Sequence record: OM634661.1
DNA: 64,000 nucleotides
Direction: 5' to 3' (one strand)
This document shows positions 1 through 64,000 of this stretch, piece by piece (the first letter of the stretch is position 1; each line of letters begins with the position of its first letter). Under the pieces are notes generated by a model, which was given only the letters and a program-made list of their open reading frames with translations, was not told where the DNA came from and made no database searches. The position numbers and the translations under genes are program-made.

Positions 1-39
1 TTGGCGATACTGTTATTAGAAAACGAAAGGGTGATTGAT

Positions 40-1320
40 TTGAAGGGATTTATTTCATGCTTGGGTGTATTGGTAGCAATATTGATGATTGTATCGTCTG
101 TATCAGCTATTAAAAATAAAAGTGCAGCAAATGAAGAGAATACATGGACGCACGAGACAGAGGTCTCTGAGGACAATATACCACTATCTGTAGAAGCAGA
201 GGTAGAGAAGCAAGAGAAGGCTGCTCAGAACGATGACAAAGAGATTGCTTCTTCTAATACTACTAATAAGGAAGAAACAAGTGTAGAGGAAGAAGAAGAG
301 CCTAAAAAGGAGAAGAAGAAAGTAAGTGATGGTAAGTTCGAATATGAAGTTCCTGAATCTGCTCCTTGGTGGTCTCCTGTAAGTGGTGGAGACATAGACT
401 CTAAGAACGTCCAGAAGGGCGAGAATGGGCAAGTAAGCACAATTGTAGGCAATGGTACTCAAGGTCAATCAGAACGTCAGCTAGACACTCCTAGACAGCT
501 TGCAGTGAGTCCTAATAAACAGGTTTACTTTATTGATGGAAGCAGTCAGGATGCAAAGATCCGAAAGTTCGATGGAAAGAAAAATGTAACAGTTGTAGAT
601 CTTATGCAGAGCCAGATCGTTAAAAGAGAAGGAGAGTTTATGTCTACTGGACTAAACTTTATTGGAAATACACTTTATGTGTCTGATATAAACAATTTAT
701 ACAAAGTAACAGACGGAAGAATTAATTCTGTAGGTCCTGCAATTAAAGATTACATGGAAAAACACAACTTTGCATATATATTCAGAACAGAAAAGTATAA
801 AAATTACATTTACTTAATGTTAGAAAGTAAAAGCTATCAATTCAGTATTATACGGTATAATGTAAATACTGGAAAGATAGAACAGGTCGTGGAGCAAAAT
901 ACTTATCCAGATCCATATAACTTCTATGTAAATGGAGAGAATGAGATCTTTATTGCTTGTTCGACTGGATATATTGTATGGGAACAACTACATCCAAGAC
1001 AAACAATAGATGCTTTTGTACATGCTGATCCTTCTGCCACTTCAATGGCTGATGTATGGATCGGTAAAGATGATGATATGTACATCATGGCATGGGAAGA
1101 AGGAGTCAAGAATGTCCTGTATAGAGATCCTAAAGGCGGAGCGGAAGATGAAGTTGATATGGTCATGGGAGATCGAAGAGGGTTTGTAGATGGTCATCAA
1201 GATGAAGTAGAGATGGATGGGGCGACAGACTTTGTATGGGATGGAAGTGGATATGTTTTTGCTGATACAAATAACCACGCCATCAGAAAATTATGGTACA
1301 ATGTAGGTCCTATGCATTAA
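40..1320 (+). CDS. Membrane-anchored or secreted NHL-repeat (beta-propeller) protein
   Basis: Probable TTG start at 40 after AAAGGGTGA. N-terminal hydrophobic segment (FISCLGVLVAILMIVSSVSA), then an E/K-rich linker, then NHL-like motifs (QLDTPRQLAVSPNKQVYFID; ATDFVWDGSGYVFADTNNHAIRKL). Confidence 0.7.
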   Translation: MKGFISCLGVLVAILMIVSSVSAIKNKSAANEENTWTHETEVSEDNIPLSVEAEVEKQEKAAQNDDKEIASSNTTNKEETSVEEEEEPKKEKKKVSDGKFEYEVPESAPWWSPVSGGDIDSKNVQKGENGQVSTIVGNGTQGQSERQLDTPRQLAVSPNKQVYFIDGSSQDAKIRKFDGKKNVTVVDLMQSQIVKREGEFMSTGLNFIGNTLYVSDINNLYKVTDGRINSVGPAIKDYMEKHNFAYIFRTEKYKNYIYLMLESKSYQFSIIRYNVNTGKIEQVVEQNTYPDPYNFYVNGENEIFIACSTGYIVWEQLHPRQTIDAFVHADPSATSMADVWIGKDDDMYIMAWEEGVKNVLYRDPKGGAEDEVDMVMGDRRGFVDGHQDEVEMDGATDFVWDGSGYVFADTNNHAIRKLWYNVGPMH

Positions 1321-1344
1321 CAAAGGGTAAAGGGAGAGTAAGCA

Positions 1345-1803
1345 GTGGGGGATAATATAAAAGAAAGTCGTATTTATAAGATCTGGAGGGGCATGAAGTA
1401 CAGATGTGAGAGTACAGCCTCTCCTTCTTATCAATATTATGGGGCAAAAGATATTAAGGTCTGCGATGAATGGCAGGATTTCGATTCTTTTTATGTATGG
1501 TCTATTAATAATGGATATACAGATGATCTTACTATAGAGAGAATAGATGTAAGTGATGATTACGGACCACACAATTGCGAATGGATATCTAAGAGAAAAC
1601 AGTCTAGGAATAAAACCAACACCACCCTACTCCAGATAGATGGCGTAGTAAAGACTTTGTATGAATGGTGTAAAGAATACGGGTTGCGTCCTAATACAGT
1701 AAGAAGTAGAATGAAAAGAGGATGGAAAGGGAGAGATTTATTAAAACCTGCAAGGGAAAAGAAACCATCCTATTATAAGAACTTTTATGGCGGCGGCGCA
1801 TAA
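1345..1803 (+). CDS. Free-standing HNH homing endonuclease
   Basis: Phage HNH signature WRGMKYRC...YQYYGAKDIKVCDEW...LTIERIDVSDDYGPHNCEW...QSRNK and a C-terminal HTH-like tail (KTLYEWCKEYGLRPNTVRSRMKRGW). GTG start after AAGGGAGAG. Confidence 0.88.
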   Translation: MGDNIKESRIYKIWRGMKYRCESTASPSYQYYGAKDIKVCDEWQDFDSFYVWSINNGYTDDLTIERIDVSDDYGPHNCEWISKRKQSRNKTNTTLLQIDGVVKTLYEWCKEYGLRPNTVRSRMKRGWKGRDLLKPAREKKPSYYKNFYGGGA

Positions 1804-1812
1804 CATTGTATA

Positions 1813-1838
1813 AGGAGGCTTTAGCCTCCTCTTCTTTT
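1813..1838 (+). terminator. Intrinsic terminator
   Basis: AGGAGGC-TTTA-GCCTCCT stem followed by CTTCTTTT, just after the HNH stop codon. Confidence 0.75.
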
Positions 1839-1864
1839 AATCTAATATAAGGAGGAATACATGT

Positions 1865-2011
1865 ATGGAGAAGTGCTATATGTGTAATAAGCGTCTAACA
1901 GTGAATACAGGTATGTATATTCTTCGTGTAAAGGATAGTAAGTTTTACATGTGTACGAATTGTAGAGTATTACAGAAGAGACTTGCTAAGAGATTAAAGG
2001 GTATTGTATAA
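1865..2011 (+). CDS. 48-aa C4 zinc-finger protein (not in ORF track)
   Basis: GGAGG at 1851-1855, ATG at 1865. Translates MEKCYMCNKRLTVNTGMYILRVKDSKFYMCTNCRVLQKRLAKRLKGIV*, i.e. CxxC-x22-CxxC. Confidence 0.8.
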   Translation: MEKCYMCNKRLTVNTGMYILRVKDSKFYMCTNCRVLQKRLAKRLKGIV

Positions 2012-2094
2012 TATAGGCGTATTAACTTTCAGCTTAAAATCTTTTGTTTTCAGTTTCATTTCTTTCTTATTGATTAAAGAGAGAATGGAAAGGA

Positions 2095-2124
2095 AGGTCT
2101 CTATTAATTTAGAGATCTTTTTTT
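2095..2124 (+). terminator. Intrinsic terminator
   Basis: AGGTCTCTA-TTAATT-TAGAGATCT stem followed by a T run. Confidence 0.75.
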
Positions 2125-2287
2125 ATTTATTTAGCAAAAAGGTATTGACAAATGAGTGTACAACAGTTGGGAGAGAGGTAAGAAAAACAGATCGCGGTTC
2201 GCCTTCGGCTATATAGATAGTAGCAATAAAATGACAAAGAATTGAAACGTCCCTATGGACAACAAGATAATAAGTGGTTATGGTAGC

Positions 2288-2329
2288 GACAGGGAATCTT
2301 GCCTTTTTAGCAGGAAGACCTGTCTTTTT
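2288..2329 (+). terminator. Terminator-like hairpin in the leader of the first structural-operon gene
   Basis: GACAGG/CCTGTC outer stem, TCTT/AAGA and CCT/AGG inner stems, then TTTTT; ends about 25 nt before ATG 2355. Confidence 0.45.
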
Positions 2330-2354
2330 ATTTAGCAAGAAAGGAGAGGTTGAT

Positions 2355-3041
2355 ATGTCAATTGAAGAGAGAAGAAAGGAACTTGAACAGTACAAAGATA
2401 AAGCTCCTGAAATAAAACCACAAAAAGAAGTGGAATTACCTAAAGCATGGCAACTTAGCGACAAAGGAAAGGAAGCTATTCAGATTGCTGTTGAGATGAG
2501 CAATACGAAACATGGTATGTACGCTTCTGTTCCTATGTTATGTAAAGCAGAAGAGTGTCCTTATGCGAAGGTATGTCCTCTTATCTCTATGGGTAAAGCG
2601 CCAGAAGGAGAAAGATGTCCGATTGAAATTGGGATGATCTTAACAAAATACGAGGATTATGCTGATGAGTTTGGTATTGATGAAAAGAATATTGTAGATA
2701 TGGGATTCGTAAAAGACCTCATTGATTGTGATATCCAAGTATTTAGAGCTGAAAATAAAATGGCGATTGATGGAGACTTCATCGAAGAGTTTACAGTTAC
2801 TGTGACAGAAAGCGGAGAAGAGATCAATGATATTCGTTTGTCTAAGGCTGTCGAATATAAAGACAAAATTCTAAGCAAAAAGCACAAGATCCTTCAATTA
2901 ATGAACAGTACACGTAAAGATAAAGCAGGAACAGTTCAAAGTTCAGTTCTTGATCCATCTAGTTATGCAGCTCAATTGATGCAAAGTTTTGCGAAGCAAG
3001 CGCCTATAGAAGCAGATTACGAAGAAGTGGATGATGAATAA
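2355..3041 (+). CDS. Cys-motif protein, possible terminase small subunit
   Basis: Better start is ATG 2355 after AAGGAGAGG. Contains C-x4-C-x5-C-x13-C and a helical core; lies a few genes upstream of terL. The function is a positional guess. Confidence 0.35.
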   Translation: MSIEERRKELEQYKDKAPEIKPQKEVELPKAWQLSDKGKEAIQIAVEMSNTKHGMYASVPMLCKAEECPYAKVCPLISMGKAPEGERCPIEIGMILTKYEDYADEFGIDEKNIVDMGFVKDLIDCDIQVFRAENKMAIDGDFIEEFTVTVTESGEEINDIRLSKAVEYKDKILSKKHKILQLMNSTRKDKAGTVQSSVLDPSSYAAQLMQSFAKQAPIEADYEEVDDE

Positions 3042-3814
3042 TGAGTCATCAAATGAAAAGTATCACAGAAATAGCTAAATCACAGATGGGTAAAATGATT
3101 GGGGAAGCAAAGTCTACTCCATACATGAAACATGTAGCTGGTGTTGGAGCTGTTGGTGGTCTTTCCAAAACGATTAATGATGACGTGGATGATGGTATTG
3201 TATCTACTACATCCAATATGGCTCTTGGTGCAATTGGTGCTGGGGGTGCATACTTTGGTGCTAAGAAGTTAACTGAGAATACAGACTATATAGATAGAGT
3301 GAAACGACTTGTAGGTACTGGAGATAGAAGTCAGTCCAATATGGTTGCTGCTAATAGTGAGAAGAAAGCTATAGAGAGTAGAAAAGAATCTGCAATGGCA
3401 ATGACAGAAGATCAGTCAAAGTATGTCTCTAATCAATCAGAGAAAAAGCAGAAGCTTAAAGTATCTGATATTAATGATCAAGAGATCTCTGTTAAAGCTG
3501 AAAAGACATTACACGATGCCAAAATTCAGCAAAAGGCAAAGAATACAATGAGTAAGCTGAAACTAGCAGGTGTAATTGGTGCTGCTACTTTAGGTTTTGC
3601 AGAAGTATTAGATATTAAGTCTGATATTGATCATAAGAGAAAAGAAAAGCAAATGGTTAAAAAGCAAGAGCAAGCCATTGTAAGAAATCGTAATGAAGAG
3701 CGTCAGAGCTTAAAGCAAATGAGCTATGGAAATGTTGATCTTGGGAATATTGTTTCCGAGATGTGGAATGAAAGAATTGGTCATCATAAGATGGGTAACT
3801 CAAAATTTCAATAA
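3041..3814 (+). CDS. Hypothetical protein with glycine-zipper-like hydrophobic segments
   Basis: GVGAVGGL, ALGAIGAGGAYFGA and LAGVIGAATLGFA segments; the ATG overlaps the upstream stop. Confidence 0.6.
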   Translation: MSHQMKSITEIAKSQMGKMIGEAKSTPYMKHVAGVGAVGGLSKTINDDVDDGIVSTTSNMALGAIGAGGAYFGAKKLTENTDYIDRVKRLVGTGDRSQSNMVAANSEKKAIESRKESAMAMTEDQSKYVSNQSEKKQKLKVSDINDQEISVKAEKTLHDAKIQQKAKNTMSKLKLAGVIGAATLGFAEVLDIKSDIDHKRKEKQMVKKQEQAIVRNRNEERQSLKQMSYGNVDLGNIVSEMWNERIGHHKMGNSKFQ

Positions 3815-3837
3815 TAAATAGAAAGGAGATATAAGAC

Positions 3838-4389
3838 ATGGCAATTAGTAATGTTTTAAAAGGCGTAGGTGCTAGTGCTGTTAGAGGTAAGTCTTTGAAC
3901 TTAAATAGAGGTGCTACATCTGCTAGGAGTGGCGGATATTCTAATCTAGGTACTGGTGGAAGCTTGAAATCTAGAGCTATGCAAACTGGAGCTTGGATGA
4001 GAGGGAATCTAGCCAACTCTTTAAGAGATGACAATGTAAGTTTACTAAGAGCTGCTGGAGGTCATGCTGCTCGTGGTGGTGTATTCGGTGGGTTAGCTGG
4101 GGGTATATCATCTAGTGCTCAAGGCGGCAGTTTCTGGGACGGTGCAAAAGAAGGTGCATTTAATGGTGCTGTTGGATGGACAGGATATAGAATGGGTATG
4201 AGAGCAACAGGAGCAACAAGTCGTAATCCATTTAGCCAACAAGGACCTGTTAGATCTGCTGTCAATATGTTTAATGCGACAAGTCAGAACCCTAATATTA
4301 GTCGTCCTGCTCAAAAACTTCTTCAACATAGACAAATGGAAGGACTAAGTAGAGCTGTGACAAAATCTCAAGGTAAGGGGATTTACTAA
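3838..4389 (+). CDS. Gly/Ala-rich basic hypothetical protein
   Basis: RBS AAAGGAG; GGVFGGLAGGISS and GAFNGAVGWTG motifs. Confidence 0.6.
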   Translation: MAISNVLKGVGASAVRGKSLNLNRGATSARSGGYSNLGTGGSLKSRAMQTGAWMRGNLANSLRDDNVSLLRAAGGHAARGGVFGGLAGGISSSAQGGSFWDGAKEGAFNGAVGWTGYRMGMRATGATSRNPFSQQGPVRSAVNMFNATSQNPNISRPAQKLLQHRQMEGLSRAVTKSQGKGIY

Positions 4390-4820
4390 TGGCTAGATTT
4401 GGTAGATATATAGAGAAGGCAATTAGTGCCGCTGAAAAGACAAAGAAGGTCGCATACAAACCATTAGATAAAGTAATTGATAAATCTATTGATGGAGTTG
4501 TTCATACTGCAAAGAACGCATCTAATTGGAAAGGTGGAAAGCTCTTAAAGAAAACAGATCCTTCTTTTTCAAATGCTTATACAGGCTATCGAGAAGGTGC
4601 GGGTTTAATTATAGGAGCTTCTGTTGTAGGTGGTGCGTATGGTATGACGGACTATAAAATGAAAACGGAGTTTGTTCCAAAGACAGGGGAAATTGCTTAT
4701 AGTGGAGCGCCTCCTATTATGGATGCGGAAGGTGTAGGTACTACACCAAATAGTCAAGCACCTACTCTTGGTGCTTCTGGAAGCATGGTCTTTGGGATGC
4801 ATAATGCTAGAAAGGGGTAA
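4389..4820 (+). CDS. Hypothetical protein with one hydrophobic segment
   Basis: Start coupled to the upstream stop; GAGLIIGASVVGGAYG segment. Confidence 0.6.
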   Translation: MARFGRYIEKAISAAEKTKKVAYKPLDKVIDKSIDGVVHTAKNASNWKGGKLLKKTDPSFSNAYTGYREGAGLIIGASVVGGAYGMTDYKMKTEFVPKTGEIAYSGAPPIMDAEGVGTTPNSQAPTLGASGSMVFGMHNARKG

Positions 4821-4827
4821 TTAGATA

Positions 4828-5289
4828 ATGAAAATGAATCCTTTTTTAAGAAACAAAGGTGGCAATGCTGCTGGTCAATCTGCTAGAGCTAAAGCAAAAT
4901 TTGGCGGACTTGGTGTTGCTGGTGCAGGATTTGGATTAGTAGATACATATATGAATATGAAGCAAGGTGATGATCTTGGAACCGCTGCTTTAAAAGCAAC
5001 TGGAACAGCAATGCTTTGGACAGCAGCTCCTGGAGCAATGACTGCATACACTGTTGCAACAACATTACCTTCTGTTGCTGCTGGTGTAACAAACTGGCAT
5101 AAGCAAAGATCAGAGTGGTGGCAACAGCAACATATCCGAGGTCAAGTTGGCGGAGGATATCAAGATACTCAAGCTGCCCTTACAATGAGGCAAGCAGCTG
5201 TACAGCAAATCCAAGGTAATAAATTAAATGCAAGAAGTGCTTTAGGTGGAGAAGCAAGAATCTTTAGTGAAAGTTACCATAGAGGATAA
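4828..5289 (+). CDS. Gly/Ala-rich hypothetical protein
   Basis: GGLGVAGAGFGL and long Ala/Thr-rich helices; directly upstream of terL. Confidence 0.6.
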   Translation: MKMNPFLRNKGGNAAGQSARAKAKFGGLGVAGAGFGLVDTYMNMKQGDDLGTAALKATGTAMLWTAAPGAMTAYTVATTLPSVAAGVTNWHKQRSEWWQQQHIRGQVGGGYQDTQAALTMRQAAVQQIQGNKLNARSALGGEARIFSESYHRG

Positions 5290-5295
5290 ATCAAT

Positions 5296-8250
5296 ATGAG
5301 TAATATTACACGTTATGACCAAGAAATGTTTGAAATATTCAATGATCCAGCAAAGTGGGCGGCTCACCATTTAGGTGAAGCCCCTCGTTGGTATCAAGAG
5401 CAAATTCTTCGCCATCCACACCATCGAAAAGTTCTTCGATGCGGACGAAGGATTGGTAAGTGTATTGTTTATGATCAAAGAGTAATGAATCCTGATACAG
5501 GTGAATATGTAGATGTTGAAACATTATATCATTTAAGCAAGGAAGAGAGTCAAAGCGGAAACAATCTTTTAACATTAAATGATAAGTATCAATTAGAACC
5601 TAGCGTATCATTCTTTGTAGAAGACAATGGAGTGAAAGAATCATTTAGAGTAAGAACAAAATATGGAGCAGAAGTTTCACTAACAGGGAATCACCCTGTC
5701 CTTACTTTAGATGGATGGGTAGAGGTAGATGCATTAGAAGTAGGTATGAGAATTGCAACACCTAAATCTATTAGTTACTTTGGGAATACAGAGATTGATG
5801 AGAGTAGAATTCAATTCATTGCTTCGCTACTTGCTGGAGGTCATTATTCTAAAGGTAAGATTACTTTTAGCTGTAATACAAAAAAGGCAATGGATACGTT
5901 TAGAAGTGCAGCTGAAAAAATGGGCTACAGATCAGTAAGAGATCTAACAAAAGAAAATACATGTATTCTTATTGTTGAACAAGAAGATGCGATCTTGCAA
6001 GATGTATTAATAGACAGAAGGGTTCCTGATGAAATATTTTCATTAACAAAAGATCAAATCGCTCTATTCCTAAATGTATTTTACGGAGTAAGTGGATGGG
6101 CATATAATGGGACACGACCAGAGATTGGTGTTTCGTCTTCTTCAAAACAATTGATGATTGATATCAAACACTTACTTTTAAGATTTGGAATACATGCGAA
6201 TCTCAAGAAGAAGAAGTCTAGGTATAAAGATAATATTTCTTATGTATATCAATTAGTCATTTTTAGAAAAGAAGGCCTGTTAAGATTTCATAATGAGATT
6301 AGTATCTCTGGTAAAGAAGATGTGTTAGCTAATATTAAACATAGAGCACTTCAAATAGAAGAAGCTGAACATACTGTTCCAAAAGAAGTATGGAAATACA
6401 TAGAGGAAGAAAGACTTGAGAAAGGTCTATCTAAGTCTCAAGTTTCTGGATCTACAAAAGAAAGATTGAGAACAAATGTCGCACCAAGCTTATCTAAAGT
6501 TGCTCAGTATGCAGAGAATCTAGAATCTTCTTTCTTATATGATATTGCTAGAAGTGATTTAATATGGGAAGAAGTTGTTGAGATTGAATCACTAGGTATG
6601 CAGCAAACATATGACGTATTTGTACCTGAGACTCACAATCTAGTTGTAGAAGATGTAATGGTTCATAATACATGGACAATGACAGCTCATATGCTATGGG
6701 TTGCATTTACTTGTAACGGCGGTAAGGAATTGAAGAAAGGTGCAACATGTCTTGTTGCTACACCATATGATACACAGGCTCGTGAGATTTTTGATCAGCT
6801 TAGAAACTTTATTGATAATAATGAGGTATTGAGATCATCTGTTGCTAGTATCACAAAATCTCCATATGAAATTGTTTTTAAGAATAAATCTCGTATTAAA
6901 CTTCATACAGCTGGAACAAGATCTGGAGCAGAGGGAGGAAGCTTACGTGGACAAAAAGCATCCTGGCTATATCTAGATGAGGTTGATTACTTAGGTGATA
7001 AGGATTTTGAGGCTATCTATGCCATTACATTAGAAGCTCCAAAGCGAATAGGTGTCATGTGTGCTTCTACACCTACAGGTCGAAGAGGTAAGTTCTTTCA
7101 GATCTGTAATGAAAAAATGAATCAAGAGGTAGTTGTTGATAAAGAAACGAATCAGTTTGACGAAGATACATATGATCGGAATACAGCAAGAGGATGGCAA
7201 GAATTCTATTTCCCTACAATGGTAAACCCTGAGTGGTCTCCTGATATGGAAAAGGAATTAAAAAGCATCTATTCAGAAGTCGCATATGAACATGAAGTAT
7301 TGGCTGAGTTCGGTACAGAGATGGTCGGAGTATTCAATAAGGATTATCTTGATGAAGCAAGTAATATTCCTTACAAGTTACTCGACAAACCTTATAGTTC
7401 TGCACCTATAGCTATTGGTGTCGATTGGGATAAGGCTGGAGCTGCTACTCAGATTGTTGTTTCTCAATGGGACCCGACAGACATGTGTAGATTAAGAGAT
7501 GGTATAGACGATCCTAATCAACCTAGATTCGGAAGGTTGAAAGTCATTAATAGGATTGAAATACCTAAGAGTGAATTTACATATGACAATGCTGTAAAGA
7601 CTTTGGTTGAATTAGATAAGATATATGATCCATTTGCTATCTATGTAGATAAAGGAGCGGGTGAATATCAAATAGAAGTATTGACAAAACAACTTGGTGA
7701 GAAAATCAGGGGTGTTGCATTAGGTAGTGCTTATGATGTAAGAGATCCTGTCAGAAGAATAATGGATAGAAAGCCATTAAAGCCTTACCTTGTAAATCAA
7801 TTAACACTTCTACTAGAAAGAGGTCAGCTCCGTATTCCTTCTAAAGATGTTGATGAGACATTTACAAGGCAGATGGAGAACTATCGAGTAGAGCGTATTG
7901 CTTATAAGACAGGAGAGCCTACTTATTCTAGTGATGATGAACATGCACTCGATGGATTAACATTCACACTCTTTGCTTTCTTAGAACACTTCCCAGATCT
8001 ACTAGCACTAACATATGAGGTTGAAGCAGCTAGAAAAGTCGGTGTGGCTAAGACAAAGAGATTTGATCCGTTAACAAATGTTTATGCAAAAGACCGAATG
8101 GAAACTAGATTTGAAACAAAACCAGAATGGGATGAACCAGGTCCACCACCATTGCAAAGAGCAACTGTTGGATCAAGTAGAAGTAAAAGAAGCTCTTGGG
8201 GAAGACGAGGATCTTCAAAAGCTTCAGTCCCTAAAAGAAAAAGCTGGTAA
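5296..8250 (+). CDS. terL: Terminase large subunit containing an intein (about 581 aa after splicing)
   Basis: Walker A GRRIGK|T is restored when the intein is removed. Walker B WLYLDEVD, coupling motif ASTP, RNase H-like nuclease motifs IGVDWD and DDEHALD. Confidence 0.93.
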   Translation: MSNITRYDQEMFEIFNDPAKWAAHHLGEAPRWYQEQILRHPHHRKVLRCGRRIGKCIVYDQRVMNPDTGEYVDVETLYHLSKEESQSGNNLLTLNDKYQLEPSVSFFVEDNGVKESFRVRTKYGAEVSLTGNHPVLTLDGWVEVDALEVGMRIATPKSISYFGNTEIDESRIQFIASLLAGGHYSKGKITFSCNTKKAMDTFRSAAEKMGYRSVRDLTKENTCILIVEQEDAILQDVLIDRRVPDEIFSLTKDQIALFLNVFYGVSGWAYNGTRPEIGVSSSSKQLMIDIKHLLLRFGIHANLKKKKSRYKDNISYVYQLVIFRKEGLLRFHNEISISGKEDVLANIKHRALQIEEAEHTVPKEVWKYIEEERLEKGLSKSQVSGSTKERLRTNVAPSLSKVAQYAENLESSFLYDIARSDLIWEEVVEIESLGMQQTYDVFVPETHNLVVEDVMVHNTWTMTAHMLWVAFTCNGGKELKKGATCLVATPYDTQAREIFDQLRNFIDNNEVLRSSVASITKSPYEIVFKNKSRIKLHTAGTRSGAEGGSLRGQKASWLYLDEVDYLGDKDFEAIYAITLEAPKRIGVMCASTPTGRRGKFFQICNEKMNQEVVVDKETNQFDEDTYDRNTARGWQEFYFPTMVNPEWSPDMEKELKSIYSEVAYEHEVLAEFGTEMVGVFNKDYLDEASNIPYKLLDKPYSSAPIAIGVDWDKAGAATQIVVSQWDPTDMCRLRDGIDDPNQPRFGRLKVINRIEIPKSEFTYDNAVKTLVELDKIYDPFAIYVDKGAGEYQIEVLTKQLGEKIRGVALGSAYDVRDPVRRIMDRKPLKPYLVNQLTLLLERGQLRIPSKDVDETFTRQMENYRVERIAYKTGEPTYSSDDEHALDGLTFTLFAFLEHFPDLLALTYEVEAARKVGVAKTKRFDPLTNVYAKDRMETRFETKPEWDEPGPPPLQRATVGSSRSKRSSWGRRGSSKASVPKRKSW
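5461..6669 (+). mobile_element. Intein (403 aa) with a LAGLIDADG-type endonuclease region
   Basis: Starts at Cys (CIVYDQRV), has block B LTGNHPVL, ends HNLVVEDVMVHN followed by Thr(+1). LAGLIDADG-like blocks look degenerate (IASLLAGGH; FLNVFYGVSG). Confidence 0.93.
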
Positions 8251-8288
8251 CAAAGGTTGACGTAGAAAGATGAAGTGGTTATTCTCAT

Positions 8289-8425
8289 AACAGCTAAGGA
8301 CTAGGACTCCCTTTTTCCTGGTCTTTCAGCTGTTTTTCAAGGTCGCTCATTCTCTCTCCCTTTGTTTTTAGCAACCTAGAGAGTATTCACCTTCCCTTTA
8401 TGCTCGATAGGTTGCTTCTTTTTTT
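8289..8425 (+). ncRNA. Two long hairpins with U tails and C/U-rich loops (tandem terminators or small RNA)
   Basis: Stem 8289-8334 with loop CTCCCTTTT; linker containing CTCCCTTT; stem 8370-8416 with loop TTCACCTTCCCTTTA; both stems are followed by T runs. Confidence 0.45.
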
Positions 8426-8450
8426 AATACATAAATAGGAGAGTGTATCT

Positions 8451-9905
8451 ATGGCAGATAAAAGAGTTCCATTTGATCCAGACTTTGATCTTGGAGGTCC
8501 AGGGATTGATACGGACCTAGAGAGAAGTACGATTAATTATAGACCTAGATTTGAATATAAGAAGAAAAGTCTTGTAAATTATGCTCCAGATATAGATCCT
8601 GAAATTGATCAGTCATATCTAGATGAATTTGAAGAATTAGAAGACTCCTCAGTTGTTGATACGTGGGAAGATGCAATAGATGTCTATGACAGAATTGTAG
8701 AAGTAGAAAAAGAACTGAGTGATAAATTAGCAGGGATTACAATTAAAGTTCCTAGAGAATATATTGTGTCTATGCAAAAGGCAGCTGAGAAATTCGGCTT
8801 TAATATCAAGGGAGATGAAATGCCGTTTGAACTTTATAAGAAAACATTTGATTACCCATCTTCTTTAGAGAAAGAAATGATTCAAGATCTATTTGAAGAT
8901 TATATGTCAGATGTAAATGGAAGTTTAAATGGTGAAATCTATACGGATGTAATAGAGATGAAGAAAGATTGGGAAGACACTATAGAGTTTTTAAAAAAGG
9001 GATTATTAGGACAGCTTGTTTCTCCATCACAATTTCCAAAAGAGAATATAACGGATGATGAAGCAATGATCCTAATAAAAGAAAAAGAAACTCAAATGAA
9101 TGAAGATTATCTTGAAACATTGAAAGTACAAAAAGCAAATGAAGAATTGCTTGATGAACTAATGATGACTGAATCAGGATCAGAAAGATACTTTCAAGTA
9201 GAAAAAGAAGTAGAAGAAGGATATAGAAAATCAGTCGAATTAGAAAGAAGACTGTATACAAAAAAAGAAATAGTTGACTTGATTGATAGAAAAGCTTCTG
9301 ATAGTGATGAGTTAATTAGCTTAATAGAAAAGACTATTGATTTCGATCCTTATGAAGAAGATAAAAAAGATTTAGTCTATCACTTTATGCGGCAATTTAG
9401 TGGAACGACTGATGCTAATACTGGAATGAAAAAGATTCAAGCTGTCTTAAAATTATCTATTGATAATAAAAAAGATAATGTGAATGAGATGAAAGCAAAT
9501 CTACGAGGTATAGCTGGTCAGGAGATTAAACAAAAAGCATATAAGAGATTGGTGAATGGTATTTTTCTAAAGAATGAAGTATTTGGAGAAGTATATGATG
9601 TACTAAATTATTTTGAAGGCATTCCTAGTATAGAGAACTTCGAGGTTTTAACTAATCATATTTCTAATGGAATGAAGCAAGCGAAAGATATGTACTTGCA
9701 ACAAGCAAGCGATTACTTCAAGATCCATGCAATGGATAGCCAGCAAAGATCTGAAAAGATCACTTCTGTTATTGATAAGGATGCAGCTAGACAAGGTTAT
9801 AAGCTGATGGGCAATATTGTTTCTCATATTAATAGTAGTAATGAAACATTCCCATCAGAAGATGAGTTGAGTGATTGGCTAAATAGATATATGGAACAAA
9901 ACTAA
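8451..9905 (+). CDS. Acidic helical hypothetical protein (probably virion-related)
   Basis: 484-aa ORF with RBS AGGAGAG inside the head module; no recognised motif. Confidence 0.6.
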   Translation: MADKRVPFDPDFDLGGPGIDTDLERSTINYRPRFEYKKKSLVNYAPDIDPEIDQSYLDEFEELEDSSVVDTWEDAIDVYDRIVEVEKELSDKLAGITIKVPREYIVSMQKAAEKFGFNIKGDEMPFELYKKTFDYPSSLEKEMIQDLFEDYMSDVNGSLNGEIYTDVIEMKKDWEDTIEFLKKGLLGQLVSPSQFPKENITDDEAMILIKEKETQMNEDYLETLKVQKANEELLDELMMTESGSERYFQVEKEVEEGYRKSVELERRLYTKKEIVDLIDRKASDSDELISLIEKTIDFDPYEEDKKDLVYHFMRQFSGTTDANTGMKKIQAVLKLSIDNKKDNVNEMKANLRGIAGQEIKQKAYKRLVNGIFLKNEVFGEVYDVLNYFEGIPSIENFEVLTNHISNGMKQAKDMYLQQASDYFKIHAMDSQQRSEKITSVIDKDAARQGYKLMGNIVSHINSSNETFPSEDELSDWLNRYMEQN

Positions 9906-9923
9906 AAAGGGAGAGATTGATAA

Positions 9924-10817
9924 ATGAATAGTAGAGAAGAACTTTTGCAAGATGTGTTAGGGAAAATGGGATTCAAAGGATCAGATGGAAGCGGGAAAAA
10001 AGATCTTTCAAGTTTCTATAGTCTACGAAGAGAACATGCACCACAAGGGAAGCAAGTTCTAACATATGAATTCAATGAAGATATTTATAAAGAGAACGGA
10101 TTAGACCTCATTCCAATTTCAGATGTTCACTTAGGATCTAGACATGCGAATATTCCTCTATTTCAAAAGTTTGTTGATTATATTCTAGAGACACCTAATG
10201 CAGTAACTATTTTAAATGGAGACCTTGCAGAAACAGCAACGAAAGTTTCAGTAGGAAAAGGGCATTTTGAAGAAAGTGAAAACCTACCAGAGCAATTAGA
10301 TATTCTAGAAGAGATATTAAAACCACTAGCAGATGCAGGAAAGATTCTTGGCATTGGACCAGGAAACCATGAAGAGCGAGTAGCTAATATGATCGGAATT
10401 AATCCTATGGCAATTCTAGCACAGAGACTAGGCGTTCCTTACTTTGGATATCAAGGATTCTTTAGAATTATAGTAAATGGTATTACATATCAAGTTGTAG
10501 CACATCATGGAGCTGGCGGCGGCGGGACAATGGGTTCCAAAGTAAATTCAGCTATGAAAATGAATTCTGTTATTCCGAATGCAGATGTTTATATTAGTGG
10601 GCATACACATGGCAAACTTTCATTCCCTGACGTTGTATGGGTCATGGATGATGAATCAGATCGTTTAATTGAACACAAGAGAACTTATGTTGTAGCAGGT
10701 TCATTTGTAGAATACTTTGGTGCATATCCTGAGATGAAAGCACTTGCTCCTTCTATTACAGGTTTGGTTATGTGTCATTTGAACTCGCAGTACAAAGATG
10801 TTCATACATATGTATAA
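9924..10817 (+). CDS. Calcineurin-like metallophosphoesterase
   Basis: Complete motif set SDVHLG, NGDLAE, GNHE, HH and GHTH. Confidence 0.88.
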   Translation: MNSREELLQDVLGKMGFKGSDGSGKKDLSSFYSLRREHAPQGKQVLTYEFNEDIYKENGLDLIPISDVHLGSRHANIPLFQKFVDYILETPNAVTILNGDLAETATKVSVGKGHFEESENLPEQLDILEEILKPLADAGKILGIGPGNHEERVANMIGINPMAILAQRLGVPYFGYQGFFRIIVNGITYQVVAHHGAGGGGTMGSKVNSAMKMNSVIPNADVYISGHTHGKLSFPDVVWVMDDESDRLIEHKRTYVVAGSFVEYFGAYPEMKALAPSITGLVMCHLNSQYKDVHTYV

Positions 10818-10835
10818 GAGGAGGTGCGGTGAACG

Positions 10836-12986
10836 TTGAACACCTGGGAAAGATTTAGAAATAGAGTAAGTGAAATTATTAGACCGAAAGCACATGTAGA
10901 TGAGGCGGCGGCTAGAGATCCTAAGAAAGTTAGAATCGTCCGCCCCTATCAACCTATTAGATCAGGAAATGGATTTGAGGATTCACCGATTGATCTAAAT
11001 GAAGTGTCAAATGCATATCATACAGACGCTTATATTAAACGAGCAGTAGATAAGTATATTGACCTTATGTTTAAAGAAGGATGGGACATATCAGGTAAAG
11101 ATGATGCAAAGAGTGAGTATGTATGGACTCGTTTAAAATTGATGGCAGAAGCAACAAACCAGCCAACAGATGCATTCTTCTATCAAGCAGCATTCGATTA
11201 TGTACTATTCGGAAATGCTTATATTGTAAAAGCAAGACAGACTGGAAGTAAAGGAAACTTATCTGGTGTGAATGCTACTGGTTACACATCAAAACAAGCA
11301 GTCGCAGGTTACTTTGTTCTTCCTGCAAACACCGTAACAATTGAGCGTGATGATAATGGTAACGTCACTAGATATCAACAACAGACTGGTGGAGGCTCTG
11401 CATTAGAGTTTGCTCCAGAGAATGTTATTCATATGGCATATAAACGACCAACAGGTAGAGCCTATGGTGTACCAATGATCGCTAATGTATTAGATGATGT
11501 TCTATTATTACGTCAAATAGAAGAAAACGTTGTTAGGCTTGTACATAAGCATTTATTCCCTGTTTACCTATGGAAAGTAGGATTAGCTCAACCAGGATAT
11601 GAAGCAACAGATGAAGAGATCGAACAGCTTGAAGAAGAGCTTGCGAATATGCCGATTGATGGAACAATGGTTGTTCCTGAAAGACATGATCTAAAAGCAA
11701 TTGGTGCAGAAGGTCAATCTATTAGTGCTGAAGGATACTTAAAGTATTTTAGACAGCGTGTATTCTCTGGTCTTGGTGTATCTGATTCAGTCATGGGTAT
11801 TGGAGACAGTGCTAATAAATCTACATCAGATAACCAATCAGCAGATCTATTTGATGCCGTAAAAGAATTCCAAAGATCTTTTGCTAATGCAGTCCAGCAT
11901 GAGATTATCAATGAGTTACTATTCGAAGGTGGATATGATCCAGTTATTAATCCAGATGATGAAGTTCATTTCTACTTTAGAGAGATCCAGCTTGATGCAA
12001 AGGTGAAGATGGAGAATCATGCAACACAGTTATTTATGCAAAATGTTATTACGCATGAAGAACTGCGGCAAATGATGGGTCTTGATCCAGTTGCAGACGA
12101 ATCTAGACTATGGATGAATATGTCTGGTTCAAACAGTGGAGGTTATTCTACAGATAGCGCAGTAGCAGCTGGTGAAAATGATGACCAACCAGAAAACCAA
12201 AGCGGTAAAAAGAAATCGCCTGGTAATGCAAAGAGAGAACAGTCAAATACTATTAATGTATCAGAGTCTGATAATGATCAAAATTTAGACGATATAAAAA
12301 ATACTGGAAAAGTATTGACGGAAGATACGGTAATGGTTAATTTAAATTCTGAGATAGGTATAGACAAATATTTTGAAACAATGACGACTTCATGGGTAAA
12401 TCTAAAAGAAGATGTTCTTTCTATGGTCAAGATGAATAAATCATTTAAAGAAATTAAAGCTTTTGGATCTGAACTGATTCGATCTAATCTTCAAAGTGCA
12501 AATAGTCGATATATCTATCAAGCAATGGATTTAGGTTTATCTCACTTATCTGAAGAAGTAAATACTCAAGTTAATACTCAAGCTCTTGATGTTAATTTTG
12601 CGAAAAAACAAATCATTAGAAAAAGTGAAAAATATGTAACAAGGTTAATTGATGATGTTGTACATATGATCGAAAAATCTTATCAAGAAGAAGATATTAA
12701 CAAGAGAGTTGCTACAATAGAAGCTTCATTTGATTCCAATCGGTATAGATTGAAATTAATATGTAAAGCAGAATTGTATAGAGCTTATAATTACGGCAGG
12801 GCTATTGCTGCTAAAGAAGCTGGTTATGAAACTATTTACTTTGATGGTAAAGATGGATGTCCTAAGTGTCGTGAAAGACATGGAGAAAAAATAGACTTAT
12901 CTTCACATAATCTATTAGATAGTATACCTCCGTATCATCCAGGTAGTGAGCGAATTCTCAGTATAAATATTGAAGGGAAGGAGTAG
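10836..12986 (+). CDS. Portal protein with C-terminal MuF (SPP1 gp7-like) domain
   Basis: TTG start after AGGAGGT. Portal-like core (DYVLFGNAYIVK; IHMAYKRPTGRAYGVP). After a low-complexity linker comes a MuF-like end (AELYRAYNYG...GCPKC...IPPYHP). Confidence 0.82.
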   Translation: MNTWERFRNRVSEIIRPKAHVDEAAARDPKKVRIVRPYQPIRSGNGFEDSPIDLNEVSNAYHTDAYIKRAVDKYIDLMFKEGWDISGKDDAKSEYVWTRLKLMAEATNQPTDAFFYQAAFDYVLFGNAYIVKARQTGSKGNLSGVNATGYTSKQAVAGYFVLPANTVTIERDDNGNVTRYQQQTGGGSALEFAPENVIHMAYKRPTGRAYGVPMIANVLDDVLLLRQIEENVVRLVHKHLFPVYLWKVGLAQPGYEATDEEIEQLEEELANMPIDGTMVVPERHDLKAIGAEGQSISAEGYLKYFRQRVFSGLGVSDSVMGIGDSANKSTSDNQSADLFDAVKEFQRSFANAVQHEIINELLFEGGYDPVINPDDEVHFYFREIQLDAKVKMENHATQLFMQNVITHEELRQMMGLDPVADESRLWMNMSGSNSGGYSTDSAVAAGENDDQPENQSGKKKSPGNAKREQSNTINVSESDNDQNLDDIKNTGKVLTEDTVMVNLNSEIGIDKYFETMTTSWVNLKEDVLSMVKMNKSFKEIKAFGSELIRSNLQSANSRYIYQAMDLGLSHLSEEVNTQVNTQALDVNFAKKQIIRKSEKYVTRLIDDVVHMIEKSYQEEDINKRVATIEASFDSNRYRLKLICKAELYRAYNYGRAIAAKEAGYETIYFDGKDGCPKCRERHGEKIDLSSHNLLDSIPPYHPGSERILSINIEGKE

Positions 12987-12992
12987 TGAGCA

Positions 12993-14399
12993 GTGAACAT
13001 CTTAAAATGGAATGGATTGGATCAAGATCCAAAACTTATTTCTGAATCAACTCATGTTAGACCACAGGTTCTAAAAGAAAGCGCACAAGCGTTACAAGAA
13101 TCTGAAGGCTCAAAGATCATTCTTCCTAAGATTGAAGCGATTCATGCTGGTACGACAAGAAATAGTACTCGGTATGTAGCAGAGAGGTTAAGAGGAAATC
13201 AAGAGTTGAAAAGTGGGGTCTTTAGTTGGACTCAGCCATATGCAAAGCCTATTATCTATAATCACGATGTAAACACAGAAGCAACAGGTCGAGTACAGAG
13301 TGCATCATTTAGTGAATACACTCAAGCAGGAAGACCTGGCATCATCGTTGTGCCTCGTATTACTCATGAGAAAGCTATTCAAGATGTATTAGAAGGTAGA
13401 CTCTTAACAGTAAGTATTGGTGCAAATACGGATGCCGTTACCTGTAGTGTATGTGGAACTGAAATCATTAGTGAAGGCTTCTGCGGTCACTTTAAAGGTG
13501 AAACTTACGAAGGCACTAAGGCAGAGTGGATCATTGGGAACGTTTGGTTCGATGAACTTAGCTGGGTCAATGTACCAAGTGATCAAGACGCAATGGTTGT
13601 TGATCAAGGATCAGTTATCTCAACAGCAGAATCATTTGCAATTAAAGATAACAAAGAGATCATCAATCTAGGATTAAGCACAAAAGAATGGACTGTTGCA
13701 GAATCCGTAGCAAGCAAAGAAGGATTAGTTGAAGGAAATAGTGAGGAGGAAGATGAAGTGACTTTAAAAGAACAATTAGCGAAAGCTCAAGAAGAGCTTG
13801 AAACGACAAAAGAATCACTTGTCAAAGCAGAAGAGCAAGTAGCTTCACTAGAAGAAGCGAAGAAAGAATTAGAGGAAGAAAAGAAAAGTTTAGAAACAAA
13901 GGTAACAGAAAGCGAAGAGTTGTTGACAACAGAAGCTGAAAAGCTTACAAATCTAGAAGAAGAGATGAAAACTTTAAAAGAAGAGAAAGAAAGTTTAGAA
14001 GAAGAGAAAAAGAATCTAACTGAATCTTTAGAGGAAGAAAAGAACGCTAGAGAAGAAGTCGTAGAGGAAAACACAAAAATCACTGCTAAACTAAAACAAT
14101 CTCTTGTTGAGCGAGTTGCCGATCTTCGTGTGCAAGTTGGTCTAGAGGAAAACGAACAAGATGCGGTTGCAAAATTATCAGAGCGTTCTACTGAGTCTTT
14201 AAAAGATTCACTTGCTGATCTTAAAGAACAAGCAAAGTCTATTAAGAACTTGGCTGCTACAGGTGCTACAGTACTTGAAGGCAGAGGATTAGGATCAGTA
14301 CAGAATCCTGGATCTAATGATGATATTAAAGAAAAAGAATTAGAACAAACTGAATCCGCTATGAAAAACTTATTCTCTGGACTAGGTGCAAAAAAATAA
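12993..14399 (+). CDS. Prohead protease fused to a coiled-coil scaffold
   Basis: Protease motifs KPIIYNHD, LTVSIGA and FDELSWVNVPSD; the C-terminal half is an E/K heptad coiled coil; lies between portal and capsid genes. Confidence 0.85.
   Translation: MNILKWNGLDQDPKLISESTHVRPQVLKESAQALQESEGSKIILPKIEAIHAGTTRNSTRYVAERLRGNQELKSGVFSWTQPYAKPIIYNHDVNTEATGRVQSASFSEYTQAGRPGIIVVPRITHEKAIQDVLEGRLLTVSIGANTDAVTCSVCGTEIISEGFCGHFKGETYEGTKAEWIIGNVWFDELSWVNVPSDQDAMVVDQGSVISTAESFAIKDNKEIINLGLSTKEWTVAESVASKEGLVEGNSEEEDEVTLKEQLAKAQEELETTKESLVKAEEQVASLEEAKKELEEEKKSLETKVTESEELLTTEAEKLTNLEEEMKTLKEEKESLEEEKKNLTESLEEEKNAREEVVEENTKITAKLKQSLVERVADLRVQVGLEENEQDAVAKLSERSTESLKDSLADLKEQAKSIKNLAATGATVLEGRGLGSVQNPGSNDDIKEKELEQTESAMKNLFSGLGAKK
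13758..14399 (+). CDS. Nested in-frame scaffold protein (213 aa)
   Basis: AGGAGG at 13744-13749 sits 8 nt before an in-frame GTG at 13758, exactly where the coiled coil begins. Confidence 0.6.
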   Translation: MTLKEQLAKAQEELETTKESLVKAEEQVASLEEAKKELEEEKKSLETKVTESEELLTTEAEKLTNLEEEMKTLKEEKESLEEEKKNLTESLEEEKNAREEVVEENTKITAKLKQSLVERVADLRVQVGLEENEQDAVAKLSERSTESLKDSLADLKEQAKSIKNLAATGATVLEGRGLGSVQNPGSNDDIKEKELEQTESAMKNLFSGLGAKK

Positions 14400-14429
14400 A
14401 TCTATACATAATCTAAGGAGGAAATAAAC

Positions 14430-15665
14430 ATGCCTTTACAACAAAATTTAGGCTCATACACTTTTGGTGGTAAGACACACACTAACCTTATTGTTTCTGA
14501 GGGTGCTGCCCCTGCTGAAAAGTGGATCGTATCAAAAGAAGAAAAAGTCAAATTCACTTATGAATTCGGACCAGAAGGAAATCAAAACGTTTTACTTGCT
14601 AAAGGTAAAATCGTAGAGCTAGGTGACGCAGAGTATGATCGTGAAACTGAGCGACAAGTATCTACTGTTAAAACAGCTACTGAAGGTTCTAAAAAAGCTG
14701 TAGGTGTTCTACACCACAACGTATATGAAACTCAACGTGATCGTTTATCAGGTGGAAACCAAAACAATCCTGTTGTTGTAACTCGTTCTTACATTGAAGT
14801 TCCATTATTTGAACATGAAACTCTAGCAACTGCTTCTGATTTCGCTTCAGCTATGGGATTCGGTGCTGCTTATGGTAACACTGCTACTAAAATCCAACCT
14901 GGTGATTTCGTCAAAGTTGGTAAAGATGGTAACTTTGTAAAACTTGATGTAGAAAATGATTCTCCATTTGAGATCGTTGGTCAAGCACTTGCTGTAGAGC
15001 GTGAGCTTCCACCAGCTGGATTCTTGCAATACTACATGGATATGGAAATTGATCAGCTTGAAGAGTTCCTTAAAACTCAATCATTTGCTCCATCTCCAGG
15101 TTCTGATGCAACTGGTGCTTACCCAATGGGTTATCCATACAGCAACAAATCTTGGAAAACAGAATACGAAAAACTTTTGAACCCAACAATCAACAAAGGT
15201 ATTCCTTTCTTAACTGATGGATACTTTGCTGCTAAGCAAACTGTTACTGGTATCAAGATTGACGATATCTATAATGCAAGCACAAACAACGATGGTCACA
15301 TCGAGCGTGTTGATGTTCAAGGTAAAGCAACTGTTACTGGTTCTACTATTACTGTAGGCGCAGGAGATCATAAATCAGCTGTATTCGTAAAACTTCGTCA
15401 TGATATCGACAAAGGTGCTGGTGATGCAATCACTGTTAAGTACACTGTCACTGAAGGCGGAAACCCTGTTGTTAAAACAATGAGCGGTAAAGACGTACAC
15501 GTAGATCTTAAACACAATGTTGTTGTTATCTATCCAGAAGCTGGCGCTACTATGACAGATGTAAGCATTGACGCTAAATTAGTTGTTAACCCAATCGCTG
15601 GTATTCCAACTGAGTGGGATTATGCAGGTTCTGTTGGTGCAGTTCGTATCTTGCTTCAACGCTAA
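14430..15665 (+). CDS. Capsid decoration or cement protein
   Basis: Immediately upstream of the major capsid gene; strong RBS; KGKIVELG...AVGVL and IQPGDFVKVGKDGNF motifs resemble head decoration proteins. Confidence 0.6.
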   Translation: MPLQQNLGSYTFGGKTHTNLIVSEGAAPAEKWIVSKEEKVKFTYEFGPEGNQNVLLAKGKIVELGDAEYDRETERQVSTVKTATEGSKKAVGVLHHNVYETQRDRLSGGNQNNPVVVTRSYIEVPLFEHETLATASDFASAMGFGAAYGNTATKIQPGDFVKVGKDGNFVKLDVENDSPFEIVGQALAVERELPPAGFLQYYMDMEIDQLEEFLKTQSFAPSPGSDATGAYPMGYPYSNKSWKTEYEKLLNPTINKGIPFLTDGYFAAKQTVTGIKIDDIYNASTNNDGHIERVDVQGKATVTGSTITVGAGDHKSAVFVKLRHDIDKGAGDAITVKYTVTEGGNPVVKTMSGKDVHVDLKHNVVVIYPEAGATMTDVSIDAKLVVNPIAGIPTEWDYAGSVGAVRILLQR

Positions 15666-15703
15666 TACATATCTATAAAAATCTTAAATACAACATAACA
15701 AAG

Positions 15704-15722
15704 GGAGGGGAGCTTCCCCTCC
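15704..15722 (+). promoter_or_regulatory. GC-rich hairpin without U tail upstream of the major capsid gene
   Basis: GGAGGGGA-GCT-TCCCCTCC. Confidence 0.45.
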
Positions 15723-15757
15723 AATATCTAAGGATAATTTAAGGAGGAAGTAAAAAC

Positions 15758-16849
15758 ATGAATTTACTAGAAAAATATAATAAAATGATGACAGAAAAAG
15801 AGGGGTCTGGATTCGTAAAGAATTCAAAAGTAACTGTAACTGAAGCCCTTACTACTGCTGATGCAAACATTTTAATCCCTAAAGTTGTTTCTCAAATCGT
15901 TGTAGAAGCGGCTGAGCCTTTATACCTTGCTTCTCAGTTCTTCCAAAAGGTTCAAATGTCTGAAGGTCGTTCAATGGAATTCATCCATTTTGGAGCTATT
16001 CGTGCATTTGAAATTGGAGAAGGTCAAGAGTATCCAAACCAAACATTAAACCTTACTAAACAAGGTATGGGTCCAGTAGATGTCAAAGTGAAAAAGTATG
16101 GTCTTAAAGTACAAATCACTGACGAAATGGTATCTGACTCTCAATGGGATGTTATTGGATTACACCTTAAAGCAGCAGGTCGTGCAATGGCACGTAAGAA
16201 AGAAGAAGTAATTTTCGAAGACTTTAACAAGCATGGTCACATCGTATTTGATGCTGAAGCATTCTCAGCTGGTCAAGATGGATACCCAACAGGTCGTGGT
16301 TTCGATGGTAACTATAACGGAACTCTTTCTGCTGAAGATATTATCGAAATGGCTACATCTATTATGGCAGCAGGTTATACACCGACTGACATTATCATGC
16401 ATCCACTTTGCTGGGCATTGTTTGCTAAGAACGCAGTACTTGATCAGGGTTCTACAGCAGCATTCGGTCAAGGTGCAGTAAGTTTTGATCCAACAAGCTT
16501 CAATACTTCTAATGCACTAGGTCTAAATGTTATCTTCTCTCCATTCGTTCGTTTTGACGATGTTGGTAAGCAATTTGACTTCTACATCGTAGATCGTAAC
16601 AACGTTGGTGTACTTCTAGTGAAAGAAGAAATCTCTACTGAGCAGTTTGATGATCCATTGCGTGACATCAAGACTCTTAAAATGAAAGAGCGTTATGGCG
16701 TAGGTATCTTAAACGGTGGAGAAGCTATTGCAGTTGCTAAGAACATCAAGTTCGCTAAGACTTATTCTGCACCACCTCGTACTTTCAAAGAAATGGAACT
16801 TCCAACAGATTACTCTGGCGAAGGCGCTAAAAAGAAAGACGAGATTTAA
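15758..16849 (+). CDS. Major capsid protein (HK97 fold)
   Basis: ILIPKVVSQIVVEA..., AFEIGEGQEYP and ARAMARKKEEVIF patterns; 363 aa; position; strong RBS AAGGAGG. Confidence 0.9.
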   Translation: MNLLEKYNKMMTEKEGSGFVKNSKVTVTEALTTADANILIPKVVSQIVVEAAEPLYLASQFFQKVQMSEGRSMEFIHFGAIRAFEIGEGQEYPNQTLNLTKQGMGPVDVKVKKYGLKVQITDEMVSDSQWDVIGLHLKAAGRAMARKKEEVIFEDFNKHGHIVFDAEAFSAGQDGYPTGRGFDGNYNGTLSAEDIIEMATSIMAAGYTPTDIIMHPLCWALFAKNAVLDQGSTAAFGQGAVSFDPTSFNTSNALGLNVIFSPFVRFDDVGKQFDFYIVDRNNVGVLLVKEEISTEQFDDPLRDIKTLKMKERYGVGILNGGEAIAVAKNIKFAKTYSAPPRTFKEMELPTDYSGEGAKKKDEI

Positions 16850-16881
16850 TCTAAGTACATATTCTCTCTAAGATTGCTATA

Positions 16882-16920
16882 AGTGAGTTAAGCCTACTCT
16901 TAATGGGTGGGCTTCTCATT
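16882..16920 (+). terminator. Hairpin or terminator after the major capsid gene
   Basis: AAGCCTACTC/GGGTGGGCTT stem with G-U pairs and an outer AGTGAG/CTCATT stem; weak U tail. Confidence 0.5.
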
Positions 16921-16952
16921 TATATAAATTACTTTATGGGGGCGTTTTAACA

Positions 16953-17204
16953 ATGGAAATCAAAAAGCTTACACTTTACGCACAACAGCCTACTGAACTT
17001 ATGACTGGTGAAGGTACTTATGTTCAAGTATTCGGTGCTGTAAAGCTTGGAACTTCACAGGATGTTTCAGAGTATGTAGGAGCAGATTCACTTGGGAAGT
17101 TTGCATTAGGTGAAGGACAGGTATTGTATGGGGCAGCTGGATCAGCCAGCTACATCAAGGATGGTGAAGATGTCATAGTTGTAAAGCATGACGAGAAACC
17201 CTAA
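16953..17204 (+). CDS. 83-aa putative virion protein ending in CCC-TAA
   Basis: Follows the major capsid gene; its last codons overlap the Ig-domain ORF, which is in the +1 frame. Confidence 0.7.
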   Translation: MEIKKLTLYAQQPTELMTGEGTYVQVFGAVKLGTSQDVSEYVGADSLGKFALGEGQVLYGAAGSASYIKDGEDVIVVKHDEKP

Positions 17205-17802
17205 GAACCCCGCAATAGGCGGGGGATCAAAACCTAATCCGACTGGCATCACGACAAGTGTTTCTACACTCAGTCTTGTAGAAGGAACAGGAAGCGATAT
17301 CCTAGTTAATATCGAACCATCATCAGCTGATCAGAACATTGTATTTACCACATCAAGTGCTTCAATTGCATCAATTTCAGAAGCTGGAACTAGCGATGGG
17401 AAGAAGAAGTTTCGTGTGAATGGCGTTTCTTCTGGAACTGCTACAATTACATTCACATCAAAACAAGACAGCTCGATCAAAAAGACTGTATCTGTCACTG
17501 TTAAGAAACCAGCACCGACTGGTATTACAGTTGATAAAGAAGTCTTAAACCTCACTACTGGTGAGTCTGGAGATCTAAACTTAAATGTTACTCCAGCAAA
17601 TGCTGTCCAAGAAGTAAGCGGTTCTACTGCTGATACTTCTATTGCTAGGATTAGTCCTCAAGGATTAGTCGATGGTAAAATTAAATATACTGTTAACTCT
17701 TTGAAAGCTGGAAGTACAACTATCACATTTAGTGTGAAGGAAGATACTTCTAAGAAGGTAACAGTCACTGTTAATGTAACAGATCCAATAGCTGAAGATT
17801 AA
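17188..17802 (+). CDS. Two bacterial Ig-like (Big_2-type) domains, probably made as a frameshift extension of 16953-17204
   Basis: Two repeats of PTGIT...L.L..G.S.DL...V.P..A.Q......S...SIA.IS; no good RBS before ATG 17188. Confidence 0.8.
   Translation: MTRNPKNPAIGGGSKPNPTGITTSVSTLSLVEGTGSDILVNIEPSSADQNIVFTTSSASIASISEAGTSDGKKKFRVNGVSSGTATITFTSKQDSSIKKTVSVTVKKPAPTGITVDKEVLNLTTGESGDLNLNVTPANAVQEVSGSTADTSIARISPQGLVDGKIKYTVNSLKAGSTTITFSVKEDTSKKVTVTVNVTDPIAED
17199..17224 (+). other. Putative +1 programmed frameshift site
   Basis: CCCTAA at 17199-17204, followed 3 nt later by hairpin CCCCGC-AATAG-GCGGGG; the +1 frame stays open to 17802. Confidence 0.65.
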
Positions 17803-17809
17803 AAGAAGA

Positions 17810-17848
17810 GAACCTGCCTCGGTTTCATTTGTAGGTAGGTTCTTCTTT
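17810..17848 (+). terminator. Intrinsic terminator
   Basis: GAACCTGCCT/AGGTAGGTTC stem followed by TTCTTT. Confidence 0.65.
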
Positions 17849-17867
17849 ATTAAAAGGAGATTTTAAT

Positions 17868-18236
17868 ATGTTAGAGCAATTTGATTTTGAATCTACAAAA
17901 AGACTTTCTAAAGAAGAAATGAAGACACTAGCTAATGAAGTGTTTGAAAAAGAATTTAGTCATCTTGTAAATGAAAACGGCGAAATCAATATGGAAGATT
18001 TAAAACTAGATCTATTCTGGCTACATATCGTTGAAAAAAGACATGCCAATTTACTTTATGGCGTAACAAGAGGTCGTCTAAGCAAACCAGGAACTTATAC
18101 GTCTTGGGCTTTAGAAGATATTGAGCATTATGCTAAAGAGGATGTTAAACATACGATAGAGGATCTAGAAAGTAATATAGAAGAAGAAGCATTAACATAT
18201 GAAATCATTAAAGAATTCTTTGGGATAAAAGAATAA
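17868..18236 (+). CDS. Hypothetical protein
   Basis: RBS AAAAGGAG; 122 aa, acidic. Confidence 0.65.
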   Translation: MLEQFDFESTKRLSKEEMKTLANEVFEKEFSHLVNENGEINMEDLKLDLFWLHIVEKRHANLLYGVTRGRLSKPGTYTSWALEDIEHYAKEDVKHTIEDLESNIEEEALTYEIIKEFFGIKE

Positions 18237-18250
18237 TAGGAGGAACTATC

Positions 18251-18637
18251 ATGGCGAGAATTAAAGTAGCAGTATCACCATTTTTTCAAGGGGAATTCAA
18301 AGATGAGTTCACAGGGATTACGTTTAAATCAAATTCTAATGGATTAAACATTTATTCTATTCCATCTGACGCAGATCTATCTGGTATTCAAAAAGGTGTT
18401 CGTAAGAAAATCTTAAACGTGATTGAAGGAAGATTAGAGCTAGATGCGTATACAAATGTTATTGAAGTAGAAGATGTAAAAGAAAAGAAAACCCCTAAAG
18501 AAAAAAAGGAAGAAGTTAAAGAGGTAGAAGTGAAAGAAGAAGATACTTCAAAAGAGCAAGAGGAGAAGAAAGATGCTGAAACGACTAAAAAGAAAACTAA
18601 AAAATCTCCTGCTAAAAAGAAAAAAGAAGATCAATAA
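18251..18637 (+). CDS. Hypothetical protein with an E/K-rich disordered tail
   Basis: RBS AGGAGG; C-terminus KKKTKKSPAKKKKEDQ. Confidence 0.65.
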   Translation: MARIKVAVSPFFQGEFKDEFTGITFKSNSNGLNIYSIPSDADLSGIQKGVRKKILNVIEGRLELDAYTNVIEVEDVKEKKTPKEKKEEVKEVEVKEEDTSKEQEEKKDAETTKKKTKKSPAKKKKEDQ

Positions 18638-18643
18638 CAAAGA

Positions 18644-18668
18644 GGTGGGAATTGGTCCCGCCTTCTTT
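18644..18668 (+). terminator. Intrinsic terminator
   Basis: GGTGGGA-ATTGG-TCCCGCC followed by TTCTTT. Confidence 0.6.
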
Positions 18669-18693
18669 AAAGCTCAAATAAGGGGTGATTTAA

Positions 18694-20172
18694 TTGGCAA
18701 TTAATAATTTCATTATAACTTCTGTGAATCCATCTAATGGAGAAACCAATGTAGCGCTAGATAAGATCATTGTTCTAAACTTTATATCCTCAATGAGTGC
18801 AGGTTCATTAAATGGAAATAATATTCGCTTAATTGATGTTGATGCAAATCAACAAGTAGATATTACGATTACATATGATTACACAGAAGCTTTAGCTAGG
18901 ATTGAGCCAGTATCTAGTCTATTAGGATCTCACTCTTATTCTTTAGAAATAACAGGTGGCTCAGAAGGTGTCAGAACCCTCTCAGGAGACTATCTAGGAA
19001 GCTCTAAGACTTATTCCTTTGTAACAGTAGAAACACCTCAAGAAGAGCCTATAGAAGAGCCAGAGGAGCCTATTGATACAGAAGAACCTACAGATCCCGT
19101 AGACGATACGGAAGAGCCTGTTGATGATGGTGAAGATCCCACTGATGATCCTGATACAGGAGAAACAGAAGAACCCCCTACAAATACAGATGATGACGTA
19201 ATAGATCCTGGCGGTGAAGATCCTGATGAATTTAACTTAGAGATCTTAGAGACATTTCCTAGAAAAGATGAAGTGAATGTAACACCAGAAACCATTATTA
19301 TTATCTTCTCAGAAGATGTTGATCCAGCAACAATAAGTGAGAATTCAATATATCTTATTAAAAGGCCATTAAGAAGAGAATTAACTAAAGTAGACTACAT
19401 GGTTCATTATGCACCATCTAAAAAAGCACCTATCCAAATAGACCCTATTGTAGATGAACCAACGAATATCATTACACTAACCGTTCCAGAAGAAACAATT
19501 TTAAATGATGAAGAGTATACAGTTATTATTAGCCCTAAAATCAAAAGCATTACTGGTAAGCCAATGGCAGAGCCTTATGTATTTGCTTTTATGTCTAAGT
19601 TTGATCATTTGTATGGTGATGAGGAAAGTATTCGGGATGATCTAAGACCTTATGCAAAGAACATACCAGATAGAATGCTTTATAGATATATGAGAGATAT
19701 TAGTAGAGAAGCATATGACATTGTTTCAACAACATCTACTTTTAATGCTGCTGACTATGCAGATGGCAAAGCACCATTCTTTGTTCACCAGTATGTAAGA
19801 TATAAAACATCTTATCAATTATTCCTGAATGCATACATGAATCAAATTGCACCAGGTGGAGATGACGGAGATGATGGCGGTCTTACGATCACTGCTGGTA
19901 CTATCAAACTTGGAGACCTTACTGTTCAAGGAGGAAGTGAATCTACTAGCTCAGGATCAAGCAATAAGAGCGGTGTAGAGCTTTCTATTGATATGAATGA
20001 TGTATTAGAAGAAATGAAGAAACGAATCAAGCATTGGGAAGATCTTCTTCATGGCTATCATAATAGAGGATATGCGAAGCCTAAACAAGGACAAATGAGC
20101 AGTAATAGTACACCGTCTACAGGTTATCCAGAGTTCTTGACTAGAGCAGAATACAGAGAGCTAGGAGGATAA
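18694..20172 (+). CDS. Neck or head-tail connector-like protein with two Ig-like (Big_5-type) domains
   Basis: ITSVNPSNGETNVALDKIIVLNF and ILETFPRKDEVNVTPETIIIIFSEDVD repeats separated by a P/D/E linker; helical C-terminal part; located in the neck module. Confidence 0.6.
   Translation: MAINNFIITSVNPSNGETNVALDKIIVLNFISSMSAGSLNGNNIRLIDVDANQQVDITITYDYTEALARIEPVSSLLGSHSYSLEITGGSEGVRTLSGDYLGSSKTYSFVTVETPQEEPIEEPEEPIDTEEPTDPVDDTEEPVDDGEDPTDDPDTGETEEPPTNTDDDVIDPGGEDPDEFNLEILETFPRKDEVNVTPETIIIIFSEDVDPATISENSIYLIKRPLRRELTKVDYMVHYAPSKKAPIQIDPIVDEPTNIITLTVPEETILNDEEYTVIISPKIKSITGKPMAEPYVFAFMSKFDHLYGDEESIRDDLRPYAKNIPDRMLYRYMRDISREAYDIVSTTSTFNAADYADGKAPFFVHQYVRYKTSYQLFLNAYMNQIAPGGDDGDDGGLTITAGTIKLGDLTVQGGSESTSSGSSNKSGVELSIDMNDVLEEMKKRIKHWEDLLHGYHNRGYAKPKQGQMSSNSTPSTGYPEFLTRAEYRELGG
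19031..19230 (+). repeat. Low-complexity coding repeat (EEP/TDP/DDP units)
   Basis: Encodes EEPIEEPEEPIDTEEPTDPVDDTEEPVDDGEDPTDDPDTGETEEPPTNTDDDVIDP. Confidence 0.7.
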
Positions 20173-20175
20173 TAA

Positions 20176-20706
20176 ATGGCAGAGATTAATTTAAGAAAAG
20201 AATTTGAAGCAATATTAGCTAAGTATGGATACAATGCTCTTCTTGTAAGAGAAGATAGCCAAGTAAGATGTTCTTGTTGGAATGAAAAGACGCAAGAAGC
20301 AAGTAGGGACTGTCCAGTATGTTTTGGGTTAGGAAGAGTACCTGTTGTAGAAAAACATACTTGTAGGTATCAAGACACATCTGTTCCAGAGACATTAGCA
20401 ATGTTAGGTCAAGAAGGTTCATTTGGTGGAATTGCTGTTCCTGGTCGATTCTTCTTCTTTAATTGGAATGCCAAAATACCAAAAGGCTCTTTAATTGTTG
20501 AAGTAGAGTGGAATGAAAAAGGGAGACCAGTCTATGAAGATGGCGGGATATTTGAAGTAAGTCATGTTGATAAGAAAAGGTTCCAAAAAGGACAAATCAT
20601 ATTTCAAAAAGTATATGTAAAAGATACACCTGTTGTAAAAGACATAAGAGGAATTAGAATCGCTAGTGTAGACAACATTATTAACTATGAGCTTATTGAG
20701 GGGTAG
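20176..20706 (+). CDS. Head-closure or adaptor protein with Cys motif
   Basis: RCSC...DCPVC motif; beta-rich; located in the neck module. Confidence 0.55.
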   Translation: MAEINLRKEFEAILAKYGYNALLVREDSQVRCSCWNEKTQEASRDCPVCFGLGRVPVVEKHTCRYQDTSVPETLAMLGQEGSFGGIAVPGRFFFFNWNAKIPKGSLIVEVEWNEKGRPVYEDGGIFEVSHVDKKRFQKGQIIFQKVYVKDTPVVKDIRGIRIASVDNIINYELIEG

Positions 20707-20714
20707 GTGAGAAT

Positions 20715-22580
20715 ATGCCAGCAACAAAACAGCATTTTGAATTAGTCAATCAAGTATACAATCAGCCAGATAATACTTTGATGTTAGTTGGCTCAGCGCT
20801 TGATGGTCCTAGTCAGATTCCATTTAAGATCAGAGAAGATATTAACCCTTATGATGTGTTAGGTGATTGTAAGATGGCAGATGCTTATTACTCTGCCCTA
20901 GCATCTGGATTAGAAAATATTATTCTTTATAGGATTAATGGATCACATGCAGAAGCATTAATCAAACCGACCTATAGAGAAGATCCAGTTATTCAAATAG
21001 AATCTGTCTCAGCGGCAGATGAATTTAATAAGGTCATTATCAGGGTGTTCATAGATCATATTTATATTATAGCTAGTGATGAAACAGGAAGAGTATATTC
21101 ATTTGATGATTATCCGACAGCTGCTGATATCACATATGCAATTAATAGAGATTCAGAATATGGATTAGTTGAAGTAAATGCAAAAGCTCTAGATCCAAAT
21201 TTTAAAATGTTAGGTATTGTAGATGAGACAACTGATATTTCTTTAACTGGTGGAAATGATGAAGCTGAGTTAATTCCATTAAGAGAAGAGAATCCTGACA
21301 TTTCTTTTACGATATCAAATATCAAAGAAAGATTGCTTGAATGTCTATTTGGACTAGATGAAGATGATCAAGCCGAAAGAAACCCAAACAGTGTGATTGG
21401 TTCAATGAATTATGGGGTGATATGTCTTGTAGATATATTCCATGATGACGATAAAGAAATTACGGAGATACTAGGATCTTTTTGCTTGAATAAAACAAGA
21501 CAATTAGGAACTGGAACTCTAGGTGTCATTGGAACATCTCCAATACTTGAACCGACAGAAGAAGATATCAAGTTAAAATATGATGCTTTAATGTTAGATA
21601 AAGGTATAGAGCATAGAGAATATTTCATCATACCTAGTGAAGAAGAGGCTCCTCCTACCCTGAATGTCACACTTGAACAAAATGATACAGGTGAGTGGGA
21701 AGCACATCTAAGCACAACAAACTTTATTATTAGTGACGAAGGTTTATATTCTGGAGAAGAAATAGATTATGATGAAGGATATGCTGATATTTATATTGAT
21801 GGCAAGAAAGTTGAACCTGCCTACAACAATATTTACAGTGTAGGTGATTTAAGACCAGGCGTTCATAAGGTGAAAGTTTCCTTAAAATCATATGATCACA
21901 GGTTCTTCCTATATCAAGGTCAAGTGATAGAAAAGACTGTAGAAATTACAATAGCTGGGGATGAACTTGTAAAAGCAAGAGAGATAGATCCTGATGCTTT
22001 GTATTATGTTCAAGTTGTCGTAGGAGATGGAAGATTAATAAATGTTGACCGAGTGATTTCTAATGCTTATAGTTATGCAGCAACACAAGCTTTAATCCCT
22101 TATCATGCAAGTATGACCAATAAATCTTTGTCTGGAATATCAAAAATACATTGGGAATTTAGAAAAGAAGATATTGCAACTTTATCAGGTAATGGTTATA
22201 CATGTATTGTACCATCTATTCGAAAAGGAATTGTGGCCTTTTCTTCTATATCATATGGGAAAAAAGACGCATCAGTTTTATCAAAACCTCAGTATTTAAG
22301 ATTGGCACAGAATGTGGTTTCTGCTTTACATGAAGATCTCGAAGAATATATCGGATCTACATATGAAGCGCTTCTGCAAAATGATGTGCAAGACAAAGCA
22401 GAAGAAATGTTGGAAGAGTTGATAGAAGACAAATCTATTAAAACATATACTTTTGAAATGTCTTTTTCAGAAGATAGACGATCTGCTGTAATACATATTG
22501 GCTTAGTTCCCTTCTCTGAAATTGAGGCAGTTCATTCTGTCACCTCTGTATCATTTCAAGAAGGAGTGATTGTAGAATGA
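20715..22580 (+). CDS. Tail-sheath-like paralogue with an inserted Ig-like domain
   Basis: LVGSALDGP start and YLRLAQNVVSAL...EYIG...IHIGLVPFSEIE end mirror the true sheath; insert at about 21640-21960. Confidence 0.65.
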   Translation: MPATKQHFELVNQVYNQPDNTLMLVGSALDGPSQIPFKIREDINPYDVLGDCKMADAYYSALASGLENIILYRINGSHAEALIKPTYREDPVIQIESVSAADEFNKVIIRVFIDHIYIIASDETGRVYSFDDYPTAADITYAINRDSEYGLVEVNAKALDPNFKMLGIVDETTDISLTGGNDEAELIPLREENPDISFTISNIKERLLECLFGLDEDDQAERNPNSVIGSMNYGVICLVDIFHDDDKEITEILGSFCLNKTRQLGTGTLGVIGTSPILEPTEEDIKLKYDALMLDKGIEHREYFIIPSEEEAPPTLNVTLEQNDTGEWEAHLSTTNFIISDEGLYSGEEIDYDEGYADIYIDGKKVEPAYNNIYSVGDLRPGVHKVKVSLKSYDHRFFLYQGQVIEKTVEITIAGDELVKAREIDPDALYYVQVVVGDGRLINVDRVISNAYSYAATQALIPYHASMTNKSLSGISKIHWEFRKEDIATLSGNGYTCIVPSIRKGIVAFSSISYGKKDASVLSKPQYLRLAQNVVSALHEDLEEYIGSTYEALLQNDVQDKAEEMLEELIEDKSIKTYTFEMSFSEDRRSAVIHIGLVPFSEIEAVHSVTSVSFQEGVIVE

Positions 22581-23209
22581 CAAAACCACCTAGATTACAA
22601 TCGGATTCATCTTGTGATTTTGACAAAATGACAACTATGATGTTTGAGCTTCTAAAAGAAGCTTGGGGTCCAGATTGGGGTGTATTCTGTGAAGCTTTCC
22701 CAAACGGAAGAGACAAAGAAGATATTGACTTCCCTATTATCACTTATGAATCAGAAAAATCTTTTCCAGGCCCAATAGGTCCATCAGGTAGAAAAGAGAT
22801 TAAACCTAGAAATAGAGAAACGATAATAGATGAAGAAGACAATGTAAAAGGATATGTCAGAGGACAGGTAATGGAACATGTGATTTTCTTTGATGTCTGG
22901 GAAGAGAACAATGCAAAGCTGTATAAGATTGCAAGTAAATTTAAGAATTTTCTCAATACATATACTGGGTTTTTGAAGAAAAACGGTGTTAAAGAAATGA
23001 TATTTTTAGAAGAAATTAAGCATCCTGGTGGTCTGTCTATTAGGGACAATGCGGTTGGTCGTAGATTCATATACCAAGTGATACTAGAGGATTTAGAATT
23101 CACGCCAAGCGAAGTATTTGAGAGAGTTACTGCTACGGTTGCCGCAAGGTTAAACCTAACAGATGACTATAAACCACAAGATGGAGATATTAACATTGTC
23201 ATTAAGTAA
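22577..23209 (+). CDS. Tail completion or terminator protein
   Basis: Directly upstream of the sheath gene; FPIITY and IFFDVW...FIYQVILE pattern. Confidence 0.55.
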   Translation: MTKPPRLQSDSSCDFDKMTTMMFELLKEAWGPDWGVFCEAFPNGRDKEDIDFPIITYESEKSFPGPIGPSGRKEIKPRNRETIIDEEDNVKGYVRGQVMEHVIFFDVWEENNAKLYKIASKFKNFLNTYTGFLKKNGVKEMIFLEEIKHPGGLSIRDNAVGRRFIYQVILEDLEFTPSEVFERVTATVAARLNLTDDYKPQDGDINIVIK

Positions 23210-23250
23210 CATATATCTTTTTCTTGAAAAACAAAAGGAGGAAAAAAATA

Positions 23251-24759
23251 ATGGCTAAGTATGATAACTTACCAGGCATTGAGGTCGAAATCGCTGACGG
23301 AGGTTTAATCCTTCCAGAAGATGCGACAACAGAAAGTCTATTGATCATCGCACCATGTGAAAATGAAGATACACCAGAACAACCTATGGCTGTTCGACAA
23401 TCAAGTGACCTTACTACAATGGGTTTCGGAGGCTTTGTTGTAAACGGCAAAGTCAACCAAATTGCTGTAGCATGGAAAGCCGCTTTTGACGGTGGTGCTC
23501 GTAACATCTCGTTACTAGCTCTTAAAGGTTCTACTGATGAAGAAAGATTTACATACTTGCAAGATGTCCTTTTCGGGATCTTAGAAGATTACTCTGTACA
23601 AAACATTGTTGCTGTTGGTGTATATGCTGATAAAGAAGCTGTTCTTACAGACACATCTTCACTAAGAGAAGAAGGAGTTAAAACTGAACAAACATTAGTC
23701 GCAGCATCAACTGTTAGTTATCCACTTGTTGTAGAAGCAGGTTCTGATACGATCACTGTTAGTGGTAAAACAATCACAGTGACTGCTAAAACATATTCAA
23801 AACCAGAATATCTTCTTGATGAAATTCGTAGAGAATTGAAAGCACAAAATCTAGTTGATATGGAAGTTTACTCTTCTAACTCAAGATTGCGATTTGTACA
23901 AGTAGGAAAGACTCCATTTGAAGTGGCTGCTGGAACTTTAGATCTAGGTATCGAAGGAACATCAACAGGATCTTCTGTAGGAAGCTTTGCTCAAATTCTA
24001 GCAACTTATGCTGAAATGCAAACAGTTCAACTTGGAAGCACTGTTGCTTATATCGGTACAACTGCACCTGTATCTAATACATTAAAAGATGTTAAAGACC
24101 ATGTTGATTATCTATCAAGCATTCACAATGAATATTCTGGTCACTTACAAGTATTTGCTGGTCCTGAATTTGGATACCAAGTACAAGGAAGAACAGATCT
24201 ATTCCTTATGAATGGTGTTGTTGCTTACGCAGCTCTTGTCACTACTTTGAAAGCTGAATCTGCAACAACTAACAAAACATTAACTGGTATGACAACTGTG
24301 AACTACAACCTTTCTCTTCGTCAATTAAATACTTTGACTGGAAACAAGTTTGTCACAGCTCGTCTTAAAAATGGTAGAGCTATCGTTACTGACGGTATCA
24401 CTACTGCACCTGATCGAATCATTGGAAACAAAGTATTTGCTTCTGATTACACTCGTTTGTCTACTCTTCGCATCACGCAAGCAGCAGTACAAACAGTTCG
24501 TGATATTTCAGAGCCATTCATTGGAGAGCCAAATGAGATGCCTCAGTATAACTCTCTTACTGCATCCATCAAAGGTGGATTAGATGCAATGAAAGAAGCA
24601 AAGGCAATCAACGATTACAACTTCACAGTTGTTACTCGTGGCGGTACTCTAACTGAAGCTATCGTTACATTAGAACTTGTCCCTGCATTTGAGCTTCGTA
24701 AGATTGCAGTGAATGTAAGTTTAAGCCCTGACTTCCAAAGAGATTCTGAAGACATCTAA
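23251..24759 (+). CDS. Major tail sheath protein
   Basis: ATG 23251 after AAAAGGAGG. MAKYDNLPGIEVEI start; C-terminal RLSTLRITQAAVQTVRDISEPFIGEPN...LELVPAFELRKIAVNVSL. Confidence 0.88.
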   Translation: MAKYDNLPGIEVEIADGGLILPEDATTESLLIIAPCENEDTPEQPMAVRQSSDLTTMGFGGFVVNGKVNQIAVAWKAAFDGGARNISLLALKGSTDEERFTYLQDVLFGILEDYSVQNIVAVGVYADKEAVLTDTSSLREEGVKTEQTLVAASTVSYPLVVEAGSDTITVSGKTITVTAKTYSKPEYLLDEIRRELKAQNLVDMEVYSSNSRLRFVQVGKTPFEVAAGTLDLGIEGTSTGSSVGSFAQILATYAEMQTVQLGSTVAYIGTTAPVSNTLKDVKDHVDYLSSIHNEYSGHLQVFAGPEFGYQVQGRTDLFLMNGVVAYAALVTTLKAESATTNKTLTGMTTVNYNLSLRQLNTLTGNKFVTARLKNGRAIVTDGITTAPDRIIGNKVFASDYTRLSTLRITQAAVQTVRDISEPFIGEPNEMPQYNSLTASIKGGLDAMKEAKAINDYNFTVVTRGGTLTEAIVTLELVPAFELRKIAVNVSLSPDFQRDSEDI

Positions 24760-24820
24760 TGTGCCAACCTGGGGGCTTCGTACCCAGGAAGTTTTATCAT
24801 AAAAAAGGAGGAAAATATTA

Positions 24821-25396
24821 ATGGCTACTCAATCTAAGTATACAAAAACTTATACTTCTTTTGGTGGAGCAGATATCATTGCTACATTCAACGGAAAAGT
24901 AATGGGAGAACTAAGTGCAATTACATACTCTGTAACTCGTGAAAAAGCTCCTGTTTACGTTATGGGTGATCCTAACCCTAAATCTTTCTCTCGTGGCAAA
25001 CGTGGAATTGCTGGAAGCTTAACATTCCAAGTATTTGACCGAGATGCACTTCATGTATTGAAAACAAAAGACAATCCAGTTTACCGTCAAGCACTGAACA
25101 CAAGTTTAGATGATGTTCGTGGTGTTCATGAGTATGGAAACATCTCACAAGACAAGGTAGCTCAAAGATGGAGTAAAGCTGAAATTCCTAAATACTCTGA
25201 TGAGATCCCTCCATTCGATATTACAATTAACTTCTTAAACGAATATGGTCAGTCTTCTCAGATGACGATTTATGGCGTTGAGATACTAAACGAAGGTATG
25301 GGTATGTCAGTTGATGACATTACAACTGAAAAAGCTTGTACATTCGTTGCTCGTAGCATCGAAGAAATGAAATCTGACGTATTTGAAAATCGCTAA
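24821..25396 (+). CDS. Major tail tube protein
   Basis: Follows the sheath; TYTSFGGADI...ITYSVTREKAP...RGKRGIAGSLTF...PPFDITINFLNEYG. Confidence 0.8.
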   Translation: MATQSKYTKTYTSFGGADIIATFNGKVMGELSAITYSVTREKAPVYVMGDPNPKSFSRGKRGIAGSLTFQVFDRDALHVLKTKDNPVYRQALNTSLDDVRGVHEYGNISQDKVAQRWSKAEIPKYSDEIPPFDITINFLNEYGQSSQMTIYGVEILNEGMGMSVDDITTEKACTFVARSIEEMKSDVFENR

Positions 25397-25402
25397 AAAC
25401 AT

Positions 25403-25429
25403 AGGGGTCCTGTAAAGGGCCTCTTTTTT
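25403..25429 (+). terminator. Intrinsic terminator
   Basis: AGGGGTCCT-GTAA-AGGGCCTCT followed by TTTTT. Confidence 0.75.
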
Positions 25430-25447
25430 AATAAAGGAGGAGAAAGA

Positions 25448-25993
25448 ATGGCTTCAGACAGATTTAAAACAGAAACGTACACCTCGTTCTCAGGTGCAGA
25501 TATTGTGGCAACAATTACACCTATTGGAGGAAGACCAGTTGTATTCGGTACAATACAGACGATCTCTTATAGTATATATAGACCAATGACACCTGTTAGG
25601 GCATTAGGTAGGATCAATCCTAAAGGCGTAACAAGAGGCCCTAGAACGATTGCAGGGAGCATCATATTTACTGTATTTGATCGACATGTTCTTCAATCAG
25701 TTATGGACTCTTACAGTTCATCTACAAATAAAAAGACATATAACTTTAGTGCAAGTGAATTGTTAGAAATGAAAAGAAATATGAGGACAGATGAGATGCC
25801 GCCTTTTGATGTAAACATTACCTTTATGAATGAATATGGAAATGCTTCATCTTTGAATCTCTATGGATTACATATTGTATCAGAAGGACAAACAATGTCT
25901 ATTGAAGATATGATCACAGAAAATACAATGCAGTATATCGCAATGGATATTGACTTGATGAAGCAAACAGGTTCTCATAAGAGTAGGAGGTAA
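25448..25993 (+). CDS. Tail tube paralogue 2
   Basis: Aligns by eye with 24821-25396 (TYTSFSGADI; RGPRTIAGSIIFTVFDR; PPFDVNITFMNEYG). Confidence 0.78.
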   Translation: MASDRFKTETYTSFSGADIVATITPIGGRPVVFGTIQTISYSIYRPMTPVRALGRINPKGVTRGPRTIAGSIIFTVFDRHVLQSVMDSYSSSTNKKTYNFSASELLEMKRNMRTDEMPPFDVNITFMNEYGNASSLNLYGLHIVSEGQTMSIEDMITENTMQYIAMDIDLMKQTGSHKSRR

Positions 25994-25998
25994 ATAGA

Positions 25999-26721
25999 AT
26001 GGCAAGAACAGTAGGTTACAATTACGGTCCAAATAAAAGCGTAGAGTATCAAAGATTTAATAGTGATTATTTTGAAGGTACTGATATTAGAATTTACTTT
26101 GGAGACATTTGGATTGATGAAGTAACAAGCTTGCAATATATGATGCAAGAAAACGTTGCACCGATCTTTGGATATGCCTCTTATACATGGGATAAAGTAG
26201 CTCGTGGAAGTAGACAGGTTCAAGGAAGCTTTCGAATCAATTTTAAAGAAAGTTACTATTTACATTCTGTTATGGAGAGGTTAAGTTCTAAAATAGATAA
26301 AGGTGCTTCAAGCAAAAGCTCTATCTTCAACAAATCTAATTTCAAAAAAGGACTTAATATTGAACACTTAATGGGTAATAGTAAATCATCTTCTTTTGAG
26401 AGTGTAGCAGATGAATTCGAGAAGTCATTTTGGGGAGAATCTTCTCAGTTTAAATCTAAAACAAATAATAGAGGAAAGAATAGTTACTTCTCTCCTGACA
26501 ATACTCAAAAGAATTTAGCAGAACATGGTTTCAATATACTTATCACATATGGTCCTTATAATGAAAGTGGAGGAAAAAGTACTGATGTTACTGCGGACAC
26601 AATTATTGGCGTTCAGCTAACAAGTGTAGGGAAAGTAATATCAGAAGAAAATGGAGCAGTGCAAGAAGAATACCAGTTTATCGCAAAAGATATTAGCGGT
26701 AACGTAAATAAATTAGCATAA
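25999..26721 (+). CDS. Tail tube paralogue 3 (divergent, probable tube initiator)
   Basis: YFEGTDIRIYFGD...LQYMMQENVAPIFGY...RGSRQVQGSFRINF resembles the tube motif. Confidence 0.6.
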   Translation: MARTVGYNYGPNKSVEYQRFNSDYFEGTDIRIYFGDIWIDEVTSLQYMMQENVAPIFGYASYTWDKVARGSRQVQGSFRINFKESYYLHSVMERLSSKIDKGASSKSSIFNKSNFKKGLNIEHLMGNSKSSSFESVADEFEKSFWGESSQFKSKTNNRGKNSYFSPDNTQKNLAEHGFNILITYGPYNESGGKSTDVTADTIIGVQLTSVGKVISEENGAVQEEYQFIAKDISGNVNKLA

Positions 26722-26742
26722 ACAAATAGGAGGAGTAAGAAA

Positions 26743-27222
26743 ATGGCGACAAAAAAAACTAAACAAACAGAAGAAGTATTGGAAGTACAAGAGGTAGATC
26801 AAGAAGTAGAAGTAAACGAAGATGTTTACCAAGAGGAAGAAGGATTGAATCCTGAGACAGATCCAGAAATGTTTGATGCAAATGGTAAGGAACTTTTATT
26901 TCCAAATGGACCAACTGTAGAACAAGTAGAAGAATGGAAGTCCCTTTATGAAGGAGAAGTATTCTTAACTGACTTTGATGGTACAAATATTTTCTTGTGG
27001 AGACCAATTACTCGTGCTGAACTAAGAAGTATTCGAAGCATCCAAGGTAAAGTTGATGAGTTCATGCGTGAAGAAAAGATCGTAGAAAAAGTTCTTTTAT
27101 ATCCAGAAGGATTATCAGCTCTAGCATTTAGAGAAATGAAAGGCGGCATTCCAAGTTATCTTTCTCAGTTAGTAATGGAGAAATCAGGTTATGTTGCTAA
27201 TACGGATGCACTAAAACTTTAA
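26743..27222 (+). CDS. Tail assembly chaperone 1
   Basis: Between tube and tape-measure genes; EWKSLYEGEVFLTDFDG...FLWRPITRAE. Confidence 0.65.
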   Translation: MATKKTKQTEEVLEVQEVDQEVEVNEDVYQEEEGLNPETDPEMFDANGKELLFPNGPTVEQVEEWKSLYEGEVFLTDFDGTNIFLWRPITRAELRSIRSIQGKVDEFMREEKIVEKVLLYPEGLSALAFREMKGGIPSYLSQLVMEKSGYVANTDALKL

Positions 27223-27242
27223 TATAAAATAGAAGATAACAG

Positions 27243-27273
27243 GGAGGGAGGCCAAATAGCTCCCTCCTTTTTT
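27243..27273 (+). terminator. Intrinsic terminator
   Basis: GGAGGGAG/CTCCCTCC stem followed by a T run. Confidence 0.8.
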
Positions 27274-27297
27274 CATTGGAAAGGAGAGTAAAGAGAA

Positions 27298-27804
27298 GTG
27301 GATACTAGAGAAAAAATCGCTGAATGGGAAATTCAGTATGATAAAGTATTTTACACAGACTTCGATGGTCAAGTTTTTATATGGAGAAGACTTACAAGGG
27401 CAGAGTATAAGATGCTTGCTAAAGTTTATTCTGATGAGATGGAGCGAAATGAACAGCTGTGTATACTATGTGTATTAGATCCTGTACTAACATTGGATGA
27501 CATGGATGGAATCTCTGGTGGTATTCCAGATAGATTGGCAGAAGAGATTTTAAAAGGATCTCACTTTGCTGCAACAGATGAAGAAATTAAGTTTTTAGAC
27601 TATACATATAATCAAGAAATGGAAGTCTTTGATAACCAAGTAAACTTAACAATCAAAGAAGCATTCCAAGATATGACTTTAAAAGAAATAGAAGACTTAA
27701 CAATAGAAAAAAGTATTGAATATTATGCAAAGGCAAAATGGATACTTTCTACTTTCAGAAATATCTCTTTTGAATCGGTTAGTGAACAAGACCCAATGAT
27801 ATGA
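27298..27804 (+). CDS. Tail assembly chaperone 2 (paralogue of chaperone 1)
   Basis: EWEIQYDKVFYTDFDG.VFIWRRLTRAE matches chaperone 1. Confidence 0.62.
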   Translation: MDTREKIAEWEIQYDKVFYTDFDGQVFIWRRLTRAEYKMLAKVYSDEMERNEQLCILCVLDPVLTLDDMDGISGGIPDRLAEEILKGSHFAATDEEIKFLDYTYNQEMEVFDNQVNLTIKEAFQDMTLKEIEDLTIEKSIEYYAKAKWILSTFRNISFESVSEQDPMI

Positions 27805-27825
27805 TGGAACAAGGAGTGAAGATGG

Positions 27826-30800
27826 ATGGCAGGAAGTGAGTATGAACAATATGTAAATAGTCGTAAAGAAGATGAATCCTCTTCTGGTCTTGGCAATGCC
27901 ATTAAAGTTGGAGCGTTAATAGGTGCTGGGGCATTAGGTTACAGATATAGAAGAGAATTAGGTAGTGGGATTAGAACTCTAGGCGCTGGAGCTATGAGTG
28001 TAACAAACAGAGGTGTTGCAAGATTAGCAAGAAGTGAAACATTAAAAGATCGAATCTCACAAACAGGATCTTTCTTAAAAGCAATGGATCACGCTTTAGA
28101 TATGAAATCTCCTGTCTTCCATCTTCAAAACAGGCAGCGATTCAATAATCGTTTTGACGACTCTATGAGAAGAAGCCTGACAGAACTTGAAAAAAGAAAA
28201 CAAGGTGTTATGCGAAGAACGCCTACTCAAATTGAACAATCATTAGATACTCTCAGACATAATAGAAAAATGGGAGACTTTATGACTGAAAGGGCATTAA
28301 GGTTTAATGCTTCTATGGATGCATTGAATAAAAAAATGCCAGACAGAATGCAAGGCGGTCTTAGAGATATTCTCAACAATATGTCTGATGACTTCTTTAA
28401 TGATCCGTCTAAAGGTAAGATAAGAGGTCTCTTAGATTCTTATTCTCCTGAAAACGCAAAGAAAAATAACTTTGCTTTCAATATACCTATCAAGTCAGAT
28501 TCAGAAAAGAGTCAGTTTATTGATGAGATGTTTGAAGTTCTTGATACATTCAGGGACACAAAGGCTCTTAGAAAAGAAGATGTAAAAGCTTCTAAGAAGA
28601 AAATGAGAGACAATATGTATGACGGATTTATGCGTCAACATAAAAAAGAAGACACCTTCTTTACCAAGATGATGGAGAAGCAAGGGTGGAAGCAAGCCAC
28701 TGTTGAAGATCTATTAATGCATAAGACAGGCGGCAAGATGGACAGTGGATCTATCAGGCTTCCAAAGAAAGATGGTTCTCATTTCGAAGCAAGAATGAAC
28801 AGTAAACTAAGCAAATTGATGAAGCTAGATCCTAAAGTAGGGGATCTGATTGCTGATCCAAATCTGTATGTAAACCCTAGAGGGGAAATGCTAGACCTCA
28901 GAAAAGCAGCTGAAACAACATGGAAAGGTCTTGCTGGGTTCAGGGATAATTTCCAAATTCCATTCTTACGATTTAACCCACTAGATTTAATGCACTTCAC
29001 ATCATTCCAAGCAGTTAAGGAAGCACCTCAAACATACTTTATGCGAAGAGGTACGATTGATGTTAAGACAGGTATTAGCAAAAACATAGAAACTGTTAGA
29101 CATCCTATGGCTCATAACCAAGATGCAAAGGTTGGACCATTAGGAAAAGAATATGTCTACATGAGTGGAAATGTCTATGATGTAGGAAGCGGGGATCTTG
29201 TTGAGACAGGTAAGTATCTAGCTTCTGGTCGTTTCGGTATGTATCCTCGTGCTTTATCTGGAATGGCAAACTTACATAGACAAGATTATAGAGATAGAGG
29301 ATTCTTAGGCAAGCTATTTGATGTAGGTAAACAAGAGAATGAAGCAGTATGGTCAAGAATGGCAAGTACTGTTACGAAGTTTAAAGACGAGAATTGGGAA
29401 CGTAATTACAAAACCCTGATTGCAAGCGGAAAGACAGAAGAAGCTTATAAGAACGTATATGCAATGCTTGAACAGCATACAACCCCTATGAGTGATGACA
29501 CAATATCTCATATCTCTTCTCAAGTTAAGAAGGCATATGGAAAGTTAGATATAGATATTGAAAATATGAAGTCACCTGAAGAGGTAATGACAACTTTAGG
29601 TAAGCTAAATGAAGCAACCATGCTTCCTAACTCTGGAGTTGTTCAGAATAAAGAATTAAGCTTACAGATCAATCAGTTCTGGGCGCAGTATAGAAATAAT
29701 CCAACAGAGTTTATGAAGAACCAGAGAATCAAGACTGATCATATGCCATATGTACCAGAAGCACTATCAGCTCTTGATATGCACGAAACAAATATGATCG
29801 ACAAACTAGATGACGTAAAGAGACTTATTCATCAACATGCAATTGCACAGGTTGAATTTGCAAACTCAAGTTCATCAAAAGTAACGGTTGGATCTTTAGT
29901 AAGAGAAGGTATTCGAAATGGACAGTTAGAAACAAATGCAATGTCTGAAGTAAGAGGATTAGATGTTCTTACTTCTATGAGATCTTATTGGGACGATGTG
30001 TATAAAAATGGTCCTCTTGAAAAGAATGCAGCGCTTGATCAATTTGCAAACACTGTAATGGATGAATCAAAACCATTCGTTCATGCACTTGATCAAACCA
30101 TTAAAGAACAGACTCCTTGGTACTCAATGGGTACAGGAGACTCACCTCCTCAATACTTTGGCTATGTTGGATATCAAACAATGGATAAAGCCAAAGGTGC
30201 TAAGTGGATGCTTGAAAACTTTAACAAGCAATATCAAAATGGAGAGTCTCCACTTAAAGCTGGTGTAAATTCATTAATGGGAGTATTAGGTCAGCCATTT
30301 GCTGGTCGTAAAAATATTCAAGATGTCACAACAGCAACCCTTCCATTCTATTACTTTGCAGAACGTCTAGATAACGCTATTTCTCAAGCAGGTCTTGGTT
30401 TATCTCAACAAAACAGGGGATCAATGCAGAGCATCTTACTGAATCAATTTGGAAGACGAATCATACTTCCTTATGTTGCTTATAAGCAAGCACAGTATCT
30501 TGATGATATGACAGGTGATGTTGTAAGTGACAAGCTTGGAGAAACTTATGCGAATATGCATGAGGATGTTGGAAGGATTAAAGAGATATTCGGACTGAAT
30601 AAAATCGGTGAAGATATTGCTTCTATACTTCCTGGTATTGAACAATTGAAAGAAATCACACCTATTAAAATGTTTAACTTTGCGACAATGGGTGCTTTCT
30701 TTGATAATAGGTCTGGTGAAGAAATCAGAGAGTATTATGAAGATGGGGAAGATCCTATTAGGAAAGGTCGTTTCTGGGGTATTGGATCAGGTACACCTTG

Positions 30801-33800
30801 GCAGGGCGGAAAGATAGATCGTTTTGAACCAAACTGGTACAGAAAGATGAAGTCTGATTACCAATACACAGATACGATGTATGGAAGCTCTTCAGAGTAT
30901 TGGGCAAACCACTGGATGCCTACATTAACACATCCATTTGCTCCACTCAAACATTTCTTACTAGATCCTAACCATTGGGCGAACAAGCACAAAGATGACA
31001 GACCTTATCCAGTCACTGGTGGAATTACAGAGCTTGAAAGTATTCCTTTAGTCGGTCCTTTATTAAATGCAACAGCAGGAAGAATTATTAATCCGACAAG
31101 AGTTGATCCAAGACTCGAAAAGAGTCATAGGGAATACTTAAAAGAAGTCAATGAACATATCAAGTCTCAATATGACCAAGCAACATCTGGCGGCTCACTT
31201 CAATTCATGCCAGCTGGTGGATATGAAATTATTGATGGAAATCTTGGTGGAGGCGAAGCTGGAAGCGGAGAAGGATATGGATACGGAGATGGCAGCGGGA
31301 CTGGAACTGGTGGAGGAGATGGCACACCTGTTGTTACCTCTGACGATATTGGTGGAGGTAGAGGTTCAACTGGTGCTTCTGGTGATTTAAGAGCAAGTCT
31401 TGCCATTATGAACAAAGCTTATTCTGAAAATGGAGGACCAGCACTAGGCTCTGGAGGAAGTCCTATTAGATCAATTACTGGACTAAATGACTTGAGAGAT
31501 CCTGATATGGTATCTGATTTAAAAGATATTGGACAGATTACAGATGCATCAGGAATTGCACGAGATGCTTTCTATAGCCTAAGTGAGGTTGCTGGTATCT
31601 ATGGTTTCTCTGTTAAGGCAGCCACTGGATTTGAAGAGGGTGGAAGAGGAACAACACTTGAAAATGCATCAAGAATGACAAGCTATGCAAGAGCATGGTG
31701 GGATCTTGAAATGGGCGGTATGGGTGGACAGCTATCAGAGATTGGTAGACGTTATGTTCCTCGTGACCCAAATAAAAGATACTACAATCCAATAAGAAAC
31801 CAAATGCCAGACTGGATAGACAAAATTGTCCAGTATAAACTCTTTTAATTGCTGGGAACCCCTTAGAGCCATTAACACCACAACGTAGCTGGTGACAGCA
31901 AGCGTGATGGTTTAAAAAGATAATGGATTGGGCAATCAGCAGCTTGACTTAATTTAATTCCCATGTAATGATATGGTAAAGTACTTCGTATGTGAAAAAG
32001 GAGGAAATACTATGGATTACAGAATAAAAGATATGAGAAATAAGAAATATGGAAGGCTTACTGCTTTGAGGTATATAGAAACCAGAGCAGGTGGAGCATA
32101 CTGGATGTTTAAATGTGACTGCGGAAATGAGAAGATCATTAACGGCTCAACAGTAAGATGCGGTAAAGTGAGTTCATGTGGTTGTCTTGCTAAAGAAGTT
32201 TTTTCTAAAAAGATCACTAAGCATGGAATGGCAAATACAAGGACATATAATATATGGGTCGGTATAAAACAGAGATGTTTAAATCCAAAGTCATCTGCGT
32301 ATGAAAACTATGGAGCTAAAGGAATAACAATTTGTGAAGAATGGATGGATTTTGAAAAGTTCTTTGCAGATATGGGTGAAGCACCTGAAGGGTTCACTAT
32401 TGAAAGAATAGATAATGAACTCGGTTATTCAAAAGTAAATTGCAAATGGGCAAATCGCTCAGAGCAAAATATAAATAAATCATACAAAAACAACACTACT
32501 GGTATGAAAAACATATCTTACAATAAAAGAGATGATGATTACTCCGTTGGTATTTGCAGAAATAAAAAGAGATATAGAAAGAACTTCAAAAATCTCGAAG
32601 ATGCAATCAAATGGAGAGACTCTCTCTTAGAGGAATTAAATAGTTGAGTTCAACGACTAGAGAAAGGGAAGGTCTTGAAAAAGGCAAACCGAGTATCGTA
32701 CAGCCAAGTGGTGTCCACCTTTCGTAATAAGAAAGAATTGCTTATAAAAAGCATAGGGCTTAAATGGAAAAAGAGAGGGCTAGATATTCTAGCTATGATA
32801 TAGTCTAGTCTACATGGAAAGCATGTAGCAGTTCATAAGAGAACGGCAACGAAGTAACGACTCGTTGTGAATGTAACGGCCAGGAGTAGAATACTTTACT
32901 GATTTCCAACATGGTGATCCTTTTGTAAAAGTAGCAAAGGGTGAAATGAGACTCCCAGGAGAAGCATATGAAACCCTAAACAAATTACATCCTGATGCAT
33001 TTGGAGAGTATGGCGCATTTGATAGATTTAAAATATTAGCAGATGTTGCTCCTTATAGTAGTCAATATAAATTCTACAAGGGCGTTGTCTCACAAATGAA
33101 CCAAGAAGGTCTCCTTGATGAGTCAATGCAAAAGCAATACAAGAAAGTAAGAGATCAAGTATCAGCTAAAAAAGATAAATATAACTTCTATAATAGAAGA
33201 TTTGACAATGCAGATATTTATCAAGAAGAAGTAACAATCACAAAAATTATAGATCAAAACACATTTTTGACAAAAGAACATCCAAATAATCCAATTAAAT
33301 TAGCGGGCGTTAGTATTAAAGCTGATGATGAAGAAACACAAGCATGGTTGAGTCAGTATATCTATGAAGGTGCTACAGTTAAAGTAGGATTAGATTCTGA
33401 TCCTTTATATAGAGTCAGAGATGACATGATGAATACAATGAGAGCTGTTGTATATGCAGGTGAAAGATCAGAGGGTATGCCTTTCTACATGTCAGAAAAA
33501 GGGCAGAACTTAAACTATATGCTTGCCAATAGATCTTCTGGTGGATTCATGGGTATTGGTGGAGAAAAAACTGTATCTGTTAAAGACGATGGTAGCGCAA
33601 CTTCTACTCAAGCCTTATATAGTAACGATCAAATCACAGTAGGTAAGATATGGGAGTACTTAACTCATGACATTCTTCCACAAGCACCAATTGTAGGAAC
33701 AGTGGCTGATAAGTTCTTACAGATCAGAAGTCCACTTGAAGAATATAAGAGAACTCAGATTTACGGTAAGGCATGGAAACCTTGGGAAGAACCAATTAGC

Positions 33801-34979
33801 GGATGGGTAGAACCAATGCTTGATACAATCAGAGAGAGACATCCTTTAGTGGCAGCAGCAGAAGGTTATGGAATCGGATGGTTGTTTGGAAGAAAAGGAA
33901 GAGGTAAGTATTATGGCAAATGGGTCGGAGCAATTATTGGTGGAGGATTAAGTGCTTCTAGGGTATTCGGTGAAGCGATCAGTTCCATGACTCCAGGCAA
34001 AAGCGGATATGATGATACATGGATGCCAGAGAGAAGAAGAAAAGAACGAGAGATTAATGAGTATTTTGATAGATTAAAATACATGAAGTTCAAAGGTCTC
34101 TATGAGAAGACAAGGCAAGAAGCATTAAAGCAAGAAGGCATTGATATTGAAAAAGTTATCGGTGATGGAGCAAATAAAGGAAAGCAAAATAAGCAAGAGA
34201 GAAGATTTGCTGATAGCGTAAAAAAATGGCTTTCCATTAGCAAAAAGATAGGTTATGGTGATGAAGAACAAATAAAATCACAATTAAGTGAAATCAGAGA
34301 TAGAATGAAAATCATAGATGAAGACAGACCTAATGTTGAAATTGGTCCGTTAGCAATGCTTGCTTTAAGATACAAAGCGGAATATGAGTCAACTCTTTAC
34401 GGAGCAGATCCAAATGGAGACATGACAAAAATATTCAGAGCATTACCTTCTAAAGATAGAGAGTTCTTCACTGAGTTCATGAAGGCTGCACCTGGAGAAA
34501 GAGAAGAAATCTTACGACTTGTTCCTAAAGATCAAAGAAGATTCTACCAAGCAAAATGGGGATTGGACACAGATGAACCTGAAAGCTTAGGATCTTACTT
34601 CTCAGACCACTACTTACCTGATGCAAATTGGGAAGGGTGGAAGCCAAATATTGATCTAGAAAGTATTAAATTGAAAGTTGTTAAAAATGAAGCACTTGAA
34701 TTAACAGAGTTCGGATTATGGGGCGATGATGAAAAAAGAGCAATGGAATCTGGTGTAGATAGTATTGATATAGATAGACCAACATTAGGTTCTAGAATTG
34801 ATGTAGGAAGAATTGAAAATATCCTAAGAGGCTCTGGTTTAAAAGACGTATCTGTATCCATGAACGTTTCAAGTGGTCAATCAGAAAGTAAAGTAGATAT
34901 TGGTATGAATATACTTAGAGATAGAACAGAAGAGCTTGCAAGTGAGATTAAGGAAAATATATCTAGTATATTCTCTTAA
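27826..34979 (+). CDS. Tape-measure-like protein, two exons (27826-31817 and 32879-34979), 2030 aa after splicing
   Basis: Joining TGG AT|G CCA gives NQMPDW-M-PGVEYFTDFQHGDPF in frame with the 677-aa ORF. Follows the chaperones; helical; hydrophobic segment near the C-terminus. Confidence 0.8.
31818..32878 (+). mobile_element. Group I intron (1061 nt) carrying a homing endonuclease
   Basis: P1 ACTGGAT/GTCCAGT with U31817-G31828 wobble; P element AATTGCTGGGAA; Q element AATCAGCAG; R element GTTCAACGACTAG; S element ATGATATAGTCT; P9 CTACATG/CATGTAG; terminal G at 32878. Confidence 0.93.
32012..32647 (+). CDS. Intron-encoded HNH homing endonuclease with AP2-like C-terminal domain
   Basis: ATG 32012 after AAGGAGG; CDCG...SCGC; WVGIKQRCLNP...TIERIDNELGYSKVNCKW; NNTTGMKNISY...FKNLEDAIKWR. 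Confidence 0.88.
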   Translation: MDYRIKDMRNKKYGRLTALRYIETRAGGAYWMFKCDCGNEKIINGSTVRCGKVSSCGCLAKEVFSKKITKHGMANTRTYNIWVGIKQRCLNPKSSAYENYGAKGITICEEWMDFEKFFADMGEAPEGFTIERIDNELGYSKVNCKWANRSEQNINKSYKNNTTGMKNISYNKRDDDYSVGICRNKKRYRKNFKNLEDAIKWRDSLLEELNS

Positions 34980-35002
34980 ACTATAATAGAAGGTGAAGGA
35001 AT

Positions 35003-38000
35003 ATGGACAAAAACAATCTTGTACAAAGATATGGCGGTGTCTCAGGCGATATAGTCTGGGATAGCCGCTCTCCTTCTAATTTCTCGAACACAAATAGTGC
35101 AGAAAGAAATGAAGGAGCACAGACTGCTGCAAAAGCGCTTAATGAATTAGATTACAATTCAAGTGCATATAAAAACTCATTAGGTATCTGGAGTCAAGTG
35201 AATCCAGCTAACCCTTTCCAAAATAATGGACAACAAGCCATTCAGGGATTAATGAATATGAAGGAAGGTTCTGATGTCTTTGTTTATGATACAGAGATAC
35301 TAGGAACAGCACCAATGCATAGAAAAAGAAATAGTGTCGATTTCTACACTCCTACAGAAATTGCAATACAGCATACGAAGTTTATTAATGGAAAGTTGCA
35401 AACAGTAGAAAATAGCAACCGATCTCTTCTTATTCAACCTACAACAGATGTGTACAACAAATTAGATGATCTTATTAGGCAAGCAGCAAAAGGCAGATGG
35501 GTTGGTATGACAGATGACCAGCGCAGAACCCTATCGGATTTGACTCTGTATTCAGGTGATGCATCAGAGTTATTTGACGTACAAAATGTTCATGGACGAA
35601 AGATTGTTACTGTTAAAACACAGAACAGAAAAGTTCATCCTTTACAGGGAAGTGTTCTTTCATCTTCTAAAAATATTGCGAGAATGCAACAAGGACTAAA
35701 AAACTTAATGGAGTTTGGAACAGCACCTAAAGACATGGCATGGGAATTAAATAGATTTATGCAAGGTACAACAAATGCAATGTTTGCAGGTTACAACGTT
35801 CATAACTTTGATCAACCTATGATGCTTGATTATCTAAAGAATACTGTAGGTAAGTCATTAGGTAAAGACAGCGTAGCTCAAAGATCATTAGATAAACTCT
35901 ATACAGCTATGTCAGCAACACAAGTAGATGCATTCTCTGCTATTAAGACATTATACAAAGATCCTTTTAGTCGATTTGGCGCTAGAACAACACTTGAAAG
36001 AATGGATGAATTGATTAATGGAAGTAAAAAGAGAGATGGGTCTCGTATCGCTCACTTTGGTCTTTCTGATGCAAAGGTAACAGTAGATACCTTTAATAGT
36101 ATATTAGCAGATAATAATGTTTCAAAAATGATCTCTTCTGGAGGTAAAGCAAGAATCCCAGGATACGGAACATGGACTTCTAAGAATATTGAAGTAGGAG
36201 ATTTATTATTCGGTAAAGCAGGTCTTAATAGTCATGATTATGACGGTGTATACAAAAGAAGAGGCGGCGTATTAGAGCCAGCTTACAATATTAAAACAAA
36301 CAATATCTATAGAAATACAACATATGAAGTAAAGAACTTCTTTGATGGTGTTGAAATTGATGGGAAGAAAATGTTTGGGGTTCAATTATACAACCAAAAT
36401 GATGATCTGCATCATACTATTTTTAGAGATAATATGGGTGAACTTCAAAAAGCGATTCATGGATCTTTAGAGCCAGCTAACAACAAGACGGATGCTATGA
36501 GAAGAACAGCTTCAAGACTTCAAAACGAAGATAGAGCACTAAGAAGATGGAGAAAAATGTTCTCTACAGAATCTGGCGGCGGTATGGATTTAGCAACTAG
36601 ACTTTATAACGCACTTGATATTGAAAGAGATGTTCGTAAGATAGCTGCTCAAGAAGGATTAAAAGACGAGAAGCTAATCAAACAACAGATTGACCAAATG
36701 ATTTTAAAGAACAATGAATGGAATACAGATGAATTTGTTCGAGACTACCACACAATGAAGGGTCGATTAAAGCATGAAGAAAGCTATGTAAGAAGCTTTA
36801 TGAACAAAGTACAGTCTAGTGAAATTGGTGGAGATACACCTTCAGCCAAAAGAGCACAGAATCTTGCAATGGCAAACTTCGGAAAGCTTCTTGATCAAGA
36901 GTTTGGTGTGAATGAGTACAAGAGAAAGTTACCAGCTGGAAGCAGAGCCTTACCAATCAACATGAATGGTGAAACTCAGTACTTAAATATGAATGGTGTA
37001 GAAGGATTAAAGAGACAAATGTATGGATCTCTTTATAAAGGTCATGTATCAAAACCAAATCCAAGTATCGTTAAGCAGAGATACAAAGAGCTTCTTGGAG
37101 AATTAAAAACAACCAATGCAATTAGTGCAAAGAAATATGAAGAAGTACTAGGTGCTTTGGATCATATAAGAAGTGGAGATTCCCTAGACAACTTATTAAC
37201 AGAGCTTTCAAACGAAGTCATGAATGAAAGAGACAGGAACTCTAAGCTTGGTCTTTCTCATATACCAGCTGAAAATCCAACTGGTGTAAACAAAACAAGT
37301 GAAAGACACAGGAATGTGTCAAAAGCTCTGAAGTCTGGTGAAATGGAAAAAATCATGGGTAGAGCTATTAACTCTGTAGATGCTTACAATATGCAGTGGG
37401 ATGGCAAGACACCAGTTCGTTTCTTAGGAAAAGAAGTAGAAGAAATGATGGATATCCATGACAAAGCAATTGGTAATATACTAAGCGACTCTGGTATTAA
37501 TAAAGATGCTCGTATCGGATTTGAAAATGCCAAAAACTCTAGATCGTCTTTAACAAAATTAGCACAAGCATTTGTGAATAATGGAATGCATGTTCAGTTT
37601 AGATATAACGAAGTAAGTAAAGGTTTAGTTATGGCACTTGCTTCACAAAAAGTTTCTGAATCTGTATTAGATGGATCTCTAAATGATTTAATGAAGAATA
37701 ATAATGTAGCGACAGTAAACCTTCCTAGAATGAATGAAGATGGAACAATTACACTAGGATCTCAGAACAGAGTAGCAAGACTTACAGCTCAAAGAAGTAA
37801 AGATGGGAGCTATCAGGTTGTCACAGCATTTGATGAAGTTATTCAATCATTAATGAGAGCAGCTCCTTTTGCTAAAGATCAACTTGAAATGGCAAGTGCA
37901 ACAGGCAAGAAGAATGGAATGCTTCGTATTGATAGCACATTGAATAGAAGAGCACGACTTGCGATGCAGAATCTTTCCATGAATAACAAAAAGATGAACA

Positions 38001-41000
38001 ACTCAGATATGGAAGACATGTATAAAACAGGATCTAGATTAGCGAACTGGATGCGTGGAAGAACAATAGACATCTCTGCATTTGCAGAAGAATGGTATAC
38101 AAACTTCTATGAAACAGCTTCTGATAAAGCTAGAAGAGAAATGAGATTGTCATCTCCAGATCGAATTAAGGCAAATATGCAATCAGGTGATTTGTTTGTA
38201 AACTCTATGGGTGTCAATGCAAGACGTATTTTCCAGAGACAGGTAGACGGCTGGTTAAGTGAAAACTTTAATATCAACGTAGATATGCACTCTGTAAAAG
38301 ATACTCATGTATCAAACTATATTCGTGCCACAGCAGATACAAGGCAGTTAACACCATTTGGATTCTTTAACCCAATGGCTCGTGAGAACATTATGAAATC
38401 TGTTAACTATCATCACCTAGATGGCAGTACTGTTAGGCAAAACCTACTAGCACGTAACTTTAGTGAAGATCGTATTGATCGAATCTTAAACAGAGGGGTT
38501 GTCACAGACAAAGCTTTAGAAGTAATGGGCGATGAAGTAGGATATCTGAATCTAAGAGCAGCATACATGGATGATAAAAGCATAGCTGAAAGAGCAACTT
38601 CTTTAAAATCTACATATGAAGAAAGAGCAAAGAACCCGAATCTTTCTGAAAAAGAAAGAGCTAAGTATGCTAGACTAGCGAAATCCATTGGTACGGCAGA
38701 AACGATCTCTACATTTGATGGTATGTTTATCATGGCTGATGACGTTGCTTCGGCATTTGAAATCAAGCGTGAAAAGAATATTAGAATATCACCAGGAGCA
38801 GAACTAAACAGTGCCATTGTAGATAAAATGAAGAAACATGTTGAATCTATGGGTGGTACATTTGATCTATCTCAAGATATGTCTATGGATGTAAAACTAA
38901 TTGGCAATGGAGTAGCAAGAGGAAAGAATGGCTCTATCACGATTAGTGACATTGCAAAAGATGATACATTCAGAAAACCAGTTGATGTATATGATAAATG
39001 GAGTAATGATGTCCGAATTAAGAAATGGGATGCAAAAGAAAATGTACTTGTATTAGAAGACACTGTGAAAACAGGTAACTCTACAAAGTTTGTTTCTGAT
39101 GCAGGACATCGTGTAACAAGTACAATTCTTCCAAGAGAAATTGTTGAAGCACTTGCTGGCGGTCAAGCAGATACAATCCTACCTGCTTTTGAAACAAGTA
39201 AGAGCCAGTGGGGAACTGAAATTAACAAGTATGTTAGCTTAGCTGTAGATGAGGCGAAGAGACAAGTTGAGTCTGGGAAATTAACAGTAGGTAAACTGAC
39301 TAAGGAAGAAACTACTCAGACTGTACTAGAACAAATTAAAGGCATGATGAGTAAGAATATTTCTAGGGAACTAGAAAAAGAAGCACTTGTTAAAGAAGGA
39401 CGAATTGTTCTATCTGATACATTTGGTATTGCTGGCGACAATGAATTAAGTATCGGATCAAGGGTCGATGCACAAGGAAGAAGACTTGGCGGATTGAATG
39501 GATTCTTATCTGATGTAGACAAATTGCTAGGAACAAGTTTCCAAGGTGGCAAAACCATTTTTGGTCAGGTAGGAATGGGACTACAGGATGTATACAATTG
39601 GGAGGACAGAATAGGTCTTTCTAATGAGAATTCAGCTGGACTTGTTAAGTACGGAAGAAAAGAAGCTGATATGATTTCCTCAAGAGCAAGAGCAGTATTA
39701 GGAGAAGAGAGCGCAGTAAGTACATGGCTTAATTCTCATATTAGAAATGCGGCTACAGCTCAAAAGAAAGATATTGAGAGAATCGGAAGCGGTCTTGTTA
39801 GAACCATTATAGAAGGAAGAGATGTTACTCCAAGTAGTGGAGATGTTGTTATTAGAACAACAGGAACAGCATTTGAAGCAGATAATATTGGTAGAGTGAC
39901 AGATCATGGAGTCAGAGAAATATCCATGAATGCAATTGATAACTTACCAGAAGTTACTCAAAAGAATCAAAAGTTCACTGTTCAAGATTACAACAGAACA
40001 ATACTGAACTTTGGTCGTACAGAAGGAACTTTTGGAGATGGATTGTCTTTTTCTGATTCTATTAAACAGAACAAAGGAACTGCTCTACTTGAAATGCCTG
40101 ATGAAACATTCTCAAGAAAATATCTAAGATTAATAGACTTTGGAGATCCTGCTAATAGAGCCATTGGTACGACTCCAGTAATGGAAGAGCTTGAGAAGGG
40201 CGCTCAGCAGATCTGGAGAGGCATTAAAGAGTATCAAGCTGTTGGGTCTAATGATAGCTTAACGCCTCAAGAAAGGGAGTCTAGGGTTAATAAGATTAGA
40301 GAGAACGTTGAAAGATCTATCTCAGACTATGAGGGTAAAGTAGCTCATATGACAAGTTCATCAAGGGACGGAAGTCTTGAGAAAAAACTTGGTTCTGCAA
40401 AGATGGATATGTCAGGTCGTTTTAGAATCCAAGGTGTAAGTCCATTTGCAAACTATGAAAAATCAGGAGATGGAACTTGGAATCAAGTTGGTAAATATCA
40501 AGAAGGCCATGTCTATATGAGTAGGCAAGCAGTTGGTGAAATGATTGATGGAGCAGAGAAGAATATTGCTTCTCAAATCATGGGATTGACCAATGAAGAA
40601 ATTAGTGGTCATGGACGCAATTTGAAGTCGAAAGTTCTTGATTATGTAAGAGATAATGGTTTATATGGATTTGTAAACCGTTACCCAACAATTAACCAAT
40701 CAACAATACAAGCAATGAAAGTATCTATTGATGAGTCAATGTCTTCAAAAGACAGAGGCGCAAGGTTAACTGTTGGAACAGCAGCAAGACTTAAAGCCGA
40801 TTATGACGGTGACTTCTTATCTACAGTATTAGCTCATTATAGTACAGATAATGCTAAAGCAATTCATGAAGACTTAGCGAAATTGCAACATGAAGAGCAT
40901 AGAGCAGGTCTACAAAGCGCACAAGGTGTTATGGATGACCTAGTATCAGATATTGATGTAAAAGCTAAACAGATGAACCTGACTGTTGGAGAGTTGATGA

Positions 41001-42307
41001 AGAGTCATGATGAAAGACACATTGATCTAAGAAATCAAATGATTGGTGCTAGAACCACAAGAATGGATGCTTTAGAATCAGCAGAGGCTCGTCTTGGTAA
41101 AGAATTCATTGGCTTCGTAGACAATACACGTTTTAAAGTATTGACACTGGCTCAAGCAACATATGAAACACTTCAAGAAACAACTGGTCGAAATGGTTCT
41201 CCACTTATGACAGGTCAAGAAGCAGCTAGAAGAAGAGAAATAGTTGAAGAATTCGGAAGAACATTCTCTCAGGATTTAATCTCTTCTAAGAAGTTTAGTG
41301 CAGAAACAGTAAAAGAATCTGTATTAAAAGTAAATCCTAGCTTATCTGGAATGGATCTTGAAACAGAAATCGAAAAGCAGATGTCACAAAGATATCAAGT
41401 CGTTGCATCTATGAACGAATCTATTTTAAATCCAACAGAGACAAACTTGCAGAAGTTCAGACAGGGAAATGAAATACTTGGTCTCTTTGATACTTCTACA
41501 CAGCAAGGTGCAGACAAACTAGACAACATGCTTTCTGAGATTCAATATATAAACAAATTAAATAGTAGTGCAGGAACAAGCACATCTGGTCCACTCAACA
41601 ATGCATTCTTAAAAGTAGGTCTTTCAGAAGGAAGTTCATTTGATCATCTTAGAAAGACATTGAGTGGTCAAGGCAACATGGTAATACCAACAGATGCTGT
41701 TAAAAATATTATGAGTATTGCTGATCCAGAAACAGCGGGTCAATTAGAAGAAGGTATTGGAGTCTACAAAAAGTCTCTTATTACAAACCTAGAAAGAATG
41801 AGCGGGAACCAAGATACAATCATGGATGCAATCGGTAAATCTCATTCTCTTGAAAACGAACAACTTCTAAGTAATGCAATGGCAGCAGATGAAGCTGGAA
41901 CAAAATTAAGAAGTGTTGTTGGAAAAGTAATGCCTGGTGGAATACATGGCGGTGGAGTGATGGCTGGTGCAGCAACATTTATGGGGCTATGGGCAACAAG
42001 TGCTTTAATGAGAAGTGGGCCAACACCTGAGTCTATGAAAGAATCAGCTCCTGCACCACCACCAGTTGAAAACCTTGCACAAAGCCAACCAACAGCACGA
42101 GTTGCTGAAAATGGCGAACATGTGAATATTCGAATATCTGCAAAAGATGCAAAGAATATGTCACAAGAAGACATAGCAGCTCTTGTTCATCAAGAAGTAA
42201 GTGGTATGTCAGGTATACCTATGAATATCAATCTAAATACAAACGACAACTTACAGAGAATCGACAAGAACTGGCTTCAACAAAAATTCTCAGATGCTAT
42301 GGGATGA
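35003..42307 (+). CDS. Candidate single-chain two-barrel virion RNA polymerase with N-terminal DEDDh exonuclease
   Basis: Exonuclease motifs D96-T-E98, D270, H351-x4-D356. Beta-like FDG (1238-1240) and K1362-x5-G-H-R1370. Beta'-like DMSGR (1802-1806), NRYPT (1892-1896) and ADYDGD (1932-1937). Hydrophobic helix near the C-terminus. Confidence 0.8.
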   Translation: MDKNNLVQRYGGVSGDIVWDSRSPSNFSNTNSAERNEGAQTAAKALNELDYNSSAYKNSLGIWSQVNPANPFQNNGQQAIQGLMNMKEGSDVFVYDTEILGTAPMHRKRNSVDFYTPTEIAIQHTKFINGKLQTVENSNRSLLIQPTTDVYNKLDDLIRQAAKGRWVGMTDDQRRTLSDLTLYSGDASELFDVQNVHGRKIVTVKTQNRKVHPLQGSVLSSSKNIARMQQGLKNLMEFGTAPKDMAWELNRFMQGTTNAMFAGYNVHNFDQPMMLDYLKNTVGKSLGKDSVAQRSLDKLYTAMSATQVDAFSAIKTLYKDPFSRFGARTTLERMDELINGSKKRDGSRIAHFGLSDAKVTVDTFNSILADNNVSKMISSGGKARIPGYGTWTSKNIEVGDLLFGKAGLNSHDYDGVYKRRGGVLEPAYNIKTNNIYRNTTYEVKNFFDGVEIDGKKMFGVQLYNQNDDLHHTIFRDNMGELQKAIHGSLEPANNKTDAMRRTASRLQNEDRALRRWRKMFSTESGGGMDLATRLYNALDIERDVRKIAAQEGLKDEKLIKQQIDQMILKNNEWNTDEFVRDYHTMKGRLKHEESYVRSFMNKVQSSEIGGDTPSAKRAQNLAMANFGKLLDQEFGVNEYKRKLPAGSRALPINMNGETQYLNMNGVEGLKRQMYGSLYKGHVSKPNPSIVKQRYKELLGELKTTNAISAKKYEEVLGALDHIRSGDSLDNLLTELSNEVMNERDRNSKLGLSHIPAENPTGVNKTSERHRNVSKALKSGEMEKIMGRAINSVDAYNMQWDGKTPVRFLGKEVEEMMDIHDKAIGNILSDSGINKDARIGFENAKNSRSSLTKLAQAFVNNGMHVQFRYNEVSKGLVMALASQKVSESVLDGSLNDLMKNNNVATVNLPRMNEDGTITLGSQNRVARLTAQRSKDGSYQVVTAFDEVIQSLMRAAPFAKDQLEMASATGKKNGMLRIDSTLNRRARLAMQNLSMNNKKMNNSDMEDMYKTGSRLANWMRGRTIDISAFAEEWYTNFYETASDKARREMRLSSPDRIKANMQSGDLFVNSMGVNARRIFQRQVDGWLSENFNINVDMHSVKDTHVSNYIRATADTRQLTPFGFFNPMARENIMKSVNYHHLDGSTVRQNLLARNFSEDRIDRILNRGVVTDKALEVMGDEVGYLNLRAAYMDDKSIAERATSLKSTYEERAKNPNLSEKERAKYARLAKSIGTAETISTFDGMFIMADDVASAFEIKREKNIRISPGAELNSAIVDKMKKHVESMGGTFDLSQDMSMDVKLIGNGVARGKNGSITISDIAKDDTFRKPVDVYDKWSNDVRIKKWDAKENVLVLEDTVKTGNSTKFVSDAGHRVTSTILPREIVEALAGGQADTILPAFETSKSQWGTEINKYVSLAVDEAKRQVESGKLTVGKLTKEETTQTVLEQIKGMMSKNISRELEKEALVKEGRIVLSDTFGIAGDNELSIGSRVDAQGRRLGGLNGFLSDVDKLLGTSFQGGKTIFGQVGMGLQDVYNWEDRIGLSNENSAGLVKYGRKEADMISSRARAVLGEESAVSTWLNSHIRNAATAQKKDIERIGSGLVRTIIEGRDVTPSSGDVVIRTTGTAFEADNIGRVTDHGVREISMNAIDNLPEVTQKNQKFTVQDYNRTILNFGRTEGTFGDGLSFSDSIKQNKGTALLEMPDETFSRKYLRLIDFGDPANRAIGTTPVMEELEKGAQQIWRGIKEYQAVGSNDSLTPQERESRVNKIRENVERSISDYEGKVAHMTSSSRDGSLEKKLGSAKMDMSGRFRIQGVSPFANYEKSGDGTWNQVGKYQEGHVYMSRQAVGEMIDGAEKNIASQIMGLTNEEISGHGRNLKSKVLDYVRDNGLYGFVNRYPTINQSTIQAMKVSIDESMSSKDRGARLTVGTAARLKADYDGDFLSTVLAHYSTDNAKAIHEDLAKLQHEEHRAGLQSAQGVMDDLVSDIDVKAKQMNLTVGELMKSHDERHIDLRNQMIGARTTRMDALESAEARLGKEFIGFVDNTRFKVLTLAQATYETLQETTGRNGSPLMTGQEAARRREIVEEFGRTFSQDLISSKKFSAETVKESVLKVNPSLSGMDLETEIEKQMSQRYQVVASMNESILNPTETNLQKFRQGNEILGLFDTSTQQGADKLDNMLSEIQYINKLNSSAGTSTSGPLNNAFLKVGLSEGSSFDHLRKTLSGQGNMVIPTDAVKNIMSIADPETAGQLEEGIGVYKKSLITNLERMSGNQDTIMDAIGKSHSLENEQLLSNAMAADEAGTKLRSVVGKVMPGGIHGGGVMAGAATFMGLWATSALMRSGPTPESMKESAPAPPPVENLAQSQPTARVAENGEHVNIRISAKDAKNMSQEDIAALVHQEVSGMSGIPMNINLNTNDNLQRIDKNWLQQKFSDAMG

Positions 42308-42334
42308 TCGTGATAGTATACAGGAGGAAAGACT

Positions 42335-45300
42335 ATGCAAACTATTCAAACTCAGATTAGATCAATTAGAAAAGAATCAAGTGAAGCGGTCTGGAGAATT
42401 TCTTATCTAGACCCTTCGCTCCAGTCTTATGTTGAAGTTTCTATGGGAGAAGGCGGAGATGTTAGAATAGGACCTCGATTATCAGAGGTCTTATCTGATA
42501 TCGAATTTCAAGCGAAGAGTTCTTATCCTATCAATGCAAATTGGATGGAAGATGATCCAGACAATTTATTCTCCGTAAAAAGCTTTAATGATATCGCTGT
42601 TTCTATTGAGATGGAAGTATCAACATATAAGGCTTATAGAAACAAGCAACGTATTCAATTAAAAAGAGAAATGTCTATAGAAGAAAGTGTTCCTTATTCA
42701 GAAAATGAATTCGGAGAAGAAGAAGATGCGATTGAAACACTTTACATACCAGAAGAAAAAGATACGAATATCAAACAAAACAACTTAAGAGATTCTAGTT
42801 ACTTCCTTGTTGGTAAGGTTGGTCGTGTTATTGATGGAGATACAATTGATCTTATTGTTGAAAGAAAAGGAAGTAAGGTTAAGGGTTCTGAATTTGAAAA
42901 AGGAAAGACAGTTAGAATCAGATTCTATGCAACACAAACACCTGAAACAAACAAAGCAGGGGATTATGACGAAAAGACAAACGCTGCTTATGCAAAGAAA
43001 TATAAGATTACAACAAAAGATGCTTATAAGATTGCAGACGAGGCCAAATCATTTGTTCAAAAACAATTGGGTGGTGCTGGTCTTATTGTCGTAGATTTAG
43101 ATACTGATAAAGATGGTAGGCTTAAAACAACATATGGTCGATATGTCGGTATGGTCTATAAGACAAGAGAAACAAATGCTGAGAATGTCTTTAGAAATCA
43201 AGGGAGCATTGCGAATAATATCAACAAAACAATTTTGATAACAGAATCAAAGAAAGTTCCAGGCACTCCATTAGGAACAATTAATAGTGAATTTGTATCA
43301 AAAGAATTTAGCCGTTTTGATGGAATGGTATGGGAAGCAGAACTTGGTCTCAACGCAACAAAGACAAAGCATGTTGGATCTGTAGGAAGCCTGATTGATC
43401 AAAAAGATCCTGATGGTGATAGTAAAAGATTAAATATGAAGACAGTGAATATTAAGTACGAAGAGGCTCCTAGTAACTTAATTGACTACATAGAACCTAA
43501 TGATGATAGAGCTGAAAGTAGAGCAAGTGATGCTTTATCAGAATACAGAGTGAGAATTGGTGACGTTGATCTAGTTATTCCTCCTCTATCTATTAACTTA
43601 AACAGAGCTTCTAATTTGCAAAAAATTAAAACGTTGCGAAGCAAATCTTCTATTATTACAAAAGTAGGTAGCAGTACAGAACACATTACGCTTCAATTAT
43701 ATTTTCATGATCTTGATTCTATTAACGGTAAAAGAATCAAAAGACATGCAAAGCTAAAAGACCAATACTATTACATGGATGGATTAAGACCATTGATTGC
43801 ACAGTTTAAAAAAGCTCCATTCCTTCCTATTGATAATGAATATATAAATGAAACGCTAGGTATTCACAACGTAGCTCTTGTCAATTTAACAGTATCAACT
43901 GTACCAGGATTTCCTCATTCATTGTCAGCGACTCTTGTTCTTGCAAAATTTGAACATGAAGCTTTCATGCCACAAGTTGAATTCTTAGGAAATGCTATCA
44001 ATTATCCTTTACTAAGATGGTATTACCAAGAAGCAATGGTTGATAACGGAAGTCCATACCGAACATACTTGTCTCCAATTGAGGGAGAACTAACAAACGA
44101 CTTTACGTTCTCTATTGCTGATGAAGATCAGCTTGCAGAAAGAAAAATGGCAATACAAAAGATTCGAATGATGGAAAATCCATTAACATATAAAGAAAAG
44201 ATTGATAATAAGGAAACAGAAATTGGTCGCTTAATTTCTGATGGTAAAAAGATAGAAGTGGCCTTGAAGCAATGGGAGCGATATCTAAATGTTAAATCAA
44301 AAGGATTACTTCCTAAAGTAGATGAGATGGGATATATTGAGCCAAATGATACATTAAGTCCTAAATCCCCAAACCCTAAAAGCCGACAAGCTTGGAAAGA
44401 GATCTATGAGAGCGAAGCTATTGCTTCTAAATCTAATGCAAGATTCTATCCAGTAGAGAGTCAAGAATTCCAAACAACAATGATGCCTGAACAATATACA
44501 AGAGAAGAATATAGAAGCTATTTTGGAGATCATAAAGCTGAAGGGTTTATCATGATCGGTCTTGATGGGGCGGCAAATAAAGAAGCTCTTCCAAGTTTCT
44601 ATCAGGATGTTGGTGGTAATAAAGACACGACAAATTCACCTTTATACTATATTCCAATGAGTCAGCCATCTTATGCACAACAAATCTTATCAAGAGCAAA
44701 GAATGCAGAGTTAAGCGCAAAAAATTATATTGATGAGTACACAGAGACTCAAAAGATCATTAGAGCAACAGAAGGAGAACTTGATCTTGTTGATTACCCG
44801 ATTGATGGATTGATTCTAACAAATATTGATGTCATGTATGAGAACTCTTTCAGTACAATGCATATACAAATGAATGATGCACCTACTAATCAATATCTTG
44901 GATCACAAGATCCTTATGTACAAGTAAAGTTTGAAGCAACTCAAGATGCTGTTAGACAACTAAAGGATTTATTGCAAACAGTAGATCGCTACTCTAAAGA
45001 ATACAGGCTTGGAATTACATCTGGATTTATGGGATTAGATAATCAATTAACAAATCTATTTGGAGTTAGAACTGTTCTTGCAGAAAATGTTGGTATTAAT
45101 ACTGTACCAGGATTCCCTGGCAGATTCCAAGTAGAGATGACACTTTGTGGATTCAATAAGACTCAGAAAAGAACAGAAGAACTTGAAGGTATATCACCTA
45201 TCTATGGTAATTCTTCAAAGGCAGATAGACATGCAAAGAATTACAATGCAGCAGTAGATAATGCCATTGTTGAAATGAAGATGAGAGACCTTGAAGTTTA

Positions 45301-48300
45301 TCCAGATTTAGAACTTCCAACTTATGATGAGTTAAATGCGGCACTTCCTTACATTTCATCTGGTGCTAAAAAGATTCCTAATTACTTAGGAAACAAGTAT
45401 GTTGACCCTGACTTCTACATCGCAACGCCGAATACATTAAGAGAAATGGTCAAAGAGATGAGAGAGAAAGAACATAAGATGCAGCTTAAAGACATGATGG
45501 GTGTACAAATGTACACAAGTAATCAGATGTCAGGACCATTAGATGGAGATGCTTCGATGTGGAGTCTCTTAAATAATGTAGATGAATCAGTGCCAGGTAT
45601 TAAAGCGGGATTCAATTGGGGCGGCGAAACAAGTTCGTCTGGTGGATCTTCTAAGGATGGCGGTGTATTCAAAAGCAAAGAGGTTCAAAAGTATGTAGAG
45701 GATAAGAAGAAGTTGAAAGAACCACCTACTTTGCAAGAATGGTCTAAATGGGGATATGGAACAACACCTAGTCAGTATCTTGCATGGAAAGAGAATCCTC
45801 ATCCAGAAGAATGGCAGGTATACAACCTAATATATCAAATGGTTGATACTAGATGGTTAAAAGCTGGTCTAGTCTTTAATGATAAAAAGAAAAGTACAAA
45901 GGCAATTGAAAAGGTCACATACTCTAAGAGAGATGATCTTTATAAGGTGAATTGGAATTACTTAGCTGATCAAGATCCAAGTCAGATTAAGAATGGTAAG
46001 AAAGTTAAGATCGGAAAGTTATCCAAGCAGGATTTTAGATCTACTAATAGCAAAGTAACAAGAGAGCGTATTGCAAACTTGATTAAAGCCATCTTCCATG
46101 TGAGAAGTGGATGGAAGCAATTCTACAGTAATGGATCTCCAATTTTCAGAGGTGGAGAGAACTCTGCTGGTATCGGAGGTGTTCCTCTAGGAGCAGAAGC
46201 TGAAGGTGTTTCAGAAGCTAAAAGACTTCTATGGGATTGGAAATATAATATTACATTTGCAGTAGATCATCTATTTAAGATGTATAAACAAGCAAATAAC
46301 AGTAAGGATCTCAATAAGAAATCTAGGCCTTGGGATTACATGATTCAAGGATATGCAACAGGAAACACAGATGGAGAATTGAAAAATTCATTTGTTGATG
46401 CAGTATATGCAAAATTTGATAGACAGTACAATGATGTAAAGGCGAAATATGCAACACCATCAAGCCCAATGAACTTGAAAGCATTCCAATATAAAAACGG
46501 CTTAAGTGATCATGACATTGCTGTTATCAAGGGAGATAAGGGAGCTATCATTGATGAGCTTCTATCCATTGGATATAGAGAAGTGAAAAGCACAACTCTT
46601 ATTATCTTTAAAGAGTATTATTCTAAAGCAGAAACAAAAAAGATTTTGGAAAAGAAAAGTGCAACAAAGCTGAAGAAGATACTAGATGATTACAGGCTAG
46701 ATAAGTATGGAAGCGGAGAAAGTTACAAGGAACCAGCCAATTCATATTTTGATCCAAACTTTAGTAATATTTCACAAGCTAAAGGGGCAAATGCTGATGA
46801 AGATGAGTATTACAGATATCAGAAATATATCGAAGCTGGAGACTACATTGACAATGCAGATGGTAATAGACTCGTAAATACAGATGATCCTCAAGAATTA
46901 TTTAGAGAGATGTTTGTAGATATGCTTGATTATGATCATAGATTTAGATTGCTTCGTGCATTCCCTACTTTCCAAATGTTTATTATCGAAGAAGGAAGAT
47001 GGATGGCAAACTATAGACTGTGGGATAACCTTTATGGATTTAATGCAATACAATCTATAGATGTACATAAAAATAGAAAGATTGCCGCTGACACAGCGAT
47101 TATCACTATGACAAATGTATATAACAATCTAAGAGCACGATCTATGGATACAAGCTACAGCGAGTGGGATTACAGCTTCTGGGATAACCTTGTCTTAGGA
47201 AATCCAAACGAAAAATTATTAGAAGCTAGAAAAGAATTACTGAGTAACATGATGCTAGAGCCAGGTGCTAGAATCCATTTAAGAATGGGATATGGATCAA
47301 GCGTACCAAATTTACCTGTTGTCTTTAACGGAACAATAACAGAGATGGACACAGAAGAGCTTGTAACAGTTGTTGCTCAAGGTGACGGTATTGAATTAAC
47401 AAACGTGATCTCTGGAGATCCTGATGATAAGAACAGAAGCTGGATTGGAACTATTGAAGAACCAAGAGACTTGATCTGTAACTTAATGACAAGTAAAGGT
47501 AACTGGTTCAAAGATGTAATCAACTGGACAAGTGGAAATACATTCTTCAAAGACAATCCATTAGGTGTACAACACTTTGGAATGCCTGGTAAAACACCAC
47601 CAGCAAACTTTGTACCATTCAATACTGATTATGGGGAAGCTGCTCAGAACATTTATTCTTCAAATGGAATACCTACATTTAGCCAATGGACTTATGAAAA
47701 TGGGGAGTCAATTCCATTCTCATTTGAAGGAGGAAACCCTTGGAGATGGATACAACCAGGTGATGAAGATAACATACTTCTTAGCTTCTATCTGAATACA
47801 ATCTGGGATATTACACAAACGATTGCATATTGTTCACCTGATTACGTTGCAGCCGTTCATCCATTTGAAACAAGAAGTACATTGTTCTTTGGTAAACCAT
47901 ACTGGAAGATGGCACATAGATATAGTAGCTCATACGAGTATGATTCTGGATCAAAACAATGGCTCAGAACTTTAAACACAGAGCATAGAAAACCATATAT
48001 GCAATTCCATTACTTAGATGGATATATGGACATTATCTCTAACAGAATCAAAGCAACTTCAGAAAATATGTATACAAACGTCATTGTGAACTATGACGGA
48101 AAACAAACAGAAACAATTTATGCTGATTACGACATTCATTTTGCAAAACAAAAGACAACTGTCATTGATGCGAAGATTGTTTCAAGAGCAAAAGGGATTG
48201 ACTTCTGGACATCTGAGAAACAGGCATTGTATTACGGAGCAAGTGCTCTTAGAGATTACATGAAAGATATGTATCAAGGAGAGCTAATTGTACTAGGAAC

Positions 48301-49315
48301 ACCAACATTGAAGCCTCATGACATGTGCTTCATGTCTGATGAGATGTCTGATATGAATGGAAACATTCAAGTAAAAGCAGTCACTCACTCTTTCTCATTA
48401 GAAACAGGTTTTGTTTCTTCTGTACAGCCAGATGCAGTAGTTGTTACAGATGATATGGCAATCTTATCTCAATCATCTTGGTTGCATTCATTTGGCACTG
48501 GATTACTAGGATCTATCGTTGGTACAAGATACGCATCTAGATCTTTAAGAAAAATTGTATCAAGTGCAATTGCTCAAAAATTAATCAAGACAGGTGGAAA
48601 GGGATCTAAAAAAGCGATAGAGAAATCATTACTAAAAGGACTGTCGTCAATTCCTGGAAACGATAAAGATGTGAAAGCCTTTAAGACGGCAATGGCAGAG
48701 TATATAAGGGCAGGAGAAGGAACAAGTGCTAAGTCACAAGCATTAGACAAAGCAACAAAAGCTCAATCGAGACTTGAAAGTAAAGTAGCTGAGTGGAAGC
48801 AAAGCGGGTCATTTGACAAGAAGAAGCTTGGTAAGAAAGGTATTAGTCAAGCAAAGATTGAGGTAAAACGAGCCACAGCAGTATCAAAACAAATCCTCAA
48901 TGCAACTAAGGGTGGTAAGAAAGCTATGAAGACAATCAGCCTTATTGGAAGAGGAGTGGCTGCATCAAACCCTATCGGCTTACTTGTCACAGCTGTTGCT
49001 ACATGGGCTGCTGAAACAATCGCTGAAAAATATAGAAGAAAGAAAGCATCTATGCAAGCATGTTTGATTCTTCCTTTGAAATATCAAGGTAGAGAATTCA
49101 CAGCTGGCATCAATGGACACAAAGGACTTGTTGTTGGAGACAACCCAGGCCGTATAGATAACTTCTTATCAGGAGCAGGATTTGATGGTAAGAATGATGG
49201 CGGACTAGATGAATGGGTAATGGACTTGTGGAATTGGGCAACAGATGCAGAAGATAAGAAATATAGCGTAAGTGAAGAAGACTTAATGTCTGGAGATTAT
49301 AAATTAAATCAATAA
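42335..49315 (+). CDS. Giant baseplate-hub protein with N-terminal thermonuclease (SNase) domain and a degenerate lysozyme-like domain
   Basis: RVIDGDTI...RIRFYATQTPE...YGRYVGMVY; hub-like LEPGARIHLRMGYG...FNGTITE and VKAVTHSFS; hydrophobic C-terminal helices. Confidence 0.72.
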   Translation: MQTIQTQIRSIRKESSEAVWRISYLDPSLQSYVEVSMGEGGDVRIGPRLSEVLSDIEFQAKSSYPINANWMEDDPDNLFSVKSFNDIAVSIEMEVSTYKAYRNKQRIQLKREMSIEESVPYSENEFGEEEDAIETLYIPEEKDTNIKQNNLRDSSYFLVGKVGRVIDGDTIDLIVERKGSKVKGSEFEKGKTVRIRFYATQTPETNKAGDYDEKTNAAYAKKYKITTKDAYKIADEAKSFVQKQLGGAGLIVVDLDTDKDGRLKTTYGRYVGMVYKTRETNAENVFRNQGSIANNINKTILITESKKVPGTPLGTINSEFVSKEFSRFDGMVWEAELGLNATKTKHVGSVGSLIDQKDPDGDSKRLNMKTVNIKYEEAPSNLIDYIEPNDDRAESRASDALSEYRVRIGDVDLVIPPLSINLNRASNLQKIKTLRSKSSIITKVGSSTEHITLQLYFHDLDSINGKRIKRHAKLKDQYYYMDGLRPLIAQFKKAPFLPIDNEYINETLGIHNVALVNLTVSTVPGFPHSLSATLVLAKFEHEAFMPQVEFLGNAINYPLLRWYYQEAMVDNGSPYRTYLSPIEGELTNDFTFSIADEDQLAERKMAIQKIRMMENPLTYKEKIDNKETEIGRLISDGKKIEVALKQWERYLNVKSKGLLPKVDEMGYIEPNDTLSPKSPNPKSRQAWKEIYESEAIASKSNARFYPVESQEFQTTMMPEQYTREEYRSYFGDHKAEGFIMIGLDGAANKEALPSFYQDVGGNKDTTNSPLYYIPMSQPSYAQQILSRAKNAELSAKNYIDEYTETQKIIRATEGELDLVDYPIDGLILTNIDVMYENSFSTMHIQMNDAPTNQYLGSQDPYVQVKFEATQDAVRQLKDLLQTVDRYSKEYRLGITSGFMGLDNQLTNLFGVRTVLAENVGINTVPGFPGRFQVEMTLCGFNKTQKRTEELEGISPIYGNSSKADRHAKNYNAAVDNAIVEMKMRDLEVYPDLELPTYDELNAALPYISSGAKKIPNYLGNKYVDPDFYIATPNTLREMVKEMREKEHKMQLKDMMGVQMYTSNQMSGPLDGDASMWSLLNNVDESVPGIKAGFNWGGETSSSGGSSKDGGVFKSKEVQKYVEDKKKLKEPPTLQEWSKWGYGTTPSQYLAWKENPHPEEWQVYNLIYQMVDTRWLKAGLVFNDKKKSTKAIEKVTYSKRDDLYKVNWNYLADQDPSQIKNGKKVKIGKLSKQDFRSTNSKVTRERIANLIKAIFHVRSGWKQFYSNGSPIFRGGENSAGIGGVPLGAEAEGVSEAKRLLWDWKYNITFAVDHLFKMYKQANNSKDLNKKSRPWDYMIQGYATGNTDGELKNSFVDAVYAKFDRQYNDVKAKYATPSSPMNLKAFQYKNGLSDHDIAVIKGDKGAIIDELLSIGYREVKSTTLIIFKEYYSKAETKKILEKKSATKLKKILDDYRLDKYGSGESYKEPANSYFDPNFSNISQAKGANADEDEYYRYQKYIEAGDYIDNADGNRLVNTDDPQELFREMFVDMLDYDHRFRLLRAFPTFQMFIIEEGRWMANYRLWDNLYGFNAIQSIDVHKNRKIAADTAIITMTNVYNNLRARSMDTSYSEWDYSFWDNLVLGNPNEKLLEARKELLSNMMLEPGARIHLRMGYGSSVPNLPVVFNGTITEMDTEELVTVVAQGDGIELTNVISGDPDDKNRSWIGTIEEPRDLICNLMTSKGNWFKDVINWTSGNTFFKDNPLGVQHFGMPGKTPPANFVPFNTDYGEAAQNIYSSNGIPTFSQWTYENGESIPFSFEGGNPWRWIQPGDEDNILLSFYLNTIWDITQTIAYCSPDYVAAVHPFETRSTLFFGKPYWKMAHRYSSSYEYDSGSKQWLRTLNTEHRKPYMQFHYLDGYMDIISNRIKATSENMYTNVIVNYDGKQTETIYADYDIHFAKQKTTVIDAKIVSRAKGIDFWTSEKQALYYGASALRDYMKDMYQGELIVLGTPTLKPHDMCFMSDEMSDMNGNIQVKAVTHSFSLETGFVSSVQPDAVVVTDDMAILSQSSWLHSFGTGLLGSIVGTRYASRSLRKIVSSAIAQKLIKTGGKGSKKAIEKSLLKGLSSIPGNDKDVKAFKTAMAEYIRAGEGTSAKSQALDKATKAQSRLESKVAEWKQSGSFDKKKLGKKGISQAKIEVKRATAVSKQILNATKGGKKAMKTISLIGRGVAASNPIGLLVTAVATWAAETIAEKYRRKKASMQACLILPLKYQGREFTAGINGHKGLVVGDNPGRIDNFLSGAGFDGKNDGGLDEWVMDLWNWATDAEDKKYSVSEEDLMSGDYKLNQ

Positions 49316-49328
49316 GGGATGTGGTTGT

Positions 49329-50459
49329 ATGGCTCGAAATGATAAGCAGGAAGCTTGGGAAAAGGGATATATAGATAATGTAGGGCAAATGAAACAAGCC
49401 TATGACTATCGACAAGACTTCCTTAAAGATTTTAGTCTTAACGGTGAGAAAAAGGAAGATGATCAAATTGGTGATGATTCTGGTTCTGGTGGCGGCGGTA
49501 GCGTCACCATTGGAACTAAATATGATGACGTTATTAACGAAGCTGGAAAGAAGTACGGTATCAATCCGTACTTCATAGCTTCAGTTATAAAACAAGAAAG
49601 TAACTTTAATCCTAGTGCAGGGTCTCATGCTGGTGCAAGAGGATTAATGCAATTAATGCCAGCCACTGCAAAAGCGTTAGGAGTATCTAATCCATCAGAT
49701 CCTAGACAGAATGTAATGGGAGGAACTAAATACCTAAAGCAAATGTTGCAAGCTCAAGGATGGAATCCTGTACTGGCATTAGCTGCGTATAATGCTGGGC
49801 CAGGTAACGTTCGTAAGTATGGAGGAGTTCCGCCATTTAAAGAGACTCAGCATTATGTTAAAGTTATTCCTCAAAACTTCAAGAATTATACAGGGGAAAC
49901 ATTAACAAGTAAGAATGTAAAATGGTCAGGAGACATGGCTAGTTCTGGAGGTAAGACCAGCTTTAGTGGATCTGGAAGTCAGATCACAATCAAAGGTGGA
50001 AGGATCTATATCCCTACAGGCATAGGTAGAAGTCAGTATGCAGCTAAGAGGAGATCAGAAGGAAGCTCAACAAATTGGGCAGCATGGAAGAAACTAGACT
50101 CTAAAAAGTTTAATCATAACGGACCTATGAAATCTGTGAATAAGTATGCACCTGATGCACATGCGGCTTTTAATTTACTATATGAAAAGCTTGGTAAAAA
50201 AACACTTCTAATCAACTCTGGTTTTAGAAATGGCGATCCAGCAATGCATGGAGCAGGATGTGCATTTGATATAGGATGTAGAGGAAAAAAAGATGCTTTG
50301 TTTGTAGCTGATACAGCTTGGTCTCTAGGATTTAGAGGAATAGGTGTTGGAGGTAATCTAGGAGGCGGAGCAGGATTTGTACACGTAGACATTGGTCCAG
50401 ATGGCGGAGGATGGAGTTATGGATATGGGAAGTATAGAGGCCCTAATAGCATGAGGTAG
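49329..50459 (+). CDS. Virion-associated lysin: lytic transglycosylase plus M15-type peptidase
   Basis: IKQESNF, GLMQLMP and AAYNAG (SLT domain); SGFR...MHGAGCAFDI...FVHVDIG (M15 zinc peptidase). Confidence 0.9.
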   Translation: MARNDKQEAWEKGYIDNVGQMKQAYDYRQDFLKDFSLNGEKKEDDQIGDDSGSGGGGSVTIGTKYDDVINEAGKKYGINPYFIASVIKQESNFNPSAGSHAGARGLMQLMPATAKALGVSNPSDPRQNVMGGTKYLKQMLQAQGWNPVLALAAYNAGPGNVRKYGGVPPFKETQHYVKVIPQNFKNYTGETLTSKNVKWSGDMASSGGKTSFSGSGSQITIKGGRIYIPTGIGRSQYAAKRRSEGSSTNWAAWKKLDSKKFNHNGPMKSVNKYAPDAHAAFNLLYEKLGKKTLLINSGFRNGDPAMHGAGCAFDIGCRGKKDALFVADTAWSLGFRGIGVGGNLGGGAGFVHVDIGPDGGGWSYGYGKYRGPNSMR

Positions 50460-50470
50460 GAGGAAGTTGT

Positions 50471-50656
50471 GTGCCAATTGGAAACATATTAAAAGAAAAG
50501 ATAGCAAATACAAATGCATTTGAGAAAAAACACATAGAGTTCTTAAAAGAAATTAAAGAATTTAAGAATAATAAAAAACTCCAAGATGAATATAAACGTG
50601 TACAGGTCATTCTAGAAAAAACAGTGAGTAAGGTAGGGGGTTTTCATTATGAATAA
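50471..50656 (+). CDS. Small basic hypothetical protein
   Basis: GGAGG 7 nt before GTG; overlaps the next start. Confidence 0.55.
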   Translation: MPIGNILKEKIANTNAFEKKHIEFLKEIKEFKNNKKLQDEYKRVQVILEKTVSKVGGFHYE

Positions 50657-51014
50657 TAATAATCCAATTACAAAAAAGATATATGATCAAGTTGTAAGAC
50701 CTGCGCTTGCTAGTCGATTAAGTCCAGTTAAAGGTTATATTACAGCCGTATATTATGAAAGACAAACAGTAGATGTTGTATGGAAAGATCCAAATGCTGG
50801 GTCAGAGAGAAAATCTTCTGACCTTGCACTTCCTCCAGAAGGAGATGGAGTCTTCAGCCAAGGATTAGAAGTTGGAGACTATGCTGTTGTAGCATTCAGG
50901 CATGGGAGTATAGAAAGTCCTTACATATCAAGTATTGAAAGAAGATATAGAGATGAAAGTAAATTTAGTTCTAAATTTGGTAGTGGCATTCCTAAAGGAA
51001 TAGGTTATCTTTAA
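50649..51014 (+). CDS. Baseplate spike OB-fold (gpV/gp5 N-terminal-like) protein
   Basis: VKGYITAVYYERQTVDVVW...LEVGDYAVVAF...PYI. Confidence 0.6.
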   Translation: MNNNNPITKKIYDQVVRPALASRLSPVKGYITAVYYERQTVDVVWKDPNAGSERKSSDLALPPEGDGVFSQGLEVGDYAVVAFRHGSIESPYISSIERRYRDESKFSSKFGSGIPKGIGYL

Positions 51015-51029
51015 TCGGAGGTGATATTT

Positions 51030-51596
51030 ATGGATGGATTAAAACCGTTTATTAATGAAATATATCCAGATGGTGATGTAGATTATTCTCCACCAGAATG
51101 GAGGCAGAAGATAGAGGATGAACTTTTAAGACATGGTGTAACAGATTATGATGAAGAACATGAGAAGGATCAAAAAATCAAGCCTAATGAAGTAGGGATG
51201 AAACATCCTGAAACAGAAGCCGTTGTGAGATTAAATGATGATGGAACGATTCATGTCTTTGCATCAGAAACTTTAGGTATTATTATGGACCCTCATAGTA
51301 AATCTATTAATTTCATTGGAGAAAACATTAACTTCTTTAGTCATAAGACACATCTCAAAACAAAGCCAACAGGTCTACTTTGGAATGAAAACTCATTCAA
51401 TTCACAATTGTATTATGAAGATCAAAATGAAGGTAAGGTTTCTTTTGTAGGTAAAAAGCAAAAGCTTAAAAACAAAAAATGGGTAGAAGAAGAAGTTGAG
51501 ATCCAACCTTTTCAAAAAAAGAAAGGTAAAAATACATATAGTCCTGGAATATTAGAAGTGCTTGATGATCTAGGAATACCAACAGAGAAGGAGTGA
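51030..51596 (+). CDS. Probable spike C-terminal beta-strand protein
   Basis: ATG 51030 after GGAGGTG; AVVRLNDDGTIHVFA...IIMDPHSKSINFIGENINF beta-repeat pattern. Confidence 0.45.
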   Translation: MDGLKPFINEIYPDGDVDYSPPEWRQKIEDELLRHGVTDYDEEHEKDQKIKPNEVGMKHPETEAVVRLNDDGTIHVFASETLGIIMDPHSKSINFIGENINFFSHKTHLKTKPTGLLWNENSFNSQLYYEDQNEGKVSFVGKKQKLKNKKWVEEEVEIQPFQKKKGKNTYSPGILEVLDDLGIPTEKE

Positions 51597-51601
51597 TTTG
51601 A

Positions 51602-52099
51602 ATGGGAAGAATTGATTGGGCTTTCACAGATGATGGAGATCTAGACTTAGGTGCTCCTAAAGTAGATGTTGAAGGAGAGTTCTTATACATTCATCCAGAC
51701 GGAACAGAATCAACAGATAAAGGTGAAGACGGAAGACTTATCAGAGATATTGCATACAGATATGGATATGATGCAGATAAGACTGTGATATTAAATAGAC
51801 TGATGACAGATTCCCCTGATTGGTTCCACCATCCTTCTATGGGTGGTAATTTAACTGATTTAATTGGAGAGCCAAATACAAGAGAAACAGCAGAGCTAGG
51901 AGCGCAGTATATTAGACAGGCGTTAATGTATGCAGGGCTATTTGATTTTAGAGATATAGATGTAAAGCCTATACCAGTATCTCATAGGGAAATTGCATTT
52001 ATGATAACAGTTAATAGAGTAAATGATGATCCATACCAATTTCCTTTGGTATTTAATTTGGAGCATGGTGTCTTAAACTATTATGAGAAGCCAGAGTAG
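51602..52099 (+). CDS. Baseplate wedge protein (gp25/W-like)
   Basis: DGDLDL...WFHHPSMGGNLTDLIG...IRQAL pattern; directly upstream of the J-like gene. Confidence 0.7.
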   Translation: MGRIDWAFTDDGDLDLGAPKVDVEGEFLYIHPDGTESTDKGEDGRLIRDIAYRYGYDADKTVILNRLMTDSPDWFHHPSMGGNLTDLIGEPNTRETAELGAQYIRQALMYAGLFDFRDIDVKPIPVSHREIAFMITVNRVNDDPYQFPLVFNLEHGVLNYYEKPE

Positions 52100-52111
52100 G
52101 AGGATAAATAG

Positions 52112-52921
52112 ATGTTTAATATGAAGAAACCTCAAGAGGAGATTTTAGCAGATATATTAGAAAGACTTACGACAGATACAGACATAACAGATGTAGATCC
52201 AGGAAGTGTCGCAAGAACTTTTTCAGAAGTAATATCGGAACAGTTTTATGAATTCTATACGCAATTAGATATAAGTGTAGCTATGCACTTTGTCAGTACT
52301 TCAAATGGTAGATTCCTAGATCTAATTGGAGAGCTTTTAGATTGTAAGCGTGAAAACGGTGAAACAGATGATCTATACAGAGCAAGAATTACGCAGCAAG
52401 TATATGTTGTAGCAGGTGCTAATCAAACGGCTATTAGATTAAAAGCTCTTAGTGTGAATGGAGTAAAAGATGTAGTGTTACGAGAGTATACTCATGGAGC
52501 GGGTTCTTTTAGCATCTACGTCATTGTAGAAGAATCAGAATCAATTAAAAGTGTTGTGAGTGCTGTTCAAGCAGCTGTAGATGATGTAAAAGGATTTGGA
52601 GTCTATGCTGAAGTGTCAAGTCCAGTATTGATTTCTCTAGATTTAATGGTTAGGTTAATATTTAGTAATGAGGCGGGATCAGCAGAGAAATCCACAATAC
52701 GACAAGGCGTGGTAAATGCTGTAAGAGAATACATAAGAGAATTGTCTCTTGGAGAAACATTCATTATTAATGAGACAATCCAAAGGATCATGGATGTAAG
52801 TGACAAGATCTTAGACTTAGAAATCTATGGTATGAAAGTAGACGGTCTCTCTCGTTTCATTAATAACGTAACAATTAATAAAGATGAAAAGATTGTACTA
52901 GATAGTTTAGAAATCGTGTAA
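52112..52921 (+). CDS. Baseplate J-like protein (short form)
   Basis: DVDPGSVARTF, GRFLDLIG and GETDDLYRARI motifs. Confidence 0.85.
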   Translation: MFNMKKPQEEILADILERLTTDTDITDVDPGSVARTFSEVISEQFYEFYTQLDISVAMHFVSTSNGRFLDLIGELLDCKRENGETDDLYRARITQQVYVVAGANQTAIRLKALSVNGVKDVVLREYTHGAGSFSIYVIVEESESIKSVVSAVQAAVDDVKGFGVYAEVSSPVLISLDLMVRLIFSNEAGSAEKSTIRQGVVNAVREYIRELSLGETFIINETIQRIMDVSDKILDLEIYGMKVDGLSRFINNVTINKDEKIVLDSLEIV

Positions 52922-52934
52922 AGAGGGTGCTTTC

Positions 52935-54707
52935 ATGGATTTAAGTAGATTTACCGAACAAATGAGAGCAATGCTTCCACAGTGGATGAAGATGGTGAAA
53001 GATCCTGACTCTGTGGGAGCACAGTTTCTAAATGTGTTTGGAATGGAATTTGAAGATGTTCAAACATATTTAGACTGGATTGTAAATAATCATTTTATCG
53101 GTACAGCGAGTATTGACCAAATTGATATAACGTATAAAGTACCATTGGCACTTCCTGTTGTTTCTGATGTTGTTGAAATTCAGAATGTGTTTGGTATGAG
53201 GAAAGATGCTGTGATTTCTGAAACAAATAGAATTCATTTCACAGTTGTTGATTCTTTAAGGGATTTTTATTTAGCAGATCCCTACATGGATGTATGTATC
53301 TTAGATAGAACACAAGGTGTTGTTTATCTTAGACCTGGAAAAGCTATTCTAGATAACATATCAAATCCTCATATTCACGATGAAGGTCTTGGAGAAATTA
53401 TTGGACCAGAAGGAGTAGAAGTTGAAGGCTCTACTCCAGTTGATGAAGAAGAAGAAAAAGATGAGAGTGGAGTAGAAGAAGAGGAAGAATACCTTTCTTA
53501 TGAAGAAGGAAATCCATTATTCACACCATTTGTTTCTGTGGAGATCAATGGAACACTCCACTATGAATATAGCCTTCATCACGTATGGAATCCATTTGAT
53601 GAATTCGGAATGCTGTTAGGCATTTATAGGCTTCATGGTGAACGAAATGCTCAATTTAAAGAGAGAATACTGGATGTATTCAGAAAGCCAGCAAATGCAA
53701 CAAAGACTGGATTGATGAATGGAATTAGTAGAGAACTTGGATTGAATTCTGAAGATATCAATATTAATGAATTTGCAGACAAAGCTTTTAGAGGTTCTAT
53801 GATTAATGATGATGGAACACCTAGTCAGAAGCTTATCAATTATGTTGAGAGAATCAATAAGGTATTAGGATTCACTTGGGATAATATGAGCTGGGGCGAA
53901 GCTTACTGGAGATCAGTAGAAGAAAGTCAAATCGGCTTAGAGTATCTTCCTCACATATGGGATGTTAATACTGATATGTGGAAAAGAGAAGAGTTCCAAA
54001 GTGGAATAGGAGATGGAGATGACCTGTTAGTTACAGCTCCTAAAGATGAAGATAATATTAGAAACTTTAATTACTACTTAGGACTAAGAGGCAAGAGAAA
54101 TGGCGTTGAAGAGATAGATCCTGAACTTCGATTTAAATACAAAATCACAGCGACAGGGAAAATCATGAACGAAGAATATAAGCCAGAATCTTATAAGTAC
54201 AGCATTATTACATCAGAAATTATTTACTTACACTATATTGTAAGAGCAGTAAAAGAATATATGTACACAACAAATATTGATTTTAATCCAAATACACCTG
54301 GATATATATTTGATGATAAAACAAGCTCAAATGTTGAGGTCGTCACAGGTAATACTGTTATGAGTAAAGATGATCACAGATATTTAAGAGTAGGGTCATG
54401 GTTATCAACTAGATCTGTAAGTGACACACCTATTATTGATGATTTGAAAATCAAGTGGTATGACACAACAGGAGCAGAGCAAGAGTTTGTCTTAGACTCT
54501 CAAGAAGATTTCACAAGAAATGATGCAACTGTTGATACAAACCTGACGAATGTGTTTGTTTCTGAAGAGGGAACTGTAGAGCTTGGATTTGGAGACTTCT
54601 ATCAAATGATTGACACAGAAGGATCATTTAGAGAAGGAACACATAGTCAAAGCGTAGAGATTATTAGACGAGGTTCGGTTCAATTGAAATTACCGAAAAA
54701 CCAATGA
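52935..54707 (+). CDS. Baseplate wedge or structural protein
   Basis: FDEFGMLLGIYRLHGERNAQFKERIL motif; position after the J-like gene; acidic insert. Confidence 0.6.
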   Translation: MDLSRFTEQMRAMLPQWMKMVKDPDSVGAQFLNVFGMEFEDVQTYLDWIVNNHFIGTASIDQIDITYKVPLALPVVSDVVEIQNVFGMRKDAVISETNRIHFTVVDSLRDFYLADPYMDVCILDRTQGVVYLRPGKAILDNISNPHIHDEGLGEIIGPEGVEVEGSTPVDEEEEKDESGVEEEEEYLSYEEGNPLFTPFVSVEINGTLHYEYSLHHVWNPFDEFGMLLGIYRLHGERNAQFKERILDVFRKPANATKTGLMNGISRELGLNSEDININEFADKAFRGSMINDDGTPSQKLINYVERINKVLGFTWDNMSWGEAYWRSVEESQIGLEYLPHIWDVNTDMWKREEFQSGIGDGDDLLVTAPKDEDNIRNFNYYLGLRGKRNGVEEIDPELRFKYKITATGKIMNEEYKPESYKYSIITSEIIYLHYIVRAVKEYMYTTNIDFNPNTPGYIFDDKTSSNVEVVTGNTVMSKDDHRYLRVGSWLSTRSVSDTPIIDDLKIKWYDTTGAEQEFVLDSQEDFTRNDATVDTNLTNVFVSEEGTVELGFGDFYQMIDTEGSFREGTHSQSVEIIRRGSVQLKLPKNQ

Positions 54708-54722
54708 AGGGAATGAGAATAG

Positions 54723-55754
54723 ATGGCAAGAAGTGAAGATAATGCGGTAGGAAATCTTACCTTTCCAGATTTAAACTTAACATCTTATCCAGACAAGATT
54801 GATTCTAGGGTTGAAGGTGATCCTGGATTTAACACAAACATGAGTGGATATACAAACTTAAAAGACTATAACATGGCAGAGCATGTGAATGCTCTTGGGG
54901 ATGCAACAATGGCAATGGAGCGAATCATTGGTGTTAATCCCCATATTGATCGTGATGGAGTTAATAGGGTTACAATTGATCAGAGACTATATGTATTAGA
55001 AGATCCAACTAGATATGATCTAAGATATGGAGGAGCAGGGTGGATTTTAAGTCAGACACTTGTTGGTCATACACATACTGGTGGGCCAGGACATCCTTCT
55101 CAAATTGACTTAACAAAAGAAGTTAAAAACAAACTAGGGAAAAATAATATCGACTTATCTAACGACAAAGGATTAACAGGCGCAGATATTACAATGTCTC
55201 CTGGAGTAAGTACATCTATAGCTGATTCAGTAAATGACAAGCTATCAACTTCACAAGGTGGAACAGTAAGAGGAGAAGTCAATTTTACAGAAAGAGTCCA
55301 ACTCTTAACTGAAAAACATTTTAATGCTGAAAACAATAACAACGGAACTGTCATATCAGATCCAAGTACAAGACAAGGAAAAGCGTTAAGAGGAAGCGGA
55401 ACAGAAGATGTAAGAATCATTCATCAAGGAATGAGAGATTTAGAGTATGGGAAATACGTCATGGCTGTAAGACTTAGAGTTAGCTCACTTGCTAATTATA
55501 ATGTTGCTTATTTCAGAATGTACAATAGATTAAATAACGCATGGGTTGCAAATAATATTGTGAATTTAAAAGGAACAGATTTTGATCAAGCTGGTAAATG
55601 GAAAATGTTTTATATGGTATTTGATGCCGAAGGGGATGCGGAAAGTTCTTACTGTATTGCACATGTAGGTAAACACGCAACCGCTGGAAACATCAATGTA
55701 GATTTTGATTATGGATATATTACTCCTGCTCACCCAGCAGTATTTGATAGATAA
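54723..55754 (+). CDS. Tail fibre or baseplate protein with C-terminal carbohydrate-binding-like domain
   Basis: AEHVNALGDA anchor-like motif; beta-sandwich-like C-terminus (LEYGKYVMAVRLRV). Confidence 0.5.
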   Translation: MARSEDNAVGNLTFPDLNLTSYPDKIDSRVEGDPGFNTNMSGYTNLKDYNMAEHVNALGDATMAMERIIGVNPHIDRDGVNRVTIDQRLYVLEDPTRYDLRYGGAGWILSQTLVGHTHTGGPGHPSQIDLTKEVKNKLGKNNIDLSNDKGLTGADITMSPGVSTSIADSVNDKLSTSQGGTVRGEVNFTERVQLLTEKHFNAENNNNGTVISDPSTRQGKALRGSGTEDVRIIHQGMRDLEYGKYVMAVRLRVSSLANYNVAYFRMYNRLNNAWVANNIVNLKGTDFDQAGKWKMFYMVFDAEGDAESSYCIAHVGKHATAGNINVDFDYGYITPAHPAVFDR

Positions 55755-55768
55755 GGAGGGATTGAAAG

Positions 55769-57970
55769 ATGGCTTTATCGAGACCAGAAGGTTTAATGCC
55801 AGCATATGCAGGTTTGATGAGTCCTGACATCCCTTTCTCTACAGTATTCAGATGGTATTTTAGAGGAGAGTCGAAAACAGATTACCAAACAAAATATCAA
55901 ATTAGAATATACAGATACATAAGCGGGTCATGGACTGTACAGCATACTTACAATGGAACAGGCAAAGTCGAAGAGGTAGATGCTAGTTCTATAGGTTACA
56001 CCTTCTCACTTAATACAGAGTATATGTGGGACGTAAAAACTTGGAACAAGGCAAATAAAGAAAGCGATTTTTCATACAGGGCAAAATTCATCTATAGAAG
56101 ATGTCCTAATGGAGATCAATTAGATTGGAACACTACTGATCCAAAGATGAATGAATCAGTGAAAAACACTTATTATTTTACAGAAATCAAAACAAACTTA
56201 ATGAAACTTCTGAAAGATTATAAAGATTATGATAAAAATATTGAAGACAAGATTAATCGTCTATTTACAACTGAAGTTGTACCTTTAAGACAAGACTTTG
56301 ATGATTTGCAAGATATACTTGTTTATATAGGGACTAAAGAAGGTATCGAATTCACTATTAAAAACCGTAGAGTCACAGAAGAAAAAAGACCTAACCTCAT
56401 CTTTGGTCGATTTGATGGCGCTCCAAAAGATTATGATTTAAGAGCAGCTAGAGGAGATTTTGAACTTGAGATATACGAAGCTCTTAAATTGATCGAATGG
56501 ATTGAAGATGGACTTGGTGTGACAGATCTTTCTAAAATTAAAGGATATATCAAAATGCTTGAGATGATTCCTCCTCAACCAATATCAAAAGTTAGGATGA
56601 ATATGCAAGCGGCTGATATGTATCAAATGAAATCCATAACGGCTTCTAATGATGGAGTTAATGACAACACAATAGATGTAGCATGGACTGTCAATGGTAT
56701 CAGTGGAATAAAAGGTTACTTCTATTATGATGACATGTCTCCTAGTGAAGATGTCAGACTATACGATCTTGAATTTGAATATGCTCACCAAACAGGATCT
56801 TTCAAAACAAGATACTTTATGACACCAGATGATATTAAAAAATACTCAGAAATGAGTTTTGATTTAAACTGGCATGGGTTGTTTACAACAATTGAAGGTG
56901 TTCAAAAATCTTTCCAGACAATGAAGATTACAGCTGTTGATTTTAGAAACAATAAATCAGCACCATATAATCTAAAGAAGACATATAATAGTAATTTTAA
57001 AACACCTATCGGAGTAAAAGAATATCAGGTTGAATATCAAAAGAGTGCATTGACTGCTAGTTCATATAGCACAAGCGGTAAATGGGATAGAGTATACACA
57101 GGTTCTAAATTGAATACAACATACAAAGTAAGTGGTGCAGAAGGTAAGCTATGGCATCGTGTAAGAGTTGTTGATAAGAGCGGTTTAATATCAAATTGGA
57201 TGTACGCATCTAAAGCTGTTGTATGGGACCCATTGAAACCACCTGGTAAAGTAAAGAACCCAAGAACAAAAGACCACACAACAAATAGTATGGTTGTATA
57301 TTGGGATGCAACACCAAACTGTGAGTCTTATGAAGTATCTAGATTCTGGGAAAATATCATTGGATCTACAACAGGACTTCAAAAGAAAGATACAGGATTG
57401 AAAGCAAATACAAAGTACAATTATTATGTTCGTGGGGTAAACAGAAAGGGCAAAGGACCTTGGACACCAACATCAGGAAAGACGAAACCAAATGTCAAAG
57501 AAGCAATCTGGACAACTTGGCACACTCACACTTGGTCTGATAAGCGAGGATGGATGCCTCAAACAGGACATAACCATACAATGGTTTATCAAGGTAAAGC
57601 AAGTAGTGCTGTTGGTAATAACAGAGGGATGTTCTATTTTAACCACGCTGATATATGGAAAGTAATCGGTGGTAAAAAAATTGTAAGCATATCTATTGAA
57701 GTGCAAAGAAAGTCTGGGGGAAGCTCAGCAGCTCAAGCACCAACATTTGGCGTTCATGACAACAATAGATATTATGATGGGTATCCACCAGTATGGGGTT
57801 CTTTCAAGTCTCCAATAAAATTTTCAGTTGGAACAAAAAAATGGGTAGAGCTACCTGTGAGTTTTGGAAACAGAATAAAAAATAAACAAGGAACAGGTAT
57901 TGCGATACATGGAAATCCTTATATGTGTTTTGCAAATAAAGCTAGACTCAAAATAAAATATGAAGCTTAA
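55769..57970 (+). CDS. Tail fibre or receptor-binding protein with fibronectin type III domains
   Basis: Fn3 signatures (YQIRI...YMWDVKTWN; VVYWDAT...LKANTKYNYYVRGVN) and a C-terminal beta-sandwich. Confidence 0.65.
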   Translation: MALSRPEGLMPAYAGLMSPDIPFSTVFRWYFRGESKTDYQTKYQIRIYRYISGSWTVQHTYNGTGKVEEVDASSIGYTFSLNTEYMWDVKTWNKANKESDFSYRAKFIYRRCPNGDQLDWNTTDPKMNESVKNTYYFTEIKTNLMKLLKDYKDYDKNIEDKINRLFTTEVVPLRQDFDDLQDILVYIGTKEGIEFTIKNRRVTEEKRPNLIFGRFDGAPKDYDLRAARGDFELEIYEALKLIEWIEDGLGVTDLSKIKGYIKMLEMIPPQPISKVRMNMQAADMYQMKSITASNDGVNDNTIDVAWTVNGISGIKGYFYYDDMSPSEDVRLYDLEFEYAHQTGSFKTRYFMTPDDIKKYSEMSFDLNWHGLFTTIEGVQKSFQTMKITAVDFRNNKSAPYNLKKTYNSNFKTPIGVKEYQVEYQKSALTASSYSTSGKWDRVYTGSKLNTTYKVSGAEGKLWHRVRVVDKSGLISNWMYASKAVVWDPLKPPGKVKNPRTKDHTTNSMVVYWDATPNCESYEVSRFWENIIGSTTGLQKKDTGLKANTKYNYYVRGVNRKGKGPWTPTSGKTKPNVKEAIWTTWHTHTWSDKRGWMPQTGHNHTMVYQGKASSAVGNNRGMFYFNHADIWKVIGGKKIVSISIEVQRKSGGSSAAQAPTFGVHDNNRYYDGYPPVWGSFKSPIKFSVGTKKWVELPVSFGNRIKNKQGTGIAIHGNPYMCFANKARLKIKYEA

Positions 57971-57971
57971 T

Positions 57972-57989
57972 GGGCGGTATTAACCGCCC
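57972..57989 (+). terminator. Hairpin, possible terminator
   Basis: GGGCGGT-ATTA-ACCGCCC followed by TTATATAT. Confidence 0.5.
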
Positions 57990-58013
57990 TTATATATAAA
58001 GGAGGGAAACGAG

Positions 58014-61000
58014 TTGGCTCAGTATGGACATAACTTTTATGGTACGGCTTACTATGGTAAGACAAACGCCTTCTCTGGGGATTACACAACAAAAGAGATC
58101 CCAACTGATGAAGATTTAAAATCAACATTTACAGTAAATATCCAAGCTGTTATACCTGATGCATTTTACGGTCCTCAATCAGATGAGATTATTCCTAGTG
58201 AAAATGACTGGACATATGATGAAGCGTTTGATGTGTTAAAGTCAAACAAAGGAAATGCTTCTTTAGAATTCGGTATTACTTGTGATCGAATCATTATTCA
58301 TCATGAAAAGAGAAACAGTGGAGCAGATAAAATTACTGTACAAATCAAAACAATCCCTGTAGATGGATCAGAACCAACAGAGAGAACAGAAACATTCTCT
58401 TCTAAATCTTCTAATATTAATACAAATGCTAATTTCACAATAGGTAATTTAGCTTATGGGAGACAAGAGGTAAAAGTCATTATTGACGGTGCAAATCCAT
58501 CAACAGATTACTTTTCATTTAAAGGAATATCTTGTCGGGTTACACATTTCACTATCGAAACAAGAGCAGGAAAAGATGGGGTATGGACTGATTTCGTCAA
58601 AATCAATACGACATATACAGTCGTAAATGCTGATCAATTTCGATATAAAGTATCTGGTACATCTCCAGATTACGCAGGGAACAATATGATACAAGTAAGA
58701 GTATGGATGGCATCTTCTGATAATGAAATGACTCCTGAGATTATGAGTATTGAGAATATTGCAGGTAATTCTGAGAACAGAACTGAAAGAGGGTATTGGG
58801 AAGGTATTATCGACATGCAGCTTGTAGCAACTGCTATAGGCAAGACATTTAGAAAGATCGAAGGAATCTACTGGACACAAAGAGTACCTGAAACTACTGA
58901 CCTTATTATTAGATCATGTTCATCAACAAATGCTTTGTCATTCGGAAAATGGACAGTTCCTTATAGATTGAATACATATAGAGTAAGACTAAAAGAAGGT
59001 ATACAAGAAGGATACATAGATACACCTCTTGTCAAACCAGAGTCTAAATCTCAATTTATCAGAAATATTCAATGGGAAGAGTGGAGAGATCAGTCTTATC
59101 TTCCACCTGATGATACAAATACATGGGTGAGATATGTTTTCTTAGATACAACAAAAAGCAATGAAAACAATCCTTACCACATGATACATAACCCTATGAA
59201 TGCATCTGATAAGACATTGTATTCTTTAGGTAAAAGAAATTTCTATGTAAGAGTAAGGCTTCATCGAAGAATAGATAAGATGTCTCCAGCTGTAGATTTT
59301 ATTCATTTAGATTCAAGAATGAATTACACAGAAGAAAAGATTATAGAAGGCAAAGATTTTTCTGCTGTGAACAATCACAATACAGGTAAAGACATTGTAT
59401 TAGATATGAGTACGTTGTCTTATAACCCTCCAGCGGAAGTTAATCAGCCAACTTATGAATTAGACGACAGAACGAACAGACCTCAAGATGTCGTGCTTTA
59501 TTACGATAGTGAAAAAGAAGAAGGTATTCGATCAAATGAAACAACGAATCCATCAGATAAAATATGGGCTGAAACAAAAACAAGAGAACCAGGTATGACA
59601 ACTGGATTAAGAAAACACTATCAATATAGTGGAGGTAATGTTAGATATCCTGAAGTGAGAAAAGTAGAGATGGCATCTTCATTCACTCCATCACTAGATA
59701 GAAGTAAAAAGTACAGATATTATCTACAAAATGGATGGCCTACAATTTTCCATGAAGTAGCTACTGGAGATACATTCAAGTCAATTGCAGATAGTCACAA
59801 TGTAAAAGAAGACGATTTGAAAAATTTAAATCCTGATCCAATATATAATGACAATGGAACATTAACAGTAGGTCAAAAGTTAGAAGTGCCAAACTATTCA
59901 ACAAACGAAAATGTGGATATAAAATTTGAAAGTAATGATGATGTCATTACAGATAAGTCGTCTCAAAATGCATTAATTGATCAATCAAATGACTTAACAA
60001 GTGATGTGATTGTTTCTCAGGTTGTAAAATCATCTATTTATGGTGAAGTAGATTGGGTATCAGATGAGAGAATATACGAAGGAGTCATCAACCCTAATGA
60101 TGTGAGAAAGGAATATAAAAGATCTCATATCACACCAGACTCAGGAGTATCAACTGAATTCAGATACATAGCTGGAGAAAATGATACTTATGAAACAATA
60201 GGAAAGAAATTTGGTGTAGACCCATTAGATATCGCATTAAAGAATCAAGAAGTGGAAGTCGTTCAAGGATTAGAAGTGATCGTACCTGCAAGAATCACAC
60301 TTCCTGATATCCATCCTAAAGCATATGTATCAGACAACCCATATAAGATAGATATTATTTATAATAGCGTAAAGAAACAAGATGGTACTGTTATTCCTGA
60401 ATCAGCCTTAGATGTAACCGAGGTAGAAATTGAATACAAGATAAAACTTGTTGAAGAAGTTAGAGTTACAAGAGGTCAAGTAAGAAACGGAAAAGACTTA
60501 TTGTCACATCCTAGAATCAAAAAGATTACAAAAGTAACAAGTCTTGATCGTGTGAGAGAGTATAATCCATATGATCCTGTTCAAAAATCTGGAGACTTCC
60601 TAAGAGACAATAACTATATTGATTGGTCTCCAGCAGAAGGCACATCATCTGAACCAGAACCACTAGAAGATTACTATGTATCTTATGAATGTGAAGTACC
60701 AGATAGAGTAACTATCACAATTGATACGAATTACTTTGAAGAGGGTGGAGTAGATAGAATTTGGAGATCACCTGAAGTTAAAGAATTCAGTGGTATGTGT
60801 TATCCAGGTTTCGATTTCAAAGTAGAAGCTCCTCCATTTTCTGAATGGAAAAATTCTAATGATGAAGATGTAGAAGACTTCGAGTATGTTATTGAAGATG
60901 ATGATCTATGGGTGAAAACATGGATTGAGTATGATGAAGCAGAGAACAAGTATTACGTCATGGGATCTCTTCAAGATCTAGTTCCGAAAGACAACTGGTT

Positions 61001-61247
61001 CCCAACTATACAAACAGGGTTCTATTACTTAGGAAAAGATGAGTATTACTTATATAATGAACCTGTTGTTCTTGAACCTACAGCTAAAGATGTACCAACT
61101 GCTAAAAATGTAAAGTATGTTGATGGTAAGTATGAAAAAGGTGCTTACATTGAAGAAGGTTCAGTGAATAATGTAAGGAACTCTGGATTTGATACAACAA
61201 CGAATATTAAAACAATATACAAAAAAACATTTAAGAAAGAAGTCTAA
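58014..61247 (+). CDS. Baseplate or fibre protein with two LysM domains
   Basis: TTG start after AAAGGAGG; HEVATGDTFKSIADSHNV...LNP...LTVGQKLEVP and YIAGENDTYETIGKKFGV...LEVIVP. Confidence 0.72.
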   Translation: MAQYGHNFYGTAYYGKTNAFSGDYTTKEIPTDEDLKSTFTVNIQAVIPDAFYGPQSDEIIPSENDWTYDEAFDVLKSNKGNASLEFGITCDRIIIHHEKRNSGADKITVQIKTIPVDGSEPTERTETFSSKSSNINTNANFTIGNLAYGRQEVKVIIDGANPSTDYFSFKGISCRVTHFTIETRAGKDGVWTDFVKINTTYTVVNADQFRYKVSGTSPDYAGNNMIQVRVWMASSDNEMTPEIMSIENIAGNSENRTERGYWEGIIDMQLVATAIGKTFRKIEGIYWTQRVPETTDLIIRSCSSTNALSFGKWTVPYRLNTYRVRLKEGIQEGYIDTPLVKPESKSQFIRNIQWEEWRDQSYLPPDDTNTWVRYVFLDTTKSNENNPYHMIHNPMNASDKTLYSLGKRNFYVRVRLHRRIDKMSPAVDFIHLDSRMNYTEEKIIEGKDFSAVNNHNTGKDIVLDMSTLSYNPPAEVNQPTYELDDRTNRPQDVVLYYDSEKEEGIRSNETTNPSDKIWAETKTREPGMTTGLRKHYQYSGGNVRYPEVRKVEMASSFTPSLDRSKKYRYYLQNGWPTIFHEVATGDTFKSIADSHNVKEDDLKNLNPDPIYNDNGTLTVGQKLEVPNYSTNENVDIKFESNDDVITDKSSQNALIDQSNDLTSDVIVSQVVKSSIYGEVDWVSDERIYEGVINPNDVRKEYKRSHITPDSGVSTEFRYIAGENDTYETIGKKFGVDPLDIALKNQEVEVVQGLEVIVPARITLPDIHPKAYVSDNPYKIDIIYNSVKKQDGTVIPESALDVTEVEIEYKIKLVEEVRVTRGQVRNGKDLLSHPRIKKITKVTSLDRVREYNPYDPVQKSGDFLRDNNYIDWSPAEGTSSEPEPLEDYYVSYECEVPDRVTITIDTNYFEEGGVDRIWRSPEVKEFSGMCYPGFDFKVEAPPFSEWKNSNDEDVEDFEYVIEDDDLWVKTWIEYDEAENKYYVMGSLQDLVPKDNWFPTIQTGFYYLGKDEYYLYNEPVVLEPTAKDVPTAKNVKYVDGKYEKGAYIEEGSVNNVRNSGFDTTTNIKTIYKKTFKKEV

Positions 61248-61269
61248 GTCAGCGATAAGCTGGCTTTTT
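61246..61269 (+). terminator. Intrinsic terminator
   Basis: AAGTCAGC-GATAA-GCTGGCTT followed by TTT. Confidence 0.75.
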
Positions 61270-61273
61270 CTCA

Positions 61274-61302
61274 TTGACTAAATTTTACAGAATGGTTAGT
61301 AT
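61274..61302 (+). promoter_or_regulatory. SigA-type promoter
   Basis: TTGACT-N17-TAGTAT directly after the terminator; hairpin GCCCCT-TTAC-AGGGGT at the predicted 5' end. Confidence 0.6.
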
Positions 61303-61350
61303 TTAGTATGCCCCTTTACAGGGGTAAATTTTAATAAGAGGTGTTGCTAA

Positions 61351-63246
61351 TTGTCTTCAATCGAGATGCTAAAAATGCAAAAGGAAATCAGCCAAAACAA
61401 AGAAGAGGTTGAAAGATTGCAAGGTATCATCGAGGCAAAAGTGAATGTAGGCTCAGTGAAAACGTATGTCATTAACAAAGAAAGATGGGGCATTTACGAT
61501 GATCTTTCTCATCCCGAAGAAACGACAAAGGGAATTAATGATGCGATTAATTGGGCAGTAAAAGAAGGAGGTTTCAACCATGTTTTTTTACCAAGGGGTG
61601 ATTACTTGATAGATCCTATAGGTAAAAAAAGATTTGAGGAAGAAGGCGGCATACATATTGAAGTCTCTAACTTCCATTTTGAATTAGCAAAAGATGCAAG
61701 ACTAAAAGCTATGACAAACGATGCATGGGGTTACAATCTTATTTTCACTAGGAAGACAAAGAATATTATCATTAGCGGAGGGATTATTGAAGGAGACAGA
61801 TACGAGCATGACTATGAAGGTTATCCAGAAATCAAAGATAGAGTGAGACATGAGTGGGGATTTGGCATCTCTATTCAAGGATCTGAAAACATTATTGTAG
61901 AGAATGTAGAATTAAGAAACTTTACAGGTGACGGTATTATTGTGGCAGCTCATGGAATGATTGGCGTTCCTTGGGTTGATTATACTCCTCCAAAACGAGT
62001 CACAATAAAAGATTGTAAGTTTGATTCTGCTAGAAGAAATAATATATCAGTAGTCTCCTCAGATGGTGTTTTGATTATGAATAACAAGATTATTAATGCT
62101 GGAGGTCCTGGAACGAAAGATAATCCTAAGTCAGCTGGAACTACCCCTCAATTCGGAATTGATCTTGAAGGTTATGGAGAAGATGATATTGATTATGAAA
62201 CACCTGATCATGTCTTAGTAATTGGCAACTATTTCAAAAACAATGCCGTTGCTTCACTTATAAACTTCTCAGGATATAAAGTAATTGTTTCTAATAATAT
62301 ATCTGACAATCTCATTTCATATGGAAATGGAACAGATACGATCATTACAAACAATCTAATGATCAGAGAAGATAGAAAAGGAACAGCTATTGCTGGAGCA
62401 AAAGTATCACAAGGGTTTGATAGAAATGGTGCAATTATTAGTGGCAATATGATCACTGGATTTGAAACAGGTATTGATGTTAGAGGCGTAAATTCTATTG
62501 TTTCTAATAACATGATCAATGATGTCATCAATGGAATCAACTGTTACAATTTAGAAAACGCATTGATTGCAAATAATTATGTTTGGAAAGTTCAATCAAG
62601 AGGGATAAATGTAACAGAGAGTGTTCAAGACATCACGATAGAAAGCAATGTACTTAAAGATGTCAAAGACACTTCCATGTATTTGTTTAATTCTAAGAAA
62701 ATCAAAATTAGAAGTAATGATTTCAGTAACTGTAAAAAAGCCCTTCGCATCAATGGAGCAAAGAGTATTTTCGCTGCTAATAATACATTCGATGTAAATG
62801 GATTTGAAGGAGCAGAAGGCGAAATCATTATTGAAAACAATGCAGATGTTTTACTCAAAGATAATATTTTCAATGAGTCTAAAAATAATGCAGTGATGGT
62901 TCTTGGCAAAGCAGATACAAGAGTAAAGATGATAGGAAACCATTTTGAAAAACCTTCTTCCTTTATTCTAGTTCTATGTAATGATTTGAAGAATCTTGAG
63001 ATGATGAACAATACAATGTCATTCCTTCCAAACAGAAACGGAGTCCAAGGTATAAGACTAGAAAGATGCAGCGAGGCTCTGTTATTAAACAACACCATTT
63101 CTTCAGGAAATGAATATACACTAGGAGATGCAATACATACTGCAAACTCATCATCAACAAAGATCCTTCGTAACACTATCTTGAAAGGTAAAATAAATAA
63201 AAATTCTACAACAGATACAGATGAGGGGAATATCGTTATAGGATAA
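61351..63246 (+). CDS. Right-handed parallel beta-helix protein (pectate-lyase-like, possible depolymerase)
   Basis: TTG start after AGAGGTG; GINDAINWA...VFLPRGDY start and many I/V-x-I-x-N-N beta-helix rungs. Confidence 0.8.
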   Translation: MSSIEMLKMQKEISQNKEEVERLQGIIEAKVNVGSVKTYVINKERWGIYDDLSHPEETTKGINDAINWAVKEGGFNHVFLPRGDYLIDPIGKKRFEEEGGIHIEVSNFHFELAKDARLKAMTNDAWGYNLIFTRKTKNIIISGGIIEGDRYEHDYEGYPEIKDRVRHEWGFGISIQGSENIIVENVELRNFTGDGIIVAAHGMIGVPWVDYTPPKRVTIKDCKFDSARRNNISVVSSDGVLIMNNKIINAGGPGTKDNPKSAGTTPQFGIDLEGYGEDDIDYETPDHVLVIGNYFKNNAVASLINFSGYKVIVSNNISDNLISYGNGTDTIITNNLMIREDRKGTAIAGAKVSQGFDRNGAIISGNMITGFETGIDVRGVNSIVSNNMINDVINGINCYNLENALIANNYVWKVQSRGINVTESVQDITIESNVLKDVKDTSMYLFNSKKIKIRSNDFSNCKKALRINGAKSIFAANNTFDVNGFEGAEGEIIIENNADVLLKDNIFNESKNNAVMVLGKADTRVKMIGNHFEKPSSFILVLCNDLKNLEMMNNTMSFLPNRNGVQGIRLERCSEALLLNNTISSGNEYTLGDAIHTANSSSTKILRNTILKGKINKNSTTDTDEGNIVIG

Positions 63247-63257
63247 ATAAATGGAGG

Positions 63258-63280
63258 AGACACCTTAAATGGTGTCTTTT
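63258..63280 (+). terminator. Intrinsic terminator
   Basis: AGACACC-TTAAAT-GGTGTCT followed by TTT. Confidence 0.7.
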
Positions 63281-63345
63281 CTTATTGCTTTTAAAAAAAA
63301 TAGTGGTTAAAAAGGAGAAAGAAGACTCTAAAAGGAGTGATGGAA

Positions 63346-64000
63346 ATGTCAGATTATATTGAAGCAATTACTTCTATAGATGAAGAAAAAGAAGTTCTTG
63401 TGTTTGAAACAGAAGGGTACGTTGTAGATGGCGATAAAAACTGGAAAGATATATTTGTAGAAACTGAATTTGTATACAAAGGTGGAAAGATAGGTATATC
63501 ACCAAGAGTATATGAGACAAATATGTATATGTATGTGGAACTAGAAAATACACAGATAAGTGATCCAGATGTAGATCCTATTGTTTATAAAGGATCAGCT
63601 ACTATTGGAGTGCAAGTCACATATGATAGAAATTTACTTGCAGCAAAAGATATACCTGGGCTTGTAATTGATCAACATTATGTATTAAAAGCAAAAATTA
63701 CAAAGACAAATTATAAAATCTATTTAGATGACACTGTTATATTCAATATAGAATACAGTGGTATGCCTAGAGGATCTGTAGGAGCATTTGCTTCATCAGG
63801 AAATGAACTTGTAAGGATGGAAGTACAAAGCTCATTCCCTGATGCATGGGAAACAAATGTTGATGAAATTAGTGGGGCTATATGTTCCACAGAAGAAGAT
63901 AATGCAAGTAATAAATTTATCTATTTGAAAAACAGCAAGGCTGATAAAGAATTATTTATAGAACAAGAAATTGATGTGAAGGAAAATAAAGACAGAACCA
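63346..64000 (+). CDS. Partial ORF (runs off the window), concanavalin/LamG-like virion protein
   Basis: AAAGGAG RBS and ATG 63346; open to the window end (MSDYIEAITS...NWKDIFVETEF...YKIYLDD...RGSVGAF). Confidence 0.55.
   Translation, partial: MSDYIEAITSIDEEKEVLVFETEGYVVDGDKNWKDIFVETEFVYKGGKIGISPRVYETNMYMYVELENTQISDPDVDPIVYKGSATIGVQVTYDRNLLAAKDIPGLVIDQHYVLKAKITKTNYKIYLDDTVIFNIEYSGMPRGSVGAFASSGNELVRMEVQSSFPDAWETNVDEISGAICSTEEDNASNKFIYLKNSKADKELFIEQEIDVKENKDRT

Follow-up and report, generated by a model that had tools for sequence, protein, structure and literature searches.

The giant baseplate hub protein gp035 of Bacillus phage vB_BauM_KLEB27-3, a jumbo phage with B. australimaris as host, carries in its N-terminal arm a domain predicted to have the fold of staphylococcal nuclease (SNase). 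The gene lies in the window analyzed here, a 64,000-nucleotide stretch of sequence record OM634661.1 (Table 1). We estimate a probability of roughly 0.55 that the domain is an active metal-dependent nuclease, carried in a swappable hub cassette and acting outside on extracellular or surface nucleic acid.

Table 1. Features of gp035 and of two downstream genes, in positions of the window.
Feature	Coordinates	Strand	Residues and basis
gp035, giant baseplate hub protein	42335..49315	+	single ORF, 2326 aa, UNY39804.1
N-terminal domain, function unassigned	42335..42780	+	aa 1-~149; conserved W20, G46, R48, L49
SNase-fold nuclease domain (predicted)	42791..43354	+	aa ~153-340; sequence profiles and AF2 model
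Duplicated core domain, copy 1	43550..44060	+	aa ~405-575; 'VRIGDV ... TVPGFP ... INYP'
Duplicated core domain, copy 2	44825..45160	+	aa ~830-940; 'NTVPGFPGRF'
gp27 / Mu gp44 / VgrG-type central hub domain	46877..48469	+	aa 1515-2045; AF2 and Foldseek
C-terminal hydrophobic segment and conserved motif	48935..49180	+	hydropathy scan; conservation
gp036, SLT lytic transglycosylase	49329..50459	+	Pfam SLT E 1.4e-30; separate gene just downstream
gp038, P2 gpV-like spike, separate protein	50649..51014	+	BLASTP E 8e-8 to 0305phi8-36 gp148 'P2 gpV-like protein'

An SNase fold is predicted by both structure modeling and sequence profiles. The AF2 model of the domain has a pLDDT of 92.1, and its top Foldseek matches are all S. 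aureus nuclease (probability 1.00, target-normalised TM ~0.75). The best solved match by VIA-align is S. aureus nuclease (Z 13.8), with 128 of 137 residues superimposed at an rmsd of 2.4 A, and Tudor-SN follows with its SN domains (Z 11.8). A profile of the hub domain aligns with standalone SNases, the majority of which score above the Pfam SNase cut-off, with an hhalign probability of 99.8% (E 1.7e-29). Matches to PHROG 452 'endonuclease' (E 2e-8) and to the NCBIfam Ca-activated nuclease EcnA (E 2e-6) were also identified. By profiles and model, residues ~150-340 of gp035 thus form a true SNase fold, beyond a chance match of motifs. The interval given in the first-pass annotation (42800-43270) lies inside gp035 and in this domain, but the domain extends further.

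The domain is divergent in sequence. Its score against Pfam SNase (PF00565) is 16.9 bits (E 0.009), for a gathering cut-off of 21 bits, while that of the orthologue WH1 gp094 (annotated 'virion structural protein'; a second orthologue is in Edson) is 25.9 bits; 6 of 20 relatives match the family at E<=0.001. A phmmer search of PDB sequences with the isolated domain and with whole gp035 gave no match, and SNase was reached from PDB sequences by profiles only, weakly. Homologues of the isolated 212-aa domain were missed by a word-indexed search as well, and were obtained by exhaustive profile search. The nearest standalone SNase relatives begin with hydrophobic leaders that resemble signal peptides, and share with the gp035 domain a C-terminal F-D/E-x3-W motif. 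A helical insert of ~25 aa directly follows E204.

The active-site motifs are at the positions first reported for them: VIDGDT at aa 165-170 (with D167 and D169), RIRFYATQTPE at aa 194-204 and YGRY at aa 267-270. D167, D169, R196, E204 and R269 align with SNase D19, D21, R35, E43 and R87, the last three falling in SNase FRLLLVDTPET and KYGR. SNase catalysis depends on Ca2+, Arg35, Arg87 and Glu43 (PMC8436206). An alignment of 27 rows, at 23-41% identity, has seven invariant columns and no others: D167, G168, D169, T170, R196, E204 and R269. These correspond precisely to SNase D19, G20, D21, T22, R35, E43 and R87. The first-pass annotation, which described a Ca-binding and catalytic set, was right about DGDT and the Arg/Glu/Arg residues, but overlooked that the Ca ligand Asp40 is replaced by Gln201 ('ATQTPE' versus SNase 'LVDTPE'). 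The other Ca-site residues are present: D169 (Asp21) and T202 (Thr41, a main-chain ligand). Gln in place of Asp40 probably weakens Ca2+ binding or slows the rate, as with D40 mutants of SNase. Among 98 intact relatives, the Asp40 column holds Asp in 54, Asn in 21, Gln in 18 and Glu in 3, so that an O-donor residue is present in 96 of 98, and at least 10 changes at this column are required on a 26-tip tree. Thus, Gln201 appears to be a recurrent and tolerated variant. Two small standalone relatives have Asn at the same column, and one of them scores above the Pfam SNase cut-off.

Across a census of 137 homologous giant hubs, the catalytic residues D19/D21/R35/E43/R87 are kept in 98, the site is degenerate in 22 and the domain is absent from 17. 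The view that wall hydrolases are the rule on hubs and nucleases the exception holds across phages as a whole. It does not hold in this lineage, where ~70% of giant hubs have an intact SNase domain. The invariant catalytic columns, the 98 of 120 other SNase-like domains of giant hubs that are intact and the dN/dS of 0.031 in the domain (against a 97%-identical relative) indicate that the active site is under selection. The remaining 22 have clearly dead sites, and the fold can therefore persist without catalysis. Some close relatives, with 65-69% identity in the hub, cleanly lack the cassette, and at least 19 changes between intact and not intact are required on the hub tree, which argues that the domain is accessory rather than structural. 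Cassette-less natural variants include P0069 and P0071. It is, from sequence comparison, a dispensable cassette in a variable N-terminal region ~1,200 residues before the hub fold. The same arm can carry other enzymes and binding domains: Glucosaminidase lies directly upstream of the SNase domain in P0025 and P0027, and LysM directly downstream of it in P0006. In P0152, the arm encodes a DNA/RNA non-specific endonuclease (PF13930, His-Me, E 4e-22, aa 169-297) adjacent to an SNase domain in which DGDT and the catalytic residues are lost. Because an unrelated nuclease stands beside the decayed domain, nuclease activity is probably a selected trait.

We consider it unlikely, but worth serious attention, that the SNase fold is kept with weak or dead catalysis and serves as a binding, spacer or decorating module, like the SN domains of Tudor-SN. 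The loss of Asp40 and the sub-threshold Pfam score are compatible with this, as are the 22 of 120 homologous domains that keep a fold-level profile match without catalytic residues and the second rank of the non-catalytic Tudor-SN domains among structural matches. Against a binding module stands the invariance confined to catalytic and Ca-site residues in divergent relatives. Gln and Asn at the Asp40 column recur in sites that are otherwise intact, including Asn in standalone relatives, and the P0152 arrangement points to selection for cleavage, not binding. The domain was previously called apparently active: the fold, DGDT and the catalytic Arg/Glu/Arg residues are consistent with this, but one Ca ligand is Gln and activity is a prediction. 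Catalysis and metal use are most likely.

The naming of gp035 as a baseplate hub was correct. The AF2 model of aa 1515-2045 (pLDDT 71, pTM 0.74) matches eCIS, Mu gp44 (1wru), T4 gp27 (1k28_D), pyocin and VgrG hubs in Foldseek (E 9e-14 to 1e-9), and the region matches 0305phi8-36 ORF147 'baseplate hub protein' by tblastn. The hub fold recognized in this way has two tube-like domains. The SNase domain is in the N-terminal arm of the hub protein, as the earlier placement at the hub N-terminus implied, but outside the hub fold itself. In GenBank, gp035 is named 'putative baseplate protein' and has no label as a detected virion protein. The hub part has 580 homologues at E<=1e-10. The domain preceding the SNase cassette is retained even in relatives without it, and has the highest dN/dS within gp035 (0.155); an unidentified N-terminal domain was likewise noted by Hardies (2007; PMC2147016). 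The two core copies are related (hhalign probability 96.4%, E 1e-9), and the core also occurs in 0305phi8-36 gp147 and in Moorella phage MTATph1, to which BLASTP alignments start at aa 390-406. A weak Pfam Dit_like match was identified in the gp147 counterpart of copy 1, and a weak DUF6046 match at copy 2 in orthologues. The C-terminal hydrophobic segment (aa ~2201-2230) is followed by the motif PLxYxGRxFTAGINGHxG (aa ~2247-2265), a region conserved in A4/A5, 0305phi8-36 and MTATph1.

The gene order is gp034 (2434 aa), gp035, gp036 (SLT), gp038 (gpV-like), gp040 (annotated wedge subunit) and gp041 (Baseplate_J). The position of gp035, between large tail protein genes and those for spike and wedge, fits a hub. 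The upstream gp034 has a weak match to Rpb1 domain 2 (E 0.015). In T4 gp5 and P2 gpV, the N-terminus of the spike is a structural OB-fold. We rejected the same reading of the SNase fold, as the spike here is a protein of its own, gp038, and the domain is altogether missing from close relatives.

We predict that gp035 forms the central hub of the contractile tail as a trimer, anchored by its hub fold under the tail tube, and that the N-terminal arm would hold the enzyme outside the baseplate core. During adsorption and wall penetration, the nuclease would most likely cut nucleic acid that is extracellular or attached to the surface, either eDNA or RNA, in the matrix, the capsule or debris of the wall, working alongside the separately encoded transglycosylase gp036. 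We infer the location of the arm in the virion solely from its fusion partners; nucleic acid is the most likely substrate. Since Glucosaminidase, LysM and SLT partners occur in the same arm, action at the cell surface is favored over action in the cytoplasm. A non-specific nuclease close to the channel through which the DNA leaves could put the phage's own genome at risk, and so would have to be kept away from the channel or gated.

It is improbable that the arm is instead an injected effector, carried through the envelope on contraction to degrade host DNA or RNA in the cytoplasm like an evolved VgrG. The hub is VgrG/gp27-like, and the C-terminal hydrophobic segment might enter a membrane, but a tail tube would not let through three folded arms of ~1,500 aa each, and the peptidoglycan hydrolases and LysM in the arm of relatives act outside the membrane. 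SNase-type enzymes need Ca2+, which is scarce in the cytoplasm, and once there a non-specific nuclease would cut the phage's own DNA as it enters. The dispensability of the cassette in close relatives also argues against delivery of an effector. A non-nucleic-acid phosphodiester polymer (wall or lipoteichoic acid) as the substrate of a wall-clearing depolymerase is very improbable: the cassette does alternate with or adjoin SLT-like and glucosaminidase domains, and the insert after E204 and the C-terminal region are unlike S. aureus nuclease, but the one alternative enzyme identified in this place, a classical DNA/RNA non-specific endonuclease, points to nucleic acid, we know of no SNase-fold teichoicase, and our literature searches yielded none.

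If the surface-acting nuclease favored here is active on the particle, it would clear matrix by attacking eDNA, which is a major component of Bacillus biofilms. Virion-associated enzymes known to us are almost all degraders of glycan or peptidoglycan. We suggest, tentatively and with more doubt than confidence, that hub nucleases are a distinct and widespread 'depolymerase' class in Bacillaceae jumbo phages, clearing eDNA or RNA, recruited at least twice (SNase and His-Me) and repeatedly lost. In such a class, the tail-tip nuclease would clear matrix or surface so that the long tail reaches the wall. A suitable annotation for gp035 is 'baseplate hub protein with N-terminal thermonuclease domain'.

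The SNase-on-hub architecture has been known from the literature since 2007 and is common within this lineage, with relatives named 'thermonuclease family protein' in databases. In BtI1, a phage-like element of B. thuringiensis israelensis, the homologue of 0305phi8-36 gp147 was reported by Hardies, Thomas and Serwer (2007; PMC2147016) to carry an SNase domain, whose utility they called 'still obscure' and for which they proposed intragenomic transfer. A standalone SNase gene elsewhere in the KLEB27-3 genome, as donor for such a transfer, was sought; neither of the two weak candidates is an SNase (one resembles a Cas4/PD-(D/E)XK-type nuclease, by eye from sequence, and the other is unrelated). 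Literature searches on KLEB27-3, WH1, baseplate thermonucleases and EcnA returned nothing else relevant to the finding. The family offers natural controls, as the cassette is intact, decayed or absent in the hubs of close relatives and one hub has a different nuclease, and these make the nearly 20-year-old remark directly testable.

The BtI1 homologue belongs to the same giant gp27-type hub lineage as gp035, but KLEB27-3 is a different phage, and the 2007 paper noted the domain without active-site analysis, fold model or census. With S. aureus nuclease (PF00565), the gp035 domain shares the OB-type fold, the DGDT loop and equivalents of Arg35, Glu43 and Tyr85-Gly86-Arg87. Identity is ~20%, however, and gp035 differs in Gln201 for Asp40, in the ~25-residue insert after the Glu43 position and in a different end with an F-D-x3-W motif. 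The S. aureus enzyme, which with Ca2+ cleaves DNA and RNA to 3'-phosphates, is small and secreted, whereas the gp035 domain is embedded in a 2326-aa protein.

Like gp035, 0305phi8-36 gp147 has the duplicated core, the gp27-like hub domain and the C-terminal motif, and the two phages share the gene order large virion protein, hub, gpV-like spike and gpJ-like wedge. Unlike gp035, gp147 lacks an SNase domain, has an SLT-like N-terminal cassette and has added C-terminal NlpC/P60 and M23 peptidases. The SLT match (aa 34-138) is below the Pfam cut-off of 21.3 bits (15.1 bits, E 0.017), and this N-terminal domain was assigned as a transglycosylase (PMC2147016). Thus, SLT is part of the hub in 0305phi8-36 and a separate gene, gp036, in KLEB27-3. 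T4 gp27-gp5 and evolved VgrG share with gp035 the gp27/VgrG hub fold and an enzyme attached to the central hub/spike complex. In T4, the lysozyme is on the separate spike protein gp5, whereas the gp035 nuclease domain is on the long N-terminal arm of the hub itself. Evolved VgrG effectors are C-terminal, whereas the gp035 enzyme is N-terminal and the spike, gp038, is a separate protein.

Bacillus phage vB_BauM_KLEB27-3, which infects Bacillus australimaris, has a genome of 216,671 bp (OM634661.1; the window covers its initial 64 kb and shares its coordinates) and encodes a giant hub protein, gp035, in which aa ~150-340 are almost certainly a homologue of staphylococcal nuclease (SNase) with the same fold. 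On sequence grounds, support for family membership is moderate for gp035 alone and strong once relatives are added. The Pfam SNase match (16.9 bits, E 0.009) falls under the 21-bit cut-off, and the NCBIfam Ca-activated nuclease EcnA and PHROG 452 'endonuclease' match at E 2e-6 and E 2e-8, respectively. An exhaustive profile search identified the same domain at aa ~130-350 in about 27 giant proteins (2300-2950 aa), with small proteins next in the ranking. The Pfam cut-off is cleared by the orthologue in phage WH1 (25.9 bits) and by eight of the ten small proteins scanned. Profile-profile comparison of the hub domains with these standalone proteins gave a probability of 99.8% (E 1.7e-29, 145 columns); the standalone set came from hub-profile matches, although most of its members are independently above the Pfam cut-off. 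AlphaFold2 modelled aa 150-340 with high confidence (pLDDT 92.1, pTM 0.89), and the model's best solved Foldseek matches are S. aureus nuclease (probability 1.00, target-normalised TM ~0.75). VIA-align superimposes model and enzyme with Z 13.8 (rmsd 2.4 A, 128 of 137 residues, 23% identity). As S. aureus nuclease provides the best structural matches, an SNase fold is predicted where the first-pass annotation had placed an apparently active thermonuclease domain at the N-terminus of the baseplate hub.

The motifs were also correctly located: VIDGDT occupies aa 165-170 (hence D167 and D169), RIRFYATQTPE aa 194-204 and YGRY aa 267-270. HMMER alignment to PDB nucleases places 'RF..(D/Q)TPET' on SNase FRLLLVDTPET and 'YGRY' on KYGRGLAY, with D167, D169, R196, Q201, T202, E204, Y267 and R269 at SNase D19, D21, R35, D40, T41, E43, Y85 and R87. 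In SNase structures Ca2+ is ligated by Asp21, Asp40 and Thr41. Catalysis involves Ca2+, Arg35, Arg87 and a Glu43-activated water (PMC8436206). The first-pass annotation overlooked that the Asp40 ligand is Gln201. The sole invariant columns in a 27-row alignment (23-41% identity to the query domain; P0028, a homologue with DGNT and with Cys in place of Arg35, excluded) are D167, G168, D169, T170, R196, E204 and R269. The residues D19/D21/R35/E43/R87 are kept in 98 of 120 other SNase-like domains of giant hubs and not kept in 22. Among the 98 intact domains the Asp40 column holds D (54), N (21), Q (18), E (3), Y (1) and L (1), and it changed at least 10 times on a 26-tip tree from the hub region. 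Thus, the column is free to vary but nearly always carries an O-donor side chain, a pattern that fits retained metal ligation, perhaps at altered affinity. Asn is also found there in the standalone P0034 (above the Pfam SNase cut-off) and in a small standalone relative, P0051. Set against a 97%-identical relative from a public run, KLEB27-3 shows 36 synonymous and five non-synonymous differences in the SNase domain (dN/dS 0.031, compared with 0.021 for whole gp035). The domain is probably catalytically active. The runner-up in VIA-align is the non-catalytic SN domains of Tudor-SN (Z 11.8); that the gp035 domain is itself a binding or pseudo-enzyme module is unlikely.

The designation 'baseplate hub' also holds, although the hub fold lies far from the nuclease. 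The model of aa 1515-2045 (pLDDT 71) matches central hubs at Foldseek E 9e-14 to 1e-9, including those of extracellular contractile injection systems, Mu gp44 (1wru), T4 gp27 (1k28_D), pyocin R2, diffocin and T6SS VgrG. A tblastn search with this region found 0305phi8-36 ORF147, 'baseplate hub protein'. The core common to gp035, 0305phi8-36 gp147 and Moorella phage MTATph1 CDS0032 begins at aa ~390-406 ('VRIGDV', BLASTP), and by this comparison everything upstream is a variable N-terminal arm. The core contains an internal duplication, its copies related by hhalign (probability 96.4%, E 1e-9) and each ending in 'TVPGFP...TL..F', with weak Pfam Dit_like and DUF6046 matches in orthologues. With two tube/Dit-like domains in each chain, a trimer could build a pseudo-hexameric ring. 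Towards the C-terminus, a hydrophobic stretch that resembles a membrane span precedes the motif PLxYxGRxFTAGINGHxG, conserved as far as 0305phi8-36 and MTATph1; this region may serve the hub in membrane insertion or as a channel.

Features of the gp035 locus and other coordinates in OM634661.1
Feature	Position	Strand	Description
gp034	35003-42307		2434 aa; upstream of gp035
gp035	42335-49315	+	2326 aa; annotated 'putative baseplate protein'; contains the thermonuclease call at 42800-43270
KLEB27-3 arm			N-terminal domain (aa 1-~149), then SNase domain
Core duplication, copy 1	43550-44060		aa ~405-575 of gp035
Core duplication, copy 2	44825-45160		aa ~830-940 of gp035
Hydrophobic segment and motif	48935-49180		aa ~2201-2265 of gp035
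gp036	49329-50459		SLT lytic transglycosylase (Pfam E 1.4e-30); separate gene right after gp035
gp038			downstream of gp035; homologue of 0305phi8-36 P2 gpV-like spike gp148 (E 8e-8)
gp040			downstream of gp035; annotated wedge subunit
gp041			downstream of gp035; Baseplate_J domain
289-aa ORF	~105145-106014 (L009 1213-2082)	-	outside the window; C-terminal Cys cluster CRFCNFRDTC

The 289-aa ORF was considered as a further SNase and rejected as a weak, false candidate; on visual inspection it looks like a Cas4/RecB-type PD-(D/E)XK nuclease. The place of gp034 matches that of a 0305phi8-36 gene annotated 'hypothetical tape measure protein'.

Across 137 giant hub homologues the SNase domain is intact in 98, degenerate in 22 and lacking in 17 (four of these clearly partial proteins). 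In P0069, P0071, P0075, P0080 and P0083 (hub region 65-69% identical) the N-terminal domain and core are kept and aa ~150-340 are cleanly missing. A FastTree hub-region tree requires at least 19 intact/not-intact and at least 11 presence/absence changes. Given its clean absence from close relatives and these repeated changes, the cassette is best regarded as an accessory module; a component essential to assembly would not show this pattern. Immediately upstream of the SNase domain, P0025 and P0027 have a Glucosaminidase domain (aa 14-140), and P0006 has LysM immediately downstream; Hydrolase_2, VgrG3-like_C, Amidase_2, NlpC/P60 or M23 occur elsewhere in other relatives' hub proteins. The arm of P0152 (public run, hub region 46% identical) carries a PF13930 DNA/RNA non-specific endonuclease (aa 169-297, E 4.4e-22), followed by a decayed SNase-like domain (aa ~354-567) that has lost DGDT and the catalytic residues. 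One nuclease looks to have been replaced by an unrelated one of different fold, and this single case argues that nucleic-acid cleavage, rather than the fold, may be the selected function. The nearest standalone relatives begin with hydrophobic leaders that resemble signal peptides, and they have a C-terminal F-(D/E)-x3-W motif and a helical insert in common with the hub domain; these features point to an origin from secreted nucleases.

We predict that the hub domain, judging from its fold, would form a trimer under the tube, with long N-terminal arms holding the nuclease and (in relatives) glycosidases outside the baseplate core. This placement is suggested by the fusion partners and by the bulk of three folded ~1,500-aa arms, which cannot fit the tube lumen. 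There, in wall surroundings rich in Ca2+, the nuclease would cut extracellular or surface-bound DNA or RNA; peptidoglycan would be left to gp036 and the spike. We give this reading, an active SNase module on a hub arm cutting nucleic acid at the cell surface, a probability of about 0.55. A nuclease that acts as an injected effector, on which a weak RNA_pol_Rpb1_2 match in gp034 (Pfam E 0.015, aa 1877-1944) may bear, is improbable, and a teichoic-acid phosphodiesterase more improbable still. For the tail-tip nuclease proposed at the outset, the sequence features are confirmed, and the reading built on them is supported in part.

The literature searched contained neither a paper on KLEB27-3 or WH1 nor a functional study of any hub-SNase family member, and one broad jumbo-phage comparison makes no mention of SNase/thermonuclease domains. 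Relatives are named 'thermonuclease family protein' (Bacillus subtilis, B. mycoides), 'nuclease' (Priestia megaterium, Cytobacillus) or 'endonuclease YncB (thermonuclease family)' in databases. Several with the first two kinds of name (P0059-P0061, P0109, P0115, P0121, P0124, P0126) lie on contigs of ~190-540 kb from Priestia, Bacillus and Cytobacillus isolate assemblies. Many of these contigs match jumbo phages in size, a hint that phages of this lineage accompanied the sequenced cultures or persisted in them. 0305phi8-36 gp147 was described as a gp27/gpD homologue, and an SNase domain was noted on its hub counterpart in the phage-like element BtI1 (Hardies, Thomas and Serwer, Virol J 2007; PMC2147016); given this and the database names, the gp035 architecture was already known and KLEB27-3 is a further member. 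This analysis adds models of the fold, a census of active sites, the finding that the Asp40 column is labile, the clean presence or absence of the cassette among hubs closely related to gp035, and an alternative nuclease of the His-Me type. The domain family is ordinary; its setting is unusual for phages generally, yet known and common in this lineage. The 0305phi8-36 arm differs in having an SLT-like domain (aa 34-138; Pfam E 0.017, 15.1 bits, under the 21.3-bit cut-off), called a transglycosylase by Hardies et al. (2007; PMC2147016), and gp147 also bears C-terminal NlpC/P60 and M23. The SLT transglycosylase is free-standing in KLEB27-3, as gp036, whereas in 0305phi8-36 an SLT-like domain lies at the hub N-terminus; wall-degrading modules shift between fused and free-standing forms in the gp035 lineage.
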